A stretch of 64,000 nt of DNA, from contig OZ241976.1 of NCBI GenBank assembly GCA_965204205.1, positions 1,935,293-1,999,292 on the forward strand, read 5' to 3'. Below, piece by piece: positions 1 to 64,000 of this stretch. Each line of letters opens with the position of its first letter. Within the stretch, counting starts at the first letter, position 1. The notes under the pieces are model-generated. The model was not told where the DNA came from, made no database searches, and saw only the letters and a program-made list of their open reading frames with translations. Source of the stretch: an uncultured Candidatus Binatia bacterium (GTDB lineage: Bacteria > Desulfobacterota > Binatia > UBA9968 > JAJDTQ01). The position numbers and the translations under genes are program-made.

Positions 1-23
1 CCATTCTCCAGGGTCCTGCCCGC

Positions 24-1931
24 CTAGAAAGAATAGCTCGCCGTGAGCGACACGAAGTCGCGGTCCCCCAGCAGGTTGTGCTGACCGCCGCCGAAGAAGT
101 TCGTGTAGGACAACTGCGCCTGCCACGACACCAGGTAGCTCGCTCCCAGCGACAGCGTCACCGTCTTGCGGCCCTCCACGAAGTTGCCGATGGGCGCCGG
201 CGCCGTGCCGTTGACGTCGTGGGCAAAGGCGACCTGCGGCGACAGGTTCACCGGTCCCAGGGCGTTGCTGTAGACGGCGCGCAACACCGCGCGGTAACCC
301 CAGGAAAACGGATCGGCGAAGCCGCCCACCTGGTGCTTGGGCTGTAATCCTGCATCCGTAAAGCCGGGAGTGCCGCTGGTGTATGTACCCGGACCGTCGT
401 AACGCAGCACCGACTTGTCCTCCATGCCCTTAACCTGGGTGAAGCCGGCCTCCACCAGCACCAACGCTTCGCCGGCCCCGAGCATGGGCCCCAGCGCCTT
501 GGTGACCGCGACGGAACCCTGCACCACGTCCTTGCGGCGGAAGCCCGAAATCTCCTCGCCGCGACGCACCGACCCCGTTTGGCTCAGGCGTGCCAAACTC
601 TCCAGCAACAGTTTCTGCCGCCCCTGCGTCTGGGCCGCCCGGGCGTTCCAAAGCGGGCTGAACGCCGAATAGACAAGCTCGGCGTTGTCGACTTGAAGCG
701 GCTGGTTCCGGCGATAGGCAAACTCGCCCTGGAGTGCGAAACCGCTGGAGCCCAGCTCTCCGTTGAAGCTCGCGCCGATGAGGTCGATGTCCTCGGGAAA
801 CTCGCGGAAATACTTGATAGAGCCGGCATAACTGCCCGGGGCTCGGAGCGCCCGCGGATCGCCGGCTCTCAGCGACACCAGCGGCAGGCGACTGTGGATG
901 CGTGCGTAGTAGAAGCCCAGTTCGGCGTCGTTCAACGCCGCGGCAAAATACCGCAAGGCCATGCCGAACTGGCCGTCGTGGGCGGCGTCCCGGTCGGGGT
1001 CGCGTGGCACACGGGAGCAAAACCCCGTGGGGTTCATCGGCGGGCAGGCGGGGTCGCGGGTGCCGTCCCTGTCGTCCCCCGGTCTCCACCCGCCCAGTCC
1101 CAGATGGACTGTATTCGCGCCGGGACCGGCGGTATCCGTAACGGAGAAGAACGTGCCCTTCGCTTCGATCTCGGAGTGGGCCCAGCGGAACTGGTAGAAA
1201 CCTTCCAGGAACACGCTGTCGCCGATCCCCAGCTTGACGTTGGCCGCCGGGACCGGGATGAGCACGTCCCGCAACTCCGCGCCCGCGATGCGCAGCTTGG
1301 AGATGTCGGCCGGGTTGATGGAGTTGATGCCGCTACGGAGATAGACGCTTTCGCCCCAGCTTATGACCTGGTTGCCCAGCCGAATCGAAACCGGCACCGC
1401 GCCGGCGTCGAAGTCACCGTTCACGTAGGCGTCCAGGAGCTTGAAGTCGCGCCCGGCATGCCGCTTGGCGGCCGGGGACAAGGGCGTGTGCTCGGTGTCG
1501 CCATCGGCGACCACTTGATCGTAGAAATACAGCACCCGCCCAAACAGGCCCAACTCCGCGCCCTGATTCTCCAGGTTGAGCTGGAGCTCATGGTTCACCT
1601 TGGTGCTGAGAGAGACGAGGTCCCCGCGGTCGAAGTTAAGATTGCCGTCGTCATTGTTGAAGGTATACGCTTGGCCGCCGCTGCCCCGGCTGAACAGGAG
1701 TTCGTCGCGCTCCGAGACGCGCATGGCGGCGCCCATGGAAATGATGGTGTCGAAGTGTCCGGTGATGCCGCCCTGGTTGGCGGGCAACTGCATCGCGGGC
1801 GCGGAGGGAGGCCTCGACAGGCCGACTGCCGCCAGCAGGATCGCGACCGCCAACGCCGCCGGAGCCCGGCAACGGAACCTGGTTCTGCCAACACGGGCAG
1901 CAAACGCCATTCCCGATGTCATCATGCCCAT
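24..1931 (-). CDS. DUF1302 family outer-membrane beta-barrel protein
   Basis: NNDDGNLNF near the N-terminus, RLGNQVISWGES, C-terminal DRDFVSLTASYSF with terminal Phe, N-terminal signal-like stretch; GGAGG 7 nt before ATG 1931. Confidence 0.85.
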   Translation of the reverse strand: MGMMTSGMAFAARVGRTRFRCRAPAALAVAILLAAVGLSRPPSAPAMQLPANQGGITGHFDTIISMGAAMRVSERDELLFSRGSGGQAYTFNNDDGNLNFDRGDLVSLSTKVNHELQLNLENQGAELGLFGRVLYFYDQVVADGDTEHTPLSPAAKRHAGRDFKLLDAYVNGDFDAGAVPVSIRLGNQVISWGESVYLRSGINSINPADISKLRIAGAELRDVLIPVPAANVKLGIGDSVFLEGFYQFRWAHSEIEAKGTFFSVTDTAGPGANTVHLGLGGWRPGDDRDGTRDPACPPMNPTGFCSRVPRDPDRDAAHDGQFGMALRYFAAALNDAELGFYYARIHSRLPLVSLRAGDPRALRAPGSYAGSIKYFREFPEDIDLIGASFNGELGSSGFALQGEFAYRRNQPLQVDNAELVYSAFSPLWNARAAQTQGRQKLLLESLARLSQTGSVRRGEEISGFRRKDVVQGSVAVTKALGPMLGAGEALVLVEAGFTQVKGMEDKSVLRYDGPGTYTSGTPGFTDAGLQPKHQVGGFADPFSWGYRAVLRAVYSNALGPVNLSPQVAFAHDVNGTAPAPIGNFVEGRKTVTLSLGASYLVSWQAQLSYTNFFGGGQHNLLGDRDFVSLTASYSF

Positions 1932-1979
1932 CCCCTTTCCTCCAAGTCCGGCCACCGATCCCGCGCTCCGGCAACGGGG

Positions 1980-2312
1980 CTAAGTATCGGCGGGCGAGGT
2001 GCTTGATCCCGCCGCCCGCTCCAACGCGGCGTAGAAATCCTGGTAAGGGATCCCGGCGATCTCCTGGGGCATCTCCCGGACGATCTCCACGGTATAGGCG
2101 CCGGGCAGCTCGACCCCCACCACGGTGCGGACCACGAGCCGGTCGCCCGGACCGCCGTCGTCGCGAACGATGCCCACCACGTGCCGGAGCCCGTACTTGC
2201 CCCGGCCCGGCCTCAGGTCCCTCAGCACCAGCGGCGCTTCCGCGCCGAACCGGATGTCCCCCGGCCGGCGCACGAAGGTGTCCCAGACCGCGGCCTCATT
2301 GCTTGAAGCCAT
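1980..2312 (-). CDS. Small protein resembling phenylphosphate carboxylase gamma subunit
   Basis: WDTFV...LRDLRPGRGKY...DRLVVR..G pattern, recalled as similar to the Phenyl_P_gamma family; overlaps the 3' end of the UbiD gene (coupled). Confidence 0.65.
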   Translation of the reverse strand: MASSNEAAVWDTFVRRPGDIRFGAEAPLVLRDLRPGRGKYGLRHVVGIVRDDGGPGDRLVVRTVVGVELPGAYTVEIVREMPQEIAGIPYQDFYAALERAAGSSTSPADT

Positions 2313-3729
2313 AGTCGCTCCAGTTCTTCAGCACCTTCTCCCGCACCTCACGGGAGAAGATCGAGTCCAGCGTCGCCTTCACCGGAGTCTCCCACTCCCG
2401 CGACCACTCCCCCGGCCAGGTGCAGTCGTACAGCACCGTGGCGCCCTTCTGCGCCGCCCGCTCTGCCTGGCTGTAGCAGGGCGTCAGGGTGTTGGCCCGG
2501 CCCTCGTAGTGGATGACGTGGATGCCGTTGGCCGGATGGCACTTGGTGGAGAAGGCGTGGAGGACCTTGCCCATGTCGAACACGTCGGTGTCGGTATCCA
2601 CCAGGAAGAGCTTGGACAAGAGCGCCCGGCGCGAGGTCAGCACCTGGAGCACCTTGCGGGCCACCTCCTGCCCGCCGTAGTCCACGCTCATGACCGCCAG
2701 GTGCACCGCGCCCTCGGGCGGCACGTACACGTCCCGCACCGGCACGCCGTGGCGCTCGAGCCGGCGCTTGATGGCCAAGGCGCCCGACAGCGCGGTCACC
2801 GTGGAGCTGTCGTCCTTGTAGCCGGTGGCGTCGACGGTGAGCACGGGCTTCTCGCGATGGGTGATGGCGGTGGCGCGGAAGAGGATGCCGTTCCCCATCT
2901 CGCCGGTGCGGTAGCCCGGGTACTCGCCGTAGGGACCCTCCAGCCCCACCCGGTCGGGCAGCACCTCGCCCTCGATGACGATCTCGGAATGGGCCGGCAC
3001 CAGCAGGTCGCTGGTCTCGCAGCGCACCATTTCCACCGGACGGCCGCGCAGCCCGCCGGCCAGGCTGGCCTCGTCGCCCCCCAGGGCGTAGGTGGCGGCG
3101 GCGGCAAAGTGGGACAGCGGGTCGGTGCCGATGGCGATGGCCAGCGGCATGGGCTTCCCCTTGGCGACGTAGTGCTCCTGGAAGACCTTGCCCAGGTGGC
3201 TCGTGGGCCTGGGGAAGCCGGTCAGGTGGTGCGCGTCGTAGACCATGAACCGGTACATGCCCCAGTTGACCCAGCCGCTGTCCGCGTCCTTGGAGATCAC
3301 CAGGTCCCAGGTGCCCAGGTAGCGTCCGCCGTCGCCCTCGTGCAGCATGGGGGTGGGAAGGTCGAAGAGGTTGGCGTCCGCGCCCAGGCGGACCACCTGC
3401 TTGCACGGCGCTTCCGTCACCTCCACCGGATCGATGGGGTTGGCCTCGCCCTTCTCATAGGCTTCGTAGATCGCCCGCACCGCGGCGGTGGGCTCCAGCC
3501 CCAGCGCGATGGCGATACGACGCCACGTGGCCACCGGGTTGACGAAGACGGAGACCTCGTCGAGGTAGTCCGTGACGCGCTTGAACCATACCGCCGGCCC
3601 GTCCTTCTCGCACGCCAGCCGGCTGATGGCGCCGAGCTCCAGGTCCCAGCTCACCTCCTTCTCCACCTCCACTAGGTCGCCGGACCGGCGAAGCGCCTCA
3701 ACGAAGCCGCGATTGTCGTCGAAAATCAT
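2296..3729 (-). CDS. UbiD-family prFMN-dependent (de)carboxylase, phenylphosphate carboxylase alpha-subunit-like
   Basis: HEGDGGRY, NWGMYR, EIVIEG and EGPYGEYPGY catalytic motifs; C-terminal DCTWP...EKVLKNWSDYGFK. Confidence 0.9.
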   Translation of the reverse strand: MIFDDNRGFVEALRRSGDLVEVEKEVSWDLELGAISRLACEKDGPAVWFKRVTDYLDEVSVFVNPVATWRRIAIALGLEPTAAVRAIYEAYEKGEANPIDPVEVTEAPCKQVVRLGADANLFDLPTPMLHEGDGGRYLGTWDLVISKDADSGWVNWGMYRFMVYDAHHLTGFPRPTSHLGKVFQEHYVAKGKPMPLAIAIGTDPLSHFAAAATYALGGDEASLAGGLRGRPVEMVRCETSDLLVPAHSEIVIEGEVLPDRVGLEGPYGEYPGYRTGEMGNGILFRATAITHREKPVLTVDATGYKDDSSTVTALSGALAIKRRLERHGVPVRDVYVPPEGAVHLAVMSVDYGGQEVARKVLQVLTSRRALLSKLFLVDTDTDVFDMGKVLHAFSTKCHPANGIHVIHYEGRANTLTPCYSQAERAAQKGATVLYDCTWPGEWSREWETPVKATLDSIFSREVREKVLKNWSDYGFKQ

Positions 3730-3819
3730 GCCGCAAAACGTAAGGTGCCCATCATTCGATTGCAAGCGACCACCAGGGGCGCTCGCATCCTCCCACGCGC
3801 TTTCCGGAAGCCCGTTGCG

Positions 3820-5169
3820 CTAAGACCCTCGGTTGTCGCGGATTCGCCGCACCTTGATGCGGTCTTCCACTCCCAGGGAACGTCCCAACTCCCCCGGCGA
3901 CAGCAGCACGGCCTCCATGGTGAGGCTCGTGGCCACCTTGAGCTCACGCTCCAGCCGTGCCTTGATATCACCCGTGGCCTCGCACCCGGCGCGCATCTCC
4001 ACCTCCACCGTCAGGGTGTCCTGCTGGCCTGGACGGTCCACCGTCACCAAATACTCGCGGGTGAGCTCGGGCAGCCCCTCCAGCGCGGTCTCCACCGACG
4101 TCGGATAGAACGGGATGCCGCTCACCTTGACCATGTCGCTCAGGCGGCCCCTGAGCTTGGAGATGCGCCGGAAGGTGCGGCCGCAGCCGCAGTCGCCCTC
4201 GATGAACGTACACAGGTCCTCGATGTTGTAGCGGATCACCGGCGCCGCCTCCTTGAAGAGGCAGGTGACCACCAGCACACCCTCCTCGCCGGCCGGCACG
4301 GGCTCGTGGGTGGCCGGGTCCAGCACCTCGAAGATGTAGGCGTCCTCGTTGATGTGATAGCCGCTCCGCTCCTCGCATTCGAAGGTGGGGGAGCCGGTCT
4401 CCACGCTGCCGAAGTTGTCGTAGGCGGACACGCCCCAGCGGCTCTCGATGGCCCGCCGCGCCGCCTCGGTCATGGTCTCGGAGGTGTGAATGGTGCGGCG
4501 CAGGCGGAAGTCCTTCCGGAGATCGAATCCCTGCCGCTCCGCCACGTCGGCCAGGTGCAGCACGTAGGAAGGCGTGCCTGCCAGCACGGTGACGCGCCAG
4601 TCCCGCGCGATCTTCACCTGCCGCTCGCTCGGCGTGACGCTGCCGCTGCCGGTGGGCACCACCAGCGCGCCAAGCCGCATGGCGCCCTCGGAGGCCGTGA
4701 ACCCGACGATGAACAGCGTATAGGCGAACACGATCTGAAGGATGTCCCCTTCCCTAACCCCCTGGGCATGGAAGCGCCGGCTCCACAGCCGGGCGATGAT
4801 GTCCCAGTCGTTGCGGGTGAAGAAGAAGGGCTTGGGGTTTCCCGAGGTTCCCGAGCTTGCCTGCACCCGCACCGCGGTGAAGTCGCCCTGGTAGTCGCCG
4901 AACGGCGGATGCAGCCGCAGGCTGTCCTCGAAGTCGCTCTTGCGGATGACCGGGAGCTTGCGGATGTCGCCGGCGGCGCGGATGTCGCCGGGCTCGATGC
5001 CGTGAGCCTTCCAGCGGTCGCGGTAGAACGGAATGCGGTCCCAGGACCGCCGCACCAGTGAGGCCAGGCGCTCGCCCTGGAGTTGCCGGATCGTTTCCGG
5101 CGAACAGGTCTCGATCTTCAGGCTCTCGGGAGCGCCCGGGTACATCTCGGTAGGATGTTTCCTATCCAT
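3820..5169 (-). CDS. Phenylacetate--CoA ligase family (PaaK-like) aryl/acyl-CoA ligase
   Basis: SSGTSGNPK P-loop, TPSY, NFGSVE, PVIRYNIED, CGCGRT, GRLSDM motifs. Confidence 0.88.
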   Translation of the reverse strand: MDRKHPTEMYPGAPESLKIETCSPETIRQLQGERLASLVRRSWDRIPFYRDRWKAHGIEPGDIRAAGDIRKLPVIRKSDFEDSLRLHPPFGDYQGDFTAVRVQASSGTSGNPKPFFFTRNDWDIIARLWSRRFHAQGVREGDILQIVFAYTLFIVGFTASEGAMRLGALVVPTGSGSVTPSERQVKIARDWRVTVLAGTPSYVLHLADVAERQGFDLRKDFRLRRTIHTSETMTEAARRAIESRWGVSAYDNFGSVETGSPTFECEERSGYHINEDAYIFEVLDPATHEPVPAGEEGVLVVTCLFKEAAPVIRYNIEDLCTFIEGDCGCGRTFRRISKLRGRLSDMVKVSGIPFYPTSVETALEGLPELTREYLVTVDRPGQQDTLTVEVEMRAGCEATGDIKARLERELKVATSLTMEAVLLSPGELGRSLGVEDRIKVRRIRDNRGS

Positions 5170-5185
5170 TCGGCCCGCTGGTCCG

Positions 5186-5482
5186 TTACCGCTTGTTTCT
5201 ATCGAGCACTTCTCCCAGCTTGGCCTCCGCCGCATTGAACATGTCCGCAAGAACCTCCCGGCGCCGCTCCTTCAGTCGTTCAACCCGCCGCCACAATATG
5301 TCCTTGATCTCGGTGACTGCCTGCTCACGTACTTCCGCCGGAAGCGTGCCGTCTGTCCTGAACTCGTACTTCTCCACCGTGAATTCGGCAATGTCGGTAA
5401 TGTTGTCCCCCACGAGCTCTACATCCAACGCGGTCTGTATTCTCTCAATCCGTTGTCGCAGTTCGTCTTGACTGTCGCTCAT
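5186..5482 (-). CDS. Hypothetical helical protein (98 aa)
   Basis: ORF with GGAG RBS, tightly packed between co-oriented genes; no recognisable family. Confidence 0.7.
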   Translation of the reverse strand: MSDSQDELRQRIERIQTALDVELVGDNITDIAEFTVEKYEFRTDGTLPAEVREQAVTEIKDILWRRVERLKERRREVLADMFNAAEAKLGEVLDRNKR

Positions 5483-5492
5483 CTTCGGGCTC

Positions 5493-5846
5493 CTAGCTTT
5501 TCTCCAGTGCCTCGACCGCCGCGACCTGCGTGTCGTAGACCGTGATGATCTTGTCGAAGCCGCTGACTTCGACGATACCGCGGACCGAGTCGGACAACGC
5601 GCATATCGCGAACTTCTTCCCCTCCCCGCTGAACCTCCGGGCCATCCGCAGGCCGACCCGAAGACCCGCGCTGCTGAAGAAGGTCACGTGCTCGAAGTCA
5701 AGGAGCAAGGCCTGGTCCCCGGCATCGATCCCGAGGTCCAGCATACGCTCGAACACTTCGGCGTTGCGGCTGTCGAAACGACCCTCGAGCATCGCGATCA
5801 GGATTCGATCTTTCCGGCCCCACTTGATGTCGATTTCCATTGGCAT
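5493..5846 (-). CDS. STAS-domain anti-sigma factor antagonist
   Basis: LEGRFD...LLLDFEHVTFFSSAGLR...IVEVSGFD pattern; AGGAG RBS. Confidence 0.88.
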   Translation of the reverse strand: MPMEIDIKWGRKDRILIAMLEGRFDSRNAEVFERMLDLGIDAGDQALLLDFEHVTFFSSAGLRVGLRMARRFSGEGKKFAICALSDSVRGIVEVSGFDKIITVYDTQVAAVEALEKS

Positions 5847-5909
5847 CCGACTCCTTTCCTTCCAGGACGGCGACCGACGCGCGTACGCTGTCGACACCGC
5901 GGCGCCCCG

Positions 5910-6977
5910 CTACGGGTGGATCGTCTCCAGGAACCAGTCCGTGGGAATCTCCCTGCCCAATCCCTCCTTCTTTGCCAGTTCCAGCACCCTGGCCCCCACC
6001 GCTGCGAACTGGATGCCCATGCCGACGTTGTTCTTGTAGACGGTGATGTCGGAGTCGCGGGTCCGGCCCGTGGCCTCGCCGATCATCAGCTTGCCCAGTT
6101 CATGGATCTTGTCCCAGCCGAACACCCCCTTCTCGATGGGCTTCAGCAGGTCGGGATGGCCGGCGTACTCCGATTGGGCGCGGGAATTGATGATGATCAC
6201 GTCGGCGCGGCGTAGCGTCACCTCGTCCAGCTCGAAACGCTTTACCGATTCGTCGCTGTTCACGATGTTGCCCACGTGAGTGCCCTCCTCCAGCCACTCG
6301 CCCTTGAACGTCGGCACGTTGGTGTTGGTGGCGGACATGACGATGTCCGAACCGACCACGACGTCCCTGGGATCGTCCATGGCGGTTACCGGTATCCCCA
6401 GACGCTCGTCCCATTCCGCGGCGAATGCCCGCCGGTGCTCAGGGGTCGGACTGAACACCTTGACCCTCTCGAGCGTCCGCACCTTGGAGATGGCCTCGAT
6501 GTGGGCGCCCGCCTGGAGACCCGAGCCGAAGAGGCCCAGCACCCGGGAGTCCTCCCGGGCCAGGTACTTGACGCCGAGCGCGCTGGTGGCCCCCACCCGG
6601 GTCTTCTGCAGAAACCCGTCCTGGATGATGGCCAGAGGCTCGCCCGTCTCCAGGCTGAAGAGCTGGATCAGGCCCACGAACTTCTTCCCCGGCGCGGCCG
6701 GAACCTTCTCCTGCCGGACCAACCCGGAAACGGTGGGGAAGTGGACGATATCCGAAGAGATGCGCAAAGCCATGACGCCAAAGCGAGGGACCGCTCCGTT
6801 CATGGTCTTGAGACGGTAGGACTGCTTGGAGCTCTCCAACGAGACGTAGGTGTGGGTGCGAAGCTGGTTGACCGCGATTTCCCGGCCGAGATCCATGAAG
6901 GCCTGCTCGACAGCCTCCATGCAGTCATCCATGGTGAGCACCTTCTCGACATCGTCGTTGTTCAGAATATGCGTCAT
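5910..6977 (-). CDS. Ornithine cyclodeaminase/mu-crystallin family protein (paralog 1)
   Basis: LFSLETGEPLAII, RVGATSALG, GLFGSGLQA Rossmann motif, GRTRDSDITVYKNNVG. Confidence 0.9.
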   Translation of the reverse strand: MTHILNNDDVEKVLTMDDCMEAVEQAFMDLGREIAVNQLRTHTYVSLESSKQSYRLKTMNGAVPRFGVMALRISSDIVHFPTVSGLVRQEKVPAAPGKKFVGLIQLFSLETGEPLAIIQDGFLQKTRVGATSALGVKYLAREDSRVLGLFGSGLQAGAHIEAISKVRTLERVKVFSPTPEHRRAFAAEWDERLGIPVTAMDDPRDVVVGSDIVMSATNTNVPTFKGEWLEEGTHVGNIVNSDESVKRFELDEVTLRRADVIIINSRAQSEYAGHPDLLKPIEKGVFGWDKIHELGKLMIGEATGRTRDSDITVYKNNVGMGIQFAAVGARVLELAKKEGLGREIPTDWFLETIHP

Positions 6978-7054
6978 CGCCGTGTCATCCTCCCGGCCCC
7001 GCCACCCTTGGCCCGTCGCAACGGGCGCGCCACCACGGGCTTACGGTGGTCCGG

Positions 7055-7621
7055 CTATCCCACCGGCTCGATCAGCGACACCGCACCGGTCTCAAGATTG
7101 TAGCGCCGGCGGAGGATCCGGGTGAGATCGGCGCTCAGGAACCGGAAGACCACGGCAGGCGGCTCGGCCACCTGTGTCGAATGGATCTGGCCCGTCAGGT
7201 AAGGGTAGACGACGCCGGGCCCCAGCTTGTGGACCTCCTTGATGCGCAAATCTGCCTTGTCGGCGTTCCTGCCGTCGTCGGTGCGCTCGTAGAGGGGTAT
7301 TTCGGTGAGTCCCGTATAGGCGCCGTAAACCACCCAGCAGGGCCCGTGGTCATGGGGTGTGTTGCCGTGTCCTTCGGGATGCACATGTCCCATCTGGACG
7401 AACCCGTAGTCCGGATCCCGGTAGAGCTCCCGTGACGGGTCGGCGTCACGGATGATCTCCGCCATCCAGGGGTCGTCCGGACGGGTGTCCGCGATCATCC
7501 TCTCCATGGCGGCCTTTACCCTGAAGGGCAACTCCGCGTCCTGACTGTCACGCCAAAGGGAGCGCAGCTCCTCGATGTAACGGTCGAACGTGCTGTCTGT
7601 CACTGCCGGATCGAGCGCCAT
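7055..7621 (-). CDS. Cupin-fold, cysteine-dioxygenase-like metal-binding protein
   Basis: TPHDHGPCWVVYG...GQIHS three-His cupin motif; GGAGG RBS. Confidence 0.7.
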   Translation of the reverse strand: MALDPAVTDSTFDRYIEELRSLWRDSQDAELPFRVKAAMERMIADTRPDDPWMAEIIRDADPSRELYRDPDYGFVQMGHVHPEGHGNTPHDHGPCWVVYGAYTGLTEIPLYERTDDGRNADKADLRIKEVHKLGPGVVYPYLTGQIHSTQVAEPPAVVFRFLSADLTRILRRRYNLETGAVSLIEPVG

Positions 7622-7755
7622 TTCACACCTCCTCCGTGAGTTCCTCAGGCCGCCGCAAAGATCTCACCACGGCCCGAGCGTTGGCGGATTATACAGTAAC
7701 ACCCAGGCGAATCAAAGAGGCCCCACGGCGCCGAAGCAACAAATGAAATACGTTC

Positions 7756-7773
7756 GATATCAATTGTGATATC
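7756..7773. promoter_or_regulatory. Palindromic operator candidate GATATCA-attg-TGATATC
   Basis: Perfect 7-bp inverted arms in an AT-rich divergent intergenic region; TTGACA at 7825-7830 nearby. Confidence 0.45.
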
Positions 7774-7973
7774 AGTAGAATCGGGCACTTCGATCTGCCG
7801 TTGGACCCGCGAAGCACGTGCAGCTTGACAATATCAGACCGTTTGGGGAATCATCGGCGCGTTCCGGCGTAGATGAAACAAACCTCCTGACAAAACGACG
7901 CACATTGGAAGGAGTTGATGGGCGCGTAGCGGCTGACCGCGCGCAACGAACAGCGATTCACAGCGAGGTGCCG

Positions 7974-9065
7974 ATGCTTCTTCTCAACAACGACGACGTC
8001 CATGAACTGTTGGACATGAAGACCTGCCTGGAAGCCCTGGAAACGGGCTACCGGGATCTGGCCGCCGGAAATGCGGTGCACCGGCCCCGACTGGACGTCT
8101 GGGCCCCCAGCGACGAGCAGGACGCGTTCTTCCGCTGGGGCAGCATGGAAGGGGTGTGCCGGACCTACGGCACCTTCGCCATCCGCATGAAGTCCGACAT
8201 GGTGCGTTGGCCCGAGGGCGCCAACGAGGAGAAGTACTGCATCGAGCCCGGCACCTTCTGCGGCCTCGTCATGCTCTTCAGCACCAACAACGGCGAACCC
8301 CTGGCGATCATCAACGACGGCATCATCCAGCACATGCGGGTGGGCGCGGGCGCCGGCCTCGGGGTCAAGTATCTCGCCCGGGAAGATGCCGAGGTGGTGG
8401 GCATCATCGGCTCCGGCGGCATGGCGCGCACGTATCTGCAGGCTTTCGCGGAGGTCCGCAAGCTGAGCCGGGTGAAGGTGTACAGCCGTTCCCGGGGGCG
8501 CCGCGAGACCTATGCGGAGGAAATGAGGGAGTTGCTCGGCCTTCGGATCGACGTCCTCGACAACCCCGAAGACGTCGTGCGCGGGTCCGATGTCGTCTCC
8601 ACCTGCACGGACTCCATCGTCCCCGTGCTCACCGACCCCGACTGGCTCGAGCCCGGCATGCACGTGACCAACCTCGACCTGCGCGAGTTCGCGGCCGCCG
8701 ACGTCTGGGACAGGTTCGACGTCACCGTACGGCTGGGAGACCAGACCATGAGCCGCAAGCAGATGGAAAACGACTTCCGGCCGTTTCACTTCGCCGGATA
8801 CACCGCGGGCCAGCCGGAGGAGCTGGCGCGCATCCCCAAGTCCAGGGTCCACATCGACGAGGAGCAGTACCCGAGGCTCGTGGAAGTGGTCAGGGGCGAC
8901 GCTCCGGGCCGTTCCTCGCCGGAACAGATCACCTGCTTCATCAACGTCGGGACCCAGGGCCTGCAGTTCGCCTCGGTGGGAGGGCGGTTGTATCAACTGG
9001 CCAAGGAACGCGGGGTCGGCCGCGAGCTGCCCACCGAGTGGTTCGTCCAGGACATCAGGGACTGA
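7974..9065 (+). CDS. Ornithine cyclodeaminase/mu-crystallin family protein (paralog 2)
   Basis: LFSTNNGEPLAII, RVGAGAGLG, GIIGSGGMA, GRSSPEQITCF; GAGG RBS. Confidence 0.9.
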   Translation: MLLLNNDDVHELLDMKTCLEALETGYRDLAAGNAVHRPRLDVWAPSDEQDAFFRWGSMEGVCRTYGTFAIRMKSDMVRWPEGANEEKYCIEPGTFCGLVMLFSTNNGEPLAIINDGIIQHMRVGAGAGLGVKYLAREDAEVVGIIGSGGMARTYLQAFAEVRKLSRVKVYSRSRGRRETYAEEMRELLGLRIDVLDNPEDVVRGSDVVSTCTDSIVPVLTDPDWLEPGMHVTNLDLREFAAADVWDRFDVTVRLGDQTMSRKQMENDFRPFHFAGYTAGQPEELARIPKSRVHIDEEQYPRLVEVVRGDAPGRSSPEQITCFINVGTQGLQFASVGGRLYQLAKERGVGRELPTEWFVQDIRD

Positions 9066-9125
9066 GCCTCGCGAGACGCGAACACCACCTGGGAGCCCGC
9101 TGCTCCCCTTTTGAACGGAGCATTT

Positions 9126-10241
9126 ATGATACTCGCCATCGACAACACCGAAGCGGAGCAACTCCTCGACATGGAGATGAGCCTGGACGCTCTCGAAGAG
9201 ACCTACCGGGACCTGGGCACGGGCGCCTCCATCACCAGCCCACGAATCGACCTGCTGACTCCCGATTCCTATGTCGACGACGAGGGCAACACGCTTCCCG
9301 GCGCCCACAGCCTCAAGACCATGTCGGCCTCCACCCAGAAGTACGCGGCCATCCGCTTCCTTACGGACAAGCTCTACTGGCAGGAGCGCCACGGCAACTT
9401 TCGCCGCGACCGCACCCCGAGCACCCGGCGGTCCCACAGCGTGACACGGGGTCTGCTGTTCCTGTTCAGCCTGGAGAACGGCGACCTCCTGGCCCTCGTC
9501 AGCGAGGGGCACATCCGGAACCTCCGCGTGGGGGCGGCCGCCGGGCTGGCGGCGAGATATCTCGCCAAGCCCGACGCCTCCCGGGTCTGTGTGCTCGGCA
9601 CCGGCTTCATGGCCGGTGCCCACCTGGACGCGATGCTGAAAAGCGTCGAGGGGATCCGGTCGGTTCGGGTATTCAGCCCCAACCCGGACCACCGACAGCG
9701 TTTCGTCGAGGATCCCCGCTGGGAGGAATGCCCCGACGTGGCGGCCGTGGACAACGCCGAGGAGGCCGTCCGCGGCAGCGACATCGTGGTCATCGCGACC
9801 AACGCCCTGACTCCGGTGGTCCAGACCGGCTGGCTCGAACCCGGGCAATACGTCTGCACGGTGCGGCACTGCGAGATCTCGCCGGAGACCCTCGCCCGCT
9901 TCGACGTTCTCGCGGTCAACTCCAGGGACAACCTGGGACCGACAACCTTCGTTGCCAGGAACCAGCACGGCCCGCTGCCGCCGCAGGTGCTGCTGGATAT
10001 CGAAAAAGGCTATCCCCCGGGCGACGCGGTCAACATCGACTGGGCAAAGACGCCCGACCTGCCGGACCTGCTGCTGAATCGCCACCCGGGCCGGACCGAC
10101 TCCGACCAGATCACCTGCTTCAACAACAGCGTCGGCTTCGGGCTGCAGTTCGCCGCGTTGGCGGGGAAGGTGTACGAGGCGGCCGTGAGCAAGGGAGTCG
10201 GACGGGAGATACCCGAAGACCTGTTTCCGGATCTGTTTTGA
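9126..10241 (+). CDS. Ornithine cyclodeaminase/mu-crystallin family protein (paralog 3)
   Basis: LFSLENGDLLA, RVGAAAGLA, VLGTGFMA, GRTDSDQITCF. Confidence 0.88.
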   Translation: MILAIDNTEAEQLLDMEMSLDALEETYRDLGTGASITSPRIDLLTPDSYVDDEGNTLPGAHSLKTMSASTQKYAAIRFLTDKLYWQERHGNFRRDRTPSTRRSHSVTRGLLFLFSLENGDLLALVSEGHIRNLRVGAAAGLAARYLAKPDASRVCVLGTGFMAGAHLDAMLKSVEGIRSVRVFSPNPDHRQRFVEDPRWEECPDVAAVDNAEEAVRGSDIVVIATNALTPVVQTGWLEPGQYVCTVRHCEISPETLARFDVLAVNSRDNLGPTTFVARNQHGPLPPQVLLDIEKGYPPGDAVNIDWAKTPDLPDLLLNRHPGRTDSDQITCFNNSVGFGLQFAALAGKVYEAAVSKGVGREIPEDLFPDLF

Positions 10242-10309
10242 CCGGTCCGACGAAAGGTGGCGGTCTACGCCATGGGCCAACCCGGCCGGCTCCGAGACCT
10301 TCGGCCGGC

Positions 10310-10725
10310 TCAGACCTGCACGGCGGGCGGCGGCACCAGCGGAGTCTCGATGGGGTCCGTCCACAAGCGCGGCCGTCCCCTATCCTTCTCTATCACGATC
10401 CATTTGAGCCACGCCGCGTCGTCGCGGTCGGGGTAGTCCTCGCGCATGTGGCTCATGCGGCTTTCCCGGCGCAGCAGCGACGCTTCCAGCATCAACCGGG
10501 CGGTCTACACCATGCACCGGGTTTCTTGTCATCGGGCGTAACCACTACCATCCAGGCGTTGGAGAACGCGGTGTGGCCGGTCCGGCCCACCATGCGGGCG
10601 TCGAGCAGGGTGACGCGACCGTCCGGGAGGTGCCGCTTCGCGCTCAGCGCGGCCCAAAGCCCGCCGGCTCCCGCGCCCACAACCAGCACGTCGGTGTCGA
10701 TGAACCTGCCTATTTGCTCGAACAT
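10310..10725 (-). pseudogene. Internally deleted SdhA/FrdA/AprA-family flavoprotein
   Basis: N-terminal DVLVVGAGAGG FAD motif joined, out of frame, to C-terminal ETRCMV*TARLMLEASLLRRESRMSHMREDYP; only about 135 codons remain and there is an internal TAG. Confidence 0.8.
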
Positions 10726-10737
10726 TGGGCTTCCCGG

Positions 10738-10956
10738 CTACCAGGGGAGCGGGCGGCGTCTAACGATAGGGTGAACGTCGATGCACTGGACCGGACAGAA
10801 GATTTCGCAGTTGAAGCAGGTGACGCAGTGCTCGATGTGCTTGAGGACCGGCACCTGCCGGTCGCCCTGCTGCTCCATGTGGATCACGTCGGCAGGACAG
10901 ACGGGGTCGCAGTCGCCGCAACTCGTGCACTTCTGGAGGTCGATGTCGATGATCAT
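10738..10956 (-). CDS. 2[4Fe-4S] dicluster ferredoxin (AprB-like)
   Basis: Two CxxCxxCxxxCP motifs; directly upstream of the flavoprotein remnant. Confidence 0.9.
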   Translation of the reverse strand: MIIDIDLQKCTSCGDCDPVCPADVIHMEQQGDRQVPVLKHIEHCVTCFNCEIFCPVQCIDVHPIVRRRPLPW

Positions 10957-10996
10957 GACGGGGCCGGCGGTGGGGCGGGAGGTTCCCGCCCGGCGC

Positions 10997-11971
10997 TCAT
11001 GAATCCAGGCCCAGCAGCTTTGCCGCCGTGCCGCCCATGATCGCGTCCTTCTCGCCGTCGGTCAACGGCAGGCTCCGGATGGCTTCGATGTAGTCCCTGA
11101 GTGCGCCCATGCCCTTGCCGGTGTCGGTGCTGACGCCGGTGAAGTCCTGGGGATAGTCGGTGGCGAAGACCAGCCGTTCGGGGCGGATACCCTGCAGGGC
11201 GCAGCCCAGGGCGACGGTGCCTCCCTCGAAGCCCGCCATGTCGAAGTAGAGCATGTCGAAGTAATGCTCGAAGGGCTTGTCGAGAGTTCCGAAACGGTAC
11301 GCCTTGGCGACCAGCCGGTCCTTCACCCCTGCGATGCCGCCGCCGAAGTGGCCGATGACGAACTTGAGGCCGGGAAACCGCTCCAGAACGCCGCCGGCGA
11401 CGATGCGGGTGGCGGCCACGGCCAGGTCCACCTCACGTCCCAGGATGCGCGCCAGGTCGTAGTCAAGCAGCAGCTCGTAGCCCTGGGGGACCATGGCGGG
11501 ATGGACGAAGATGGGAACGTCGAGGGCGCTTACCGTCTCGTAGAACGGATAGAGCTGCTCCGAGTCCAGCGGCAGGCCCCGGAACTGCGAGGTGGTGGCC
11601 ACGCCGTGGAGCCCCAACTCGCCAATGGCCCGGTCGAATTCCGCCATGGCCGACGGACCGCCCAGGAGCGGCGCCTGGGCCAGCCCCACGAAGCGCCCGG
11701 GATAGTGGCGCTGCAACTCCGCCAAGCTGTCGTTGATTGCGCGGTTGTCCTCCAGGGTGGCATCCCAACCAAGGAGACATGACAGCACGGACACGTCCAC
11801 CCCGGCCTCGTCCATGTCGCGAAGCTGCATCTCGGCGTCGTAGAGGCGCGCGTGCATGGTCAGCCGGGGCACGCCCGTGTCGAGCTTGGCGAACGACGGT
11901 TCCTCGGAGTAGAGGCCGTGCTTCTTGGCGATCTCTTTGGGTACGTAGTGATGTTGGAAGTCGACGATCAT
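10997..11971 (-). CDS. Amidohydrolase-2 family protein (ACMSD/decarboxylase-like)
   Basis: DFQHH, DMDEAGVD, IFVHP, GHFGGG, FATDYP motifs. Confidence 0.88.
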   Translation of the reverse strand: MIVDFQHHYVPKEIAKKHGLYSEEPSFAKLDTGVPRLTMHARLYDAEMQLRDMDEAGVDVSVLSCLLGWDATLEDNRAINDSLAELQRHYPGRFVGLAQAPLLGGPSAMAEFDRAIGELGLHGVATTSQFRGLPLDSEQLYPFYETVSALDVPIFVHPAMVPQGYELLLDYDLARILGREVDLAVAATRIVAGGVLERFPGLKFVIGHFGGGIAGVKDRLVAKAYRFGTLDKPFEHYFDMLYFDMAGFEGGTVALGCALQGIRPERLVFATDYPQDFTGVSTDTGKGMGALRDYIEAIRSLPLTDGEKDAIMGGTAAKLLGLDS

Positions 11972-12010
11972 GGAGACCTCCGCGGCTTTAGAGAGAACCG
12001 CCCGATACCT

Positions 12011-12035
12011 GCGCGGGTTTGAAACCCGACCCTAC
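12011..12035 (-). repeat. GTAG-type REP element
   Basis: GTAGGGTCGGGTTTCAAACCCGCGC on the minus strand; near-identical copy at 41566. Confidence 0.7.
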
Positions 12036-12103
12036 GCCCGGATCATATCGAGTGCGTAGAAGCATATGATTCGGGTTGGCCGAAGGCGTAACCCGACTCC
12101 GCA

Positions 12104-13192
12104 TCACGGAGACGGCGAGTAGCCCTTGTCCAGCCATTCGCCCAGGTCGGCGCCGAACCACTCGGTGGGGAGCTCGCGTCCGATGCCCTTCTTCTTGCAC
12201 TCCTCGTAGATCACCGCGCCTGCGGCGGCGAACTGGATCCCCACGCCGGTGTTGCTCTTGTAGTAGATGATTTCGTCATCGTTTTTTCGGCCGGGGTTTT
12301 CGCCGATGAGGACCTGGCCCAGCTCGCAGATATTGTCCCAGCTTATCTTGCCCTCGTCGATGAGATCGAGCATCTCGCGCTGCTGGTTGGTGAGCGAGGT
12401 CTGGCGGTTGTTGAGCACGATCAGGTCGGCCCGGAGGAAGGTGGTGGCGTCGGCCTCGGTGCGGCTGTGTACGCCGTCGCTGTTGACGATGGTGGTGACG
12501 AACTGACCGGGCACGAGCCACTCGCCGTCGAACACCGGCGCGCTGGCGTTGGTGGCGCACATGACGATGTCCGCGCCCTCCACCACCGCCCGGGCGTTGT
12601 CCACCGGGCGCACCTGCACGTCCAGCTTGCCGGTCATCTCCATGGCGAAGCGTTCCCGGTGCTCCTTCGTGACGCTGTAGACGCGCACCTCGCGCACGTC
12701 ACGTACCGCGCAGATGGCGGCGAGGTTCTGCTCGGCCTCGTTGCCCGAGCCGAACAGCCCCACCACCCGGCTGTCCTCGCGGGACAGCGCGCGGGTGGCG
12801 ACGCCGGTGGTCGCGCCCACCCGGATCGAGGAGAGGCTGAAGTCGTGGATGATGGCCAGGGGCTGGGCGTCCTCCAGGCTGAAGAGCAGCACGAACCCCC
12901 AGCTCCGGCGCGCGGGGTAGGGATAGTCCATGCGCTTCAAACCGTCCACGACCCGCTCCCGGACGACGATGGAGTCGTAGCGGAGCGCCGCCACACCGGA
13001 ACTCGGCACCGCGCCGGGAATGATGTTGGCCATGTAGCCGTCGGAATCCCGGTCCGGCGGCACCTTGTAGCGGGTACGAGGCCTGTTGACCGCGATCCCC
13101 CGCGCCTCCTCGGCGAAAGCGCGCTCCATGTCGTCGATGATGTTCTCCACCCGAAGCACCTGCTTCACGTCGGGATCGGTGATCAGCAGCAT
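12104..13192 (-). CDS. Ornithine cyclodeaminase/mu-crystallin family protein (paralog 4)
   Basis: RVGATTGVA, GLFGSGNEA, GRKNDDEIIYYKSNTG. Confidence 0.9.
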   Translation of the reverse strand: MLLITDPDVKQVLRVENIIDDMERAFAEEARGIAVNRPRTRYKVPPDRDSDGYMANIIPGAVPSSGVAALRYDSIVVRERVVDGLKRMDYPYPARRSWGFVLLFSLEDAQPLAIIHDFSLSSIRVGATTGVATRALSREDSRVVGLFGSGNEAEQNLAAICAVRDVREVRVYSVTKEHRERFAMEMTGKLDVQVRPVDNARAVVEGADIVMCATNASAPVFDGEWLVPGQFVTTIVNSDGVHSRTEADATTFLRADLIVLNNRQTSLTNQQREMLDLIDEGKISWDNICELGQVLIGENPGRKNDDEIIYYKSNTGVGIQFAAAGAVIYEECKKKGIGRELPTEWFGADLGEWLDKGYSPSP

Positions 13193-13419
13193 TGGCAACT
13201 CCCCTGTTCTATGCGTTGGATCGGTCCTGCGCGCCTCGGCGCCGGACTCACGGGTATCGAAACGCCTTTCCTGACGGACAGTCCCTGTCTACCAGATCGG
13301 CGTCGGCGTGACGAACACGCCCGGCGCCGTGCGTCTTGCCGCCCTCCGCGCCCCTCTGGTACACTCGAATCCATGACGTGACGGGAGTCCGACCCGTCAC
13401 GCTCGCAGTTCCACTTCAC

Positions 13420-13495
13420 GAGCCGTTAGCTCAGCAGGTAGAGCATCTGCCTTTTAAGCAGAGGGTCGCCGGTTCGATCCCGGCACGGCTCACCA
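13420..13495 (+). tRNA. tRNA-Lys (anticodon UUU)
   Basis: 76 nt; acceptor GAGCCGT/ACGGCTC, D-arm GCTC..GAGC, anticodon stem TCTGC/GCAGA with loop CTTTTAA, GGTTCGATCC T-arm, encoded CCA. Confidence 0.97.
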
Positions 13496-13577
13496 ACGAT
13501 TTCATGCCTTGGGCGGTTTCGACTACCACGGCGGGCTGGTCCGCAATGATCCCGGCAGACGGGAAGGAGCAACGCCA

Positions 13578-13907
13578 ATGCTGAAAGCAGTAGCTTTGAC
13601 TACCCTGGCCCTTCTGGTTCTCTCCGCCGTAGCATACGCGGATCCGCCTTCCATCCGAACGCGCACAACACGACATGGCACGGACCGAGATACCTGCCTG
13701 ACAAACGTTGAGAGCGTAATGAAGCAATTGGGCTTCAGGAATCTCGACGTTGACAAGGATGATGTGGAAGGCTCAAAAGGCGACTACGCCGCGGAAGTCC
13801 GCTGCGGGCGAAGGTCCGTCCAAGCCATTGTGGCCGGCCCGATCGATGCCGATGCGGGTGAACTGCGAGACGACATCATTGAACGAGTGAAGGCGCTGCG
13901 GCCGTAG
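13578..13907 (+). CDS. Hypothetical secreted protein
   Basis: GGAAGGAG RBS; Sec signal peptide MLKAVALTTLALLVLSAVAYA-D; two Cys. Confidence 0.7.
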   Translation: MLKAVALTTLALLVLSAVAYADPPSIRTRTTRHGTDRDTCLTNVESVMKQLGFRNLDVDKDDVEGSKGDYAAEVRCGRRSVQAIVAGPIDADAGELRDDIIERVKALRP

Positions 13908-14216
13908 GGTTAACCGTCTCGGATCAGCCCCGTTGCTGACGCCGCTTCGGTTATCGGCATTCCAGCCCGTGGGGTTTCCCACCGCCACCTCTGAATAATA
14001 CCAAGCGCGTTCGTGCCAATCGTAAATCGGATTTACAATTAGCACATGTTGATCGAGCGTACAGTCACCGGAGCCGTCACGGATGATCTTGCACACTTCC
14101 CTGCCGTGGCCGGTCGACGCTGCAATCTCCGGGATGTACGGCTCTTTCAGGACCCGTGCCGGCGACGAGATTGATCGGGTCGTAGAGCGAAAGGAAGAGC
14201 GCCTGGGTTTCCCGGA

Positions 14217-14654
14217 TCAGCTCAGCGTCCACTCCTCCCCTTCGATGGGGTCGCCGTCGACGCACACGTAGTCCATCTCGTCTTCCGTGCGGGGGTTTTC
14301 TCCCGTGGCGTCGACTCGGCGGATCTCTTTTCGATCCGGTTTGTAGGCAGCGAAACGCAGCAACGCCAGCGCCGTGTCGCCGGTGCTCTCGAACTGGTAG
14401 TAGTGCCCTTCCGGGAGAAGGATGCCGTCGCCCTTGCCCAGCACGGTGGCCTTCTCGTCCTTGTCGAAGAAAGTCGCCTCGCCGTCCAGGACCACGAACA
14501 TGTGGTCCTCGCCCGGGTGGGTATGCAGCTTGTTCTTGCGGCCGGGGGCATAGTAGTTGAGGCCGCTCATCAGGACGTCGGTCCGCACCAGCGGCATATG
14601 GCTGCGGCCGCCGGTAATGCAGGGCGTCTTGACGGTAAAGGTCTGGGCTCCCAT
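14217..14654 (-). CDS. Cupin-domain protein
   Basis: LHTHPGEDHMFVVLDGE cupin motif; AAGGAGG RBS. Confidence 0.85.
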   Translation of the reverse strand: MGAQTFTVKTPCITGGRSHMPLVRTDVLMSGLNYYAPGRKNKLHTHPGEDHMFVVLDGEATFFDKDEKATVLGKGDGILLPEGHYYQFESTGDTALALLRFAAYKPDRKEIRRVDATGENPRTEDEMDYVCVDGDPIEGEEWTLS

Positions 14655-14756
14655 ATTTCACCTCCTTGGGGACGGTTGATGCTCCGAGGGTCTTGCTTAG
14701 TGGCCTATCCCCCATTCGGTTAGAAATTTCAAGGTCCATTGGCTAGGATGATCGGA

Positions 14757-15398
14757 ATGGATCCCACCTACCTCATCTTGGTGCGGCACGGTGAAACCCA
14801 CTGGAACATCGAGGGCCGCCGGCAGGGCCACCTGGACAGCACCCTCACGGACAAGGGGCGCGCCCAGGCGGAGGCGCTGTCCGAGCGGTTCACCCCCGAA
14901 AGCTGCACGGCCATCTACAGCAGCGACCTCGGGCGGGCGTTCGATACCGCCAGGATCATCGCCGCGAAGACCGGCCACGAGGTCGTCGCCGACCAGCGCC
15001 TGCGCGAGCGCAACCTGGGCATCTTCCAGGGACTTGACGGCGAAGAGATCCGCGCGCGCTATCCGACCGAGTACGAGGAGCATCGCAACGGCGGCGCCGA
15101 CCACGCCGTACCCTCGGGAGAGAGCTTCCGGGACCAGACCGCGCGCAACATGGAGTGCCTGGAGGAGCTGGCCCGGCGCCACGCCGGGGAGATCATCATG
15201 GTGGTCACCCACGGCGGCGTTCTGAGCGCGCTGTTCCGGCACACCCTGGCCATTCCGCTGGACGCGCCCCGGCGTTTTTCGTTCAAGAACGCCAGCGTCA
15301 ACCTCTTCAAGTTTCAGGACGGTGTCTGGGGACTGGAGACCTGGGGCGACATCGCCCACCTCGAACAACTCGGCGCCCTCGACCTTTCCTATTTCTGA
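14757..15398 (+). CDS. Histidine phosphatase family protein (phosphoglycerate mutase-like)
   Basis: LVRHGET, SSDLGRA, LRERNLG, GES, VTHGG motifs. Confidence 0.9.
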
Positions 15399-15438
15399 CG
15401 GTACGGATACTCGCGTCAGCGGCCGGGGTAAACACGAC

Positions 15439-16320
15439 ATGGACAACGAAAGATCGGCAGGAGCCCGTTTCCGGAACGCGGTGCGGGAAGAACGCCCGCT
15501 CCAGGTCGTCGGCGCCATCAACGCCTACTGCGCCCTGTTGGCCCAGCGACAGGGCTTTCGCGCGCTTTACCTTTCCGGCGCGGGTGTCGCCAATGCCTCC
15601 TTCGCCCAGCCGGACCTGGGAATCACCACGCTGAACGACGTGCTCGAGGACGTGCGGCGGATCACCGCGGCGAGCCCGCTTCCGCTCCTGGTGGACATCG
15701 ACACCGGCTGGGGCACGGCCTTCAACATCTCCCGCACCATCCGCGAGATGATCCGGGCTCAGGCCGCGGCCGTGCACATGGAGGACCAGGTCCAGGCCAA
15801 GCGATGCGGCCACCGGCCCAACAAGCAGATCGTCCCCACGGACGAGATGGTGGACCGCATCAAGGCCGCGGCCGACGGACGTACCGACGAGCAGTTCGTG
15901 ATCATGGCGCGCACCGACGCCTTCGCCAGCGAAGGGTTGGACGCCGCGTTGGAACGGGTTCAACGTTACGTGGAGGCGGGGGCTGACATGATCTTCCCGG
16001 AGGCCGTATACACGCTGGAACACTACCGCGCCTTCTGCCATGGCGTGGACGTGCCGGTGCTGGCCAACATGACCGAGTTCGGCAAGACGCCGCTGTTCGG
16101 CGTGGACGAGCTCCGGGAGGCCGGGGTAGGGATCGTGCTCTACCCGCTGTCGGCGTTCCGGGCCATGAGCCAAACGGCCATGGACGTCTACCGCACGATC
16201 CGCGAGGACGGCACCCAGAGCGGCCTGACGGAACGGATGCAGACCCGCGAACAGCTTTACGACGTCCTGGGCTACCACGACTACGAGCAGAAGCTGGACG
16301 CCCTCTTCAGCAAGGAATGA
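15439..16320 (+). CDS. prpB: 2-methylisocitrate lyase
   Basis: [35 protein letters not shown] motifs. Confidence 0.95.
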
Positions 16321-16342
16321 ACCGACCCTCCCCGCACCTGCC

Positions 16343-17800
16343 ATGAGCGACTCTTCCGTACGCGACGCCCAGCGCCCCCAGGCCGACGCGGTCCTCTCCG
16401 ACATGGCCGCCTACGCCCTCTCCGGCGGACCGTTTTCCGACGAAGCCCGGGAGACCGCACGTCTCTGTCTCATGGACAGTCTGGGCTGCGCCCTGGCGGC
16501 GCTGGAGTTTCCGGCCTGCACCAGGTTGCTGGGGCCGGTGGTGCCCGGCGCGGTCATGCCCGGCGGCGCCCGGGTGCCCGGCACCGCCTACGAGCTGGAC
16601 CCCGTCCAGGCCGCCTTCAACGTCGGCGCCATGATCCGTTGGCTCGACTTCAACGACACTTTCCTGGCCGCGGAGTGGGGCCACCCTTCCGACAACCTGG
16701 GAGCGATCCTGGCGGTGGCCGACTACCTCGACCGGGGCGCGGACGCGGGCGGCGGCGTCACCATGGGCGACGTGCTGACGGCCATGATCAAGGCCCACGA
16801 GATCCAGGGGGTCATCGCCCTGGAGAACGGTTTCAACCGCGTGGGGCTCGACCACGTGCTGCTGGTGCGGGTGGCCAGCACCGCGGTGGCGACGGCCATG
16901 CTCGGCGGCTCGGAGGAACAGGTGGTGAACGCCCTCTCCAACGCCTGGATCGACGGCGGCGCGCTCCGCACCTACCGCCACGCGCCCAACACCGGATCGC
17001 GCAAGAGCTGGGCCGCCGGCGACGCCACCAGCCGCGCCGTGCGCCTGGCGCTGATGGCGCTCCAGGGCGAGATGGGCTATCCGTCCGCGCTCTCGGCCAA
17101 GGGCTGGGGCTACTACGACGTGCTCTTCAAGGGCCGCCCGTTCTCGTTCAGCCAGCCCTACGGCGGCTACGTCATGGAGAACGTGCTGTTCAAGATCTCC
17201 TTTCCCGCGGAGTTCCACGCCCAGACCGCGGTGGAGGCGGCGCTGCAACTTCACGGCGCGGTCGGGGACCGGATCGACGACATCGAGCGCATCGACATCG
17301 AGACCCAGGAAGCGGGCTCCCGCATCATCGACAAGACCGGCCCGCTGGACAACCCAGCGGACCGCGACCATTGCCTGCAGTACATGGTGGCGGTCCCGCT
17401 GATCTACGGCGAGCTCACCGCGCGGCATTACGAGGACGAGGTCGCCGTGGACCCGCGCATCGACGCGCTGCGCGACAAGATGGCAGTTCGGGAGAACCCG
17501 CAATTCACCGTGGACTACATGGACCCGGACAAGCGAGCCATCGGCAACGCGGTCCAGGTGCACTTCAAGGGCGGCGCCTCCACCGAGCGGGTGGAGGTGC
17601 CGTACCCCATCGGCCACCGCAGGCGGCGCAGCGAAGCCGTGCCGCTCCTGGAAGCGAAGTTCGAGCGCCACCTCGCCGCGCGGCTGTCCCAGGGCCAGTG
17701 CGACGCAATCCTTGGGGCATGCGCCTCCCGCGACGTCCTGGAACCGATGCGGGTGAGCGCGTTCATGGACGCCTGGGTGGCGGAGGACGGAAACGGATGA
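16343..17800 (+). CDS. prpD: 2-methylcitrate dehydratase
   Basis: [56 protein letters not shown]; follows prpB. Confidence 0.95.
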
Positions 17801-17812
17801 GGAGGAACGTGA

Positions 17813-18613
17813 ATGCGATGGTGCAGATTCCAACACGACGGTAAAACCGCCTTCGGCATCATCGATGACGCGGACACCGTAACCGTCATCGGGGGCAGCC
17901 CGTTCGAGAACTACACCGTCACCGGCGAGACCCACGCCCTGGACGAGGTCAAGCTGCTGGCGCCGGTGGTGCCGCCGACCTTCTATGCCGCGGGGGTCAA
18001 CTACCGCGAGCACGTAACTTTCGCCGCCGAGGTGCGCGGGGAAGAGCCGGCGTTTCCGGCCAAACCCGACGTGGGCTACCGCGCGGTCAACGCGCTGGCG
18101 GCACACGAAGACGCCATCGTCATCCCCCATGACGCCTCGGAGCTGGTGCAGTACGAGGGCGAGCTGGTGGCGGTCATCGGCCGGAAGTGCCGCAACGTCC
18201 CCGAGGACGAGGCGCTGGACTACGTGTTCGGCTACACCATCGGCAACGACGTGAGCGAGCGCACCTGGCAGAGGTCCGACCGGACCCTCTGGCGCGCCAA
18301 GAACACCGACACCTTCAAGCCCATGGGCCCGTGGATCGTCACCGACCTCGACCCCGACGACCTGCACGTCACCATCACGTTGAACGACCGGGTGGTGGGC
18401 GAATACGACGTGAAGGACGCCATCTTCGGGGTCGCCCGCTACATCAGCGCCATGAGCCGCTACCTGACCCTGGTGCCCGGAGACGTCCTGTGGATGGGCA
18501 CGGACGGCGCCACCGAGAACATGAAGGACGGCGACGTGGTGGCGGTGGACGTCAGCCACATCGGCACGCTGCGCAATCCGGTTCGGCGGGAAGCCGAACC
18601 CGCGCGAGGCTAG
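17813..18613 (+). CDS. Fumarylacetoacetate hydrolase family protein
   Basis: YEGELVAVIG, GYTIGNDVS, AKNTDTFKPMGP motifs. Confidence 0.9.
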   Translation: MRWCRFQHDGKTAFGIIDDADTVTVIGGSPFENYTVTGETHALDEVKLLAPVVPPTFYAAGVNYREHVTFAAEVRGEEPAFPAKPDVGYRAVNALAAHEDAIVIPHDASELVQYEGELVAVIGRKCRNVPEDEALDYVFGYTIGNDVSERTWQRSDRTLWRAKNTDTFKPMGPWIVTDLDPDDLHVTITLNDRVVGEYDVKDAIFGVARYISAMSRYLTLVPGDVLWMGTDGATENMKDGDVVAVDVSHIGTLRNPVRREAEPARG

Positions 18614-18637
18614 GAGCCGGTCCCAAGAGAAATGGTG

Positions 18638-18674
18638 CCCTTCGACTTCGCTCCGCTACGCTCAGGACGAACGG
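18638..18674 (+). repeat. Intergenic dispersed repeat (CCTTCGACTTCGCTC...CTCAGGACGAACGG family)
   Basis: Inverted copy with one indel at 56639-56675; variant at 36832-36877. Confidence 0.75.
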
Positions 18675-18694
18675 AGTAAGGGTTCCAACCACCG

Positions 18695-19408
18695 ATGCCG
18701 GAGCTGTTCCTCATCCTGGTGACCTTCGTCGCCTCCACCACGGCGGCGGTAGTGGGCCTCGGCGGCGGCATCCTGCTGATCTCGGTGATGCCGGGGCTGA
18801 TTCCAACCTTCGCCATCATCCCGGTGCACGGGATGGTGCAGATTTTCAGCAACCTCACACGCACGCTGTTCGGGCTGCGGCACATGGTGTGGTCGCTCTT
18901 CGCCCCGTTCGTGGCGGGCGCCGTGCTGGGCGCCGCCCTGGGCTCGACGCTGGTGGTGGACATCCGCTCCGACTACCTGCCGTTGATCATCGGCTGCTTC
19001 ATCCTGCTCATCACCTGGGCCCCGACCATCCGAAGCGTACCGCAAGTGCCTGGCAAGTTCGGCATCATCGGCGCGGTGCAGACCTTCCTCTCGCTGTTCG
19101 TGGGGGTGGTGGGGCCCTTGAACATGCCCTTCCTGATACGCGAGGGGCTGTCCCGCGACCGCCTGGTGATCACGCACTCCACGCAGATGACCGCCGTGCA
19201 CATCATCAAGGTGTCGACTTTCTCCTTGCTTGGATTCGCCTTTGCACCGTACCTTTACCTGATGGCGGGCATGATCCTGAGCGCGACCCTGGGTTCCTGG
19301 GTGGGCACCCGTTGGCGCGCCCGGGTTCCGGAGGCCCTGTTCCGAAAGATCCTGAAATGGGTCGTTACGCTGCTGGCATTGCGGATGATCGTGGGCGTGG
19401 GAATATAG
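18695..19408 (+). CDS. TauE/SafE (TSUP) family sulfite-exporter-like membrane protein
   Basis: GLGGG N-terminal motif, about 8 hydrophobic segments in an internal repeat. Confidence 0.8.
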   Translation: MPELFLILVTFVASTTAAVVGLGGGILLISVMPGLIPTFAIIPVHGMVQIFSNLTRTLFGLRHMVWSLFAPFVAGAVLGAALGSTLVVDIRSDYLPLIIGCFILLITWAPTIRSVPQVPGKFGIIGAVQTFLSLFVGVVGPLNMPFLIREGLSRDRLVITHSTQMTAVHIIKVSTFSLLGFAFAPYLYLMAGMILSATLGSWVGTRWRARVPEALFRKILKWVVTLLALRMIVGVGI

Positions 19409-19460
19409 TCGGCTGCGGCACGCAGATCGAGAGCCGCCGGAAAGGAGGCGATGAAGAGCC

Positions 19461-20849
19461 ATGGCCAAGGAACGAATCAAGGACCTGCTCGATTCCGGCG
19501 TCGCGGGCACGGAGGTGACCGTCGAAGGGTGGCTGCGCACCGTGCGCCACAGCAAGAACGTCTCGTTCCTCGACATCTCGGACGGTTCGTGCATGGCCGG
19601 CATCCAGGCCGTGGCCGCCCCCGAGCTGCCCAACTACCAGGCGGAGATCGGCAAGCTCACCACCGGGTGCTGCGTGCGCGTGGACGGCCGGCTGGTGGAA
19701 TCGCCGGGCAAGGGGCAGCGCTTGGAGATCCAGGCGGCGCAGGTGGAAGTGGTGGGCTACGCCGACGACGACTATCCGCTCCAGAAGAAGCGCCACAGCT
19801 TCGAATTCCTGCGCACCCTGGGTCATCTGCGCATGCGCACCAACACCTTCGGCGCGGTCATGCGGGTGCGGAACGCCGCGGCGCAGGCCATTCACGGGTT
19901 CTTTCAGGAACGCGGCTTCATCCACCTCCACGCCCCCATCATCACGCTTTCCGACTGCGAAGGCGCGGGCGAGATGTTCCGGGTGTCGGCGCTGGACCCC
20001 GACCAAGCGCCGCGCACCGAAGGCGGGAGGGTCGACTACTCCCAGGACTTCTTCGGCAAGGAGGCGCGCCTCACCGTATCCGGGCAGCTCGAGGCGGAGA
20101 TCGCCGCCCTGGCCCTGACCAACGTCTACACCTTCGGGCCGACGTTCCGCTCGGAGAACTCCAACACCAGCCGGCATCTGGCCGAGTTCTGGATGGTGGA
20201 GCCCGAGATGGCCTTCTGCGACATCCAGGGCAACATGGACCTGGCCGAGGCGTTCCTGAAGGACGTCGCCAAGGGCGTGATGGAGAGCTGTCCCGAGGAC
20301 ATGGACTTCTTCAACCAGCGCATCGACGACACGGTGCTCGAGACCCTCACGAACATCGTGGAGCAGCCCTTCGAGCGCATGACCTATACCGAGGCGGTGG
20401 ACATCCTCCAACGTTCCGGGCGCACCTTCGAGTACCCGGTGTCGTGGGGGGTCAACCTCCAGAGCGAGCATGAACGCTACCTCGTGGAAGAGCACGTCGG
20501 CCGGCCGGTGATGGTCATCGACTATCCCAAGGAGATCAAGGCGTTCTACATGTACCTCAACGACGACGAACGCACGGTGGCGGCCATGGACGTGCTGGTG
20601 CCCAAGATCGGCGAGATCATCGGCGGCTCGCAGCGAGAGCACCGCCTGGCGCAACTCCGGCAGCGAATACAAGAATGCGGCCTCCCCGAGGAGGAGTATT
20701 GGTGGTACCTGGAGCTTCGGCGCTACGGCTCGGCGCCCCACGCCGGCTTCGGCCTGGGCTTCGAGCGCCTGGTCCAGTTCATGACCGGTCTCGGCAACAT
20801 ACGCGACGTCATCCCCTTTCCCCGGGTCCCCGGCTTCGCGGAGTTCTGA
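19461..20849 (+). CDS. asnS: Asparagine--tRNA ligase
   Basis: [54 protein letters not shown]. Confidence 0.97.
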
Positions 20850-21010
20850 CCCTATTCCGGGAACCCGACAGCCCCTCTCCGTCGTTTCCGTAGTCCCCCG
20901 TCTTTTCCGCGGGAATCCGGGCGGAGTCGCCGGGGGCAGATTTGCCGGGCCGATCGCACCTTGATATGCTCCACGCTTTCACCCAACAACCCAACCCGGA
21001 GGCTCCCCCG

Positions 21011-22147
21011 ATGATCGAAGCACCGTTTCCGCAGGACGAGTACGAATCACGGCACCAGCAGCTCCAGCGGCTCATGGAGCGCGACGAGCTGGACCTCGTC
21101 GTGGCCTCGGGACGCGACAACTTCTGGTACTTCACCGGCCTCGTGAGCTACCAGTTCGACCACCTGATGCGGCCCGAGATCTGCTTCATCCCCAGGGAGG
21201 GCAGGCCCTTCGCGCTGGTGTACGGCAACAACAAGACCAAGGCCGAGGCGCTGCCCTGGTTCGGCGAGGTGCGGAGCTACGTGGACGTGCCCTTTCCGCG
21301 GGAGATGCTGAGCGAGTTCCTGAACGACATGGGATACGGCTCGGCGAAACTGGGCTTCGAGCTGGATGACGACCAGCGGCTGGGCTTTCCGGTGAACTAC
21401 CTGACGCAGCTCACCGAGGCGCTGCCCAAGGCCAAGATCGAGGACGGCTCGGCGGCTCTCACCGATCAGCGCCTGCTCAAGAGCCCGCGGGAGATGGAGA
21501 ACATGCGCAAGGCCTGCGACATCTCGGTGAGCGCCTTCGACCGCATCCTGCCGGACCTGAAGGCCGGGATCACCCGCCGCGAGGTGGCCGAACGCCTTTA
21601 CATCGCCATGATCGAGGAAGGCGCCCACCCGCGCCATCCCGGCTTTCTCATGCTGAACGCATCCACCAAGTACGACGAGCGGCGCTACGAGAAGGGCGAC
21701 CGCCTGATCGCGGACTTCGGCGCGTGCTACGAGGGCTACTACGGCGACATCACCCGCCAGGCGATCTTCGGCGCCCCGAGCGACGATCAGACCAAGGAGC
21801 ACGGGCTGGCGCTGCACCTGATTCAGGAATGCGTCAGGATCATGAAGCCGGGAACGCCCATCAGCGAGATCCCGCGGACCGCCAACGCCGAGCTGAAGCG
21901 GCACGGCTATCCCGAGGTGGAGAGCCCCAAACGCATCGGACACGGCATCGGAATGGCGCGGGCCGAGCCCCCCTCCATCAGCGAGGCCGAGGTCCGCAAC
22001 GTGGAGGTGGGCATGGTGCTGGCCATCGAGCCGAAGGTGCGCATCCCGGGAGCCTCCATACACCTGGAAGAGGACGTATTCATCACGGCGGACGGCGCCG
22101 AGCCCCTGACCGCCGGTGCCGAACGGCTCCACGTCATCGAACCATGA
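21011..22147 (+). CDS. M24 family (Xaa-Pro peptidase/creatinase-like) metallohydrolase
   Basis: Creatinase-like N-domain, KSPRE, D..GDITR, GHGIG, IEP, LEED metal ligands. Confidence 0.85.
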   Translation: MIEAPFPQDEYESRHQQLQRLMERDELDLVVASGRDNFWYFTGLVSYQFDHLMRPEICFIPREGRPFALVYGNNKTKAEALPWFGEVRSYVDVPFPREMLSEFLNDMGYGSAKLGFELDDDQRLGFPVNYLTQLTEALPKAKIEDGSAALTDQRLLKSPREMENMRKACDISVSAFDRILPDLKAGITRREVAERLYIAMIEEGAHPRHPGFLMLNASTKYDERRYEKGDRLIADFGACYEGYYGDITRQAIFGAPSDDQTKEHGLALHLIQECVRIMKPGTPISEIPRTANAELKRHGYPEVESPKRIGHGIGMARAEPPSISEAEVRNVEVGMVLAIEPKVRIPGASIHLEEDVFITADGAEPLTAGAERLHVIEP

Positions 22148-22197
22148 GGCGGCCGGGCCACGGAGCCCGACCCAAAGGGCGATAGCCGGGGAACGCC

Positions 22198-23184
22198 ATG
22201 GCCAACGGAATCCTTTATCTGTCCAACGACGACGTCAAGCGCCTTCTGGATCTGGGCGACGCCATCGACATCGTCAAGTCCGCCCTGGAGGACCACAGCG
22301 CCGGACGGGTGGGCTGGTCCACACCGGAGGACCTCGCGGTCAAGCCCGAGCAGGGGTGGCAGTACTGGGTCACCGGCTGCTCGCTGGACGCCGCGGCCGG
22401 GTTCCGCTTCCGCGCCATCAAGGCCGCGGGCGGGAGCCGCGACCCGTCGCGACCGCCACAGGGCCCCCGGCGCATCCTCATCCTGAGCGACCGCGAGGGA
22501 GGCGAGGTCACCGCCATCATGGACGAGGACTGGTGCCATTCGGTGCGGACCGGCGCCGCCGCCACCGTGGCCTGCCAAGCCCTGTCCCGCCGGGGCGCGT
22601 CGGTGATGGCCATGCTGGGCGTGGGCGATACCGCCCGTGCCACCGTGCCGGTCATGTCGCGCGCCTTCGACCTGTCGGAGGTGCGGGTGCTGTCGCGGCG
22701 CCCCGAGACCCGGGAAACCTTCGCGCGGGAAGTGGGCGAGGAACTGGACCTGAACGTCGTTCCCTGCGACACCGCACCCGAGGCGCTGGACGGCGCCGAC
22801 CTCGTGGTCTCCGCGACCACCACATCCGAACCCTTCGTCAAGCAGGAATGGATCGGTCCCGGCGCCTTCGTCTACTCCATCGGAAAGCACCAGGAGCTCG
22901 AAAACGCCGCCTACAAGGGAATGGGAAAGTTCGTGGTGGACAGTTGGGCCCAATGCAAGAAGAAGTCGGACGTAGACAGGATGCTTCGGGAAGGATTCCT
23001 CACGCGAGACGACGTCTACGCCGAGATTCCGGACGTCCTGTCGGGAAAGGTTCCCGGTCGGGAGGACGACGAAGAACGAATCTTCATGCGCGCCATCGGC
23101 CTGGTGAACCAGGACATCTCGCTGGCCGCCTGGCTCTACCGGAAGGCGGTGGAGGAAGGCGCGGGAACCCGCCTGCCGTATTGA
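22198..23184 (+). CDS. Ornithine cyclodeaminase/mu-crystallin family protein (paralog 5)
   Basis: VRTGAAA, LGVGDTA, GREDDEERIF..IGLVNQD. Confidence 0.85.
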   Translation: MANGILYLSNDDVKRLLDLGDAIDIVKSALEDHSAGRVGWSTPEDLAVKPEQGWQYWVTGCSLDAAAGFRFRAIKAAGGSRDPSRPPQGPRRILILSDREGGEVTAIMDEDWCHSVRTGAAATVACQALSRRGASVMAMLGVGDTARATVPVMSRAFDLSEVRVLSRRPETRETFAREVGEELDLNVVPCDTAPEALDGADLVVSATTTSEPFVKQEWIGPGAFVYSIGKHQELENAAYKGMGKFVVDSWAQCKKKSDVDRMLREGFLTRDDVYAEIPDVLSGKVPGREDDEERIFMRAIGLVNQDISLAAWLYRKAVEEGAGTRLPY

Positions 23185-23864
23185 TGGACATCTTTCTTCT
23201 CATGGGCCAGTCCAACATGGCGGGCCGCGGACTCCTGGAAGACGTGGAGCCCATCCTCGACGAGCGCATCCACGCGTTCCAGGACGGACGCTGGGCCATG
23301 GCCGAAGAGCCTCTCCACCACGACCGCCCCACCGCCGGCATCGGCTTGGCCATGAGCTTTGCCCGGTCGGTGCTGGAGGCCAACCCCGACACCGAAATCG
23401 GCCTGGTGCCGCGCGCCGTGGGCTCGACCCCCCTCGAACGGTGGATGCCGGGCGCCGACCTCTACGAAGGCGCCATGACCGCGGCCCGCGACGCCGCTCG
23501 TGACGGCGCCATCAAGGCCATCCTGTGGCACCAGGGGGAACATGACTCCAAGGTCGAAGCCGACGCCGCCAGCTATTGTCAGCGGTTTACGGCCATGGTG
23601 ACGACCGTGAGGGAACGGCTCGGCGTGCCGGCGCTCCCGGTAATCGTAGGAGAGCTGGGAGCCTATCTCACGGCACGTCCCGATTTTCCGCACTACCGCA
23701 TCGTAAACGCCGAGCTGCGCAAGATCCCCGGCACCCTCCCCCACTCCGCGTTCGTCAGCGCCGAGGGCCTGACCGACAAAGGCGACGACCTGCACTACGA
23801 TGCTCGGTCTTTACGGATCTTCGGGGAGCGCTATGCGGCCACGTATTTGGCGATGCAACCCTAG
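23184..23864 (+). CDS. Sialate O-acetylesterase (SASA/DUF303) family SGNH hydrolase
   Basis: GQSNM, WHQGE, DDLH motifs; TGATG coupling to the upstream gene. Confidence 0.9.
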   Translation: MDIFLLMGQSNMAGRGLLEDVEPILDERIHAFQDGRWAMAEEPLHHDRPTAGIGLAMSFARSVLEANPDTEIGLVPRAVGSTPLERWMPGADLYEGAMTAARDAARDGAIKAILWHQGEHDSKVEADAASYCQRFTAMVTTVRERLGVPALPVIVGELGAYLTARPDFPHYRIVNAELRKIPGTLPHSAFVSAEGLTDKGDDLHYDARSLRIFGERYAATYLAMQP

Positions 23865-23931
23865 TGTTGCGTCCCGTGAGTTCCTGGCATAATTCGCTGG
23901 TCCTTATCGCCGTCGCCCGTGACCATCGTCG

Positions 23932-24858
23932 TCAGTGTCCAGTGCCTGTTTGTCCCCTGGCCAACCGATTCAAGCCGAGCACGAGCAGGAATCCCGAGAC
24001 GCACAGCCCGAGCGCCAGCCAGAAGACACCGTCGAGTTCCGGAAGCACGTTGACCTCGCGCAGGATCGTCGCTTCGCCTGGCCCCGGAATGACTGTCTTG
24101 AACGGCCATACCTTCCGCAACGACCCCGCCATGAAACCGATGAGTAGCGCGATGGTGATCTGGTGGTGGCGGCGCAGCAGCCAGCTCAGGATCCGCACGA
24201 ACGGCAGGATGCCGCATATGGCGCCCTTGACCAGGGGCAGGATGGCGAGAAAGTCCCGGTCGCGGACCGCGTCGATGGCGAACTCGTACTGGCCCAGGAC
24301 CAGGAGGATGAAGGAGCCGGAGACGCCGGGCAGCATCATCGCGGTGATGGCGGCGGCCCCGCTCAGGAAGAGAGTGACGGCATCGTGGGGCATGTCCCTG
24401 GGGACCAGGCCCACCAGCCACCAGGCGGCCGCCGCACCCAGCAACAGGCACGCCGCCGCGGTCACGGACCAGCGCAAGCGCGCGGCCACGGTCACCATGC
24501 TGGCCAGGACCAGTCCCAGGAAGAAGGCGAACAGCGGCACCGGGTGGTGGTCCAGCAGCCATCCGACGGGACCGGCCAGCGCCAGGACGGCGGCGACGAT
24601 ACCGGCGCCGAGCACCACCAGGAACCGCCACGGAACGGCGGCGACCGCCTCGCGGAAGCGCAGGCGCACCAGCATGAGCAGCAGCCGCCAGTTGAACGTC
24701 TTGAGGGCGTCCACGAGCTCCTCGTAGATGCCCATGATGAAAGCCATGGTGCCGCCGGAGACGCCGGGGACCACGTCGGCGGCGCCCATGGTCAGGCCGG
24801 AGAAGGCCACGTAAAGATAGTGCTTCAGCCCGCGGTCCGGGCGGCTGGTGGCGGCCAC
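23932..24858 (-). CDS. DUF368 family membrane protein (undecaprenyl-phosphate translocase family)
   Basis: Duplicated motif ADVVPGVSGGT / MMLPGVSGSF; GSLRKVWPF. Confidence 0.9.
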   Translation of the reverse strand: MAATSRPDRGLKHYLYVAFSGLTMGAADVVPGVSGGTMAFIMGIYEELVDALKTFNWRLLLMLVRLRFREAVAAVPWRFLVVLGAGIVAAVLALAGPVGWLLDHHPVPLFAFFLGLVLASMVTVAARLRWSVTAAACLLLGAAAAWWLVGLVPRDMPHDAVTLFLSGAAAITAMMLPGVSGSFILLVLGQYEFAIDAVRDRDFLAILPLVKGAICGILPFVRILSWLLRRHHQITIALLIGFMAGSLRKVWPFKTVIPGPGEATILREVNVLPELDGVFWLALGLCVSGFLLVLGLNRLARGQTGTGH

Positions 24859-24865
24859 GCTGCCG

Positions 24866-25831
24866 CTACAATCCCAGCGCCGCCTGCTTCTCTTTCCACG
24901 CGGCCATCAGCTCGTCTTTCTCCTCCCCCATGTGGCCGATGGCCTGGGCGACGATGTCCACGCCCACGAGGTCGGACCAGCCCTTGAGAAGCCGCACCGT
25001 CACCGGGCCGGGGGCGTCGTACGGGAAGCGGACGCCGTTGATGCTCTTGATCGGGACGATGGTGGGGCTGGTGCTGGTGAGGAAGGCCTCGTCCGCGTTC
25101 AGGCAGTCGTAGGGCGTCAGGTCCGCCTCCTCCACCTCCAGATCCAGCGGTTCGGCCAGCTCTCCGAGCACCGCCCGGGTGATGCCGCCCAGCACGTTCT
25201 TGGAACCCGGCGTGTAGACCTTGCCGCCGATGACCGCGAAGAAGTTGTGGGCGTTGCTCTCGGCGATGTTGCCGTCGAGGTCCAGCATCAGCGGGATCGC
25301 CTTGGGGTCCGCCTGCCTGGCCTCGAAAGTCGCGATGATGTGGTTCATCTTGTTGGTGATCTTGGCCTTGGATTCCAGGCACTGGGGCGGAATGCGCCGG
25401 GTGGCCGGCACGATGATGGTTACGCCCTCGACGTAGTGGCGGCAGAAACCCGTGAAGTCCACGTCCATGCAATAGATGGCCACGGTGGCGTCGGTGTTTG
25501 CGCGGGGTCCGGTCGAGGAGCGCGCCCCCCGGCTCACCACCTGCCAGATGGAGTAGTCGTCGTCCGGACCCAGGAGGTCCTTGTTGCGCTCGAGCACTTC
25601 CAGACACGCCGCTTCCATCTCGTCCTGCGACATGCCGCAGTCGATGCGGGTGTACTTGAGCGACCGGAACAGGCGGTCGTTGTGCTCCTTCAGCTTGAAC
25701 GGCTCGTGTTTGAAGGTCCGGGTGACGTCGTAGACGCCGTCGCCGGCGTGGAAGCCCATGTCGAGAACCGACACCTTGGCCTCGCTCTCCGGCACGAAGC
25801 TGCCGTTCAGATAGACGATCTTTTCATGCAT
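24866..25831 (-). CDS. Class IV PLP-dependent aminotransferase (IlvE/DAT-like)
   Basis: AKVSVLD.GF..GDGVY, PLP Lys in AKITN, ESNAHN, LGGITR, ADEAFLTST. Confidence 0.88.
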   Translation of the reverse strand: MHEKIVYLNGSFVPESEAKVSVLDMGFHAGDGVYDVTRTFKHEPFKLKEHNDRLFRSLKYTRIDCGMSQDEMEAACLEVLERNKDLLGPDDDYSIWQVVSRGARSSTGPRANTDATVAIYCMDVDFTGFCRHYVEGVTIIVPATRRIPPQCLESKAKITNKMNHIIATFEARQADPKAIPLMLDLDGNIAESNAHNFFAVIGGKVYTPGSKNVLGGITRAVLGELAEPLDLEVEEADLTPYDCLNADEAFLTSTSPTIVPIKSINGVRFPYDAPGPVTVRLLKGWSDLVGVDIVAQAIGHMGEEKDELMAAWKEKQAALGL

Positions 25832-25961
25832 TTCAGCGCCTCCGTCCTGGATGAAATAGGAAATGACGGGAATTTACTACGAAACCGCCCCACGGTCCAT
25901 TTGACGCGGGAACACCTTTTTCGTTTCGCGTTGATTGACATGGGGGTTCCGCGTGGCAAAA

Positions 25962-26009
25962 GTGTAAGTATAGGCACGTGTAAGTATAGGCACGTGTAAG
26001 TATAGGCAC
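25962..26009. repeat. Perfect tandem repeat, 3 x GTGTAAGTATAGGCAC (16 bp), upstream of msrP
   Basis: Read directly; ends 40 nt before the msrP ATG. Confidence 0.95.
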
Positions 26010-26049
26010 GGCGCACGCCATCCTCCCCTCACGAAGAAAGGAACCCCTC

Positions 26050-27009
26050 ATGCTGATCAAGAGGCCCGACGACATCAAGAGCAGCGAGATCACGGACAAG
26101 AAGCTGTACCTGAACCGGCGCCGCTTCATTCAGGCCGCATCGCTGGGAGCCGCGGGCATCGGCACCGGCCTGCTGGCCCACGGCCTGTTCGGCACCATGG
26201 AGGAGGCCCGGGCGGCCAAGAAACTCGAGGGCTTCACCACCGGCAAGTTCTCCACGGACGAGCCCAAGACCCCGCTCAAGGACATCACGAGCTACAACAA
26301 CTTCTACGAGTTCGGCACCGACAAGGGGGACCCGAAGCGGTATGCAGGGAGCCTCAAGACCCGGCCCTGGACCGTCGAGGTGGAGGGCGAGGTGCACAAG
26401 CCCAAGACCTTCGACATAGAGGAACTGCTCAAGATGCCGCTGGAGGAACGGGTCTACCGGCTGCGCTGCGTGGAGGCGTGGTCCATGGTGATCCCCTGGA
26501 TCGGCTTCGAGTTGAGCCACCTCATCAAGGCGGTGGAGCCCACCAACAACGCCAAGTACATCCAGTTCGTCACGCTGTACGACACCGAGCAGATGCCCGG
26601 AGTGCGCCGCGACATTCTGGACTGGCCCTACAAGGAGGGCCTGCGCATGGACGAGGCCATGAACCCGCTGACCATCATGGGGGTGGGACTCTACGGCGAG
26701 GTGATGCCCAACCAGAACGGCGCGCCCATCCGCCTGGTGGTGCCGTGGAAGTACGGGTTCAAGAGCGCCAAGTCCATCGTGAAGATCCGCTTCGTGGAGA
26801 AGGAGCCGCCCACGGCCTGGAACGTCGCGGCCCCGAACGAGTACGGCTTCTACTCCAACGTCAATCCCACGGTAAACCACCCCCGTTGGAGCCAGGCGAG
26901 CGAGCGCCGCATCGGCGATTTCTTCCGGCGCAAGACGCTCATGTTCAACGGCTACGAGGAGCAGGTGGCCCACCTTTACAAGGGGATGGACCTGAAGAAG
27001 CTATACTGA
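26050..27009 (+). CDS. msrP: Protein-methionine-sulfoxide reductase catalytic subunit MsrP
   Basis: Tat signal [46 protein letters not shown]. Confidence 0.96.
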
Positions 27010-27010
27010 C

Positions 27011-27631
27011 GTGGCCGCGATCAAATCGTTTACCTGGATCAAGGTACTCGTCTTCGCGCTGGCCCTCATCCCGGCCGCGCGTCTCGTGGTCGGCCTCTTC
27101 ACCGGTGGCCTGGGGGCCAATCCGGTGGAGCACATCACCCACACTACCGGCACCTTCGCCCTGGTGTTCCTGATGATCACGCTGGCGGTGACGCCGCTCC
27201 GGCGCATCACGGGATACGGCAGTCTCATCAGGCTTCGGCGCATGCTCGGCCTGTTCGCGTTCTTCTATACCTGCCTGCACCTTTCCACCTTCGTGGTGCT
27301 GGACCACTTCTTCGACCCCGCCGCGATCCTCCAAGACGTTTTCAAGCGGCCTTACATCACCGCGGGATCCGTCGGTTTCCTGCTGATGGTGCCGCTCGCC
27401 GCCACCTCCACCGCGGGCTGGATCCGAAGGCTCGGCGGCCGCCGCTGGCAGCTCCTCCACCGTCTCGTCTACTTCTCCGCCATCGCCGGCGTCGTGCACT
27501 TCCTGTGGCTGGTGAAGGCCGACCTGCGGGAGCCCCTCATTTACGCCAGCGTGCTGGCGGTGCTGCTGGGCTACCGCATCGCGGTGTGGCGCAACGCGCC
27601 GTGGGCGAAGAAGCGGCCGGCCCGCGCGTGA
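27011..27631 (+). CDS. msrQ: Heme-binding membrane subunit MsrQ
   Basis: RRMLGL..FFY..LH, KRPYI, LAATS, WQLLHRLVY; follows msrP. Confidence 0.94.
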   Translation: MAAIKSFTWIKVLVFALALIPAARLVVGLFTGGLGANPVEHITHTTGTFALVFLMITLAVTPLRRITGYGSLIRLRRMLGLFAFFYTCLHLSTFVVLDHFFDPAAILQDVFKRPYITAGSVGFLLMVPLAATSTAGWIRRLGGRRWQLLHRLVYFSAIAGVVHFLWLVKADLREPLIYASVLAVLLGYRIAVWRNAPWAKKRPARA

Positions 27632-27632
27632 T

Positions 27633-27662
27633 TTGACAGGGGCGCAGCCTCCCCGCTATAAA
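27633..27662 (+). promoter_or_regulatory. Candidate sigma70 promoter for the molybdenum hydroxylase operon
   Basis: TTGACA-N18-TATAAA upstream of the coxS-like gene. Confidence 0.45.
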
Positions 27663-27787
27663 TCCGTGCTTGGGTAGTCTCAGGGCGCGGCCGGTTTCTC
27701 GGCCGCGCCTTCGATTATGGACCGCGATCACACTCCCGGAACGCGCCGGGGACACGATCCGAACACGGCAGGAGCGACGTTGACGCC

Positions 27788-28252
27788 ATGAAACAGACGG
27801 TTCGGGTGACCGTCAACGGACGGTTGTACGAGGAAGAGGTGGAGCCCCGCCAGCTCCTTTCCTACTTCCTGCGGGAGACCATCGGCCTTACCGGCACGCA
27901 CATCGGCTGCATCATCGGCGAGTGCGGCGCCTGCAGCGTGCAGGTGGACGGCACGCTGGTGAAGTCGTGCCTCATGTTCGCGGTGCAGGCCAACGGCAAG
28001 GAGATCACCACCATCGAGGGGCTGGCGGACGGCGACACGCTTCACCCGGTGCAGGAGTCCTTCATCAACAACTACGGCTTCCAGTGCGGCTACTGCACGC
28101 CCGGCATGATCATGGCTGCCCACGCTCTCTTGAAGAAGAACCCGGACCCCAGCGAGGAGGAGATCCGCGAGGGGCTGGCGGGGAACCTGTGCATGTGCAC
28201 CGGGTACGTGCAGATCGTGGCGGCGGTGAAGGAAGCCGCGGGACAGGTCTAG
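27788..28252 (+). CDS. Xanthine dehydrogenase family 2x[2Fe-2S] small subunit (CoxS/CutS-like)
   Basis: [25 protein letters not shown]. Confidence 0.93.
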
Positions 28253-28413
28253 TGTGGTGTCCTATAGAACCGCGTGGGAAGATGCGCGGGAATTCTTGTC
28301 GTCGGCAAGGCGCGACGACGAGCAGTGGCCACTACCACGCGAGGAGGAGCAACGCGGCCGACGGCAAGAAGGACCCGCAGATTCCCATGCGGTTCTATAG
28401 GACACCACACTAG
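28249..28413. mobile_element. MITE with ~32-bp terminal inverted repeats, bounded by CTAG
   Basis: CTAGTGTGGTGTCCTATAGAACCGC(G/A)TGGGAA at both ends in inverted orientation (1 mismatch); inner inverted repeats; no coding capacity. Confidence 0.85.
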
Positions 28414-28414
28414 A

Positions 28415-30841
28415 ATGGCTAACGGAAATCCGAACGAATACGTGGGTCTTGCCACCCGGAGCAAGGAGGGGCCGCGGCTCGCCACCGGACAGGGCCGTTA
28501 CACCGACGACTTCACCGAGCCGGGCATGCTGCAGGCGGTGTTCCTCCGGAGCCCCCACGCCCACGCGCGCATTCTCGGGGTGGATGCGCAGGCCGCCCTG
28601 AGCCGCCCCGACGTGTTCGCCGTCGTGACCCCCGAGGACATGAAACGGGACACCAAGCCGTTCCGTCCCGGACGCTACGCCGCCGGCCTCAAGAAGCCGA
28701 TAGCGGAGTACGCCGGCGCGGTGGACAAGGTCCGCTACGTGGGCGAGCCTGTGGGAGCGGTTGCGGCCAGGGACCGGAGCACGGCCGAGGACGTCCTCGA
28801 ATCCATCACCGTGGACTACGAGATCCTCCCCGCCAACACCGACGTGCACCAGGCCATGGCCGGCGAGGACGCCTCGGTCATCTACGAGGAGCTGGGCGCC
28901 AACCTGGCCTGGCAGGGCACCCTGGAATACGGCGACACGGAGAAGGCGTTCCGGGAAGCCGACCGGGTGGTGCGGGAGAACCTGAAGATCCACCGCTACA
29001 GCTCGACGCCGCTGGAGCCGCTGGCGTGCATCGCCTCCTACGACCGCTTCAGCCGCAAGCTCACGGTGCGCACCAACACCCAGGTGCCGGAGAACATCTA
29101 CGACGCGCTGCGGGACGCCCTCCAGCTCGACGACATCCGCGTCATCATCCCGGACATCGGCGGCGGCTTCGGCCAAAAGATCCACCTGATCCGGAAGTAC
29201 GTCGTCATCGTGGCGCTGCTGGCCATCAAGTCGGGCCGGCCGGTCAAGTGGATCGAGGACCGCAACGAGCACATGATGGCCGCGGGCCACGCCTGCGAGC
29301 AACACTTCGACGTCGAGGCCGCGGCGAAAAACGACGGCACGGTCACCGGCCTGCGCTTCAAGGAGATCGACGACGTCGGCGGCTCGGTGAGCACCCTCAC
29401 CATCCACTTCACCAACAAGCTCAACAACCTGAGCAACACCTACAAGGTCCAGAACATCCGGGCGGACGGCTACTCGGTGGTGACCAACCGCTGCCCGGTG
29501 ATCCCCAACCGCGGCATCGGCAAACCCGGCATGTGCTACATCTGGGAGCGCATCATCGACCGGGTGGCCCAGGACCTGGACATGGACCCCTCGGAGGTGC
29601 GCTTCAAGAACCTGGTGCAGCCCGAGCAGATGCCCTACACCACGCCCAACGGCAACGTCTACGACAGCGGCGACTATCCCGGCCTGCTGAAGCGGGCGCT
29701 GGAGAAGGTGGACTACCCGGCCCTCAAGGAAGAGCAGACGCGGGAGCGGGAGAACGGACGCTACCTCGGCATCGGCGTGGTCATCGGGGTGGAGCCCGGC
29801 GGGCGCAACGCCGCCCGCGACATGGCGATCTTCCCCGAGATGAAGGAGACGCCCGGGTCCGGGGGCATCAACGGCGCCACCATCAAGCTCGAAAAGAACG
29901 GCACCATCGCCCTCTACCTGGGCTCGCCCAACTGCGGCCAGGCCCACGAGACCACCACCGCGCAGGTGGCGGCCGGCATCCTCGGCGTGAGCCCCGACGT
30001 CATCAGCACCACCACCCCCTTCGACAGCGATATCGCGCCCTGGGGCGTGGCCGCCGCCAACAGCGGCAACAACTTCCACCTCTACGACATCGGCTCCATC
30101 ATCGGCGCCGCGACGCAGTTGCGGGAGAAGGTCCTCAAGGTGGCCGGCCACATCCTGGACGCCGAGCCGTCGGACCTGGAGATCGCCGACGGCGTGGTGA
30201 CCGTTCCGGGGTACCCACGCCGCAAGCTCACCTTCGCGGAGCTCGGCAAGGCCGCCTACAACAACCAGTCGCTGCTGCCCGAGGGCATCGACGCCGGACT
30301 CCAGACGACCTTCTACTACACCTTCCCGCACGCCCAGCCCAACCTGGTGCCGGGCAAGGACCGCCGCGTGCGCGCCCAGTTCACCTTCGGCGCCGGCGCC
30401 CACGTGGCGATCGTGGAGGTGGACCCGCGCACCGGCAAGGTCGAGGTGCTGCGCTACCTCATCGTGGGCGACAACGGCACCATCATCCATCCCGACGTGG
30501 TGGACGGGCAGATCTACGGCTCCGCCGCCCATGGCATCGCCGTGGCCCTGGGCGAGGGCTTCGTCTACGACGACGAAGGGCAGCTCCTCACCATCACCCT
30601 AACCGACTACGGCAAGTGCTCCACCGCCGAGACCCCGAACATCGAAGTGGAACACGCGCCCTCGCCCTCGGCGTTCACGCCACTGGGACAGAAGGCCGCC
30701 GGCGAAGGGGCCGCCATCCCCTCCCCCGCCGCCATCGCCAGCGCGGTGGAGAACGCCCTGGAGCCCTTCGGCGTCAAGGTCCGCGATCTGCCGCTGACGC
30801 CCGAGCGGGTGTGGCAACTGATTCAGGAGGCCCAGGCATGA
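28415..30841 (+). CDS. Xanthine dehydrogenase family molybdopterin-binding large subunit (CoxL/CutL-like, not form I CODH)
   Basis: RSPHAHA, IGGGFGQK, PNRGIG active-site loop, GQAHETT, KAAGE. Confidence 0.92.
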   Translation: MANGNPNEYVGLATRSKEGPRLATGQGRYTDDFTEPGMLQAVFLRSPHAHARILGVDAQAALSRPDVFAVVTPEDMKRDTKPFRPGRYAAGLKKPIAEYAGAVDKVRYVGEPVGAVAARDRSTAEDVLESITVDYEILPANTDVHQAMAGEDASVIYEELGANLAWQGTLEYGDTEKAFREADRVVRENLKIHRYSSTPLEPLACIASYDRFSRKLTVRTNTQVPENIYDALRDALQLDDIRVIIPDIGGGFGQKIHLIRKYVVIVALLAIKSGRPVKWIEDRNEHMMAAGHACEQHFDVEAAAKNDGTVTGLRFKEIDDVGGSVSTLTIHFTNKLNNLSNTYKVQNIRADGYSVVTNRCPVIPNRGIGKPGMCYIWERIIDRVAQDLDMDPSEVRFKNLVQPEQMPYTTPNGNVYDSGDYPGLLKRALEKVDYPALKEEQTRERENGRYLGIGVVIGVEPGGRNAARDMAIFPEMKETPGSGGINGATIKLEKNGTIALYLGSPNCGQAHETTTAQVAAGILGVSPDVISTTTPFDSDIAPWGVAAANSGNNFHLYDIGSIIGAATQLREKVLKVAGHILDAEPSDLEIADGVVTVPGYPRRKLTFAELGKAAYNNQSLLPEGIDAGLQTTFYYTFPHAQPNLVPGKDRRVRAQFTFGAGAHVAIVEVDPRTGKVEVLRYLIVGDNGTIIHPDVVDGQIYGSAAHGIAVALGEGFVYDDEGQLLTITLTDYGKCSTAETPNIEVEHAPSPSAFTPLGQKAAGEGAAIPSPAAIASAVENALEPFGVKVRDLPLTPERVWQLIQEAQA

Positions 30842-31695
30842 TCCCCGGCGCGTTCGACTACCACGCACCCGCCTCCCTGGAAGAGGCGCTGTCACTCCTG
30901 TCCGCCAACGTGGACGACGCCAAGGTCCTGGCCGGCGGCCAGAGCCTGCTGCCGCTGATGAAGCTTCGGCTCGCCAAGCCCGAGGTCATCATCGACATCG
31001 GCGGCCTCGCCGAACTGAGCTACATCCGCGAGGACGGCGACCACATCGCCATCGGCGCGCTGGCCACCTACACCGACCTGGCCGAATCCGAACTGATCCT
31101 CAACCGCTGCCCGCTGCTGGCGCAAACCGCGGTGGTGGTGGGCGACGTCCAGGTACGCAACCGCGGCACCGTCGGCGGCGGACTGGCCCACGCCGACCCC
31201 GCCGAGGACCTGCCCGCCGCCATCCTGGCCCTGGACGCAGAACTCAAGGCCGCCGGCCCCGACGGCGAACGCTGGATTCCCGCGAGCGAGTTCTTCATCA
31301 CCATGCTCACCACCACCCTCATGCCCGAGGAGTTGCTGACCGAGATCCGGGTGCCCGCGCGTGACGGCTACAAGTCCGCCTACCAGAAGGCATCCCGGCA
31401 GGCTGCCGGCTTCGCCATCGTCGGCGTCGCCGTGTGCCTCAAGGAGTCCGCGGACGGCGTCTGCGAGGACATCGCCATCGGCGTCACCGGCGTGGGCGAC
31501 GTGGCTTACCGGGCGGAAAAGGTGGAAGAGGCGCTGCGCGGCCAGAAGCTCGACGGCAACACCATCGCAACCGCCGCCGCGCTGGTCACCGAAGGCGTCG
31601 ACCCCATCGAGGACGTCAACGCCACCCCCGCCTACCGCTCGCACTTGGCACAGGTGTACGTGGAGAGGACGATTCAGGCCGCACGGGAGGGGTGA
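30838..31695 (+). CDS. Xanthine dehydrogenase family FAD-binding medium subunit (CoxM/CutM-like)
   Basis: AGGQSLLP.MKLRL, VRNRGTVGG..AHADP; ATGA overlap with the large subunit. Confidence 0.93.
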   Translation: MIPGAFDYHAPASLEEALSLLSANVDDAKVLAGGQSLLPLMKLRLAKPEVIIDIGGLAELSYIREDGDHIAIGALATYTDLAESELILNRCPLLAQTAVVVGDVQVRNRGTVGGGLAHADPAEDLPAAILALDAELKAAGPDGERWIPASEFFITMLTTTLMPEELLTEIRVPARDGYKSAYQKASRQAAGFAIVGVAVCLKESADGVCEDIAIGVTGVGDVAYRAEKVEEALRGQKLDGNTIATAAALVTEGVDPIEDVNATPAYRSHLAQVYVERTIQAAREG

Positions 31696-31709
31696 GGTCG
31701 CAGCATGTG

Positions 31710-32036
31710 TCATGCCTGAAATAGACGCCGCTGCAGCAGCGCTTGCATGTCACGCCGCCCGTCGGCGATCAGGTCCACGTAGACGTTGTCTCCCATCACC
31801 CGGTAGATGATACGGTAGGGCTTAAAGAAAACCTCGCGATACTCCCTGATCCCGATCTCGACCAATTCCTTGGGATAGCGTCCGCGATGGGGATAGTCAG
31901 CCAGACTGGCAAACGCCTTTTCGAGACGGTCCAGAACGTGGTCTGCGCGCCGCGGGCCGTCGTGCCGCCCGATGTAGTCGTCGATCTCCTCCAGGTCGCG
32001 AGCCGCATTCCGGGTGAGGTGGACCTTGAAGCGCAT
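31710..32036 (-). CDS. Type II toxin, RelE/ParE family
   Basis: A.RDLEEI.DYI, YREVFFKPYRIIYR, DGRRDM; coupled to the upstream antitoxin. Confidence 0.88.
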   Translation of the reverse strand: MRFKVHLTRNAARDLEEIDDYIGRHDGPRRADHVLDRLEKAFASLADYPHRGRYPKELVEIGIREYREVFFKPYRIIYRVMGDNVYVDLIADGRRDMQALLQRRLFQA

Positions 32037-32311
32037 CAGGTGGTTCGCCGCCGCTCTCGGAGTCGTGCGACGACTTCCGTGGCGGGCTGCACCTGACCTG
32101 CCTCGATCTGGCTGGTGCCCAACGCCAGAATCTTGAGCAGAGCAACCGTCTCCTGCATCTGTTCGTAACTGTCGATACCCTGAAGAACCGCCTTGGCCTC
32201 ACCGTTCTGGGTGATGATCAAGGGCTCTCCCCGGTCATCTAGCGTTCGCACGATCTCGGCTGCGTGGGACTTGAGGTAACTGATCGGTTTGATCTGACCA
32301 GATAGCTTCAT
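32036..32311 (-). CDS. Type II antitoxin, Phd/YefM family
   Basis: IKPISYLK...PLIITQNGEAKAVL. Confidence 0.9.
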   Translation of the reverse strand: MKLSGQIKPISYLKSHAAEIVRTLDDRGEPLIITQNGEAKAVLQGIDSYEQMQETVALLKILALGTSQIEAGQVQPATEVVARLRERRRTT

Positions 32312-32326
32312 GACACGCCCTCCGTA

Positions 32327-32342
32327 GGACTAAATATAGACC
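32327..32342. promoter_or_regulatory. Candidate TA autorepression operator
   Basis: Imperfect palindrome GGACTAAATATAGACC just upstream of the antitoxin RBS. Confidence 0.45.
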
Positions 32343-32372
32343 GTAAACGGACCCTCCACAAGCATCCCGACC

Positions 32373-32996
32373 CTACACGCCCCGCAGACGGCCGGAAACG
32401 CTCAGCACCAAGGACGCCACACCGCAGGCGATCAGCACGCCGCCGAACACCACGGTGATCTTGCTGGTTCCGACGCTGGGGATGAAGACGAATACGGTTA
32501 CCAGGGTTCCGAGGACGTTCCCCATGGTGGAGACGCCATACACGGCCCCGGTGATGCGACCGCCGTACTCCAGTTCCTTGAGCAGCAGGCGAACGAAGAA
32601 GGGAGAGAGTGCGGCGAGAAGCGCCACGGGGAGAAACGTCAGCGCCACGGCGGCGACCATGGTGCCCCAGAAGTCATAGCCGGCGGACAGCATGATGGCT
32701 TCCATGACGCGGTTCGCCAGGAATGCCACGAGGATCAGGTAGACGCCGACAACCGAGAGCACGGTCGATACGATCCAGATTTCACGGGAGCGGTCGGCGA
32801 CGATGCCCCCCGCGGTGTAGCCTACCATCATGGCGAAAAGCACGACGGCAATCAGGCAGGCCCAGGTCGTGATGCCGCTGCCGAAGTAGGGATTGAGGTA
32901 CCGGCTCCCCAACATCTCGAAGCCCATGAGGGCGAAGCCGGAAAGAAAGATCAACAGGAACAGCCAGGCCGAACCGATCACGCGTCCCATCACCAC
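32373..32996 (-). CDS. Membrane domain of 'fused MFS/spermidine synthase' family, here stand-alone
   Basis: F.SGF.LMG.EMLGSR.L.PYFGS, G.VYG.STMGNVLGT; about 6 TM segments. Confidence 0.8.
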   Translation of the reverse strand: MVMGRVIGSAWLFLLIFLSGFALMGFEMLGSRYLNPYFGSGITTWACLIAVVLFAMMVGYTAGGIVADRSREIWIVSTVLSVVGVYLILVAFLANRVMEAIMLSAGYDFWGTMVAAVALTFLPVALLAALSPFFVRLLLKELEYGGRITGAVYGVSTMGNVLGTLVTVFVFIPSVGTSKITVVFGGVLIACGVASLVLSVSGRLRGV

Positions 32997-33928
32997 TTCC
33001 CCTTGATAAATTCGTCCAGCTTGCGATTGTGCCGCTTGATCGCCCGCAGCGATTCCACCGGCGCGAAATCGTCCGTGAGCGCGTCGGTGTCCGGCAGGCG
33101 TCCGACGCTGCGCCGTTGGGCGACCATTTCGCTCAACGGGTATTTGAAGCCGAACGTGCCGTCCAGCCTTGCGGCGGTTGACGCCAACCGTGCCTGTTCG
33201 CGCCTGGGCCCGTCATAGGCGATCATGACCACGTTGCCTCCGGCATCGTACAGGTCCACGTGGTCGAACACCTTGCCGATGGTGACGAGGGCGGCGTCGA
33301 ACATCATGGTGTTGGGCTCGACGTTCTGCGCCACCGCTCCGCCGGGCTTGAGGCGGGTCTTCACGAGCTCGTAGAACTCCGTGGTGAGCAGATGAAACGG
33401 CACGAAGGCACTCCGATAGGCATCGATCAGGATTACCGGCCACCGGGTCTTCCGCCTCATGATGTATCGCCGGCCGTCCTCGATGGAGACATGGAAGTTC
33501 CTTTCGAGCCGCACCCCGAAGTAACGCTTGGCCAGCTCGAAGACCTCCGGGTCGAGCTCCACCGAGGTGACTTCGAGGTCGGGCATGGTCCTGTGCAGGT
33601 ACCATGCGGTCCGGCCCCCGCCGAAGCCGATTTCGAGGATGCGATCCACCTCCCCCGCATAGGCGAGGACGGCGGTCATGTACCGTGTGTAGCGTGACGG
33701 GAGCGCGAACTCGTCGCGCGTGTCGTACACGGTCTCCGTGTAGAGCGCCCGGTTGTGTCCGAACGTCAACGTGATGATCGGACCTTCCTTGAACACGTAG
33801 ATGTTGTTGTAGACGGACTCGCGCTTGGCGATGAGAACGGGACCGGCCACCGCCGAGTGCGGTTCCGCGAAGATGAACAGCGCCAGTGCGGCGCACAATG
33901 CGCCAAGCGGTGCCGGTCTGAAGGTCAT
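32990..33928 (-). CDS. Spermidine-synthase-like SAM-dependent transferase with N-terminal signal peptide
   Basis: ESVYNNIYV, ILEIGFGGG, VELDPEV, EDGR, IDAY, PFHLLTTEFY, LTDDFAPVE. Confidence 0.82.
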   Translation of the reverse strand: MTFRPAPLGALCAALALFIFAEPHSAVAGPVLIAKRESVYNNIYVFKEGPIITLTFGHNRALYTETVYDTRDEFALPSRYTRYMTAVLAYAGEVDRILEIGFGGGRTAWYLHRTMPDLEVTSVELDPEVFELAKRYFGVRLERNFHVSIEDGRRYIMRRKTRWPVILIDAYRSAFVPFHLLTTEFYELVKTRLKPGGAVAQNVEPNTMMFDAALVTIGKVFDHVDLYDAGGNVVMIAYDGPRREQARLASTAARLDGTFGFKYPLSEMVAQRRSVGRLPDTDALTDDFAPVESLRAIKRHNRKLDEFIKGKW

Positions 33929-34296
33929 CCGGAAGACGTGGAAAGCTCCAGGCGGTTCCCGCTCGGGTCGATGACGTAGACGGAGTATCCTCCGTCGTCG
34001 TGGCGGCGGATCTCGCTCACCTTGGCGCCTCGGGCCTCGATCTCCTTGACGAAGTCCTCCGGCTCGCCCCGCGCGTCGATCTCGAAGGTGTGGTGGGGCA
34101 CCCGGGGATGGCGGTCCTTGGAGGCGTCGAAGACACCGAGGACGGCGCCGCCGAGATTGAGCCGGACGACGTCGACGCCGGCAACCACGTGTTTCTTGCG
34201 AACCGTGGCGCCCAGGACATCCTGGTAGAAGCTCACCGTCTTCTCGAGGTCCTCGGCGTTGAAGTTCCATGAACGGAATTGGGTCAGCTTGGACAT
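33925..34296 (-). CDS. VOC/glyoxalase family protein
   Basis: DLEKTVSFYQDVLG, HHTFEI, YVIDPSGNRLEL; AGGAGG RBS. Confidence 0.85.
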   Translation of the reverse strand: MSKLTQFRSWNFNAEDLEKTVSFYQDVLGATVRKKHVVAGVDVVRLNLGGAVLGVFDASKDRHPRVPHHTFEIDARGEPEDFVKEIEARGAKVSEIRRHDDGGYSVYVIDPSGNRLELSTSSG

Positions 34297-34319
34297 GTTG
34301 AACCTCCTCCTGCGCACAT

Positions 34320-35684
34320 TCATTCGACGCCCACAGCTTCGAACAGGGGATCCAGATTTTCAAGCTCGTCGAATCGCCACAGCCACTCCAGCAGGGTTGC
34401 CTGCCGTTCCCGGGACAGAACGCCCGTCGTCAGGCCAAGGAACTTCCGCTCCAGCTCCGCGTCCGTGAGCGGGTTCCGGCTGTGGCCCTTGGGGTAATCC
34501 GCGGCCCGGGTCAAACGGCGTCCTGAGCGCAGTTCGATCTCCATGCAGGCCCGCTGCCGGGCGGGATAGTCGCGGGTGGCCTCCGGGTCCTCGCTGACCT
34601 CCACCTTGCGCATGAGCGGCCGGAGCCGCGGATCGGCGATGCGCGACTCTTCGAAGCTGGCCGCGGTCACCGTGCCGTCCGTCAGGGCGGCAGCGACCAC
34701 GTACGGGAGACTATGGTCGGCGGTTTCTCGGGTCCTGGGGTCCCATTTCTCGGGCTCGCCGGCGGCGTTCCGAACGGCTACGCCATAAGTCCGGACTTGG
34801 ATGCGTTCGAGGTCATCGAGATCGAACTCGTCGCGCAGCTCCAGCGCCATGGCGGCGCCCGCCTGGGTGTGAATCTGCACGGGGAAGTACTTGATGCTGG
34901 TTTCGGTGAGCTTGAACGGCACCTCGGCCTTGGCGTCGCCGAATCGGCCCGGACGCAGCTCCCCGGTGACCTGCTCGAACAGCCCGTAGCGGCCCTCGAA
35001 GGGTTCCGGCGGCCCCTCCATCCCCGCCCGGGCCAGCAGCGCGGCAAACAGGCCGTTGCGCACGGCCATGGCCGTGGCGCAGCCCTTCCAGGTGGACAGC
35101 TCGCCCACACGGGTCTGGCCCAGCGGCACCTGGGACACCGCGGTCATGGACATGGCGTGGCCGAGCTGCTCTTCCGGCAGTCCCAGGACCTTGCCGGCGG
35201 CGCAGGCGCTGGCCGGACCGATGAAGAGGCCCTGGTCCCATCCCTTCTCGCGGGTGGCGAAACGGGCGGCGAACTGCCCGTAGATCTCGTAGGCCAGCAC
35301 CAGCGCCGTGATCACCGCGCGGCCGGAGGCGCCGGCCACCTCGGCCGCGGCCAGCACCGCCGGCAGCATGTCGCTGGGATGGCCTCCGCCCGGCGAGACG
35401 AAGCTGTCGTTGCAGTCCAGGTAGCGGATCATGGCGGTATTGGCGAAGGCCGCCATGTCGGGCGTGGTGGCCCGGCCGGTCCCGAGGATGCGCGCGGAGC
35501 CGCGGCCCTCCAACGCCGGCGCCAGACCGCGGGCGATGCGGCAAGGCTCGGCGCCAAAGCCCCCGAGAGCGCAACCCACCGAATCCAGTATCCGGCGTCG
35601 GGCCTCGTGAACCGTGCCGGGAGGCAGGTCCCGGTAGTCGAGGGAAGCGGCGTAGCCACTCAGAAATCGCGCGGTGGCATCCAT
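34320..35684 (-). CDS. MmgE/PrpD family protein
   Basis: RYLDCND..GHPSD, ETADHSLPY, PKGHSRNP. Confidence 0.9.
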   Translation of the reverse strand: MDATARFLSGYAASLDYRDLPPGTVHEARRRILDSVGCALGGFGAEPCRIARGLAPALEGRGSARILGTGRATTPDMAAFANTAMIRYLDCNDSFVSPGGGHPSDMLPAVLAAAEVAGASGRAVITALVLAYEIYGQFAARFATREKGWDQGLFIGPASACAAGKVLGLPEEQLGHAMSMTAVSQVPLGQTRVGELSTWKGCATAMAVRNGLFAALLARAGMEGPPEPFEGRYGLFEQVTGELRPGRFGDAKAEVPFKLTETSIKYFPVQIHTQAGAAMALELRDEFDLDDLERIQVRTYGVAVRNAAGEPEKWDPRTRETADHSLPYVVAAALTDGTVTAASFEESRIADPRLRPLMRKVEVSEDPEATRDYPARQRACMEIELRSGRRLTRAADYPKGHSRNPLTDAELERKFLGLTTGVLSRERQATLLEWLWRFDELENLDPLFEAVGVE

Positions 35685-35691
35685 GACGCGG

Positions 35692-36189
35692 TCAATCCCG
35701 TTCCCGGAGGGTGGCGAAGAAACGCTTCAGGATTTCCCCGCACCGTTCCCCCAGCACGCCTTCGGTCACGTCCACGCGATGGTTCAGGCGCGGATCGTCG
35801 CAGACCCGGTAGAGCGACCTCACGGCGCCGCCCTTGGGGTCCGGGCACCCGAACACCAGGCGCCGGACGCGGGCCTGGACGATGGCGCCGGCGCACATGA
35901 CGCAGGGTTCCAGGGTGACGTAGAGCGTGCAGTCGTCGAGCCGCCAGGACGTTCGCGTCCCCACCGCCTCCCTGATGGCCAGGATCTCCGCATGGCTCGT
36001 GGGGTCCGCCAGGGTTTCGCGCCGGTTGTGTCCGCGGCCGATCACTTCACCGTCGCATACCACCACCGCCCCGACAGGGACCTCTTCCTCCCTACGCGCC
36101 GCCTCGGCCTCGGCCAGCGCCCGCGCCATGAACGCCTCGTCGTCCCGCTCGGACGCCTGGTCCGCCACCGGAGTGTCCCCTCTGTTCAT
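35692..36189 (-). CDS. tadA: tRNA adenosine(34) deaminase
   Basis: EVPVGAV, DPTSHAE, VTLEPCVMCAGA, DPKGGA, RLNH. Confidence 0.93.
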   Translation of the reverse strand: MNRGDTPVADQASERDDEAFMARALAEAEAARREEEVPVGAVVVCDGEVIGRGHNRRETLADPTSHAEILAIREAVGTRTSWRLDDCTLYVTLEPCVMCAGAIVQARVRRLVFGCPDPKGGAVRSLYRVCDDPRLNHRVDVTEGVLGERCGEILKRFFATLRERD

Positions 36190-36224
36190 CCGGACATCAC
36201 GGGTCTTGTGTCGATGAGGTTCCG

Positions 36225-36692
36225 CTACGCCAGCTCCGCCAGGTCGTCGAGCACCTCCCGGGCGTGCTGCTCGGGCTTCACCTTCTCGTAGATCCTGGCG
36301 ATCTTGCCCTTGGGGTCGATGAGGAACGACATCCGGTACGTGCCCTCGTACTCCCTGCCCATGAACTTCTTCAATCCCCAGACGTCGTAAAGCCTCACCA
36401 CCTCCTTCTCCTCGTCGGCCAGCAACGGGTAGGGGAGCTGGTGCTTCTCGGCGAACTTGGCGTGGCTCTTGACCGGGTCGATGCTGATTCCCAAGACCGT
36501 GGCCCTGGCCTTTTCGAATTCGGCTATGTGGTCCCGCATACCGCGGGCCTCCTTGGTTCAGCCGGGGGTGGCGTCCTTGGGATAGAAGAACAGCAGCACC
36601 CACTTCCCCTGGTAGGCGGAGAGCTCGTGGAGTTGGCCGTGCTGATCCATCAGCCGGAAATCCGGCGCGTCGTCACCGGGCTTGTGCTTCAT
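36225..36692 (-). CDS. bcp: BCP/PrxQ peroxiredoxin with in-frame UGA at the peroxidatic residue (probable selenoprotein)
   Basis: Single frame of 155 codons plus stop: FFYPKDATPG-UGA-TKEARGMRD...; UGA at 36558-36560; SECIS-like hairpin downstream. Confidence 0.88.
36530..36549 (-). promoter_or_regulatory. Putative bacterial SECIS element
   Basis: GGCCCGC-GGUAU-GCGGG-A-CC stem-loop; G-initiated apical loop begins 16 nt after the UGA. Confidence 0.7.
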
Positions 36693-36831
36693 GGGTCGGG
36701 TTCCTTCCGGTCGCGTGTTCCCGGATGTTCTACAATGGCAGGCGGGCCGATGCCAAGCAGGCGGCGGCCGGTACGACCGGCTTGACACCACGGCGCGCCG
36801 GAGAGCAAAATCCGCATGTCCGCCGACGGCA

Positions 36832-36877
36832 CCCTTCGACGAGTTCGGGACAGGCGTAGCGAAGCGGAGTCGAAGGG
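36832..36877. repeat. Variant copy of the CCCTTCGAC...GTCGAAGGG dispersed hairpin repeat
   Basis: GCGTAGCGAAGCGGAGTCGAAGGG matches the reverse complement of the 18638 copy with 2 mismatches. Confidence 0.55.
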
Positions 36878-36947
36878 CCCGGACAGAGTCTTTCAACAAC
36901 CTGCCGAGGCGATGGGGGCTATTCGGACCGGAACGGGAGGAACTCGG

Positions 36948-37745
36948 ATGGAGATCGTACACAAGCCGCGAAGCTACGGCGAGCATACCGACCATTGGCT
37001 CGATTTCGAGGAGAGTCCTCGGCGCCTTCGGGTAAAATTCGGCGGCGAAACCCTCGTGGACACGAAACGCGCGATGCTGCTGCGGGAGGCGGGACACGTC
37101 CCGGTCTACTACTTTCCGCCGGACGACGTTCGCATGGAGTTCCTGACGCCCAGCGACCACCACACCCGCTGCTCCGTCAAGGGCGAGGCTTCCTACTGGG
37201 ACGTGTCCGCCGGAGGAAAGACGGCCGAGTCGGCCGCCTGGAGCTACGTCGACCCCCTGGCGCAGTCCCGGGATATCGCCGGGTACCTCTCCTTCTACTG
37301 GAACCGCATGGACGCCTGGTACGAGGAGGAGGACGAGATCTTCGTCCATGCCCGGGACCCCTACAAGCGGGTAGACGTGCTTCGGAGCTCCCGCCACGTG
37401 CAGGTGACCGTGGGCGGCGAGGTGGCGGCCGATTCCCGGCGGCCGCGGCTGGTGCTCGAGACCGGTCACCTGATCCGCTACTACCTGCCGCGGGAGGACG
37501 TGCGCACCGACCTGCTGGAGCCCAGCGACACCCGAACCCGCTGCCCCTACAAGGGGAGCGCCAACTACTGGTCGGTGAACGTCGGGGGCAAGACCTTCGA
37601 GGACACGGTCTGGAGCTACGAGGAGCCCATCCCCGAGTGCCCGAAGATCAAGGACCTGATGTGCTTCTTCAACGAAAGGGTGGACGCCATCCACGTGGAC
37701 GGCGAGCGGCTGGAGATCCCCAGGACCAAGTGGTCCCGGAAGTAG
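36948..37745 (+). CDS. Tandem DUF427 domain protein
   Basis: Two repeats of YY.P..DVR...L.PS...T.C..KG.A.YW; GGAGG RBS. Confidence 0.9.
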   Translation: MEIVHKPRSYGEHTDHWLDFEESPRRLRVKFGGETLVDTKRAMLLREAGHVPVYYFPPDDVRMEFLTPSDHHTRCSVKGEASYWDVSAGGKTAESAAWSYVDPLAQSRDIAGYLSFYWNRMDAWYEEEDEIFVHARDPYKRVDVLRSSRHVQVTVGGEVAADSRRPRLVLETGHLIRYYLPREDVRTDLLEPSDTRTRCPYKGSANYWSVNVGGKTFEDTVWSYEEPIPECPKIKDLMCFFNERVDAIHVDGERLEIPRTKWSRK

Positions 37746-37751
37746 GGCGGC

Positions 37752-37840
37752 TGTCGGATTACGCTTCGCTAATCCGACCTACGGCTACGGCATAGCAGTA
37801 CTGGCCTTGGTAGGTCGGATTAGCGAAGCGTAATCCGACA
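37752..37840. repeat. REPIN/BIME-like inverted pair of GTAG-type REPs
   Basis: GTAGGTCGGATTAGCGAAGCGTAATCCGACA (31 bp) at 37810-37840 with a perfect inverted copy at 37752-37782, between convergent genes. Confidence 0.85.
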
Positions 37841-37847
37841 ACGGCGA

Positions 37848-38621
37848 CTATGCCGCGCTCGAGGCGGCGGCACCCGCCGACGGGACGCCCGCATCGCGCA
37901 GCGCCGGGAACAGTTCGTCGAGGCTCCGGATGAGGAGCTTCGGCCTGGCCGCGGCCAGCGTCTCCTCGTCGTTGTAGGAGTATTCCGTGGCCAGTGCCAC
38001 GGTGAACACCGACAGGTCGTTCCCCGCCACCTGGGCGAATTCGAGGTTGTTCCCTGCCCGAATGTAGGTCGCGGTTCCGGACAGCAGGACCACTTCCAGG
38101 TTTCTGTTGAGCTTCCGGAACAGGTGGTAGATGCCCTGCTCCTTCCTGAAGTACGTTTCGTCGCGGTCGATGATCTCCTCGAAGTACTCGCTGATGCCGT
38201 GCTCCTCCATGACCCGGTGCTTGTAGCGCCGGCCGCTGGTGGTGAGCACCATGTTGCTCAGGCCCGCGTCCCCGGCTTCCTTGAGTGACTCCTCGACCCC
38301 CGGAATGAAGTCCGGCGGATTGACGTCGAAACCGTGACGGCGCGCGATCTCCAGGGCGTGGCCGCGGATCTCGCGTCGTACTCCCTCGTTGTAGATGATC
38401 GAGGGGTCGCGGGCGTAGTCTTCCGAAAACAGGATCGGCGCGAGAAAGAAGTCGAACGGCCCGTCCGCGACCTTGCGCAGTTCTTCGAAGGAAAGCTTCG
38501 GCTTGTCGTAACGCGGGAGGATCTCGTTGGCGATGATGTGGACCCGATGGATGTCCGTCTCGATGGTATCGGACATGGTCCGGATCAGGCATCTCTTGAC
38601 CGGCGTCGGCGCATCACTCAT
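37848..38621 (-). CDS. HAD-fold protein with degenerate catalytic motifs
   Basis: FIPGVEESL..A, VLTT, HGISEYFEEII, LAAARPKLLIRSLDEL are typical of the phosphoglycolate-phosphatase fold; the Asp motifs are absent. Confidence 0.65.
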   Translation of the reverse strand: MSDAPTPVKRCLIRTMSDTIETDIHRVHIIANEILPRYDKPKLSFEELRKVADGPFDFFLAPILFSEDYARDPSIIYNEGVRREIRGHALEIARRHGFDVNPPDFIPGVEESLKEAGDAGLSNMVLTTSGRRYKHRVMEEHGISEYFEEIIDRDETYFRKEQGIYHLFRKLNRNLEVVLLSGTATYIRAGNNLEFAQVAGNDLSVFTVALATEYSYNDEETLAAARPKLLIRSLDELFPALRDAGVPSAGAAASSAA

Positions 38622-38755
38622 GGCAACCTCCTGCCGCTGGCTGGAAAACTGAATCAGCTTTAGCTAATCTCTCATGACCCTGTCAACACGGCAGGAACTC
38701 CGAAGGAGTTTCGTACGGCATGAAACCCTAAGGATTTCATGCCGTTGGAGATTTC

Positions 38756-39739
38756 ATGCTGAACCTGACCCTGGCGTGCGGCCACTACGACCGGACCGAG
38801 GCTCTGCGGGACGGGCGCGTCCGGCCCGACGGCATCCAACTCAACTGCCTGACGCTGAAGGTGGAGGAAACCTTCTGGCGCATGATGCAGTACCGCGAGT
38901 TCGACGTGGCCGAGACCTCCCTGGGCGGCTACGTGGTTCGCCGGGGGCGCGGGATGGAAGACCTGGTGGCGATACCGGTATTCCCGTCGCGCTTCTTCCG
39001 CCAGTCCTGCATCTTCGTCCATGGCGGCTCCGGCATCGACGCGCCGGAGGACCTCAAGGGGAAGCGCATCGGCGTGCCGGAATACCAGATGACCGCCGCC
39101 GTGTGGGCGCGCGGAACCCTCTCGGACGACTACGGAGTACGCGCCGAGGACGTCGAATGGGTCCAGGGCGGCCTGGAGGACCCGGGGCGCCTCCCCTTCG
39201 AGCCCGTGGAGCCCGCCGGGATCAGGCTCGGCTTCGCGCCGGAAGACCGCTCGCTGGCCCAGATGCTGGCGCTTGGCGAAATCCAGGCGCTGATCACCGC
39301 CCGGACCCCGTCCACCTTCGATCCGGCCGGCTCCGGGGTGCGCCGGCTCTTCCCCGAACCCTGGAACGTAGAGCGGGACTACTTCGAGCGCACGGGCATC
39401 TTCCCCATCATGCACACGGTATCCATTCGGCGGGAGATCCTCGACGACCACCCGTGGGTGGCGGCCACGCTGATGAAGGCGTTTTCCCAGGCCAAGGACC
39501 TGGCCGTGGCCGACCTGACCCAGACCAGCGCCCTTCCCCTTTCGCTGCCGTTCCTGACCGAGCACGCCTACCAGACGGTGGCGACCATGGGTGAGGACTT
39601 CTGGCCCTACGGGCTGGAGTCCAACCGCAAGACCCTCGAAACATTCGTGCGTTACATGCACGAGCAGGGCATGATCGAGCACAGGATGCCCATCGAGGAG
39701 CTGTTCGCTCCGAGCACCCACCGCACCTTTCGGATCTGA
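38756..39739 (+). CDS. 4,5-dihydroxyphthalate decarboxylase-like / PBP-fold protein
   Basis: LTLACGHYDRT, EFDVAE, PVFPSRFFR, EYQMTA, TGIFPIMH, DFWPYG. Confidence 0.85.
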   Translation: MLNLTLACGHYDRTEALRDGRVRPDGIQLNCLTLKVEETFWRMMQYREFDVAETSLGGYVVRRGRGMEDLVAIPVFPSRFFRQSCIFVHGGSGIDAPEDLKGKRIGVPEYQMTAAVWARGTLSDDYGVRAEDVEWVQGGLEDPGRLPFEPVEPAGIRLGFAPEDRSLAQMLALGEIQALITARTPSTFDPAGSGVRRLFPEPWNVERDYFERTGIFPIMHTVSIRREILDDHPWVAATLMKAFSQAKDLAVADLTQTSALPLSLPFLTEHAYQTVATMGEDFWPYGLESNRKTLETFVRYMHEQGMIEHRMPIEELFAPSTHRTFRI

Positions 39740-39971
39740 ACGATCCGTTTTCAGCGCCGAAGGCGGCCAATTCCGACCGAGCCCTTTCACCGGCAAGCTC
39801 TGGAAAACACGCCGGAAACCGTGCTTATTCCCTGTGCAGGTTGTTGGGAAAGGCGTTTGTTGCGGCCTGGAGGCGGTGCGGGCCGGGTCCTGTGAACAGG
39901 TTTTCCACAGATCCGGTGGATAGTGTCAACGGACTGTCGGAGCCGTCAGATTATCCCCGGACCGTGGGACT

Positions 39972-40943
39972 TCACACGTAGTGTTGGATCTCCTGGAGGG
40001 ACGGCGGAAAAAACAGCTCTTCTATCGCCGGCTTGTGCTTGATCATGCCCTGCTCGAACTCGTAGCGCACGACCGCCTCCAGCGCCGGGCGGTTGTCTTC
40101 GAGATTGTACGGCCACGGATCCGGTCCGAAGATGGCGTGCTGGTCCTGGAGCTCTTCCTTGGCCCAGACCAGGGCCAGACTCCGGGGGTCGCTCATGCGC
40201 TCGTAGCAGACCTCCTTGGCCCGCTGAAGGGCCTGGAGAAGACTCACCGCAACCCAAGGGGCCCGCTCCAGGATTTCGTCCTTGATGACCACCGTGTGCA
40301 TGATGGGAAAGATGCCGCTCTTGCGGTAGTACTCCGCCTCCGCCTGCCGCGGATCGGGGAAGAGCAGCGCCACCTGTTCCGAGCCCGCCCGGACTGACGG
40401 CAGTACCTCGGGGTAGAGCGACCCTTCAAGCTCCCCGGCACACAGCATCTCGTCGACGTTCCGCCCCTCCGGCACGCGCCGGATATTCATCCACGATGCC
40501 GGCTCCAGGGGCACGTCCTCTTCCTCCTGGCACCACCACTCCACGGTCTTGAGGTCCAGGCCGTAGTAGTCCTGCAGGATGCCGCGCATCCACAGGCCGG
40601 CGGAGTTCTGGAGCGTGTCCAGGGCGATGCGCTTGCCGTTCAGGTCGGAAGGCTTGTCGATCCCGCAACCCGTGCGCTTGACCATGTAGCTGTGGCGGAA
40701 GCGCCGGTGCGGAAACGCCGGGATGGCGGTGAAGGCCCGCCCCTGGTCGTGGGCCACCAGGTAGCCCACCAGCGACAGCTCGCAGGCGTCGAACTCCTCG
40801 TGGCGCAGCATCCGCCCGTGGCGCTCGGGCGACTGCATGGTCATCACGTTGAGGTCGATGCCCGCGGGCTCCACCACCTTCTCCCACAGGGGGCGCAAGA
40901 GATCGTAGCTGCCGCAGGCGAAATTCAGGTTCAAGCGGGACAC
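39972..40943 (-). CDS. 4,5-dihydroxyphthalate decarboxylase-like / PBP-fold protein (second paralog)
   Basis: LNFACGSYD, EFDACELS, PAFPHRRFRH, SGIFPIMH, DPWPY. Confidence 0.85.
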   Translation of the reverse strand: MSRLNLNFACGSYDLLRPLWEKVVEPAGIDLNVMTMQSPERHGRMLRHEEFDACELSLVGYLVAHDQGRAFTAIPAFPHRRFRHSYMVKRTGCGIDKPSDLNGKRIALDTLQNSAGLWMRGILQDYYGLDLKTVEWWCQEEEDVPLEPASWMNIRRVPEGRNVDEMLCAGELEGSLYPEVLPSVRAGSEQVALLFPDPRQAEAEYYRKSGIFPIMHTVVIKDEILERAPWVAVSLLQALQRAKEVCYERMSDPRSLALVWAKEELQDQHAIFGPDPWPYNLEDNRPALEAVVRYEFEQGMIKHKPAIEELFFPPSLQEIQHYV

Positions 40944-41530
40944 TATTCGCTCCTCACGTGTTTTCGGTACTCCTCGGGGGTGTCGATGTCGATGAGGATC
41001 CCTTCCTCGTCGGTTTCGAGCTCCAGGGTCTCGTCGGGATGGCCCCGCACCACCGGCTTGGCGCCGGTGTCGAGGGACGCCGCCATGAACTCGGAGAAGA
41101 GCTCGCTGGAGAACAGCACCGGATGGCCGCGGCGCCCGCCGAAGCGCGGCACCACGATGAGCTTTTTCTCGGCACGGAAACGCTCGATCATCCGGTCAAC
41201 CAGGCCGCTGTCGATGAACGGGTGGTCCACCAGATGCACCAGGATCGCCTCCACCGGCTCGCCTTCCAGCGCCCGGATGGCGGTCTGCAGCGAGGAGAGC
41301 TGGCCACGGGCGTAGTCCGGGTTCACCGCGGTGTCGACTCCGAGGTAGGCGATGGCTTCGCGCATGGCGCCGGCGTTGAAACCCAGCACCACCAGGGTCC
41401 GGTCCACGCCCGTGCGTTCCAGGGCCGCAACGATGCGCTCGATGAACGGGACACCGTCCACCGGCAAGAGCGCCTTGGGGCTTCCCATGCGGGTGGACGC
41501 ACCCGCTGCGAGGACAACGGCAACGATCAT
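40943..41530 (-). CDS. Molybdenum cofactor cytidylyltransferase-like nucleotidyltransferase (MocA family)
   Basis: VLAAGASTRMGSPKALL, NPDY..GQLSSL, LVDHP, RGHPVLF, DIDTPEEY. Confidence 0.85.
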   Translation of the reverse strand: MIVAVVLAAGASTRMGSPKALLPVDGVPFIERIVAALERTGVDRTLVVLGFNAGAMREAIAYLGVDTAVNPDYARGQLSSLQTAIRALEGEPVEAILVHLVDHPFIDSGLVDRMIERFRAEKKLIVVPRFGGRRGHPVLFSSELFSEFMAASLDTGAKPVVRGHPDETLELETDEEGILIDIDTPEEYRKHVRSE

Positions 41531-41565
41531 GATCGGGGATGGACCGGCAGCCTGCACGGGAACGT

Positions 41566-41594
41566 GTAGGGGCGGGTTTCAAACCCACCCGTGC
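41566..41594 (+). repeat. GTAG-type REP element
   Basis: GTAGGGGCGGGTTTCAAACCCACCCGTGC; same family as the copy at 12011. Confidence 0.7.
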
Positions 41595-41645
41595 CCGCGC
41601 GGCGCCGTTGGCTCATTGGTTTCCTGGTGTGCGAACCGCGGACCG

Positions 41646-42617
41646 CTACAGCCCCTCCAGCTTCTTCATGGTGTCGGCGTAGTCCGCCAAGGCCTTGTCG
41701 AGAGTGTACTCGGCAACGAACCCCAGTTGCTCCTCCGCGCGCGACAGGTCGGTCAGAGGGCGGTTTGCCGGATAGCCCATGGGATCGCTTTCCTTCCGCA
41801 GCGTCACCCGGGACTCGGGAAATTCCTTCTTCAACGCCGCGAGGATATCGTCGCCGGTGACCATGCCGGCGCAGCCGATGTGGAAAAGACGGTCCTTGTG
41901 CTCGGGCTTGAGCGCGGCCAGGACGGTGGCCGTGGCGGCGTCCTTGCCGTAGAGGACCTCCGTGGGTCCGTAGGGCCAGTTGACGCTAGCGTCCTCGCGC
42001 TTCAAGGCGGCGCGGACCATGTCCTGGATGGCCTGCTCACGGGTGGCCTTCATGGTGGTGGGCGACGGTCCGTAAAGCCCCCCGACGTAACGAATGCACA
42101 CGAACTCGAAGCCGTACATCTTGGCGTAGGCGTTGCCGAGAAACTCACAGCCGCCCTTGGTGGCGGCATAGACGGACGGCGGGTTGATGGGGATGGTCTC
42201 GTCGATGCTCTGGAGCCCTTCCCCGAACGAGCCCAGGTAGACGGTGCCGGAGCTGGGGAAGGTGATCCGCGGCACGTCTTCGAGGCGCACGGCCTCCAGG
42301 ACATTGACGGTGCCCATGAGGTTCAGGCGCACCCCGGTGTAGGGGCGCCGCTGCACTTCCTCGCCGAGAAACGCGGCCAGGTGGATGACCTGGCCGACGT
42401 CGTAGTCACGGATCGCGCTGACGAGCTGCGGCAGGTCCAGGATATCGCCGCGCACGGTCTCCACCGACGCGGGATCGACCCCCACGGCCCTCAGCAGCCG
42501 CTCGTTCACCGCCACGTCAAAAATGACCGGGCGCTCGCCGCGCTCCTGCAACATCCCGACCACGTAGGCGCCCACGAGACCGGTACCCCCGGTCACCATT
42601 ATGCTCTTCTTTGCCAT
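41646..42617 (-). CDS. NAD-dependent epimerase/dehydratase (extended SDR)
   Basis: VTGGTGLVG, IHLAA, YAATK. Confidence 0.88.
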   Translation of the reverse strand: MAKKSIMVTGGTGLVGAYVVGMLQERGERPVIFDVAVNERLLRAVGVDPASVETVRGDILDLPQLVSAIRDYDVGQVIHLAAFLGEEVQRRPYTGVRLNLMGTVNVLEAVRLEDVPRITFPSSGTVYLGSFGEGLQSIDETIPINPPSVYAATKGGCEFLGNAYAKMYGFEFVCIRYVGGLYGPSPTTMKATREQAIQDMVRAALKREDASVNWPYGPTEVLYGKDAATATVLAALKPEHKDRLFHIGCAGMVTGDDILAALKKEFPESRVTLRKESDPMGYPANRPLTDLSRAEEQLGFVAEYTLDKALADYADTMKKLEGL

Positions 42618-42657
42618 TCACTTCCTCCCGGCAATGACAAGCTAGCGTGCTGCCCGT

Positions 42658-42688
42658 GCACGGGGGGGCGACCGCCGGTCGCCCCTAC
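42658..42688 (-). repeat. GTAG-type REP element (variant palindrome)
   Basis: GTAGGGGCGACCGGCGGTCGCCCCCCCGTGC on the minus strand. Confidence 0.65.
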
Positions 42689-42752
42689 CTGCAATAGTCC
42701 CGTGCCCGCGACCATGGTCACCCATCGTCGCTACGCTATTCAAGACAGCACA

Positions 42753-43571
42753 CTAGGGAAACATGTACTCCACCGGCGGCGATTCGAAGTCCGTCTCCAC
42801 CTCGGTGGTTCCGGGCACCTCCCTGGCCACCCCCACGATCTCCTCCTGCAGCGCGGGCTGGGTCAGGATGCCGGAAACGTGGACCACGCCGCCCGCCGCC
42901 CGCACCCGCACGTTCAGGTTCCGCGTCTTGGGCGACACGATCAGCGCCGCCTGGACCCGGGACGTCAACGACAGGTCGGCGAACGCCTGCTCGGACTGCG
43001 GAGTCTTCTGGTACTCGGGTCTGGCGGCCGCGTCCTCGATCAACCGCGCCAGGGTGTCGATGGTCATCTGCCCGGCGTTCAACACGAGGTCGTAGCGCGA
43101 CGCGTCGCGCCAGTCCGCGCCGAAGATGGCCTCCATGCGGCGCGAGCGCGCCTTGTTGACGCTTTCGACGTAGCGCCGGCCGCCGGCCTCGTCGAGCCCT
43201 TCCCGCTCCCGCACCTTCTCGACCTGGTACTCCAGCGGCGCCGTCAGCAGCACCTTGACCACGTGGCCCACCCCCGGCAGGAGTTCCTGGCCCATGTGGC
43301 CGTGATAGACGATCTGGCCGTCACGTGCCATCTCGCACATGGCGGCCTGCAGGGTGATGCGGTACAGGCGGAGACTCTCGCGCCAGCGCTCCCACCAGTG
43401 AGGTCCGGATTCCAACACCTCCTCGTACTTGGCCTCGGAAATTCCGTACCGGTTGCTCGCCTCCATCAGCACCTCGCGGTCCACACACGGGTAGCCCAGA
43501 TCTCCGGCCACCCGCTCGGCAACCTCCGGACCCGCGCCAAACGCGCCACGAATAATGGTGATAATCGGCAT
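42753..43571 (-). CDS. Cytidylate-kinase-like family protein with C-terminal BON domain
   Basis: IITIIRGAFGAG.EVA..VA..LGY, YDLVLN; C-terminal VRVRAAGGVVHVSG BON-like segment. Confidence 0.8.
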   Translation of the reverse strand: MPIITIIRGAFGAGPEVAERVAGDLGYPCVDREVLMEASNRYGISEAKYEEVLESGPHWWERWRESLRLYRITLQAAMCEMARDGQIVYHGHMGQELLPGVGHVVKVLLTAPLEYQVEKVREREGLDEAGGRRYVESVNKARSRRMEAIFGADWRDASRYDLVLNAGQMTIDTLARLIEDAAARPEYQKTPQSEQAFADLSLTSRVQAALIVSPKTRNLNVRVRAAGGVVHVSGILTQPALQEEIVGVAREVPGTTEVETDFESPPVEYMFP

Positions 43572-43759
43572 GGGCTTCCCTCCTTTCCGCAATTGGCCCC
43601 GACCAACTTCCCGGCCCTTCTCGTCTTTACAGTAAATCGTCTGATGCACGGTTGCAAGATAAATTGGCCGGCAAGAGCGGATTGCGCGCGCGCCGAAGCC
43701 GATGTTTGTGCCGTCCATGCGCATTTGCTACACCATCATGCACCCCACAGGCTTCCCGC

Positions 43760-44878
43760 ATGACTCCCAAGGAAAAACTGCTGGCGCTTCGGGACGAGTT
43801 GCGACAGACCTTCCTGGAACGCGGCGAACTTATCGACGGCGCCCTCGCGGCGCTACTGTCGGCCCAGAACCTCCTCATCGTCGGCCCGCCCGGCACGGCC
43901 AAGTCCATGCTGGCCGACGAGCTGTGCCGCCGCGTCGAGGGCGCCGACTACTTCCAGTGGCTGCTGACCCGTTTCACCGCTCCCGAGGAGTTGTTCGGGG
44001 CGGTGAGCCTCAAGGGGCTTGAGCAAGACGACTACCGGCGGGTCACCACCCGCAAGCTCCCCGAGGCCCACATCGCGTTTCTGGACGAGGTCTTCAAGGC
44101 CAACTCCTCGATCCTGAACTCGATCCTGACCATCATCAACGAACGACGCTTCCACAACGGGCAGCAGGTCCACGACGTACCGCTCATCACCCTGTTCGGC
44201 GCCAGCAACGAGCTTCCCGAGGACGACGAGCTCACCGCGCTGTACGACCGTTTCCTGCTTCGCTTCGTGGTGGACTACATCCAGGAGGACTACCGCTTCC
44301 TGCGCATGCTGGAGGCGCCGCCGCCCGCCGCACAGGTATGCATCACCCTGGACGAACTGGGGGCGCTGCAACGGGACGCCGCCGCGCAACCGGTCCCGGG
44401 GCACGTGCACCGGACCATGGCCGAGATCCGCCGCCAGCTCGGGAAAAAGCAGATCGTCGCCTCCGACCGGCGCTACCGCCAGTCCCTGGCGCTCATGAAG
44501 GCGCATTCCTATCTGGCCGACGACGCACAGGTCTCGGACCAGAGTCTCTTGTTCCTGGAACACGTGCTGTGGCGGGAGCCGTCGGAGAGAGCCGACATCG
44601 GCGCCGTCATCCGCGAAATCGTGCTCGGCTACGAAAAGGAAGCGCAGGAGCTGCTGTACCAGGCCCGCGAGATCGATGAGTACGTGCGGCGTACGTGGGA
44701 GACCGATGAGCTGCGTTCCCAGGCCCTCATCGAGGCACACACGAAACTCCGCAACATCCTCGGCCGGGTGGAGCAACTGATCGAGAAGGCATCCGATGCC
44801 GACCGTCCCCTGGACCGGGTGGAAGACATGCGGGAGGAGATCCAGGACCTTCAGAAGCGCCTGCTGGAGGGCTTGTAG
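43760..44878 (+). CDS. MoxR-family AAA+ ATPase, RavA-like
   Basis: GPPGTAKS Walker A, LLTRFT.PEELFG, FLDEVFKANSSILN, ASNELP, SDRR. Confidence 0.9.
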   Translation: MTPKEKLLALRDELRQTFLERGELIDGALAALLSAQNLLIVGPPGTAKSMLADELCRRVEGADYFQWLLTRFTAPEELFGAVSLKGLEQDDYRRVTTRKLPEAHIAFLDEVFKANSSILNSILTIINERRFHNGQQVHDVPLITLFGASNELPEDDELTALYDRFLLRFVVDYIQEDYRFLRMLEAPPPAAQVCITLDELGALQRDAAAQPVPGHVHRTMAEIRRQLGKKQIVASDRRYRQSLALMKAHSYLADDAQVSDQSLLFLEHVLWREPSERADIGAVIREIVLGYEKEAQELLYQAREIDEYVRRTWETDELRSQALIEAHTKLRNILGRVEQLIEKASDADRPLDRVEDMREEIQDLQKRLLEGL

Positions 44879-46446
44879 TGGCCCACCGAACACCGCGGAA
44901 GAAGCCCTCTCCCCTGCCCGTCCTGCCCGAGAACGCCAACTGGATCGAGAGCGACCGCTACGACCGCCACGCCTACGGGCAGCTTCGCCGCGACGCTGCT
45001 TCCCTTCAGGAGCTCGAGCGCGCCGGCCAGGCGCTCATCCCCCACTTCCCTTCGCTCCTTCAGGACGTCTTCTGCCTGCTGTTCAAGTACAACATCGTCT
45101 TCGCCGAGGAGCCGGACGTGCTGCCCAGCGCCGCCGTCAACCGGACCCTGCTGAACGCGCTCCACGACGGCGAGGTGAGCCGCATCCTGCGGGAGCTGAC
45201 CCTGCTCGACGAGGCCAGGGCCGGCTTGTGCACGTTGCTGGTCGGCGAGGGGCTCCTGGCGATGCTCAAGTCGGAGAAGCCCTGGACGCGCCACGACATG
45301 ATGGACACCTGGAAGCTCCGGCAGCAGGAAGAGGATTTCCAGAAGACCCGCGAGGTGCTGGAGCACGCCGGCGAGCTGGGCGAGGATGAAGACGCCGCGG
45401 ACAAGGAGGAAGCCCTCGCCAGGATCGAGGAACGGCTCAAGAGCAAGCTCCGGAGCGACGCCGCCTCGATCCGGCAGAAGCAGCGCCAGTTGACCGAGGA
45501 TCTCGACCGGGTGGAGGACGAGGCGCGGGCGCGGGCCCGGGCGTCGGCCATCCGTGCCGCCCAGCAGCTCGAGGAGGCCATGGAGGAAGCGGAGCAATGG
45601 GGCTCCGCCGTCGGATCCGGCGGGCGACTGCCGGCCGACCGGCGGCTGGAGCTGGGCCGCCGGCTGGCCGGCAACGACAAGCTCAAGAAGCTCATCCGCA
45701 TGGTGGGGAGGATGAAGTCCCACGCGCTGGCGCTTCGCAAGCGCACCTTCGAGCGCTCCAACGAGGAGCTCTACGCGGTGGAGCAGGGAGGTGCGCTGGA
45801 GCACCTGCTGCCACAGGAGCTGGTGGCGCTGCACCACCCGTTGCGGCATCGAGACTTCCAGCGCCGGCTGCTGGAGAAAGAGCTGCTGCAGTACTCGCTC
45901 CGGGGCATGGAGGAGAAACGCAAGGGGCCGGTGGTGGTGTGCCTGGACGGCAGCTCGTCGATGTCGGGGGACAAGGAGCTCTGGTCCAAGGCCGTCACCC
46001 TGACCCTGCTGGAGCTGACCCGGCGCCAGCGCCGTCCGTTCCGCTCCATCTGCTTCTCCTCCAGGGACACCGCGCTGCACGTCCTGGACATGACGACGCG
46101 ATACGGCGCCGACGTCGAGCCGGACAAGCTGATGGACCTGGCGGAACATTTCCCCGGGGGCGGCACGGACTTCGAGAAGCCCCTGGACGCGGCCCTGGAG
46201 TGCCTCAAGAAATCACGTTATAAGAAGGGGGACATCGTCTTCATCACGGACGGCGAGTGCCAGGTGTCGGCGGAGTGGTCGGAACGGTTCCTCAAGGAGA
46301 AGGACCGCCTCAGCTTCTCGCTTTTCTCCATCCTCATCGACGTGGGGCACAGCTCCCTGGGAACCCTCAAGGAATTCAGCGACCGGATCACGACCATCAC
46401 ACAGCTTGCCAACGAAGGCACGAACGACCTGTTCATTCGTTTCTGA
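44878..46446 (+). CDS. VWA-domain protein, ViaA-like
   Basis: LLPQE, KGP.VVCLDGSSSM MIDAS, GGGTDF, FITDG; coupled to the ATPase. Confidence 0.88.
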   Translation: MAHRTPRKKPSPLPVLPENANWIESDRYDRHAYGQLRRDAASLQELERAGQALIPHFPSLLQDVFCLLFKYNIVFAEEPDVLPSAAVNRTLLNALHDGEVSRILRELTLLDEARAGLCTLLVGEGLLAMLKSEKPWTRHDMMDTWKLRQQEEDFQKTREVLEHAGELGEDEDAADKEEALARIEERLKSKLRSDAASIRQKQRQLTEDLDRVEDEARARARASAIRAAQQLEEAMEEAEQWGSAVGSGGRLPADRRLELGRRLAGNDKLKKLIRMVGRMKSHALALRKRTFERSNEELYAVEQGGALEHLLPQELVALHHPLRHRDFQRRLLEKELLQYSLRGMEEKRKGPVVVCLDGSSSMSGDKELWSKAVTLTLLELTRRQRRPFRSICFSSRDTALHVLDMTTRYGADVEPDKLMDLAEHFPGGGTDFEKPLDAALECLKKSRYKKGDIVFITDGECQVSAEWSERFLKEKDRLSFSLFSILIDVGHSSLGTLKEFSDRITTITQLANEGTNDLFIRF

Positions 46447-46498
46447 GGTCCGCTGCTTCGACGAACCGATCGCTGCGACAGATCATCGGGAGAACCAC

Positions 46499-47458
46499 AT
46501 GACCAAAAGACTCAACTTCGGCATCCTGCTGCCAACCCGGGGAGTGATCCTGGCCAAGACCGCGGTCCCGGACCTGAGCCCGGTCTTCAACCTCGCCGAC
46601 GCGGTCGAGAAGGCCGGTTACGACTCGGTGTGGATCGGCGACAGCGTCACCGCCAAGTCGCGGCTGGAGGTCATCAGCACCCTGGGGGCGCTGTCGGTCA
46701 AGACCGAGCGGGTGAAGATCGGCACCGCGGTGCTGCTGGCGGCCATGCGCAATCCCGTGGTGCTGGCCCAGGCCCTGGCCAGCGTCGACGTCCTGTGCGG
46801 CGGTCGGCTGATCTGCGGCGTCGGCGTCTCCCGCAACGACAGGATGTTCGAGGAGGAATACACGGCCTGCGGCGTCCCCTTCAACCAGAAGGCCGGACGC
46901 CTGAGCCAGGTGCTCCGGATCATGAAGCTCCTGTGGGCGGGGGACGAGGTCACCCACGAGAACAAGTACTATACCATCGAGAACATCTCGCTGCTGCCCA
47001 AGCCGGTGCAGCGGCCCGGAATCCCCTTGTGGGTGTCGAGCAACGACGTGGACAGCGGGCTCAAGCGGGTCGGCCTTTACGGCGACGCCTGGATCACCAA
47101 CATCCCGTCGCTCGAGGTCTTCAAGGAGTCGCGGAAGAAGATGGAAGACTTCGCCAGCGACGCCGGACGGAATCCCGACGACATCCACCGCTGCCTGTAC
47201 CTCACCATCCACATGGACCCGGACGCCGACAAGGCGCGCCGGGAGGGCGGCGCGTTCCTGGAGGCCTACTACCACAAGACCTATGAAGAGGTGGCGGCAC
47301 AGCTCGTGGTGAAGGCCGGCGGCACCAACGAGGTGGTGGACTTCATCAACGAGTACGCGGAAGCCGGCATCCAGACCTTTATCGTCCGCTTCGCCGCCAA
47401 GGACCAGTTCCAGCACCTCGAGGTATGCAGCGAGCACGTCATGCCGCACTTCCAATAG
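46499..47458 (+). CDS. LLM-class (luciferase-like) flavin-dependent oxidoreductase
   Basis: GYDSVWIGD, VKIGTAV, RNPVVLA, PKPVQRP. Confidence 0.88.
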   Translation: MTKRLNFGILLPTRGVILAKTAVPDLSPVFNLADAVEKAGYDSVWIGDSVTAKSRLEVISTLGALSVKTERVKIGTAVLLAAMRNPVVLAQALASVDVLCGGRLICGVGVSRNDRMFEEEYTACGVPFNQKAGRLSQVLRIMKLLWAGDEVTHENKYYTIENISLLPKPVQRPGIPLWVSSNDVDSGLKRVGLYGDAWITNIPSLEVFKESRKKMEDFASDAGRNPDDIHRCLYLTIHMDPDADKARREGGAFLEAYYHKTYEEVAAQLVVKAGGTNEVVDFINEYAEAGIQTFIVRFAAKDQFQHLEVCSEHVMPHFQ

Positions 47459-47470
47459 GCAGGCGGTAGC

Positions 47471-48661
47471 ATGAGCGCCGATCGCGTGCTGGTGGCGGGC
47501 GCCGGCCCCGTGGGCCTGGTGGTGGCGCTGCATCTGGCGCAGCACGACGTGCCGGTCACCGTGCTGGAGGCGGAGGCCGAGCTGCCGGAGACGTTGCGGG
47601 CCTCCACCTTCCACCCCCCTACCCTCGACATGCTGGCGTCGACCGGAGTGTTGGCGGACTTCCTGGCCCTGGGACTCAAGGCCCCCACCCTCCAGTACCG
47701 CGAGCGCGCGGGCTGCATCGCGGAGTTCGACTTCGGCCGGATCGCCGACGTCACCGCGCACCCGTACCGGCTTCAGTGCGAGCAGTTCAAGCTCAATCGG
47801 CTGCTGTACGAGAAGCTGACCACCCTGCCGGGAACCGAAGTGCTGTTCTCAAGGGAAGTGACGGGGGTGGTGGAAGACGCGACCTCCGTCACCGCGCTAG
47901 CGGGCCAAGGCAGCGCCGCCCGGCGCTTTCGGGGACGCTACCTGGTGGGCGCCGACGGCGCCCGCAGCAACGTCCGCAAGTCCCTGGACATCCCCTTCGA
48001 CGGATTCACCTGGCCCGAGCGCTTCCTGGTGGTGAGCACGCCCTTCCCATTTGAAGACCACTTCGACGGGCTTGCGCCGGTGAGTTATTTCGCCGACCCC
48101 GAGGAATGGTTCTTCCTGCTGCGGGTACCGGGCCTGTGGCGGGCGATGTTTCCCACGCGGCCGGAAGAGAGCGACGACGCGGTGCTCAGCGATGCCAGCG
48201 TCGAGCGGCGGCTCCAGCGCGTGGTCCCGACCGGACGCCGCTACCCGGTGCGCCACCGGACCCTCTACCCCGTCCACCAACGGGTGGCGTCGCGCTACCG
48301 CGAGGGACGGGCTTTCCTCGCCGGCGACGCGGCCCACATCAACAATCCCCTGGGGGGCATGGGCATGAACGGCGGCATCCACGACGGCTACAACCTCGCG
48401 GAAAGGCTGGTGTGCGTGTGTCGCGGAGACGCGCCGGAGTCGGAGCTCGACGGCTACGAGCGGCAGCGCCGGCCCATCGCGCTGGAGTACGCCAACGTCC
48501 ACTCCACGGCCAACAAGCTGAACCTCGAGGCCCGCGACCCAGAGCGCCAGCAGGAGTTCCGCCGCACCATGCGCGAGACCGCCGCCGACCCGAAGAAGTC
48601 CTACGAGTACCTGTTGCGGGTGTCGATGATCGCCAGCCTGCGGCAGGCGGCGAGGCTGTAA
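47471..48661 (+). CDS. FAD-dependent monooxygenase (PheA/TfdB/MhpA-like)
   Basis: GAGPVG, GADGARS, LAGDAAH.NNPLGGMGMN. Confidence 0.9.
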   Translation: MSADRVLVAGAGPVGLVVALHLAQHDVPVTVLEAEAELPETLRASTFHPPTLDMLASTGVLADFLALGLKAPTLQYRERAGCIAEFDFGRIADVTAHPYRLQCEQFKLNRLLYEKLTTLPGTEVLFSREVTGVVEDATSVTALAGQGSAARRFRGRYLVGADGARSNVRKSLDIPFDGFTWPERFLVVSTPFPFEDHFDGLAPVSYFADPEEWFFLLRVPGLWRAMFPTRPEESDDAVLSDASVERRLQRVVPTGRRYPVRHRTLYPVHQRVASRYREGRAFLAGDAAHINNPLGGMGMNGGIHDGYNLAERLVCVCRGDAPESELDGYERQRRPIALEYANVHSTANKLNLEARDPERQQEFRRTMRETAADPKKSYEYLLRVSMIASLRQAARL

Positions 48662-48710
48662 CGACGCCTCCACGTGACCCCGGACTGAAGCCGGAGCCCC
48701 AAATCGCGGC

Positions 48711-48815
48711 TCAGGCGCCGGTCACGTCGAAAAAGCGGATGGTCGGCGTCTCGGCGAGGTGCTCCATCAGCCGGCCGCTGACGCCCCTCTCCCGCTGCCA
48801 GGCCAGATACTTTCG
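48711..48815 (-). pseudogene. C-terminal remnant of an antibiotic-biosynthesis-monooxygenase (ABM)-like gene
   Basis: RKYLAWQRERGVSGRLMEHLAETPTIRFFDVTGA* resembles ABM/quinol monooxygenase C-termini; no N-terminal half. Confidence 0.45.
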
Positions 48816-48929
48816 TATTGCTCGCGGGTTCGGTTCGGGTATGCTTGACAGACGGCGATGCCAAAGCCAGATTAACCTCCGGTCCGGCGCGGCCCGCCGG
48901 CCCCATGGAGCCCTGCTTCGACGGAGGCG

Positions 48930-49742
48930 ATGATGCCCAAGGTACTGACACGAGAACAGGTGGACGCCTACCACCGCGACGGATTCCTTTTCCCCGTGCG
49001 CATCATGGACATGGAATCCGCGGGTACGTTGAGGCGAAAACTGGAGGACGTGGAGAAAGCCATCGGCGGGGAGATGCAGGAACGCTACCGTATCAAGGCC
49101 CACCTGCCCTTCCCCTGGCTCAACGAGCTGATCCGGAACCCGGTGATGCTCGACGCGGTGGAGGACATCATCGGCCCGAACATCCTGTGCTGGGGCTCCA
49201 GCTTCTTCACCAAGAACGCCCATGACCCGCGGTTCGTCTCCTGGCACCAGGACACCACCTACTACGGGCTGCAGCCGCGGGAGACCCTGACCGCCTGGTT
49301 CGCCTTCACCGACAGCAAGGTGGAGAGCGGCTGCATGCGGGTGGTGGCCGGCTCGCAGGCCGGTGGCGCCCGCCGGCACGTGGAGACCTTCGCGGCGGAC
49401 AACCTGTTATCCCGAGGCCAAACCGTGGAAGACGTGGACGAATCGCAGGCCGTGGACGTGGAGCTCGAGGCCGGGGAGATCTCGTTCCACAGCGAGACCG
49501 TGATCCACGGCTCCAATCCCAACGAGTCGGACGACCGGCGGCTGGGCTACTCCATCCACTTCATCGCGCCGCACGTGCACCAGACGCTGTTCGACCACGC
49601 CACCGCGGCGCTGCTGCGCGGCACCGACACGCACGGCTATTGGGAGCCCGAGCCCGTGGCGAAGCAGGACTTCGACCCGGAGTGCCTCGCCGCTCTCGAC
49701 CGCAACCACCAGCAGTACAAGGCCAACAAGCAGGAGGGGTAG
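48930..49742 (+). CDS. Phytanoyl-CoA dioxygenase (PhyH) family Fe(II)/2OG oxygenase
   Basis: WHQD, GCMRVVAGS, IHGS.PN.SDDRR. Confidence 0.9.
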   Translation: MMPKVLTREQVDAYHRDGFLFPVRIMDMESAGTLRRKLEDVEKAIGGEMQERYRIKAHLPFPWLNELIRNPVMLDAVEDIIGPNILCWGSSFFTKNAHDPRFVSWHQDTTYYGLQPRETLTAWFAFTDSKVESGCMRVVAGSQAGGARRHVETFAADNLLSRGQTVEDVDESQAVDVELEAGEISFHSETVIHGSNPNESDDRRLGYSIHFIAPHVHQTLFDHATAALLRGTDTHGYWEPEPVAKQDFDPECLAALDRNHQQYKANKQEG

Positions 49743-49829
49743 TGCCGGGCCGTTCCCGGCAACCCGCACCCCCTCCCTGTCCGCGCTCCTGGAAGAGAGT
49801 TCAAGTCTGTTCGAGAAAGGATGTTATAA

Positions 49830-50678
49830 GTGCCTGACAAGACGTTGAATGGCAAGGTGGTTATCATCACCGGTGGCGCGGGAGGCATGGGCACCATCAT
49901 GACGCTGGCGCTGCTGGAAGACGGCGCCCGCGTGGCGGTGGTGGACAACCGGGAGGAGCGGTGCCAGGCCATGGCGCGAAACGCGGCGGGCGTGGCCGAT
50001 GAAGGAGCGCTCATCACCCTCACCGCCGACATCACCAAGGACGACGAGTGCGAACGGGTAGTCAACGCGGTGCTGGGTCGTTTCGGTCGGCTCGACGCCT
50101 TGGTCAACGCCGCCGGCATCGGCATGCAGACCGTGCGCGCCAACTACATGAGCGAGCCGGTGCGCTTCTGGGAGGTGGAGCCCGACCGCTGGCAGTCCGT
50201 CATGGACGTCAACTGGAAAGGGGCGTTCCTCATGGCCCGGGCCGCCACCCCGCACCTGGTGGAGCAGGGCTCCGGCCGCATCGTCAACGTCACCACCAGC
50301 CTGGACACCATGTTTCGCGGCCAGTACACGCCCTACGGCATGTCCAAGGCCGCGCTCGAGGCCGCCTCCGCGAGCTGGGCGAAGGACCTGGAGGGCACCG
50401 GCGTCACGGTCAACGTGCTGGTGCCCGGCGGCCCCACCAACACGAGCTTCATTCCGGAGAGCGCGCCCTTCGACCGGAGCAAACTGGTGCAGCCCGAGGT
50501 CATGGCCGCGCCCATCCGCTGGCTCGTCTCCGACGCCTCGCAGGACATCACCGGCTGCCGCTTCGTCGGCAACGACTGGGACACGGCCCTGGAGCCCGAC
50601 AAGGCCGCCAAGGCCGTCTGCCGCCCCGCGGCCTGGCAGGACCTGACCTCCCAAGCGGCCTGGCCCGACCGGAAATAG
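49830..50678 (+). CDS. SDR family oxidoreductase
   Basis: TGGAGGMG, LVNAAG, YGMSK. Confidence 0.9.
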   Translation: MPDKTLNGKVVIITGGAGGMGTIMTLALLEDGARVAVVDNREERCQAMARNAAGVADEGALITLTADITKDDECERVVNAVLGRFGRLDALVNAAGIGMQTVRANYMSEPVRFWEVEPDRWQSVMDVNWKGAFLMARAATPHLVEQGSGRIVNVTTSLDTMFRGQYTPYGMSKAALEAASASWAKDLEGTGVTVNVLVPGGPTNTSFIPESAPFDRSKLVQPEVMAAPIRWLVSDASQDITGCRFVGNDWDTALEPDKAAKAVCRPAAWQDLTSQAAWPDRK

Positions 50679-50807
50679 CTTCGGGTTTCCCCCAACGCCT
50701 GAACCTCCTGTTTTCGTTTGCCGCGCCCGACCGCTTTTGATAAAGGTCGGCCACGCAGATTCAGGGCCGTATTTATGACGCAGGACACCAAACAGGAGGG
50801 ATGACCC

Positions 50808-51896
50808 ATGAAGGACTCCACGGAAACCAGGGAAACGAAGACTGGAGGGATCAACCGCCGCACCTTCATCGGCGGCAGCGTGGCGGCCGGGGCGATGATC
50901 CTGGGGGCGCCTTACATCGCCTCCAAGGCCCGGGCCAAGACCAAGACCATCTACATCAACACCTGGGGCGGAAGCTGGGGCAAGGCGGAGGCGGAGGCCT
51001 ACTACAAGCCCTATGAAAAGGCCTCCGGGATCGCGGTAAAGCCCATCACGCCGGTGTCGTTCGCCAAGATGAAGGCCCAGGTCCAAAGCGGCCACTACGA
51101 GTTCGACGTGGCCGGCATGGGACGCTCCGATTCGATCCGAGGGCTCAACGACAACCTGCTGGAGCACATCCACTACGACATCATCCGGCTCACCGACTAT
51201 CCGCCGGACACCATCGGGTACAACGGCATCTCGCGCCATTCCATCTCCACCAACCTCGTCTACAACAAGAAGAAGTTCCCCAACGGCGGCCCGCAGTCCT
51301 GGGCCGACTACTGGAACGTGGAGAAGTTCCCCGGCAACCGGGGCGCCTACAAGGACGCCGCCCGGATGCTTCCGTTCGCGCTGCTGGCGGACGGCGTACC
51401 CAAAGACGAGCTCTATCCCCTGGACGTGGACCGGGCCTTCAAGAAGCTCGACGAGCTCAAGCCCCACGTCAAGGTGTGGTGGCGGCGCGGATCCCAGTCG
51501 GTGCAGCTCGTCCGCGACGGCGAAGTCGACATGATGCCCATGTGGAACACCCGCGCCGGCGTCGCCGTGGAGCAGGGAGTGCCCATCGAGGTGGTCTGGA
51601 ACCAGGCCCACATGCGCCGCTCCAACTGGATCGTCGCGCGCGGCACCCCCAACGCCGCGGAATCCTGGCGGTTCGTGCAGTTCTGTCTGAAACCCGAGAA
51701 CCTGGGGGTCTTCTGCCGCCTGATGAACACCGGCCCGTGGATCGCCGCGGCCTACGAACACATCAACGAGAAAAAGGCGCGGATGATGCCCACGTGGAAG
51801 GACAATCTCCCGCTCACCTACCAGCCGGATCCGCTCTGGGTGGGCACCAACCTGAGCGAGTTGACCAAGCGCTTCAACCAGTGGCTGGCCACGTGA
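50808..51896 (+). CDS. ABC transporter substrate-binding protein (PotD/PotF-like), Tat-exported
   Basis: NRRTF Tat signal, WGG, PQSWADYWNVEKFPG.R, ALLADGV....LYPLDVDRAF. Confidence 0.9.
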   Translation: MKDSTETRETKTGGINRRTFIGGSVAAGAMILGAPYIASKARAKTKTIYINTWGGSWGKAEAEAYYKPYEKASGIAVKPITPVSFAKMKAQVQSGHYEFDVAGMGRSDSIRGLNDNLLEHIHYDIIRLTDYPPDTIGYNGISRHSISTNLVYNKKKFPNGGPQSWADYWNVEKFPGNRGAYKDAARMLPFALLADGVPKDELYPLDVDRAFKKLDELKPHVKVWWRRGSQSVQLVRDGEVDMMPMWNTRAGVAVEQGVPIEVVWNQAHMRRSNWIVARGTPNAAESWRFVQFCLKPENLGVFCRLMNTGPWIAAAYEHINEKKARMMPTWKDNLPLTYQPDPLWVGTNLSELTKRFNQWLAT

Positions 51897-51924
51897 TGCA
51901 GGAGAACGGGCCCGACTTGCACGG

Positions 51925-52812
51925 ATGAATGCCACCGCCGCAAGGCCCGCGGACAACCCCGTCGGCAAGAAGGCTTTCAGGCCGTGGCGCTCGCGCGCCA
52001 ACCTTTCGGCCTGGACGCTTTCCGCGCCGGCGGTGTTGTTCATCGCCGTCCTGTTCGTCTATCCGCTGCTGGACGTCGTCGTCATCAGCTTCACCGACCC
52101 GACGCTGTCCCTCGTCAACTACCGGGAGTTCTTCTCCTCGTCGCTCTATTCGAGGGTGTTGGGGAACACGTTCTGGTTCGCCTTCGTGGTAACCGTGATC
52201 TGCCTGCTCCTTGGCTATCCCCTGGCCTACGTCATCGTCCGCTACGGCGGCACCCTGGGATTCGCGCTGTTGCTGGTGGTGGCCATGAGCTTCTGGACGA
52301 GCTTTCTCGTCCGCACCTACTCGTGGCTGGTGATCCTGGGCAGCAAGGGACCGGTGACCAAGCTGCTCGCCTGGGTCGGTTTCGACCCGGTGCCGCAGAT
52401 CCTGTTCAACAGCTTCGCCACCACGCTGGGCATGGTGCACATCCTGATCCCCTACATGATCCTGTCGATCTACGCGGCCATGCAGAAGATCGACCCCAAC
52501 CACCTGCGGGCGGCGGCGAGCCTGGGCGCCACCCCCTTCCAGGGCTTTCGCACGGTCTTTCTTCCGTTGAGCCTGCCGGGGGTGGTGAACGGCTGCACCC
52601 TGGTCTTCATCATCTGCCTGGGATTCTACGTGACGCCGGTGCTGCTCGGGGGACCACGGGACCAGATGATCGCGGGACTCATCGGGGAGCAGATCGAGGA
52701 GCTTCTCGAGTGGGGCTTCGCCTCGGCCATGGCGGTGGTGCTCTTGGCGACGACCATGGCGCTGCTGGCCGTCTACAACCGGCTGGTGGGGTTGGATAAA
52801 CTGTGGGGATAA
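51925..52812 (+). CDS. ABC transporter permease (PotB-like)
   Basis: LGYPLAY, VRTYSW, AAASLGA EAA-like loop, TPVLLGG. Confidence 0.9.
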   Translation: MNATAARPADNPVGKKAFRPWRSRANLSAWTLSAPAVLFIAVLFVYPLLDVVVISFTDPTLSLVNYREFFSSSLYSRVLGNTFWFAFVVTVICLLLGYPLAYVIVRYGGTLGFALLLVVAMSFWTSFLVRTYSWLVILGSKGPVTKLLAWVGFDPVPQILFNSFATTLGMVHILIPYMILSIYAAMQKIDPNHLRAAASLGATPFQGFRTVFLPLSLPGVVNGCTLVFIICLGFYVTPVLLGGPRDQMIAGLIGEQIEELLEWGFASAMAVVLLATTMALLAVYNRLVGLDKLWG

Positions 52813-52819
52813 CAGCGCG

Positions 52820-53593
52820 ATGAACCTCCTGAGAGCCATCGCCATCGCCATCGGCGCCTTCATCGCCGCGCCGATGTTCATCGTCATCCCCATGTCGCTC
52901 AGCGACTCGCCCTCTTTCGCGTTCCCGCCCACGGGCTACTGGCTGGGTTACTACCGCGCATACTTCACCAACGAGCTGTGGACGACACCGACCATCAACA
53001 GCGCCATCATCGCCACCGCCACCATGTTCGTGACCATGGCGCTGGTGGTGCCGGCCTCCTTCGCGCTGGTGCGCTTCCGGTTTCCGGGCCGCGGCACGGT
53101 GAACTTCCTGCTGATGATGCCGCTCATGGTCCCCCACATCGTCCTGGCGCTGGGCTACTACGCCGTTTTCAGTCCGGTGGGGCTCACCAACAACCACATC
53201 GGGGTCATCATCGCCCATACCTGCGTGTCCGTGCCGGTGGCGTTTCTGATCGTCTCCGCCACGCTCAAGGGCTTCGACCGCAATCTAGAGCGCGCCGCCA
53301 TGAGCTCGGGAGCCGGACCGCTCAGGACCTTTCTCCACGTCACCCTGCCGGTGCTGCGGCCGGGCTTTCTGGTGGCGTCGCTGTTCGCCTTCCTGCACTC
53401 GTTCGACGAGACCGTCATCGCCATCTTCATCGCCGGCCGCGACGCCTCCACCCTACCCCGCAAGATGTACGAAAGCGTGCGGCTGGAAGCCGACCCGGTG
53501 TTGGCGGTGGTCTCGACCCTGCTGTTCACGCTGGTGCTGATCGGCACGGCGATTGCCGCGGCAACCCGAAAGAGGCCGGTGCATGCGACTTGA
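52820..53593 (+). CDS. ABC transporter permease (PotC-like)
   Basis: LERAAMSSGA, SFDE, TLP motifs. Confidence 0.9.
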   Translation: MNLLRAIAIAIGAFIAAPMFIVIPMSLSDSPSFAFPPTGYWLGYYRAYFTNELWTTPTINSAIIATATMFVTMALVVPASFALVRFRFPGRGTVNFLLMMPLMVPHIVLALGYYAVFSPVGLTNNHIGVIIAHTCVSVPVAFLIVSATLKGFDRNLERAAMSSGAGPLRTFLHVTLPVLRPGFLVASLFAFLHSFDETVIAIFIAGRDASTLPRKMYESVRLEADPVLAVVSTLLFTLVLIGTAIAAATRKRPVHAT

Positions 53594-55784
53594 GAGGTTG
53601 CTTCGACCGGAATCGATCACGGTCTACGGCGCCAGCGAGAACCGCGGGCCGGGCCGGCGGATTCTCGAGATGCTCGACAGGATGGGCTACGCGGGCGCCG
53701 TCTATCCGGTCAATCCCAGGTACGAGACGGTGCTCGGAAGGCACTGTTACCCGAGCCTGGAGGAAGTCCCCGAGGGAATCGACGCCATCGTGTTCTGCGT
53801 CAACCACAGGCTGGTGGTGGAACCCTTCCGGACCGCCGCCGCCCGGGGCTTCGGCGCCGCGGTGATCCTCGACGGCGGCTTTGCCGAGGCGGGCGAGGAA
53901 GGCCGCAGGCGTCAGGACGAGATCGAGGCCGCCGCGCGCGGCGCAGGCATGGCGGTATGCGGCCCGAACTGCATGGGCGTGCTGAGCCCGCACCACCGCA
54001 CCAGCCTCTACACCTCCAACCTGCTGCATCCGGAAAAGCTGCCGGGCAACGTCGCCATGGTCACCCAGAGCGGCTCCATCGCCATCGGGCTTCTGACCGA
54101 CTGCCGCCGCTTCGGCTTCAGCCACGTAGTCTCCACCGGCAACGAAGCGGTCACCACCACCGCCGAGTTCATCGACCATCTGGCGGACGACCCCCACACA
54201 CGGGTCATCGCCACCTTCACCGAGACCGTCCGCGATCCGGAACGCTACGTCGCCGCGCTGGACAAGGCGGCCGACCGCGGCAAGCCGGTGGTGGTGCTCA
54301 AGGTCGGCCGCAACGACCGCACGCGCCGGGCCATCACCAGCCATACCGGAGGCCTCGCGGGCGAGGCCCGGGTGTTCTCGGAGGTCCTCAAGCGGCACCG
54401 GGCCATCGAGGTCGGCGACATGGACGAGCTGACCGAGGTGCTGGCGAGCTGTCAGGGCGAGCGTTGGCCCACCGGCCGGAGAATCGGCGTGATCACGGCG
54501 TCCGGCGGCCAGGCGGAACTGATCCTGGACGTCGCCGGAGGGGCGGGTTTGCGCCTGCTGCCGCTGTCCGAAGCAGGCCGCCGGGAGGCGGAGCGCGTCA
54601 TCGGGCCGCTGACGGGCGACGGTAACCCCCTCGATGCCTGGGGCGACGGCAAGTTCGACGTGAACATACCCCACGGGCTCAAAGTTCTGGAGAACGAGCC
54701 CGACGTGGACTCCATCGTCATGGTGAGCGACAGCCGCGACGACTCGCCCATGGTACCGACCCAATACACGCAGTACCTCGCCGAGACCGCCCGGCGGACG
54801 TCCAAGCCCTGCTTTTTCATGAACACCCGCCCGGGCATCTTTCGACAGGAGTTCGCCGACGCGCTCCGGGCCGCCGGCATCCCCACCATCGGGGGAGCAC
54901 GCCAAGGCCTGGGCGCCGTCGACCGGCTCGCGCGCTGGTCCATGCCGAGCTTCGACCCCCTGCCGGAGCCGCCGCCGACTGAGCGCGTCGCCGCACTCCT
55001 GGAGAGCACGGACATCCAGCCCCGTCCGACGGCCAAAGGCCCTCCCTCCCATGGGTACGTCTCGCAACGACCGGGATGCTCGGACAGGGTTCCAGGCAAC
55101 CGCCGTCCGCACCGCTCCTACATCAACGAGGTGGCTTCCAAGAAGTTGCTCGGCGAGGCGGGGCTGCCGGTGGTGGCCGAGAGGGTCGTGGCGTCGCGGG
55201 AGGAAGCGCTGGAGGCGGCCGGGAGCATCGGCTATCCGGTCGTGCTCAAGGTGGCTTCCGACGACATCCCGCACAAATCCGATCTCGGCCTGGTGGCCAC
55301 GGGCCTCGCGGGAGAGGCAGCGCTGGCCGTGGCCTTTGACGACGCGGCAGCTCGGCTGGAACGGCTCTCGCCGCCGCCGTCGGATGCCGCGTTCGTCGTC
55401 CAGGCCATGGTCCGGGATGCGGTGGAGTTGTTCATGGGCGTAAGCCGGGACCCCGATTTCGGGCTCGTGCTGGCGTTCGGGCTGGGCGGCGTCCTGGTGG
55501 AGATCCTCGACGACGTCGCGCTTCGCCCGCTGCCGCTCCGCGATGGCGACGTCAACGCCATGATCGCCGAGACGCGCGGGCGTCGGCTTCTGGGAGCCGT
55601 GCGGGGACGTCCGGCTCGGGATGTCCAGGCGGTGCGCGAGTGCCTGACCGCGCTCGGGAACTTTGCCTGGGCCGAGCGGGACTCCATCGCCGAGATCGAC
55701 CTCAACCCGGTCATGGCGCTTCCCCGGGGCCAGGGGTGCATCGTGGTGGACGCGCTGATCATCCCGCGGGAGGACAACACATGA
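53583..55784 (+). CDS. ADP-forming acyl-CoA synthetase (acetate--CoA ligase family, fused alpha/beta)
   Basis: YPVNP, GFAEAG, GPNCMG, TQSG, STGNEA, SHTG phospho-His, NPLD, ATP-grasp PHKSD, EIDLNP. Confidence 0.9.
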   Translation: MRLERLLRPESITVYGASENRGPGRRILEMLDRMGYAGAVYPVNPRYETVLGRHCYPSLEEVPEGIDAIVFCVNHRLVVEPFRTAAARGFGAAVILDGGFAEAGEEGRRRQDEIEAAARGAGMAVCGPNCMGVLSPHHRTSLYTSNLLHPEKLPGNVAMVTQSGSIAIGLLTDCRRFGFSHVVSTGNEAVTTTAEFIDHLADDPHTRVIATFTETVRDPERYVAALDKAADRGKPVVVLKVGRNDRTRRAITSHTGGLAGEARVFSEVLKRHRAIEVGDMDELTEVLASCQGERWPTGRRIGVITASGGQAELILDVAGGAGLRLLPLSEAGRREAERVIGPLTGDGNPLDAWGDGKFDVNIPHGLKVLENEPDVDSIVMVSDSRDDSPMVPTQYTQYLAETARRTSKPCFFMNTRPGIFRQEFADALRAAGIPTIGGARQGLGAVDRLARWSMPSFDPLPEPPPTERVAALLESTDIQPRPTAKGPPSHGYVSQRPGCSDRVPGNRRPHRSYINEVASKKLLGEAGLPVVAERVVASREEALEAAGSIGYPVVLKVASDDIPHKSDLGLVATGLAGEAALAVAFDDAAARLERLSPPPSDAAFVVQAMVRDAVELFMGVSRDPDFGLVLAFGLGGVLVEILDDVALRPLPLRDGDVNAMIAETRGRRLLGAVRGRPARDVQAVRECLTALGNFAWAERDSIAEIDLNPVMALPRGQGCIVVDALIIPREDNT

Positions 55785-56611
55785 CGGACACCGACCCGGT
55801 TCTCACCTACCGCAAGGACGGCGACATCGGCATCGTCTCGCTCAACCGGCCGGAAAAGCGCAACGCCCTCAACCGGGCGCTGTCGCAGGCGCTGGTAGAA
55901 GCCCTCGACACCGCCGACCAGGACCCCGGCGTCACGGTCATCGTGCTGCGTGGCGAGGGCAAGAGCTTCTGCGCCGGCCACGACGTCGAGCGCAACGATC
56001 CGGAGCGGGAGAAGGACCGCCACCACGCGATCCGAACGCACCACCGGCTGAGCCGCGGCCTCAGGCTGGCCACCGCCATCTGGGAGCTGCACACGCCCGT
56101 CATCGCCTCGGTGCAGGGACACGCCCTGGGCGAAGGGTGTGTCATGACCATGCTCTGCGACCTGACCATCGCCGCCGAGGACGCCCTGTTCGGCGAACCG
56201 GAGATACGCTTCGCCGGACCCGCCACGGCCATGATGATGCCCTGGGTCATCGGACTCAAGCGCGCCCGCGAGCTGATCTACATGGGCGACATGATCGGCG
56301 CGGTGGAGGCCCGGGAGATCGGCATGGTCAACCGAGTGGTCCCCGCCGACCAGCTCGAGGAGGCGACGCTCCAGTATGCGCGGCGCCTGGCCCTGATCGG
56401 GCCGGAAGCCCTGTTCTGCGCCCGGACGAGCATCAACCGGATTCTCGAGGCCCAAGGCATTCGCGTGGCGTTCAACAGCTCCGTCGATCTCATCGCGCCG
56501 ACCTACGCCACCGAGTCACAGGTGCACCGCGATTTCCAGGCCAAGGTGGCGGAGCTGGGGCTGGCCGGGGCCTTCAAGTGGCGGCGCGACCAGTTCAAGG
56601 AATCCCGATGA
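55781..56611 (+). CDS. Enoyl-CoA hydratase/isomerase (crotonase) family protein
   Basis: LNRPEKRNAL, FCAGHD, FGEPE; ATGA overlap. Confidence 0.9.
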   Translation: MTDTDPVLTYRKDGDIGIVSLNRPEKRNALNRALSQALVEALDTADQDPGVTVIVLRGEGKSFCAGHDVERNDPEREKDRHHAIRTHHRLSRGLRLATAIWELHTPVIASVQGHALGEGCVMTMLCDLTIAAEDALFGEPEIRFAGPATAMMMPWVIGLKRARELIYMGDMIGAVEAREIGMVNRVVPADQLEEATLQYARRLALIGPEALFCARTSINRILEAQGIRVAFNSSVDLIAPTYATESQVHRDFQAKVAELGLAGAFKWRRDQFKESR

Positions 56612-56638
56612 AACCCGTAGGGAATCCTGAAGAAAACA

Positions 56639-56675
56639 CCGTTCGTCCTGAGCGTCAGCGGAGCGAAGTCGAAGG
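56639..56675 (-). repeat. Intergenic dispersed repeat, copy of the 18638 element
   Basis: Reverse complement CCTTCGACTTCGCTCCGCTGACGCTCAGGACGAACGG. Confidence 0.75.
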
Positions 56676-56720
56676 ACGCCATTCTGACCATGGTTTCATG
56701 AACCGACCGAACGGGACAGC

Positions 56721-57800
56721 ATGAGTGACGCGTACTTATGTTTGAGGGACGTGGTCAAGTCCTACGACGGCCGCGTCAATGCCGTGGACGGCATCTCCAT
56801 CGACGTCCGCAAGGGCGAGTTCCTGACGCTGCTGGGGCCCAGCGGCTCGGGCAAGACCACGACGCTCCTGATAATCGCGGGGTTCGAGGACCTGACCGAG
56901 GGAGCGCTGGAGCTCGAGGACCGCTCGCTGGCCAACGTGCGGCCCTACCGGCGGAACATCGGCATGGTGTTCCAGAACTACGCGCTGTTCCCGCACATGA
57001 CCACCGAGACCAACGTCGCCTTCCCGCTCAGGATGCGGAAGTTCCCGCGGGAGCAAATGCGGCCGCGGGTGGAAAAGGCATTGGAGCTGGTGGGTCTTTC
57101 AGAGTTCGCCACCAAGTACCCGCGCGAGCTGTCCGGCGGCCAGCAGCAACGGGTGGCGCTGGCCCGCGCGCTCGTGTTCGAGCCCGACGTGCTGCTGCTC
57201 GACGAGCCCCTGGGCGCCCTGGACAAGAACCTGCGCGAGCAGATGCAGGTGGAGATCAAGCGGATTCACGGCGAGGTGGGCATCACCACCATCTACGTCA
57301 CCCACGACCAGACCGAGGCCATGACCATGTCGGACCGGGTGGCGGTCTTCAACGACGGCAAGATCGAGCAGCTCGCCCCACCGCTGGAGATGTACCACCG
57401 GCCCGCCACCTTCTTCGTCGGCAACTTCATCGGCGACAGCAACTTCTTCGAGGCCGCCGTGGTCGACCCGGCCGCCGGCAAGCTGGCGGTGGATTCCCTG
57501 GGAGAGATCCTCGCCACGCTCCCCGACGGCGGTATCCGCGCCGGCCGAGTCCACGCGCTCGTGCGCCCGGAAAACGTGCGGCTCGTCCATGAAGGCGAAA
57601 CCGGTCAGGGTCTCAACGTATTCGACATGGCCGTCGAAGGCTCCGTGCACTATGGCGACAGCGTGCTGGTCATTGGCCGCGTCGGTTCCCAGCCCCTGCG
57701 GATCCGGGTTCCGGGCGCCCAGGCGGCTGCCGTGGTCCGGCAGGATCGGCTGCGGGTGGGATGGCGCCCGGAGGATGTACACCTGATCCCGAGAGAGTAG
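56721..57800 (+). CDS. ABC transporter ATP-binding protein (PotA-like)
   Basis: GPSGSGKT, LSGGQQQR, LLDEP, VTHDQ; TOBE-like C-terminus. Confidence 0.93.
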   Translation: MSDAYLCLRDVVKSYDGRVNAVDGISIDVRKGEFLTLLGPSGSGKTTTLLIIAGFEDLTEGALELEDRSLANVRPYRRNIGMVFQNYALFPHMTTETNVAFPLRMRKFPREQMRPRVEKALELVGLSEFATKYPRELSGGQQQRVALARALVFEPDVLLLDEPLGALDKNLREQMQVEIKRIHGEVGITTIYVTHDQTEAMTMSDRVAVFNDGKIEQLAPPLEMYHRPATFFVGNFIGDSNFFEAAVVDPAAGKLAVDSLGEILATLPDGGIRAGRVHALVRPENVRLVHEGETGQGLNVFDMAVEGSVHYGDSVLVIGRVGSQPLRIRVPGAQAAAVVRQDRLRVGWRPEDVHLIPRE

Positions 57801-57902
57801 TGGAGAGTGGTATTGGATCTCACAAGTGGATTCTGGACCGGGCACCTGCATGAGACCGACGGTTGTATTGACGGTTTGACCAGTTATTGTAGCTTGTAAT
57901 TC

Positions 57903-58184
57903 ATGGGAGTTACGTATTCGGCATACGATGCCAAGGCCCAGTTCTCCGAGGTCCTCCGGCAGGTACGCGATGGTAAGACGGTCACGATTTCCTACCGAGG
58001 GAAGCCTGTGGCCGAAATTCGCGCTGTCCCCGAATCGCCCGAGACCATCGAAGCACGACTCGATGACCTCCAACGGCGGGGTGTCCTGGTCCGTGCGGAC
58101 GACCCGCGGAGGCCCATGCAACCGGTGAAACGGCGCCCGGGAGTTCTCAAGCGGTTCCTCTCCGAGCGCGGCTTCCAGGCCTGA
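57903..58184 (+). CDS. Orphan Phd/YefM-family antitoxin
   Basis: YSAYDAKAQFSEVLRQV..G..VTISYRGKPVA; no toxin ORF follows. Confidence 0.82.
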   Translation: MGVTYSAYDAKAQFSEVLRQVRDGKTVTISYRGKPVAEIRAVPESPETIEARLDDLQRRGVLVRADDPRRPMQPVKRRPGVLKRFLSERGFQA

Positions 58185-58303
58185 AACGGCTGGCGCAGGT
58201 TCGGTCTGGACCGGACAGGCCCCGGTTTCAGGCGCAGATTCAATTGACATCGTCAGACGGATTTGTCATGGAGCCCACATAGCCCACCCCACAGGAGGTC
58301 ATC

Positions 58304-59629
58304 ATGGCTTACAGCGCAAAGGGCCGTACCAAGGACTTTCCCGTATTCGACTGCGACAGCCACATCTACGAACCCCCGGAGGTCTGGGACAAGTACATTC
58401 CCGAGCGGCACCGCTCATTGGCCAAGACGCACTTCTACCGGGACGCCGACAAGCTCGTGCTGGTGCGCAACTCACGCATCAGCTTCCGGAGCCCCAATGA
58501 ATGGAAGTATCCGGCGGAGACCTGGCACCCGGGCCTGACCAAGGAAGAGATCGGCAGCGTCCAGCCCGGCACCCCGGAATGGGACAAGAAGGTCGGCCGC
58601 AACGCCAGTGCCCGGGACCCCTACGTGCGCCTCAAGGACATGGATGCCTCCGGCATCGACCAGGTGATGATCTTCCCCTCGACGTTCGTCTACCTGCCGC
58701 TGGTGGAGAATGCCGAAGCGGCGCACCTGTGCGCGCGGGCCTACAACGACTGGGTCTACGACTACTGCGGCGCCGACCGGAAGCGCATGTACCCCGCCGC
58801 GGTGCTGCCGCTTCAGGACGTGGACCGGGCCATCGACGAGCTGCGGCGGGTGGCCAAGCGGGGCTTCAAGTCCGCGCTGGTGCGCCCCATCATCGCTCTC
58901 AACCGCTACCCCACCTTCCCGGAGTTCGACCCGCTGTGGAAGGAGTTCGAGGAGCTCGGCATGGTGCTTGGCATGCACACCTTCCCGTCCCGCAGCGAGC
59001 CCATGTCACCGGGTCTGGCGGAGCGCATGGGCGCCGACCGAAAACGCCTTTTCGCCGACGAGGACGCCGTGCTCGTCTACTCGCCCGGCCAGTTCGTCGC
59101 CAACATCATGCAGGCCATGGGCTCGAAACAAGCCGGCGACGCCGCCTACGGCTTCATCGCCGAGGCCATGACCTGGACTGGCGTGGTGCTGATGACCGGA
59201 TGGCTCGAGAAGTTCCCGCGCCTCAAGGTAGCGATCCTGGAGTCCAACTCGAGCTGGCTGCCGCTGGTGCTGGAGAAGGCCGAGGGCTACCTGGAGCTTT
59301 ACCGGCACACCAATGAGAACATCGGCGACCCCAAGGAGGTCTTCTACAAGAACTGCTTCATCGCCTTCGAGGGCGACGAGGAGATCACCTTCAGGCTGTG
59401 GGACCTGTACGAGGACATCGGGCTATGGTCCTCCGACATGCCCCACCTCGACGCCGCCGACGTGTGGGAAGCCATCGACAACATGAACAAGCACAACGTC
59501 CCGAAGCGCGCCCAGGAAAAGATGCTCGGCGGCAATGCCCGCCGCCTCTACGGCATCGAGCCGGAGCTGGTAGTGACGCAGGCCCCCGACGAGTACACGC
59601 CGGTGACCATGTCACGGTTCGCGTCGTAA
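58304..59629 (+). CDS. Amidohydrolase-2 family protein
   Basis: DCDSH, RLKDMDASGID, RAYNDW, ILES, WSSDMPH, NARRLY. Confidence 0.9.
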   Translation: MAYSAKGRTKDFPVFDCDSHIYEPPEVWDKYIPERHRSLAKTHFYRDADKLVLVRNSRISFRSPNEWKYPAETWHPGLTKEEIGSVQPGTPEWDKKVGRNASARDPYVRLKDMDASGIDQVMIFPSTFVYLPLVENAEAAHLCARAYNDWVYDYCGADRKRMYPAAVLPLQDVDRAIDELRRVAKRGFKSALVRPIIALNRYPTFPEFDPLWKEFEELGMVLGMHTFPSRSEPMSPGLAERMGADRKRLFADEDAVLVYSPGQFVANIMQAMGSKQAGDAAYGFIAEAMTWTGVVLMTGWLEKFPRLKVAILESNSSWLPLVLEKAEGYLELYRHTNENIGDPKEVFYKNCFIAFEGDEEITFRLWDLYEDIGLWSSDMPHLDAADVWEAIDNMNKHNVPKRAQEKMLGGNARRLYGIEPELVVTQAPDEYTPVTMSRFAS

Positions 59630-59736
59630 AAGCATTTTGCTGATTACGCGCGAGTAGGTCCCCCGTTAGTTCCAGTGCCGACCTGTTGGCCTGTAGGATG
59701 CAGGCCAACAGGTCCTTGACGCACTCGTGCCGCACC

Positions 59737-59829
59737 CACGAGGAACCCGGATTCGGCATCAGCTTCCCTGATTTTCCAGGTTGTGTCTCCGAAGGCGATA
59801 CGATCGACGAGACGATCCAGCGAGGTGCC
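59737..59829 (+). pseudogene. HicB-like antitoxin N-terminal fragment
   Basis: HEEPGFGISFPDFPGCVSEGDTIDE; no proper start and no C-terminal domain. Confidence 0.6.
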
Positions 59830-59895
59830 GGCGCTCCGAACGAGATACAGGAGAGAAATCTCGGCAGATAAATCAACCACCATCGAGCGAGAACC

Positions 59896-60045
59896 ATGCC
59901 TGCTGTACCATACAAGACAAGCGATTACCTCACTACCTCTGAAGCGATACTTGAATATCTTTACTTGGTGCTTGACGATCCCGAAAGCGACGACAAGGAC
60001 CTGTGGGTCGCCCTCCGCAACGTCGCCGAAGCTGCCTCCAACTAG
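59896..60045 (+). pseudogene. Truncated addiction-module antidote protein (HI1420-like), HTH domain missing
   Basis: Own translation: MPAVPYKTSDYLTTSEAILEYLYLVLDDPESDDKDLWVALRNVAEAASN* (DYL...AI.EYL...AL.NVA.A pattern). Confidence 0.55.
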
Positions 60046-60797
60046 CTGCTTACCACCGGACCCAGGTCCGGCATCTCGGAGAGGAGCCGGCCGTAGCCGG
60101 GGATGGGCTGGCGGAAGCCCAGGCGTAGCTGGGTTTCCCAGCTCCGGGCGGGTAGAGAGTAGACCACCGGCACTCCGAGACTGGTCTCGATGTCCTCGAT
60201 GACGTCCAGGACCTTCCACGCTGAGCCCAGCAGGTAGAGGGCCTCGGCGCCGGAATGGCGGCGAAACGACTGCTTGAGGTGCTCGGCGATCTGCGTGGGC
60301 GGGATGTTCGGCACCTCGTGGAACGGCGCGTCCATCCCCTCCATGGCGATGACGTCGAAGCCTGCCTCCCGCAGATACTTCGCAAAGATGTTGTTGAGGT
60401 TGTCGGGCAGGTAGGTGGCGCCCAGGAATCGCTTGACCCCGAGCGCCCTGAGGGCGCGCACATGGTTCTGCCCGGACGTGAAGAAGGGCACGCCGTACTT
60501 CCGTTCCCAGCCCCGGATGACCTGGGACTCGCCGTCGAATCCCAGGATCATAAAGGGCGGAGCGCCGAGCACGCGGATGAGGTCGGGCTTCTGATCCATC
60601 AGACCGGCGGCCTTGGCCTCGTAACCCGGAATGGAGCGGGCGAACTCCTCCTGGGTCCCCTCCTGAAAATCCATGGTGACGTGGACGAGCTTGATGCCGG
60701 GCGGGAGCCTGCCGTCAAGCTCCGTGTCCCCGAGGACCCCGGAACGGTTGGTGGGCCACACGGAGCCCACGAGATACTCACGGTCTTGCTCCGCCAT
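60042..60797 (-). CDS. Asp/Glu racemase superfamily (maleate isomerase/arylmalonate decarboxylase-like) protein without Cys
   Basis: ALRALGVKR..ATY, YLREAGFDV, IE..LGVPVV, GYGRLL. Confidence 0.8.
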   Translation of the reverse strand: MAEQDREYLVGSVWPTNRSGVLGDTELDGRLPPGIKLVHVTMDFQEGTQEEFARSIPGYEAKAAGLMDQKPDLIRVLGAPPFMILGFDGESQVIRGWERKYGVPFFTSGQNHVRALRALGVKRFLGATYLPDNLNNIFAKYLREAGFDVIAMEGMDAPFHEVPNIPPTQIAEHLKQSFRRHSGAEALYLLGSAWKVLDVIEDIETSLGVPVVYSLPARSWETQLRLGFRQPIPGYGRLLSEMPDLGPVVSS

Positions 60798-60801
60798 CCC
60801 G

Positions 60802-61206
60802 TCAGTCCTCGTACGGCAGGTGCGACTCGTCGGTGGACGCCCAGCCGGCGCGGCTGTCCCAGTACCGGTGCGCCGACGGCCCCTCGCCGGGATCGTCGTC
60901 GAGGCTGCCCGCGGGAACGGTCATGCGGGAACCGTCCCGGGTGGGACGCGCCACCGGGCAGTTGCAGTTGGAGCAAATGGCGATGGCAAAGGCGCGGGCT
61001 TCGGGCATGTCCCACCGGGAGATCACGTCCTCGCCGGCGATCCAGCGGAACTGCTCCGGCGGCACCGAAATATTGCTGGACTTGACCCCGCCCGTGGCCT
61101 TGCGGCAGCGCATGCAGTAGCAGTGGGCGAACCGGATGAACGGCGGACTTATCTCGTAACGGACGGCCTTGCAAAGACAACTTCCCTGCAGCGTCTCCTC
61201 TGGCAT
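60802..61206 (-). CDS. GFA/CENP-V family zinc-binding protein
   Basis: GSCLC.AVRY, HCYCMRCRK, CSNC; GGAGGAG RBS. Confidence 0.88.
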   Translation of the reverse strand: MPEETLQGSCLCKAVRYEISPPFIRFAHCYCMRCRKATGGVKSSNISVPPEQFRWIAGEDVISRWDMPEARAFAIAICSNCNCPVARPTRDGSRMTVPAGSLDDDPGEGPSAHRYWDSRAGWASTDESHLPYED

Positions 61207-61220
61207 TATCTCCTCCGGGC

Positions 61221-61245
61221 GTAGGGGCGGGCTTCCCCGGCCTAC
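61221..61245 (+). repeat. Degenerate GTAG-type REP element
   Basis: GTAGGGGCGGGCTTCCCCGGCCTAC, intergenic. Confidence 0.45.
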
Positions 61246-61664
61246 TCGTGCGGCGACTGGTAGCTGATCATCCAGCCGATGCCGAACCGGTCGGTCCAAC
61301 TGCCGAAGTAGGCACCCCAAAAGGTCTCCTGCATCGGCATCGTGACCGTGCCTCCCTCCGAGAGCCTCGCAAAAACCTCGTCGCAGTACTCCCTGCTCTC
61401 ACCGTCGATGGATATCGCGAAGTTGGTGCCCTGGACCGGAGGCGGACCGAAGGTCGAGATGCTGTCGCTTCCCATCAGAACGCTCGCTCCAACGGGCAAT
61501 GAGACGTGCATGACGAGGTCCTTCTCCTCCTCCGCCACGTTCATGTCCGGCGGTCCGTCGCCGAAGGTCTGCAGAGTCTGGTACTCGCCGCCGAACACCG
61601 AGCGGTATAACTCGAACGCCTCCCGGCAATTGCCGTCAAAGAAGAGATAGGTATTGAGCGACAT
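61242..61664 (-). CDS. VOC family PhnB/YjdN-like protein
   Basis: YLFFDGNCREAF..Y..VFGG, VMHV.L, LMGSD, ETFWG..FG...DRFGIGW. Confidence 0.9.
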   Translation of the reverse strand: MSLNTYLFFDGNCREAFELYRSVFGGEYQTLQTFGDGPPDMNVAEEEKDLVMHVSLPVGASVLMGSDSISTFGPPPVQGTNFAISIDGESREYCDEVFARLSEGGTVTMPMQETFWGAYFGSWTDRFGIGWMISYQSPHE

Positions 61665-61679
61665 CGGAACCTTTCCTTG

Positions 61680-62813
61680 CTAGAACCCGTACAACCGCGC
61701 GGGGTTGCTCTCCAGGATCGCGCTTTTTCCGGACTCGCTCACGTCGTCCCGCTCCAGCAGGGTCTTGGCCGCGAAGCGCTCCCGGTCGGAATGGGGCATG
61801 TCGGAGCCGAAGACGATCTGGCCTTCCCCCACCAGGTCCATGACCTGGGGCAGCAGGCTGTCCTCCACCTCGGCGCTCCAGAAGAGGTTGCCGCCGCGGA
61901 CGTAGGCGTCGGGCTCGGCCGCGGCGTTGACCTTGATTTCGGGGTAGAGGCTCGCCATGGTGCGGGCGTAGGGGAAGCGGTGGTTCAGGCGGTCCATGAC
62001 GAAGGGGATCCACAGGCAGCCGCCCTCCAGGAAGACCACCCGGAGGTTCGGGAACCGGTCCAGCAGGCCGCCGGTGATGAAGGCGACGAACCCCATCATC
62101 AGCGGCATGAGGAAAGCCGTGATCCACGACGGGTAGAGGTCGCTGTAGAGGTTGTTGAAAGACGGCCAGGACCAGCCCACGTGCACCCCCAGGGTCAGGT
62201 CCGCCTCCGCCATGGCCTCGTAGAACGGCATCAGGGCAGGGTCGTCGAGCATCCGGTCGCCGGCGGTGCCCAGCACCATGACCGCCGAGGCGCCGAGGCT
62301 TCCGGCCTCCCGCACCACGCGCACGGCCCCGGGGACGTCGTCCAGGTTCACCACGCCGGCCCACTTGAGCCGCTCGTTGCCGGAGAGCGTGTCGCCCATC
62401 CAGCGGTTGTACGACGAGCACAGCGCGGTGGCGAGGGCCGGGTCCGAAGCCAGCGGATAGGCGAGGAAGAGCGTCGGATAGATGACCTGGAGGTCGATGC
62501 CCTCGGCGTCCAGCGCCTCGATGCGGGCGTTCACGTCGGTCAGTTCCTGGCTGTCCAGGCTGTCGAGGAGCTCCCCCTCGATGAACGCGCCGAGCCGCGT
62601 GGGCTTGCCGTTCACCCGAGCCGGCGTGCTCAGGTTGTTGCAGCCCGTGCCCGCGCGTCGCGGGAAGACCTGATCGTCGATCTTCCAGCAGGAGCGCTCC
62701 TCCGAGGTCACGATCACCGGCCGCCGGGAGCGGAACGGCGGGTCAAGGTATCTGTCGTCGAACGTCGCCGGGTGCTCGTTCACGTGACCGTCTGCATCGA
62801 TGACTCGCATCAC
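61680..62813 (-). CDS. Amidohydrolase-2 family protein (tandem copy A)
   Basis: IDADGH, IYPT, YNRW, FLEGG, FGSDMPH, NPARLY. Confidence 0.9.
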   Translation of the reverse strand: MMRVIDADGHVNEHPATFDDRYLDPPFRSRRPVIVTSEERSCWKIDDQVFPRRAGTGCNNLSTPARVNGKPTRLGAFIEGELLDSLDSQELTDVNARIEALDAEGIDLQVIYPTLFLAYPLASDPALATALCSSYNRWMGDTLSGNERLKWAGVVNLDDVPGAVRVVREAGSLGASAVMVLGTAGDRMLDDPALMPFYEAMAEADLTLGVHVGWSWPSFNNLYSDLYPSWITAFLMPLMMGFVAFITGGLLDRFPNLRVVFLEGGCLWIPFVMDRLNHRFPYARTMASLYPEIKVNAAAEPDAYVRGGNLFWSAEVEDSLLPQVMDLVGEGQIVFGSDMPHSDRERFAAKTLLERDDVSESGKSAILESNPARLYGF

Positions 62814-62888
62814 AAATGACCCTTTACCGATCTAACGGGTTGTTGAGAAACGCCGCCTGGTACGGGTCGGCGCCCTTCGCCGTTTGCG

Positions 62889-64000
62889 TCAGAGTGCGTA
62901 GAGCCGCGCCGGGTTGCCCTCCAGGATCGCGCTCTTCCCGGACTCGCTCACGTCCTCCCGCTCGAGCAGCGTCTTGGCGGCGAAGCGCTCCCGGTCCGAG
63001 TGGGGTATGTCCGAGCCGAAGACGATCTGGCCCTCCCCCACCAGGTCCATGACCTGGGGCAGCATACCGTCCTCCACCTCCGCGCTCCAGTACAGGTTGC
63101 CGCGCTCGAGGTACTCGTTGGGCTCGGCGGCGGCGTTGACGTTGATCTGCGGGTAGAGGTTCGCCAGCCGGTGAGCATGCGGGTAGCGGTGGTTCAGGCG
63201 GTCGATGACGAAGGGTATCCACAGGCAACCCGCTTCCAGGAAGACCACCCTCAGGTTCGGGAACCGATCCAGGATGCCGCCGGTCATGAAGGCGACGAAC
63301 CCCATCAGCAGCGGCATGGTGAACGCGGTGATCCAGGATGGATAGAGCTCGCTGTAGAGGTTGTTGAGGGACGGACAGGACCAGCCCACGTGCACGCCCA
63401 GAGTCAGGTCGGTCTCCGCCATGGCCTCGTAGAACGGCAGGAGCATGGGGTTGTCGAGCATGTGGTTGCCCGCGGTCCCCAGCACCATCATGGCCGAGGC
63501 GCCCAGGCTCTTGGCCTCGTAGACGGTCTGTACCGCCCCCGGCACGTCTTCCAGGTTGACCACACCGGCCCACTTGAGCCGCTCGCTGCCCGACAGCGTG
63601 TCGCCCATCCAGCGGTTGTAGGACGAGCACAGCGCCGTCATGAGCGGGAGATCGGTGGTCAGCGGGTAGGCCAGGAAGAGCGTCGGATAAATCACCTGGA
63701 CGTCGATGTCCTCGGCGTCCAGCGCTTCGAGGCGGGCGTTCAGGTCGGTCAGTTCCTGGCTGTCCAGACTGTCCAGGTTCTTCCCCTGGATCAGCGCGCC
63801 GTGGCGGGTGGGCTTGCCGTCGACCCTGGCCGGGGTGCTGAAGTTGTTGCAGCCCAGCCCCGAGCGCCGCGGAACGACCTGCTCGTCGATCATCCAGTAA
63901 AACAATCCCCCCGAGCCCACGATGGCGGGCCGCCGGGAGCGGAACGCCGGGTCCAGGTACTTGTCGTCGAAGGTCGCGGGGCACTCGTTCACATGTCCGT
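62889..64000 (-). CDS. Amidohydrolase-2 family protein (tandem copy B, 5' end beyond the window)
   Basis: Collinear with and highly similar to copy A; begins ...GHVNECP at the window edge. Confidence 0.9.
   Translation of the reverse strand, partial: GHVNECPATFDDKYLDPAFRSRRPAIVGSGGLFYWMIDEQVVPRRSGLGCNNFSTPARVDGKPTRHGALIQGKNLDSLDSQELTDLNARLEALDAEDIDVQVIYPTLFLAYPLTTDLPLMTALCSSYNRWMGDTLSGSERLKWAGVVNLEDVPGAVQTVYEAKSLGASAMMVLGTAGNHMLDNPMLLPFYEAMAETDLTLGVHVGWSCPSLNNLYSELYPSWITAFTMPLLMGFVAFMTGGILDRFPNLRVVFLEAGCLWIPFVIDRLNHRYPHAHRLANLYPQINVNAAAEPNEYLERGNLYWSAEVEDGMLPQVMDLVGEGQIVFGSDIPHSDRERFAAKTLLEREDVSESGKSAILEGNPARLYAL

Follow-up and report, generated by a model that had tools for sequence, protein, structure and literature searches.

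Selenocysteine (Sec)-containing peroxiredoxins (Prx) of the TxxU type (PF00578/COG1225) are a classical bacterial selenoprotein family that has been described since 2005. According to the respective surveys, 43 of the family's genes were assigned to COG1225 in the Sargasso Sea set (PMC1088965), 253 Sec-Prx to pfam00578 in the GOS data (PMC2398784), and complete genomes contain 12 Sec-Prx with 5 inferred Cys-to-Sec conversions (PMC1794560); a 2026 review lists the family with a PxxxTxxU motif (PMC13188914). Two sources describe the bacterial SECIS element as a hairpin that follows the UGA immediately and carries a G in its small apical loop (PMC9312934, PMC1088965). The prxQ/bcp gene described here lies in the genome of an uncultured Candidatus Binatia bacterium, within a stretch of 64,000 nucleotides that was analysed as a whole (hereafter, the window). 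It resembles the bacterial Prx (TxxU) family in its UGA at the position of the peroxidatic Cys, its AhpC-TSA fold, its T-x-x-U motif (T-P-G-U in the window protein), its 3' stem-loop with a loop G and its abundant Cys homologs, whereas its occurrence in an uncultured genus and an Arg at position +5 from the Sec set it apart from the family as known. We take COG1225 to be the Bcp group.

The first Sec-peroxiredoxin to be shown biochemically was reportedly PrxU of Eubacterium (Peptoclostridium) acidaminophilum, by Sohling et al. in 2001. PrxU likewise carries Sec at the peroxidatic position but belongs to another peroxiredoxin subfamily, and the window protein reaches 61.1 bits with the PrxU equivalog model NF040737, far below its cut-off of 270. 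Escherichia coli Bcp, plant PrxQ and Xanthomonas BCP (5iph, 3gkk) share the fold and the PxxxTPG-C/U-T motif with the window protein. The resolving Cys is located at CP+5 in E. coli Bcp and plant PrxQ, where the window protein has Arg, with Sec in place of the peroxidatic Cys, and in helix alpha-3 in Xanthomonas BCP ('NFCAKQ'), where the window protein has Ala ('KFAEKH'). In 1-Cys BCPs and Sec-glutathione peroxidase (GPx), a single redox chalcogen is oxidised and then resolved by an external thiol, which is also the route proposed here for the window protein; however, 1-Cys BCPs use sulfur, and GPx represents another thioredoxin-fold family with a UxxT motif.

The window gene very probably encodes a PrxQ/BCP peroxiredoxin that uses selenocysteine as peroxidatic residue, with UGA-45 decoded via the downstream hairpin as SECIS. 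Its minus-strand frame extends from the start ATG at 36692-36690 to the terminator TAG at 36227-36225, and the TGA of codon 45 (36560-36558) is the single in-frame stop inside it (Table 1). Translated with TGA=U, the product reads ...FFYPKDATPG-U-TKEARGMRDHIAEF..., the residues before U45 being ...WVLLFFYPKDATPG, and not one of its 155 residues is a Cys. The protein matches Pfam AhpC-TSA (PF00578) with E=1.3e-42 (residues 5-133 versus profile positions 1-123 of 124) and, scored with C substituted for U, the NCBIfam model NF006960 (thioredoxin-dependent thiol peroxidase, Bcp) with 173.3 bits at a cut-off of 140, while it stays below the cut-off of the Deinococcus PrxQ model NF053650 (151.2 bits versus 260). 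Among solved structures, the protein is closest to bacterioferritin comigratory proteins, with 5iph aligned over 132 residues at E=3.5e-29. The PxxxTxxC motif and the conserved Arg of PrxQ/BCP proteins are present, with P38, T42 and R120 invariant (23/23 sequences) and U45 in the Cys column; Arg120 is presumably the catalytic Arg, a role that we assign from general family knowledge. Neither of the two positions that hold the resolving Cys in atypical 2-Cys enzymes, CP+5 or helix alpha-3, is occupied by Cys.

Several of these features had been read from the DNA in a first-pass annotation, and they held up. It had joined two open reading frame fragments across a single TGA (36558-36560) into one frame, for which both coordinates and reading were correct (155 codons), and had assigned the UGA to the peroxidatic Cys of BCPs, which agrees with the U column facing the TPGCT Cys of solved BCP structures and with the TGC/TGT codons of all 69 Cys-form loci. 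The Arg (CGC) that it had noted in place of the resolving Cys of the EAC motif, and the lack of Cys throughout the protein, are seen in the translation. Its characterisation as a 1-Sec peroxiredoxin with no intramolecular resolving residue is sustained at the sequence level, at +5, in alpha-3 and elsewhere, and the hairpin that it had drawn (GGCCCGC-GGUAU-GCGGG-A-CC, loop G 16 nt past the UGA) is present as the minimum-free-energy (MFE) structure and conserved, with compensatory or wobble changes only.

Table 1. Features of the prxQ/bcp locus in the window (positions are those of the window; residues and codons are numbered from the start ATG).
Feature	Position	Strand	Observation
Complete prxQ/bcp CDS	36225..36692	(-)	155 codons plus TAG stop, one UGA read through; translated with TGA=U
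Shine-Dalgarno-like GGAAGGAA	36701..36708	(-)	8 nt 5' of ATG; read from sequence
Pro38 of PxxxTxxC/U peroxiredoxin motif	36579..36581	(-)	CCC in 23/23 orthologs
Thr42 of active-site motif	36567..36569	(-)	Thr in 23/23 orthologs
UGA codon 45, peroxidatic position (TPG-U-T)	36558..36560	(-)	aligns with BCP Cys; TGA in 23/23 genus orthologs
SECIS-like hairpin	36530..36549	(-)	7-bp stem, one bulged A, GGUAU loop; minimum-free-energy structure
Codon 50 (CGC, Arg), resolving-Cys site of CP+5 BCPs	36543..36545	(-)	all three bases in hairpin 5' arm
Arg120, site of conserved peroxiredoxin Arg (GT-Y/H-R-M/T-SF)	36333..36335	(-)	Arg in 23/23 orthologs

From these features we infer Sec insertion, SelB binding to the hairpin, the type of reductant and peroxidase activity as follows. 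The hairpin, located 8 nt past UGA-45, would serve as a bacterial SECIS element that recruits SelB with Sec-tRNA(Sec), and UGA-45 would then be decoded as Sec and not as stop. Within the P38/T42/U45/R120 active site, the selenolate would reduce a hydroperoxide and thereby be converted to the selenenic acid. Because the protein has no Cys, an external thiol would have to recycle it through a mixed selenenylsulfide; thioredoxin, glutaredoxin-like proteins and small thiols are the potential donors. Among the neighbouring genes inspected, no thioredoxin- or glutaredoxin-like partner adjoins prxQ; a tadA-like deaminase gene follows it on the same strand after 35 nt, and the other neighbours are an MmgE/PrpD gene and a tandem-DUF427 gene in divergent orientation.

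Downstream of the UGA, an 8-nt spacer (ACCAAGGA) is followed by the 5' arm GGCCCGC (36549-36543), the loop GGUAU (36542-36538) and the 3' arm GCGGG-A-CC (36537-36530), so that a stem-loop with a G in its apical loop, as looked for in bacterial selenoprotein genes, is found at 36530-36549. The first G of the loop is the 16th nucleotide past the UGA, and the SECIS distance rule spans 16-37 nt. Most genus orthologs have a GUA triloop in place of the GGUAU of the window, and the loop G and U, which are the bases contacted by SelB in the E. coli fdhF element, are invariant across them. In the alignment of 23 sequences (22 distinct rows), the seven pairs of the stem are standard in 154 of 154 pair cells, and pairing dropped to 6-46% in a control in which the 3' partner was slid by 1-3 columns. 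Pair 30-36 shows compensatory change (U-A in 16 rows, C-G in 5 and U-G in 1), and pairs 26-40 and 28-38 vary solely from C-G to U-G.

The same region forms a synonymous trough: the 12 windows of 10 codons with the least synonymous divergence are all located within codons 35-57, with pS values of 0.13-0.17 versus 0.40 elsewhere. Furthermore, the loop is built from rare codons, with AGT used for all 21 Ser residues at codon 51 and ATA for all 16 Ile residues at codon 52, whereas AGT makes up 4% of the Ser codons and ATA 8% of the Ile codons in long ORFs of the window's genome. For a further control, the 15 codons past the UGA were recoded synonymously with the codon usage of the genome (9,200 recodings), and hairpins were scored by a criterion that was defined post hoc, after the hairpin had been seen (at least 6 bp, a loop of 3-8 nt starting 14-24 nt past the UGA and a G in the first two loop bases). 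By this post hoc criterion, such a hairpin is present in 19 of the 23 native sequences, which are kin, versus about 6% of the recodings, with a mean z of the native hairpins relative to the recodings of only -0.70. The folding energy of the window hairpin is unexceptional in both a 47-nt stretch (z = -0.81, 36 of 200 shuffles equally stable) and a 71-nt stretch (z = 0.06, 101 of 200), and four of the 23 orthologs adopt a different MFE fold for a 48-nt stretch. As far as its evolution tells, the hairpin is real, and it is not so by energy alone.

True compensatory change is confined to just one stem pair, the 23 sequences being close kin. An outer helix around the UGA (columns 9-14 with 47-52), which appears in the MFE structure of the window, is 88.6% paired with zero compensatory changes and was not counted. 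A scan of positions 36200-36750 against Rfam with E up to 10 returned no SECIS family, the sole match being a chance snoRNA (11 bits versus a gathering score of 38); this negative carries little weight, as curated families cover bacterial SECIS elements poorly.

For comparison across phyla, genome collections were scanned with the motif FYP-xxx-TPG-TGA-T-x-E and with its TGY counterpart, each of which returned at least 119 stretches. DNA was taken for 80 loci per scan, of which 79 each were kept (at least 80 open codons downstream) and one short locus each was dropped. Among the matches listed, 53 of 79 Sec-forms but only five of 79 Cys-forms with the same protein motif contain a hairpin by the post hoc definition, and a GUU triloop 17 nt past the UGA occurs in 35 of 79 Sec-forms and none of the 79 Cys-forms; G+C is alike in the two sets (0.56 for Sec-forms and 0.54 for Cys-forms, 79 loci each among the matches listed). 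This contrast is an independent control, in that such hairpins mark Sec-forms. The idea of a pre-adapted hairpin, in which the EAC-GFRD peptide would inherently encode a SECIS-like structure, was rejected, because among the matches listed the Cys-forms with FRD at +7 to +9 contain such a hairpin in only four of 48 cases and a GUU triloop in none.

The two sets also differ in the residue at +5. Among the matches listed, it is Cys in 27, Arg in 20, Ser in 17 and another residue in 15 of the 79 Sec-forms, compared to Cys in 47, Arg in one, Ser in none and another residue in 31 of the 79 Cys-forms. Arg or Ser at +5 is thus found in 37 of 79 Sec-forms versus one of 79 Cys-forms among the matches listed, in counts whose rows are not independent, and 26 of 79 Sec-forms versus six of 79 Cys-forms among these matches are devoid of Cys downstream of the active site. 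In the window's genus, codon 50 is CGT in 13, CGC in five and TGT in five of 23 sequences, corresponding to 18 Arg and five Cys, with nothing else. Its three bases take part in hairpin pairs 28-38, 29-37 and 30-36. Because the opposite 3' arm is set by the conserved Arg53-Asp54 codons, YGY codons (Arg, Cys) alone preserve pairing at codon 50. In the common Sec-PrxQ design, the +5 codon begins with a base that is paired to the G of an Asp codon. With Cys this is a U-G pair and with Arg a C-G pair; with Ser (UCC) the stem shifts its register and is Watson-Crick throughout.

It is possible, and put forward here tentatively, that the resolving Cys is dispensable in Sec-PrxQ and that the SECIS hairpin determines its replacement. 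A peroxidatic Sec would make the resolving Cys dispensable; as its codon lies in the SECIS stem, it would be exchanged for stem-compatible codons only (UGY for Cys, CGY for Arg or UCC for Ser in the shifted register), and a change from UGY to CGY would upgrade a U-G wobble to a C-G pair. If so, a residue of the catalytic cycle would have been replaced under the drive of an overlapping RNA signal, recurrently in several phyla, and Cys and Arg would still be toggling within the window's genus (18 Arg, five Cys). What may be new in the present analysis is solely that Sec-forms have repeatedly lost the resolving Cys and that this may be connected to the SECIS stem. Sec-forms with the SECIS further downstream likewise have no Cys at +5 (N, K, I or Q in its place) and may have descended from Cys-forms that never had a Cys there.

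Alternatively, Arg at +5 could be selected at the protein level, for example by stabilising the selenolate or selenenate or by docking the reductant, or could represent a neutral lineage marker, with the SECIS stem being irrelevant. Such an explanation appears unlikely but has to be weighed seriously, as Arg recurs in several Sec-PrxQ subgroups (e.g. UTIEARGFRD, UTTEGRGFRD and UTLEARGFRD) and, among the matches listed, is found in three of 31 Sec-forms whose +5 codon lies outside the hairpin arm, compared to 17 of 48 in which this codon is wholly within the arm. In a FastTree phylogeny of 158 proteins, inferred with both trait columns masked, supported branches yielded 11 independent Sec/Cys pairs, in about four of which Arg or Ser is confined to the Sec member, with none in reverse and seven equal; this phylogenetically controlled contrast is underpowered and not significant (median sign-test p = 0.125). 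Against an effect at the protein level alone, codon 50 is limited within the genus to the stem-keeping CGY and UGU whereas codons 47, 51 and 52 take two to three residues each, Arg is present in just one of 79 Cys-forms among the matches listed, and the Ser replacements among these matches are mostly encoded by UCC or UCG (14 of 17 Sec-forms), for which the shifted register gives an all-Watson-Crick stem. The gene tree of the genus, in which 12 of 25 inner branches are open, has four to five Cys/Arg changes in its best version, of which supported branches force only one. A connection of the SECIS stem with the replacement at +5 is therefore regarded as suggestive and unproven.

The 4.79-Mb host genome of the window (65.8% G+C) encodes a complete Sec system, with tRNA-Sec, SelA, SelB and SelD all above their cut-offs. 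A tRNA-Sec was identified at C1:2205985-2206075 with 73.1 bits (gathering score 47) and was classified by ARAGORN as tRNA-SeC with the anticodon tca, and selA (589.7 bits), selB (370.3 bits) and selD (372.9 bits) are adjacent at C1:3834722-3839188. The selD gene itself contains one in-frame TGA within the motif AAG-U-AAK. All 24 congeners have a SelA homolog above the cut-off, as do 39 of the 41 relatives that were searched.

Read-through of the UGA without Sec, by near-cognate insertion of Trp or Cys or by a lineage-specific reassignment with the hairpin as a mere read-through stimulator, is very improbable. Sequence alone does not prove which residue enters at the UGA, and the loop of the window's genus (GUA/GGUAU) starts 15-16 nt past the UGA, unlike the GUU triloop at 17 nt that is commonest in Sec-PrxQ. 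The genus further deviates from the usual Gly-Phe at +6/+7 of Sec-PrxQ by encoding Ser-Ile or Gly-Met. On the other hand, the complete Sec system of the genome, including selD as a UGA gene, the position of the UGA exactly at the redox Cys of homologs and the invariant loop G and U all argue for Sec as the inserted residue, and TGA is used as an ordinary stop in other ORFs of the window.

Sec insertion at codon 45 also agrees with the conservation of the UGA among relatives, which are metagenome-assembled genomes labelled Candidatus Binatia or Thermodesulfobacteriota. Orthologs of prxQ (E<=1e-20) were detected in 22 of 24 same-genus genomes with 76-92% identity and exactly one TGA in each match, and the two genomes that lack a match have completeness values of 93% and 76%. 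All 23 sequences (22 orthologs and the window) have PGUT at the same column and show no further disruption. Averaged over 253 pairs, dN/dS amounts to 0.188 upstream of the TGA (codons 1-44) and to 0.153 downstream of it (codons 46-152), indicating that both sides of the TGA are retained as protein. In a wider draw of 80 homologous loci, TGA was found in 11, all from this genus-level group, and TGC or TGT at the same column in all 69 others. Given this conservation of the TGA in the genus and the purifying selection on both sides, sequencing error and gene decay are excluded on comparative grounds. Contigs from two public sequencing runs, possibly the source of this DNA, span the stretch completely and show 0 differences. 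Among the matches listed for contigs of public sequencing runs, none varies at 36558-36560, and variants at 36545 and 36571 correspond to short pieces of peroxiredoxin genes of other organisms. The public runs listed for this DNA included no RNA run.

That the TGA is a true stop, whether of a pseudogene, through an assembly or sequencing error, or between two small genes of 44 aa and, from AUG-52, 104 aa, has next to no probability: public gene calls do consist of exactly these two fragments, and an AAGGAGG 4 nt past the UGA with AUG-52 8 nt beyond it resembles a ribosome-binding site and start, but codon 52 is ATG in only four of 23 orthologs (ATA in 16, TTG in two and CTA in one), the active site would be split between an upstream fragment with P38, T42 and U45 and a downstream fragment with R120, and the TGA conserved in 23 of 23 otherwise undisrupted orthologs, the low dN/dS of both halves (0.19 and 0.15) and the two identical public-run assemblies all stand against it.

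Checks that the first-pass annotation had proposed favoured Sec at codon 45, as tRNA-Sec, selA, selB and selD were found in the genome, homologs alternate between Cys and UGA at the column, and the signs of decay or sequencing error that it had named as refuting its reading gave way to a TGA shared by 23 of 23 sequences, purifying selection on both sides and a conserved hairpin. The novelty that it had implied is not supported: TxxU Sec-peroxiredoxins are long known and abundant, and Cys is absent from +5 in 52 of 79 Sec-forms among the matches listed. Known ways of encoding Sec-peroxiredoxins are unchanged by the present gene. It corrects the annotation of one more member of a known family and extends the use of Sec-peroxiredoxins to an uncultured Binatia-like genus. 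A literature search, with most subscription journals outside its scope, returned no paper that treats Sec-Prx in Binatia or describes how Sec-PrxQ enzymes lost their resolving Cys. Within the genus, two natural forms exist side by side, Sec with a Cys at +5 (five species) and Sec with Arg (18), whose comparison could show whether a resolving residue is still needed when the peroxidatic residue is selenium. If the replacement of Cys by Arg or Ser is indeed linked to the SECIS stem, this link would provide a clean example of an intragenic RNA signal constraining protein evolution.

Public gene calls split the window gene into two fragments, as they do its orthologs from at least 22 related genomes; the fragments should be merged and marked as selenoproteins. 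No full-length close relative with more than 70% identity was found in the protein database, as would be expected if gene callers cut Sec-forms. The mis-annotation by standard gene callers that had been predicted from the DNA is borne out by the public calls, in which prxQ is present as pieces of 44 and 104 aa, and the 104-aa piece belongs to a cluster of 54 fragments of 85-109 aa, some of which are named 'peroxiredoxin Q/BCP'.

Among the matches listed in motif scans of the genome collection, 79 PrxQ genes with TGA at the peroxidatic codon (Sec-forms; loci L133-L212) were counted across many phyla, 35 of which share one SECIS design, in which the codons for Ala/Gly-x-Gly-Phe-Arg-Asp-Ala form the stem and a GUU triloop lies 17 nt past the UGA. 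This design was found in none of the 79 listed matches that carry the same protein motif with TGY at this codon (Cys-forms; loci L252-L331). Among these listed Cys-forms, 32 lack a Cys at +5 from the peroxidatic residue; 21 of the 32 have a Cys at +54, which we take to be the site of the third, non-catalytic Cys in E. coli Bcp, and six contain no other downstream Cys.

Within the window's prxQ, an AAGGAGG motif lies 4 nt past the UGA and is followed 8 nt further on by AUG-52, a codon present in only four of the 23 orthologs from the genus. Public annotations list the C-terminal 104-aa piece as a gene because these two elements mimic a ribosome-binding site and start codon. The tadA-like deaminase gene shares the strand of prxQ and starts 35 nt past its stop codon; no terminator-like site was found between the two genes, which may be co-transcribed. 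On the other side, a sigma-70-like match is located in the intergenic region shared by prxQ and the gene with tandem DUF427 domains.

Features in and outside the window
Feature	Location	Strand	Details
tadA-like cytidine/adenosine deaminase gene	window 35692-36189	-	dCMP_cyt_deam_1, E=2.5e-33
AAGGAGG + AUG-52	window 36538-36554	-	RBS-plus-start look-alike within prxQ
Promoter-like site	window 36782-36811	+	sigma-70-like match TTGACA, 18 nt, CAAAAT
Gene with two DUF427 domains	window 36816-37745	+	E=2.3e-70; divergent from prxQ
Second peroxiredoxin-like gene (L041)	G000:C1:1552496-1552909 (outside window)		TGA at locus position 1621
selD (L018)	G000:C1:3838262-3839188 (outside window)

The same genome (G000, contig C1) encodes a second peroxiredoxin-like protein, 38% identical to the window prxQ product, whose gene is interrupted in frame by a single TGA at the peroxidatic codon (AFYPLDFTGG-U-RQEL), with an 11-bp hairpin beginning 21 nt 3' of this TGA; this gene probably represents a further selenoprotein. 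The genome also encodes selA and selB, directly followed by selD, which itself contains an in-frame TGA (AAG-U-AAK).

One Sec-form (L181) is located on a contig whose MAG bears the label Klebsiella pneumoniae; the type of this Sec-form (UTTEGRGFRD) is that of environmental Deltaproteobacteria-like MAGs, and the label may reflect a binning or labelling error.
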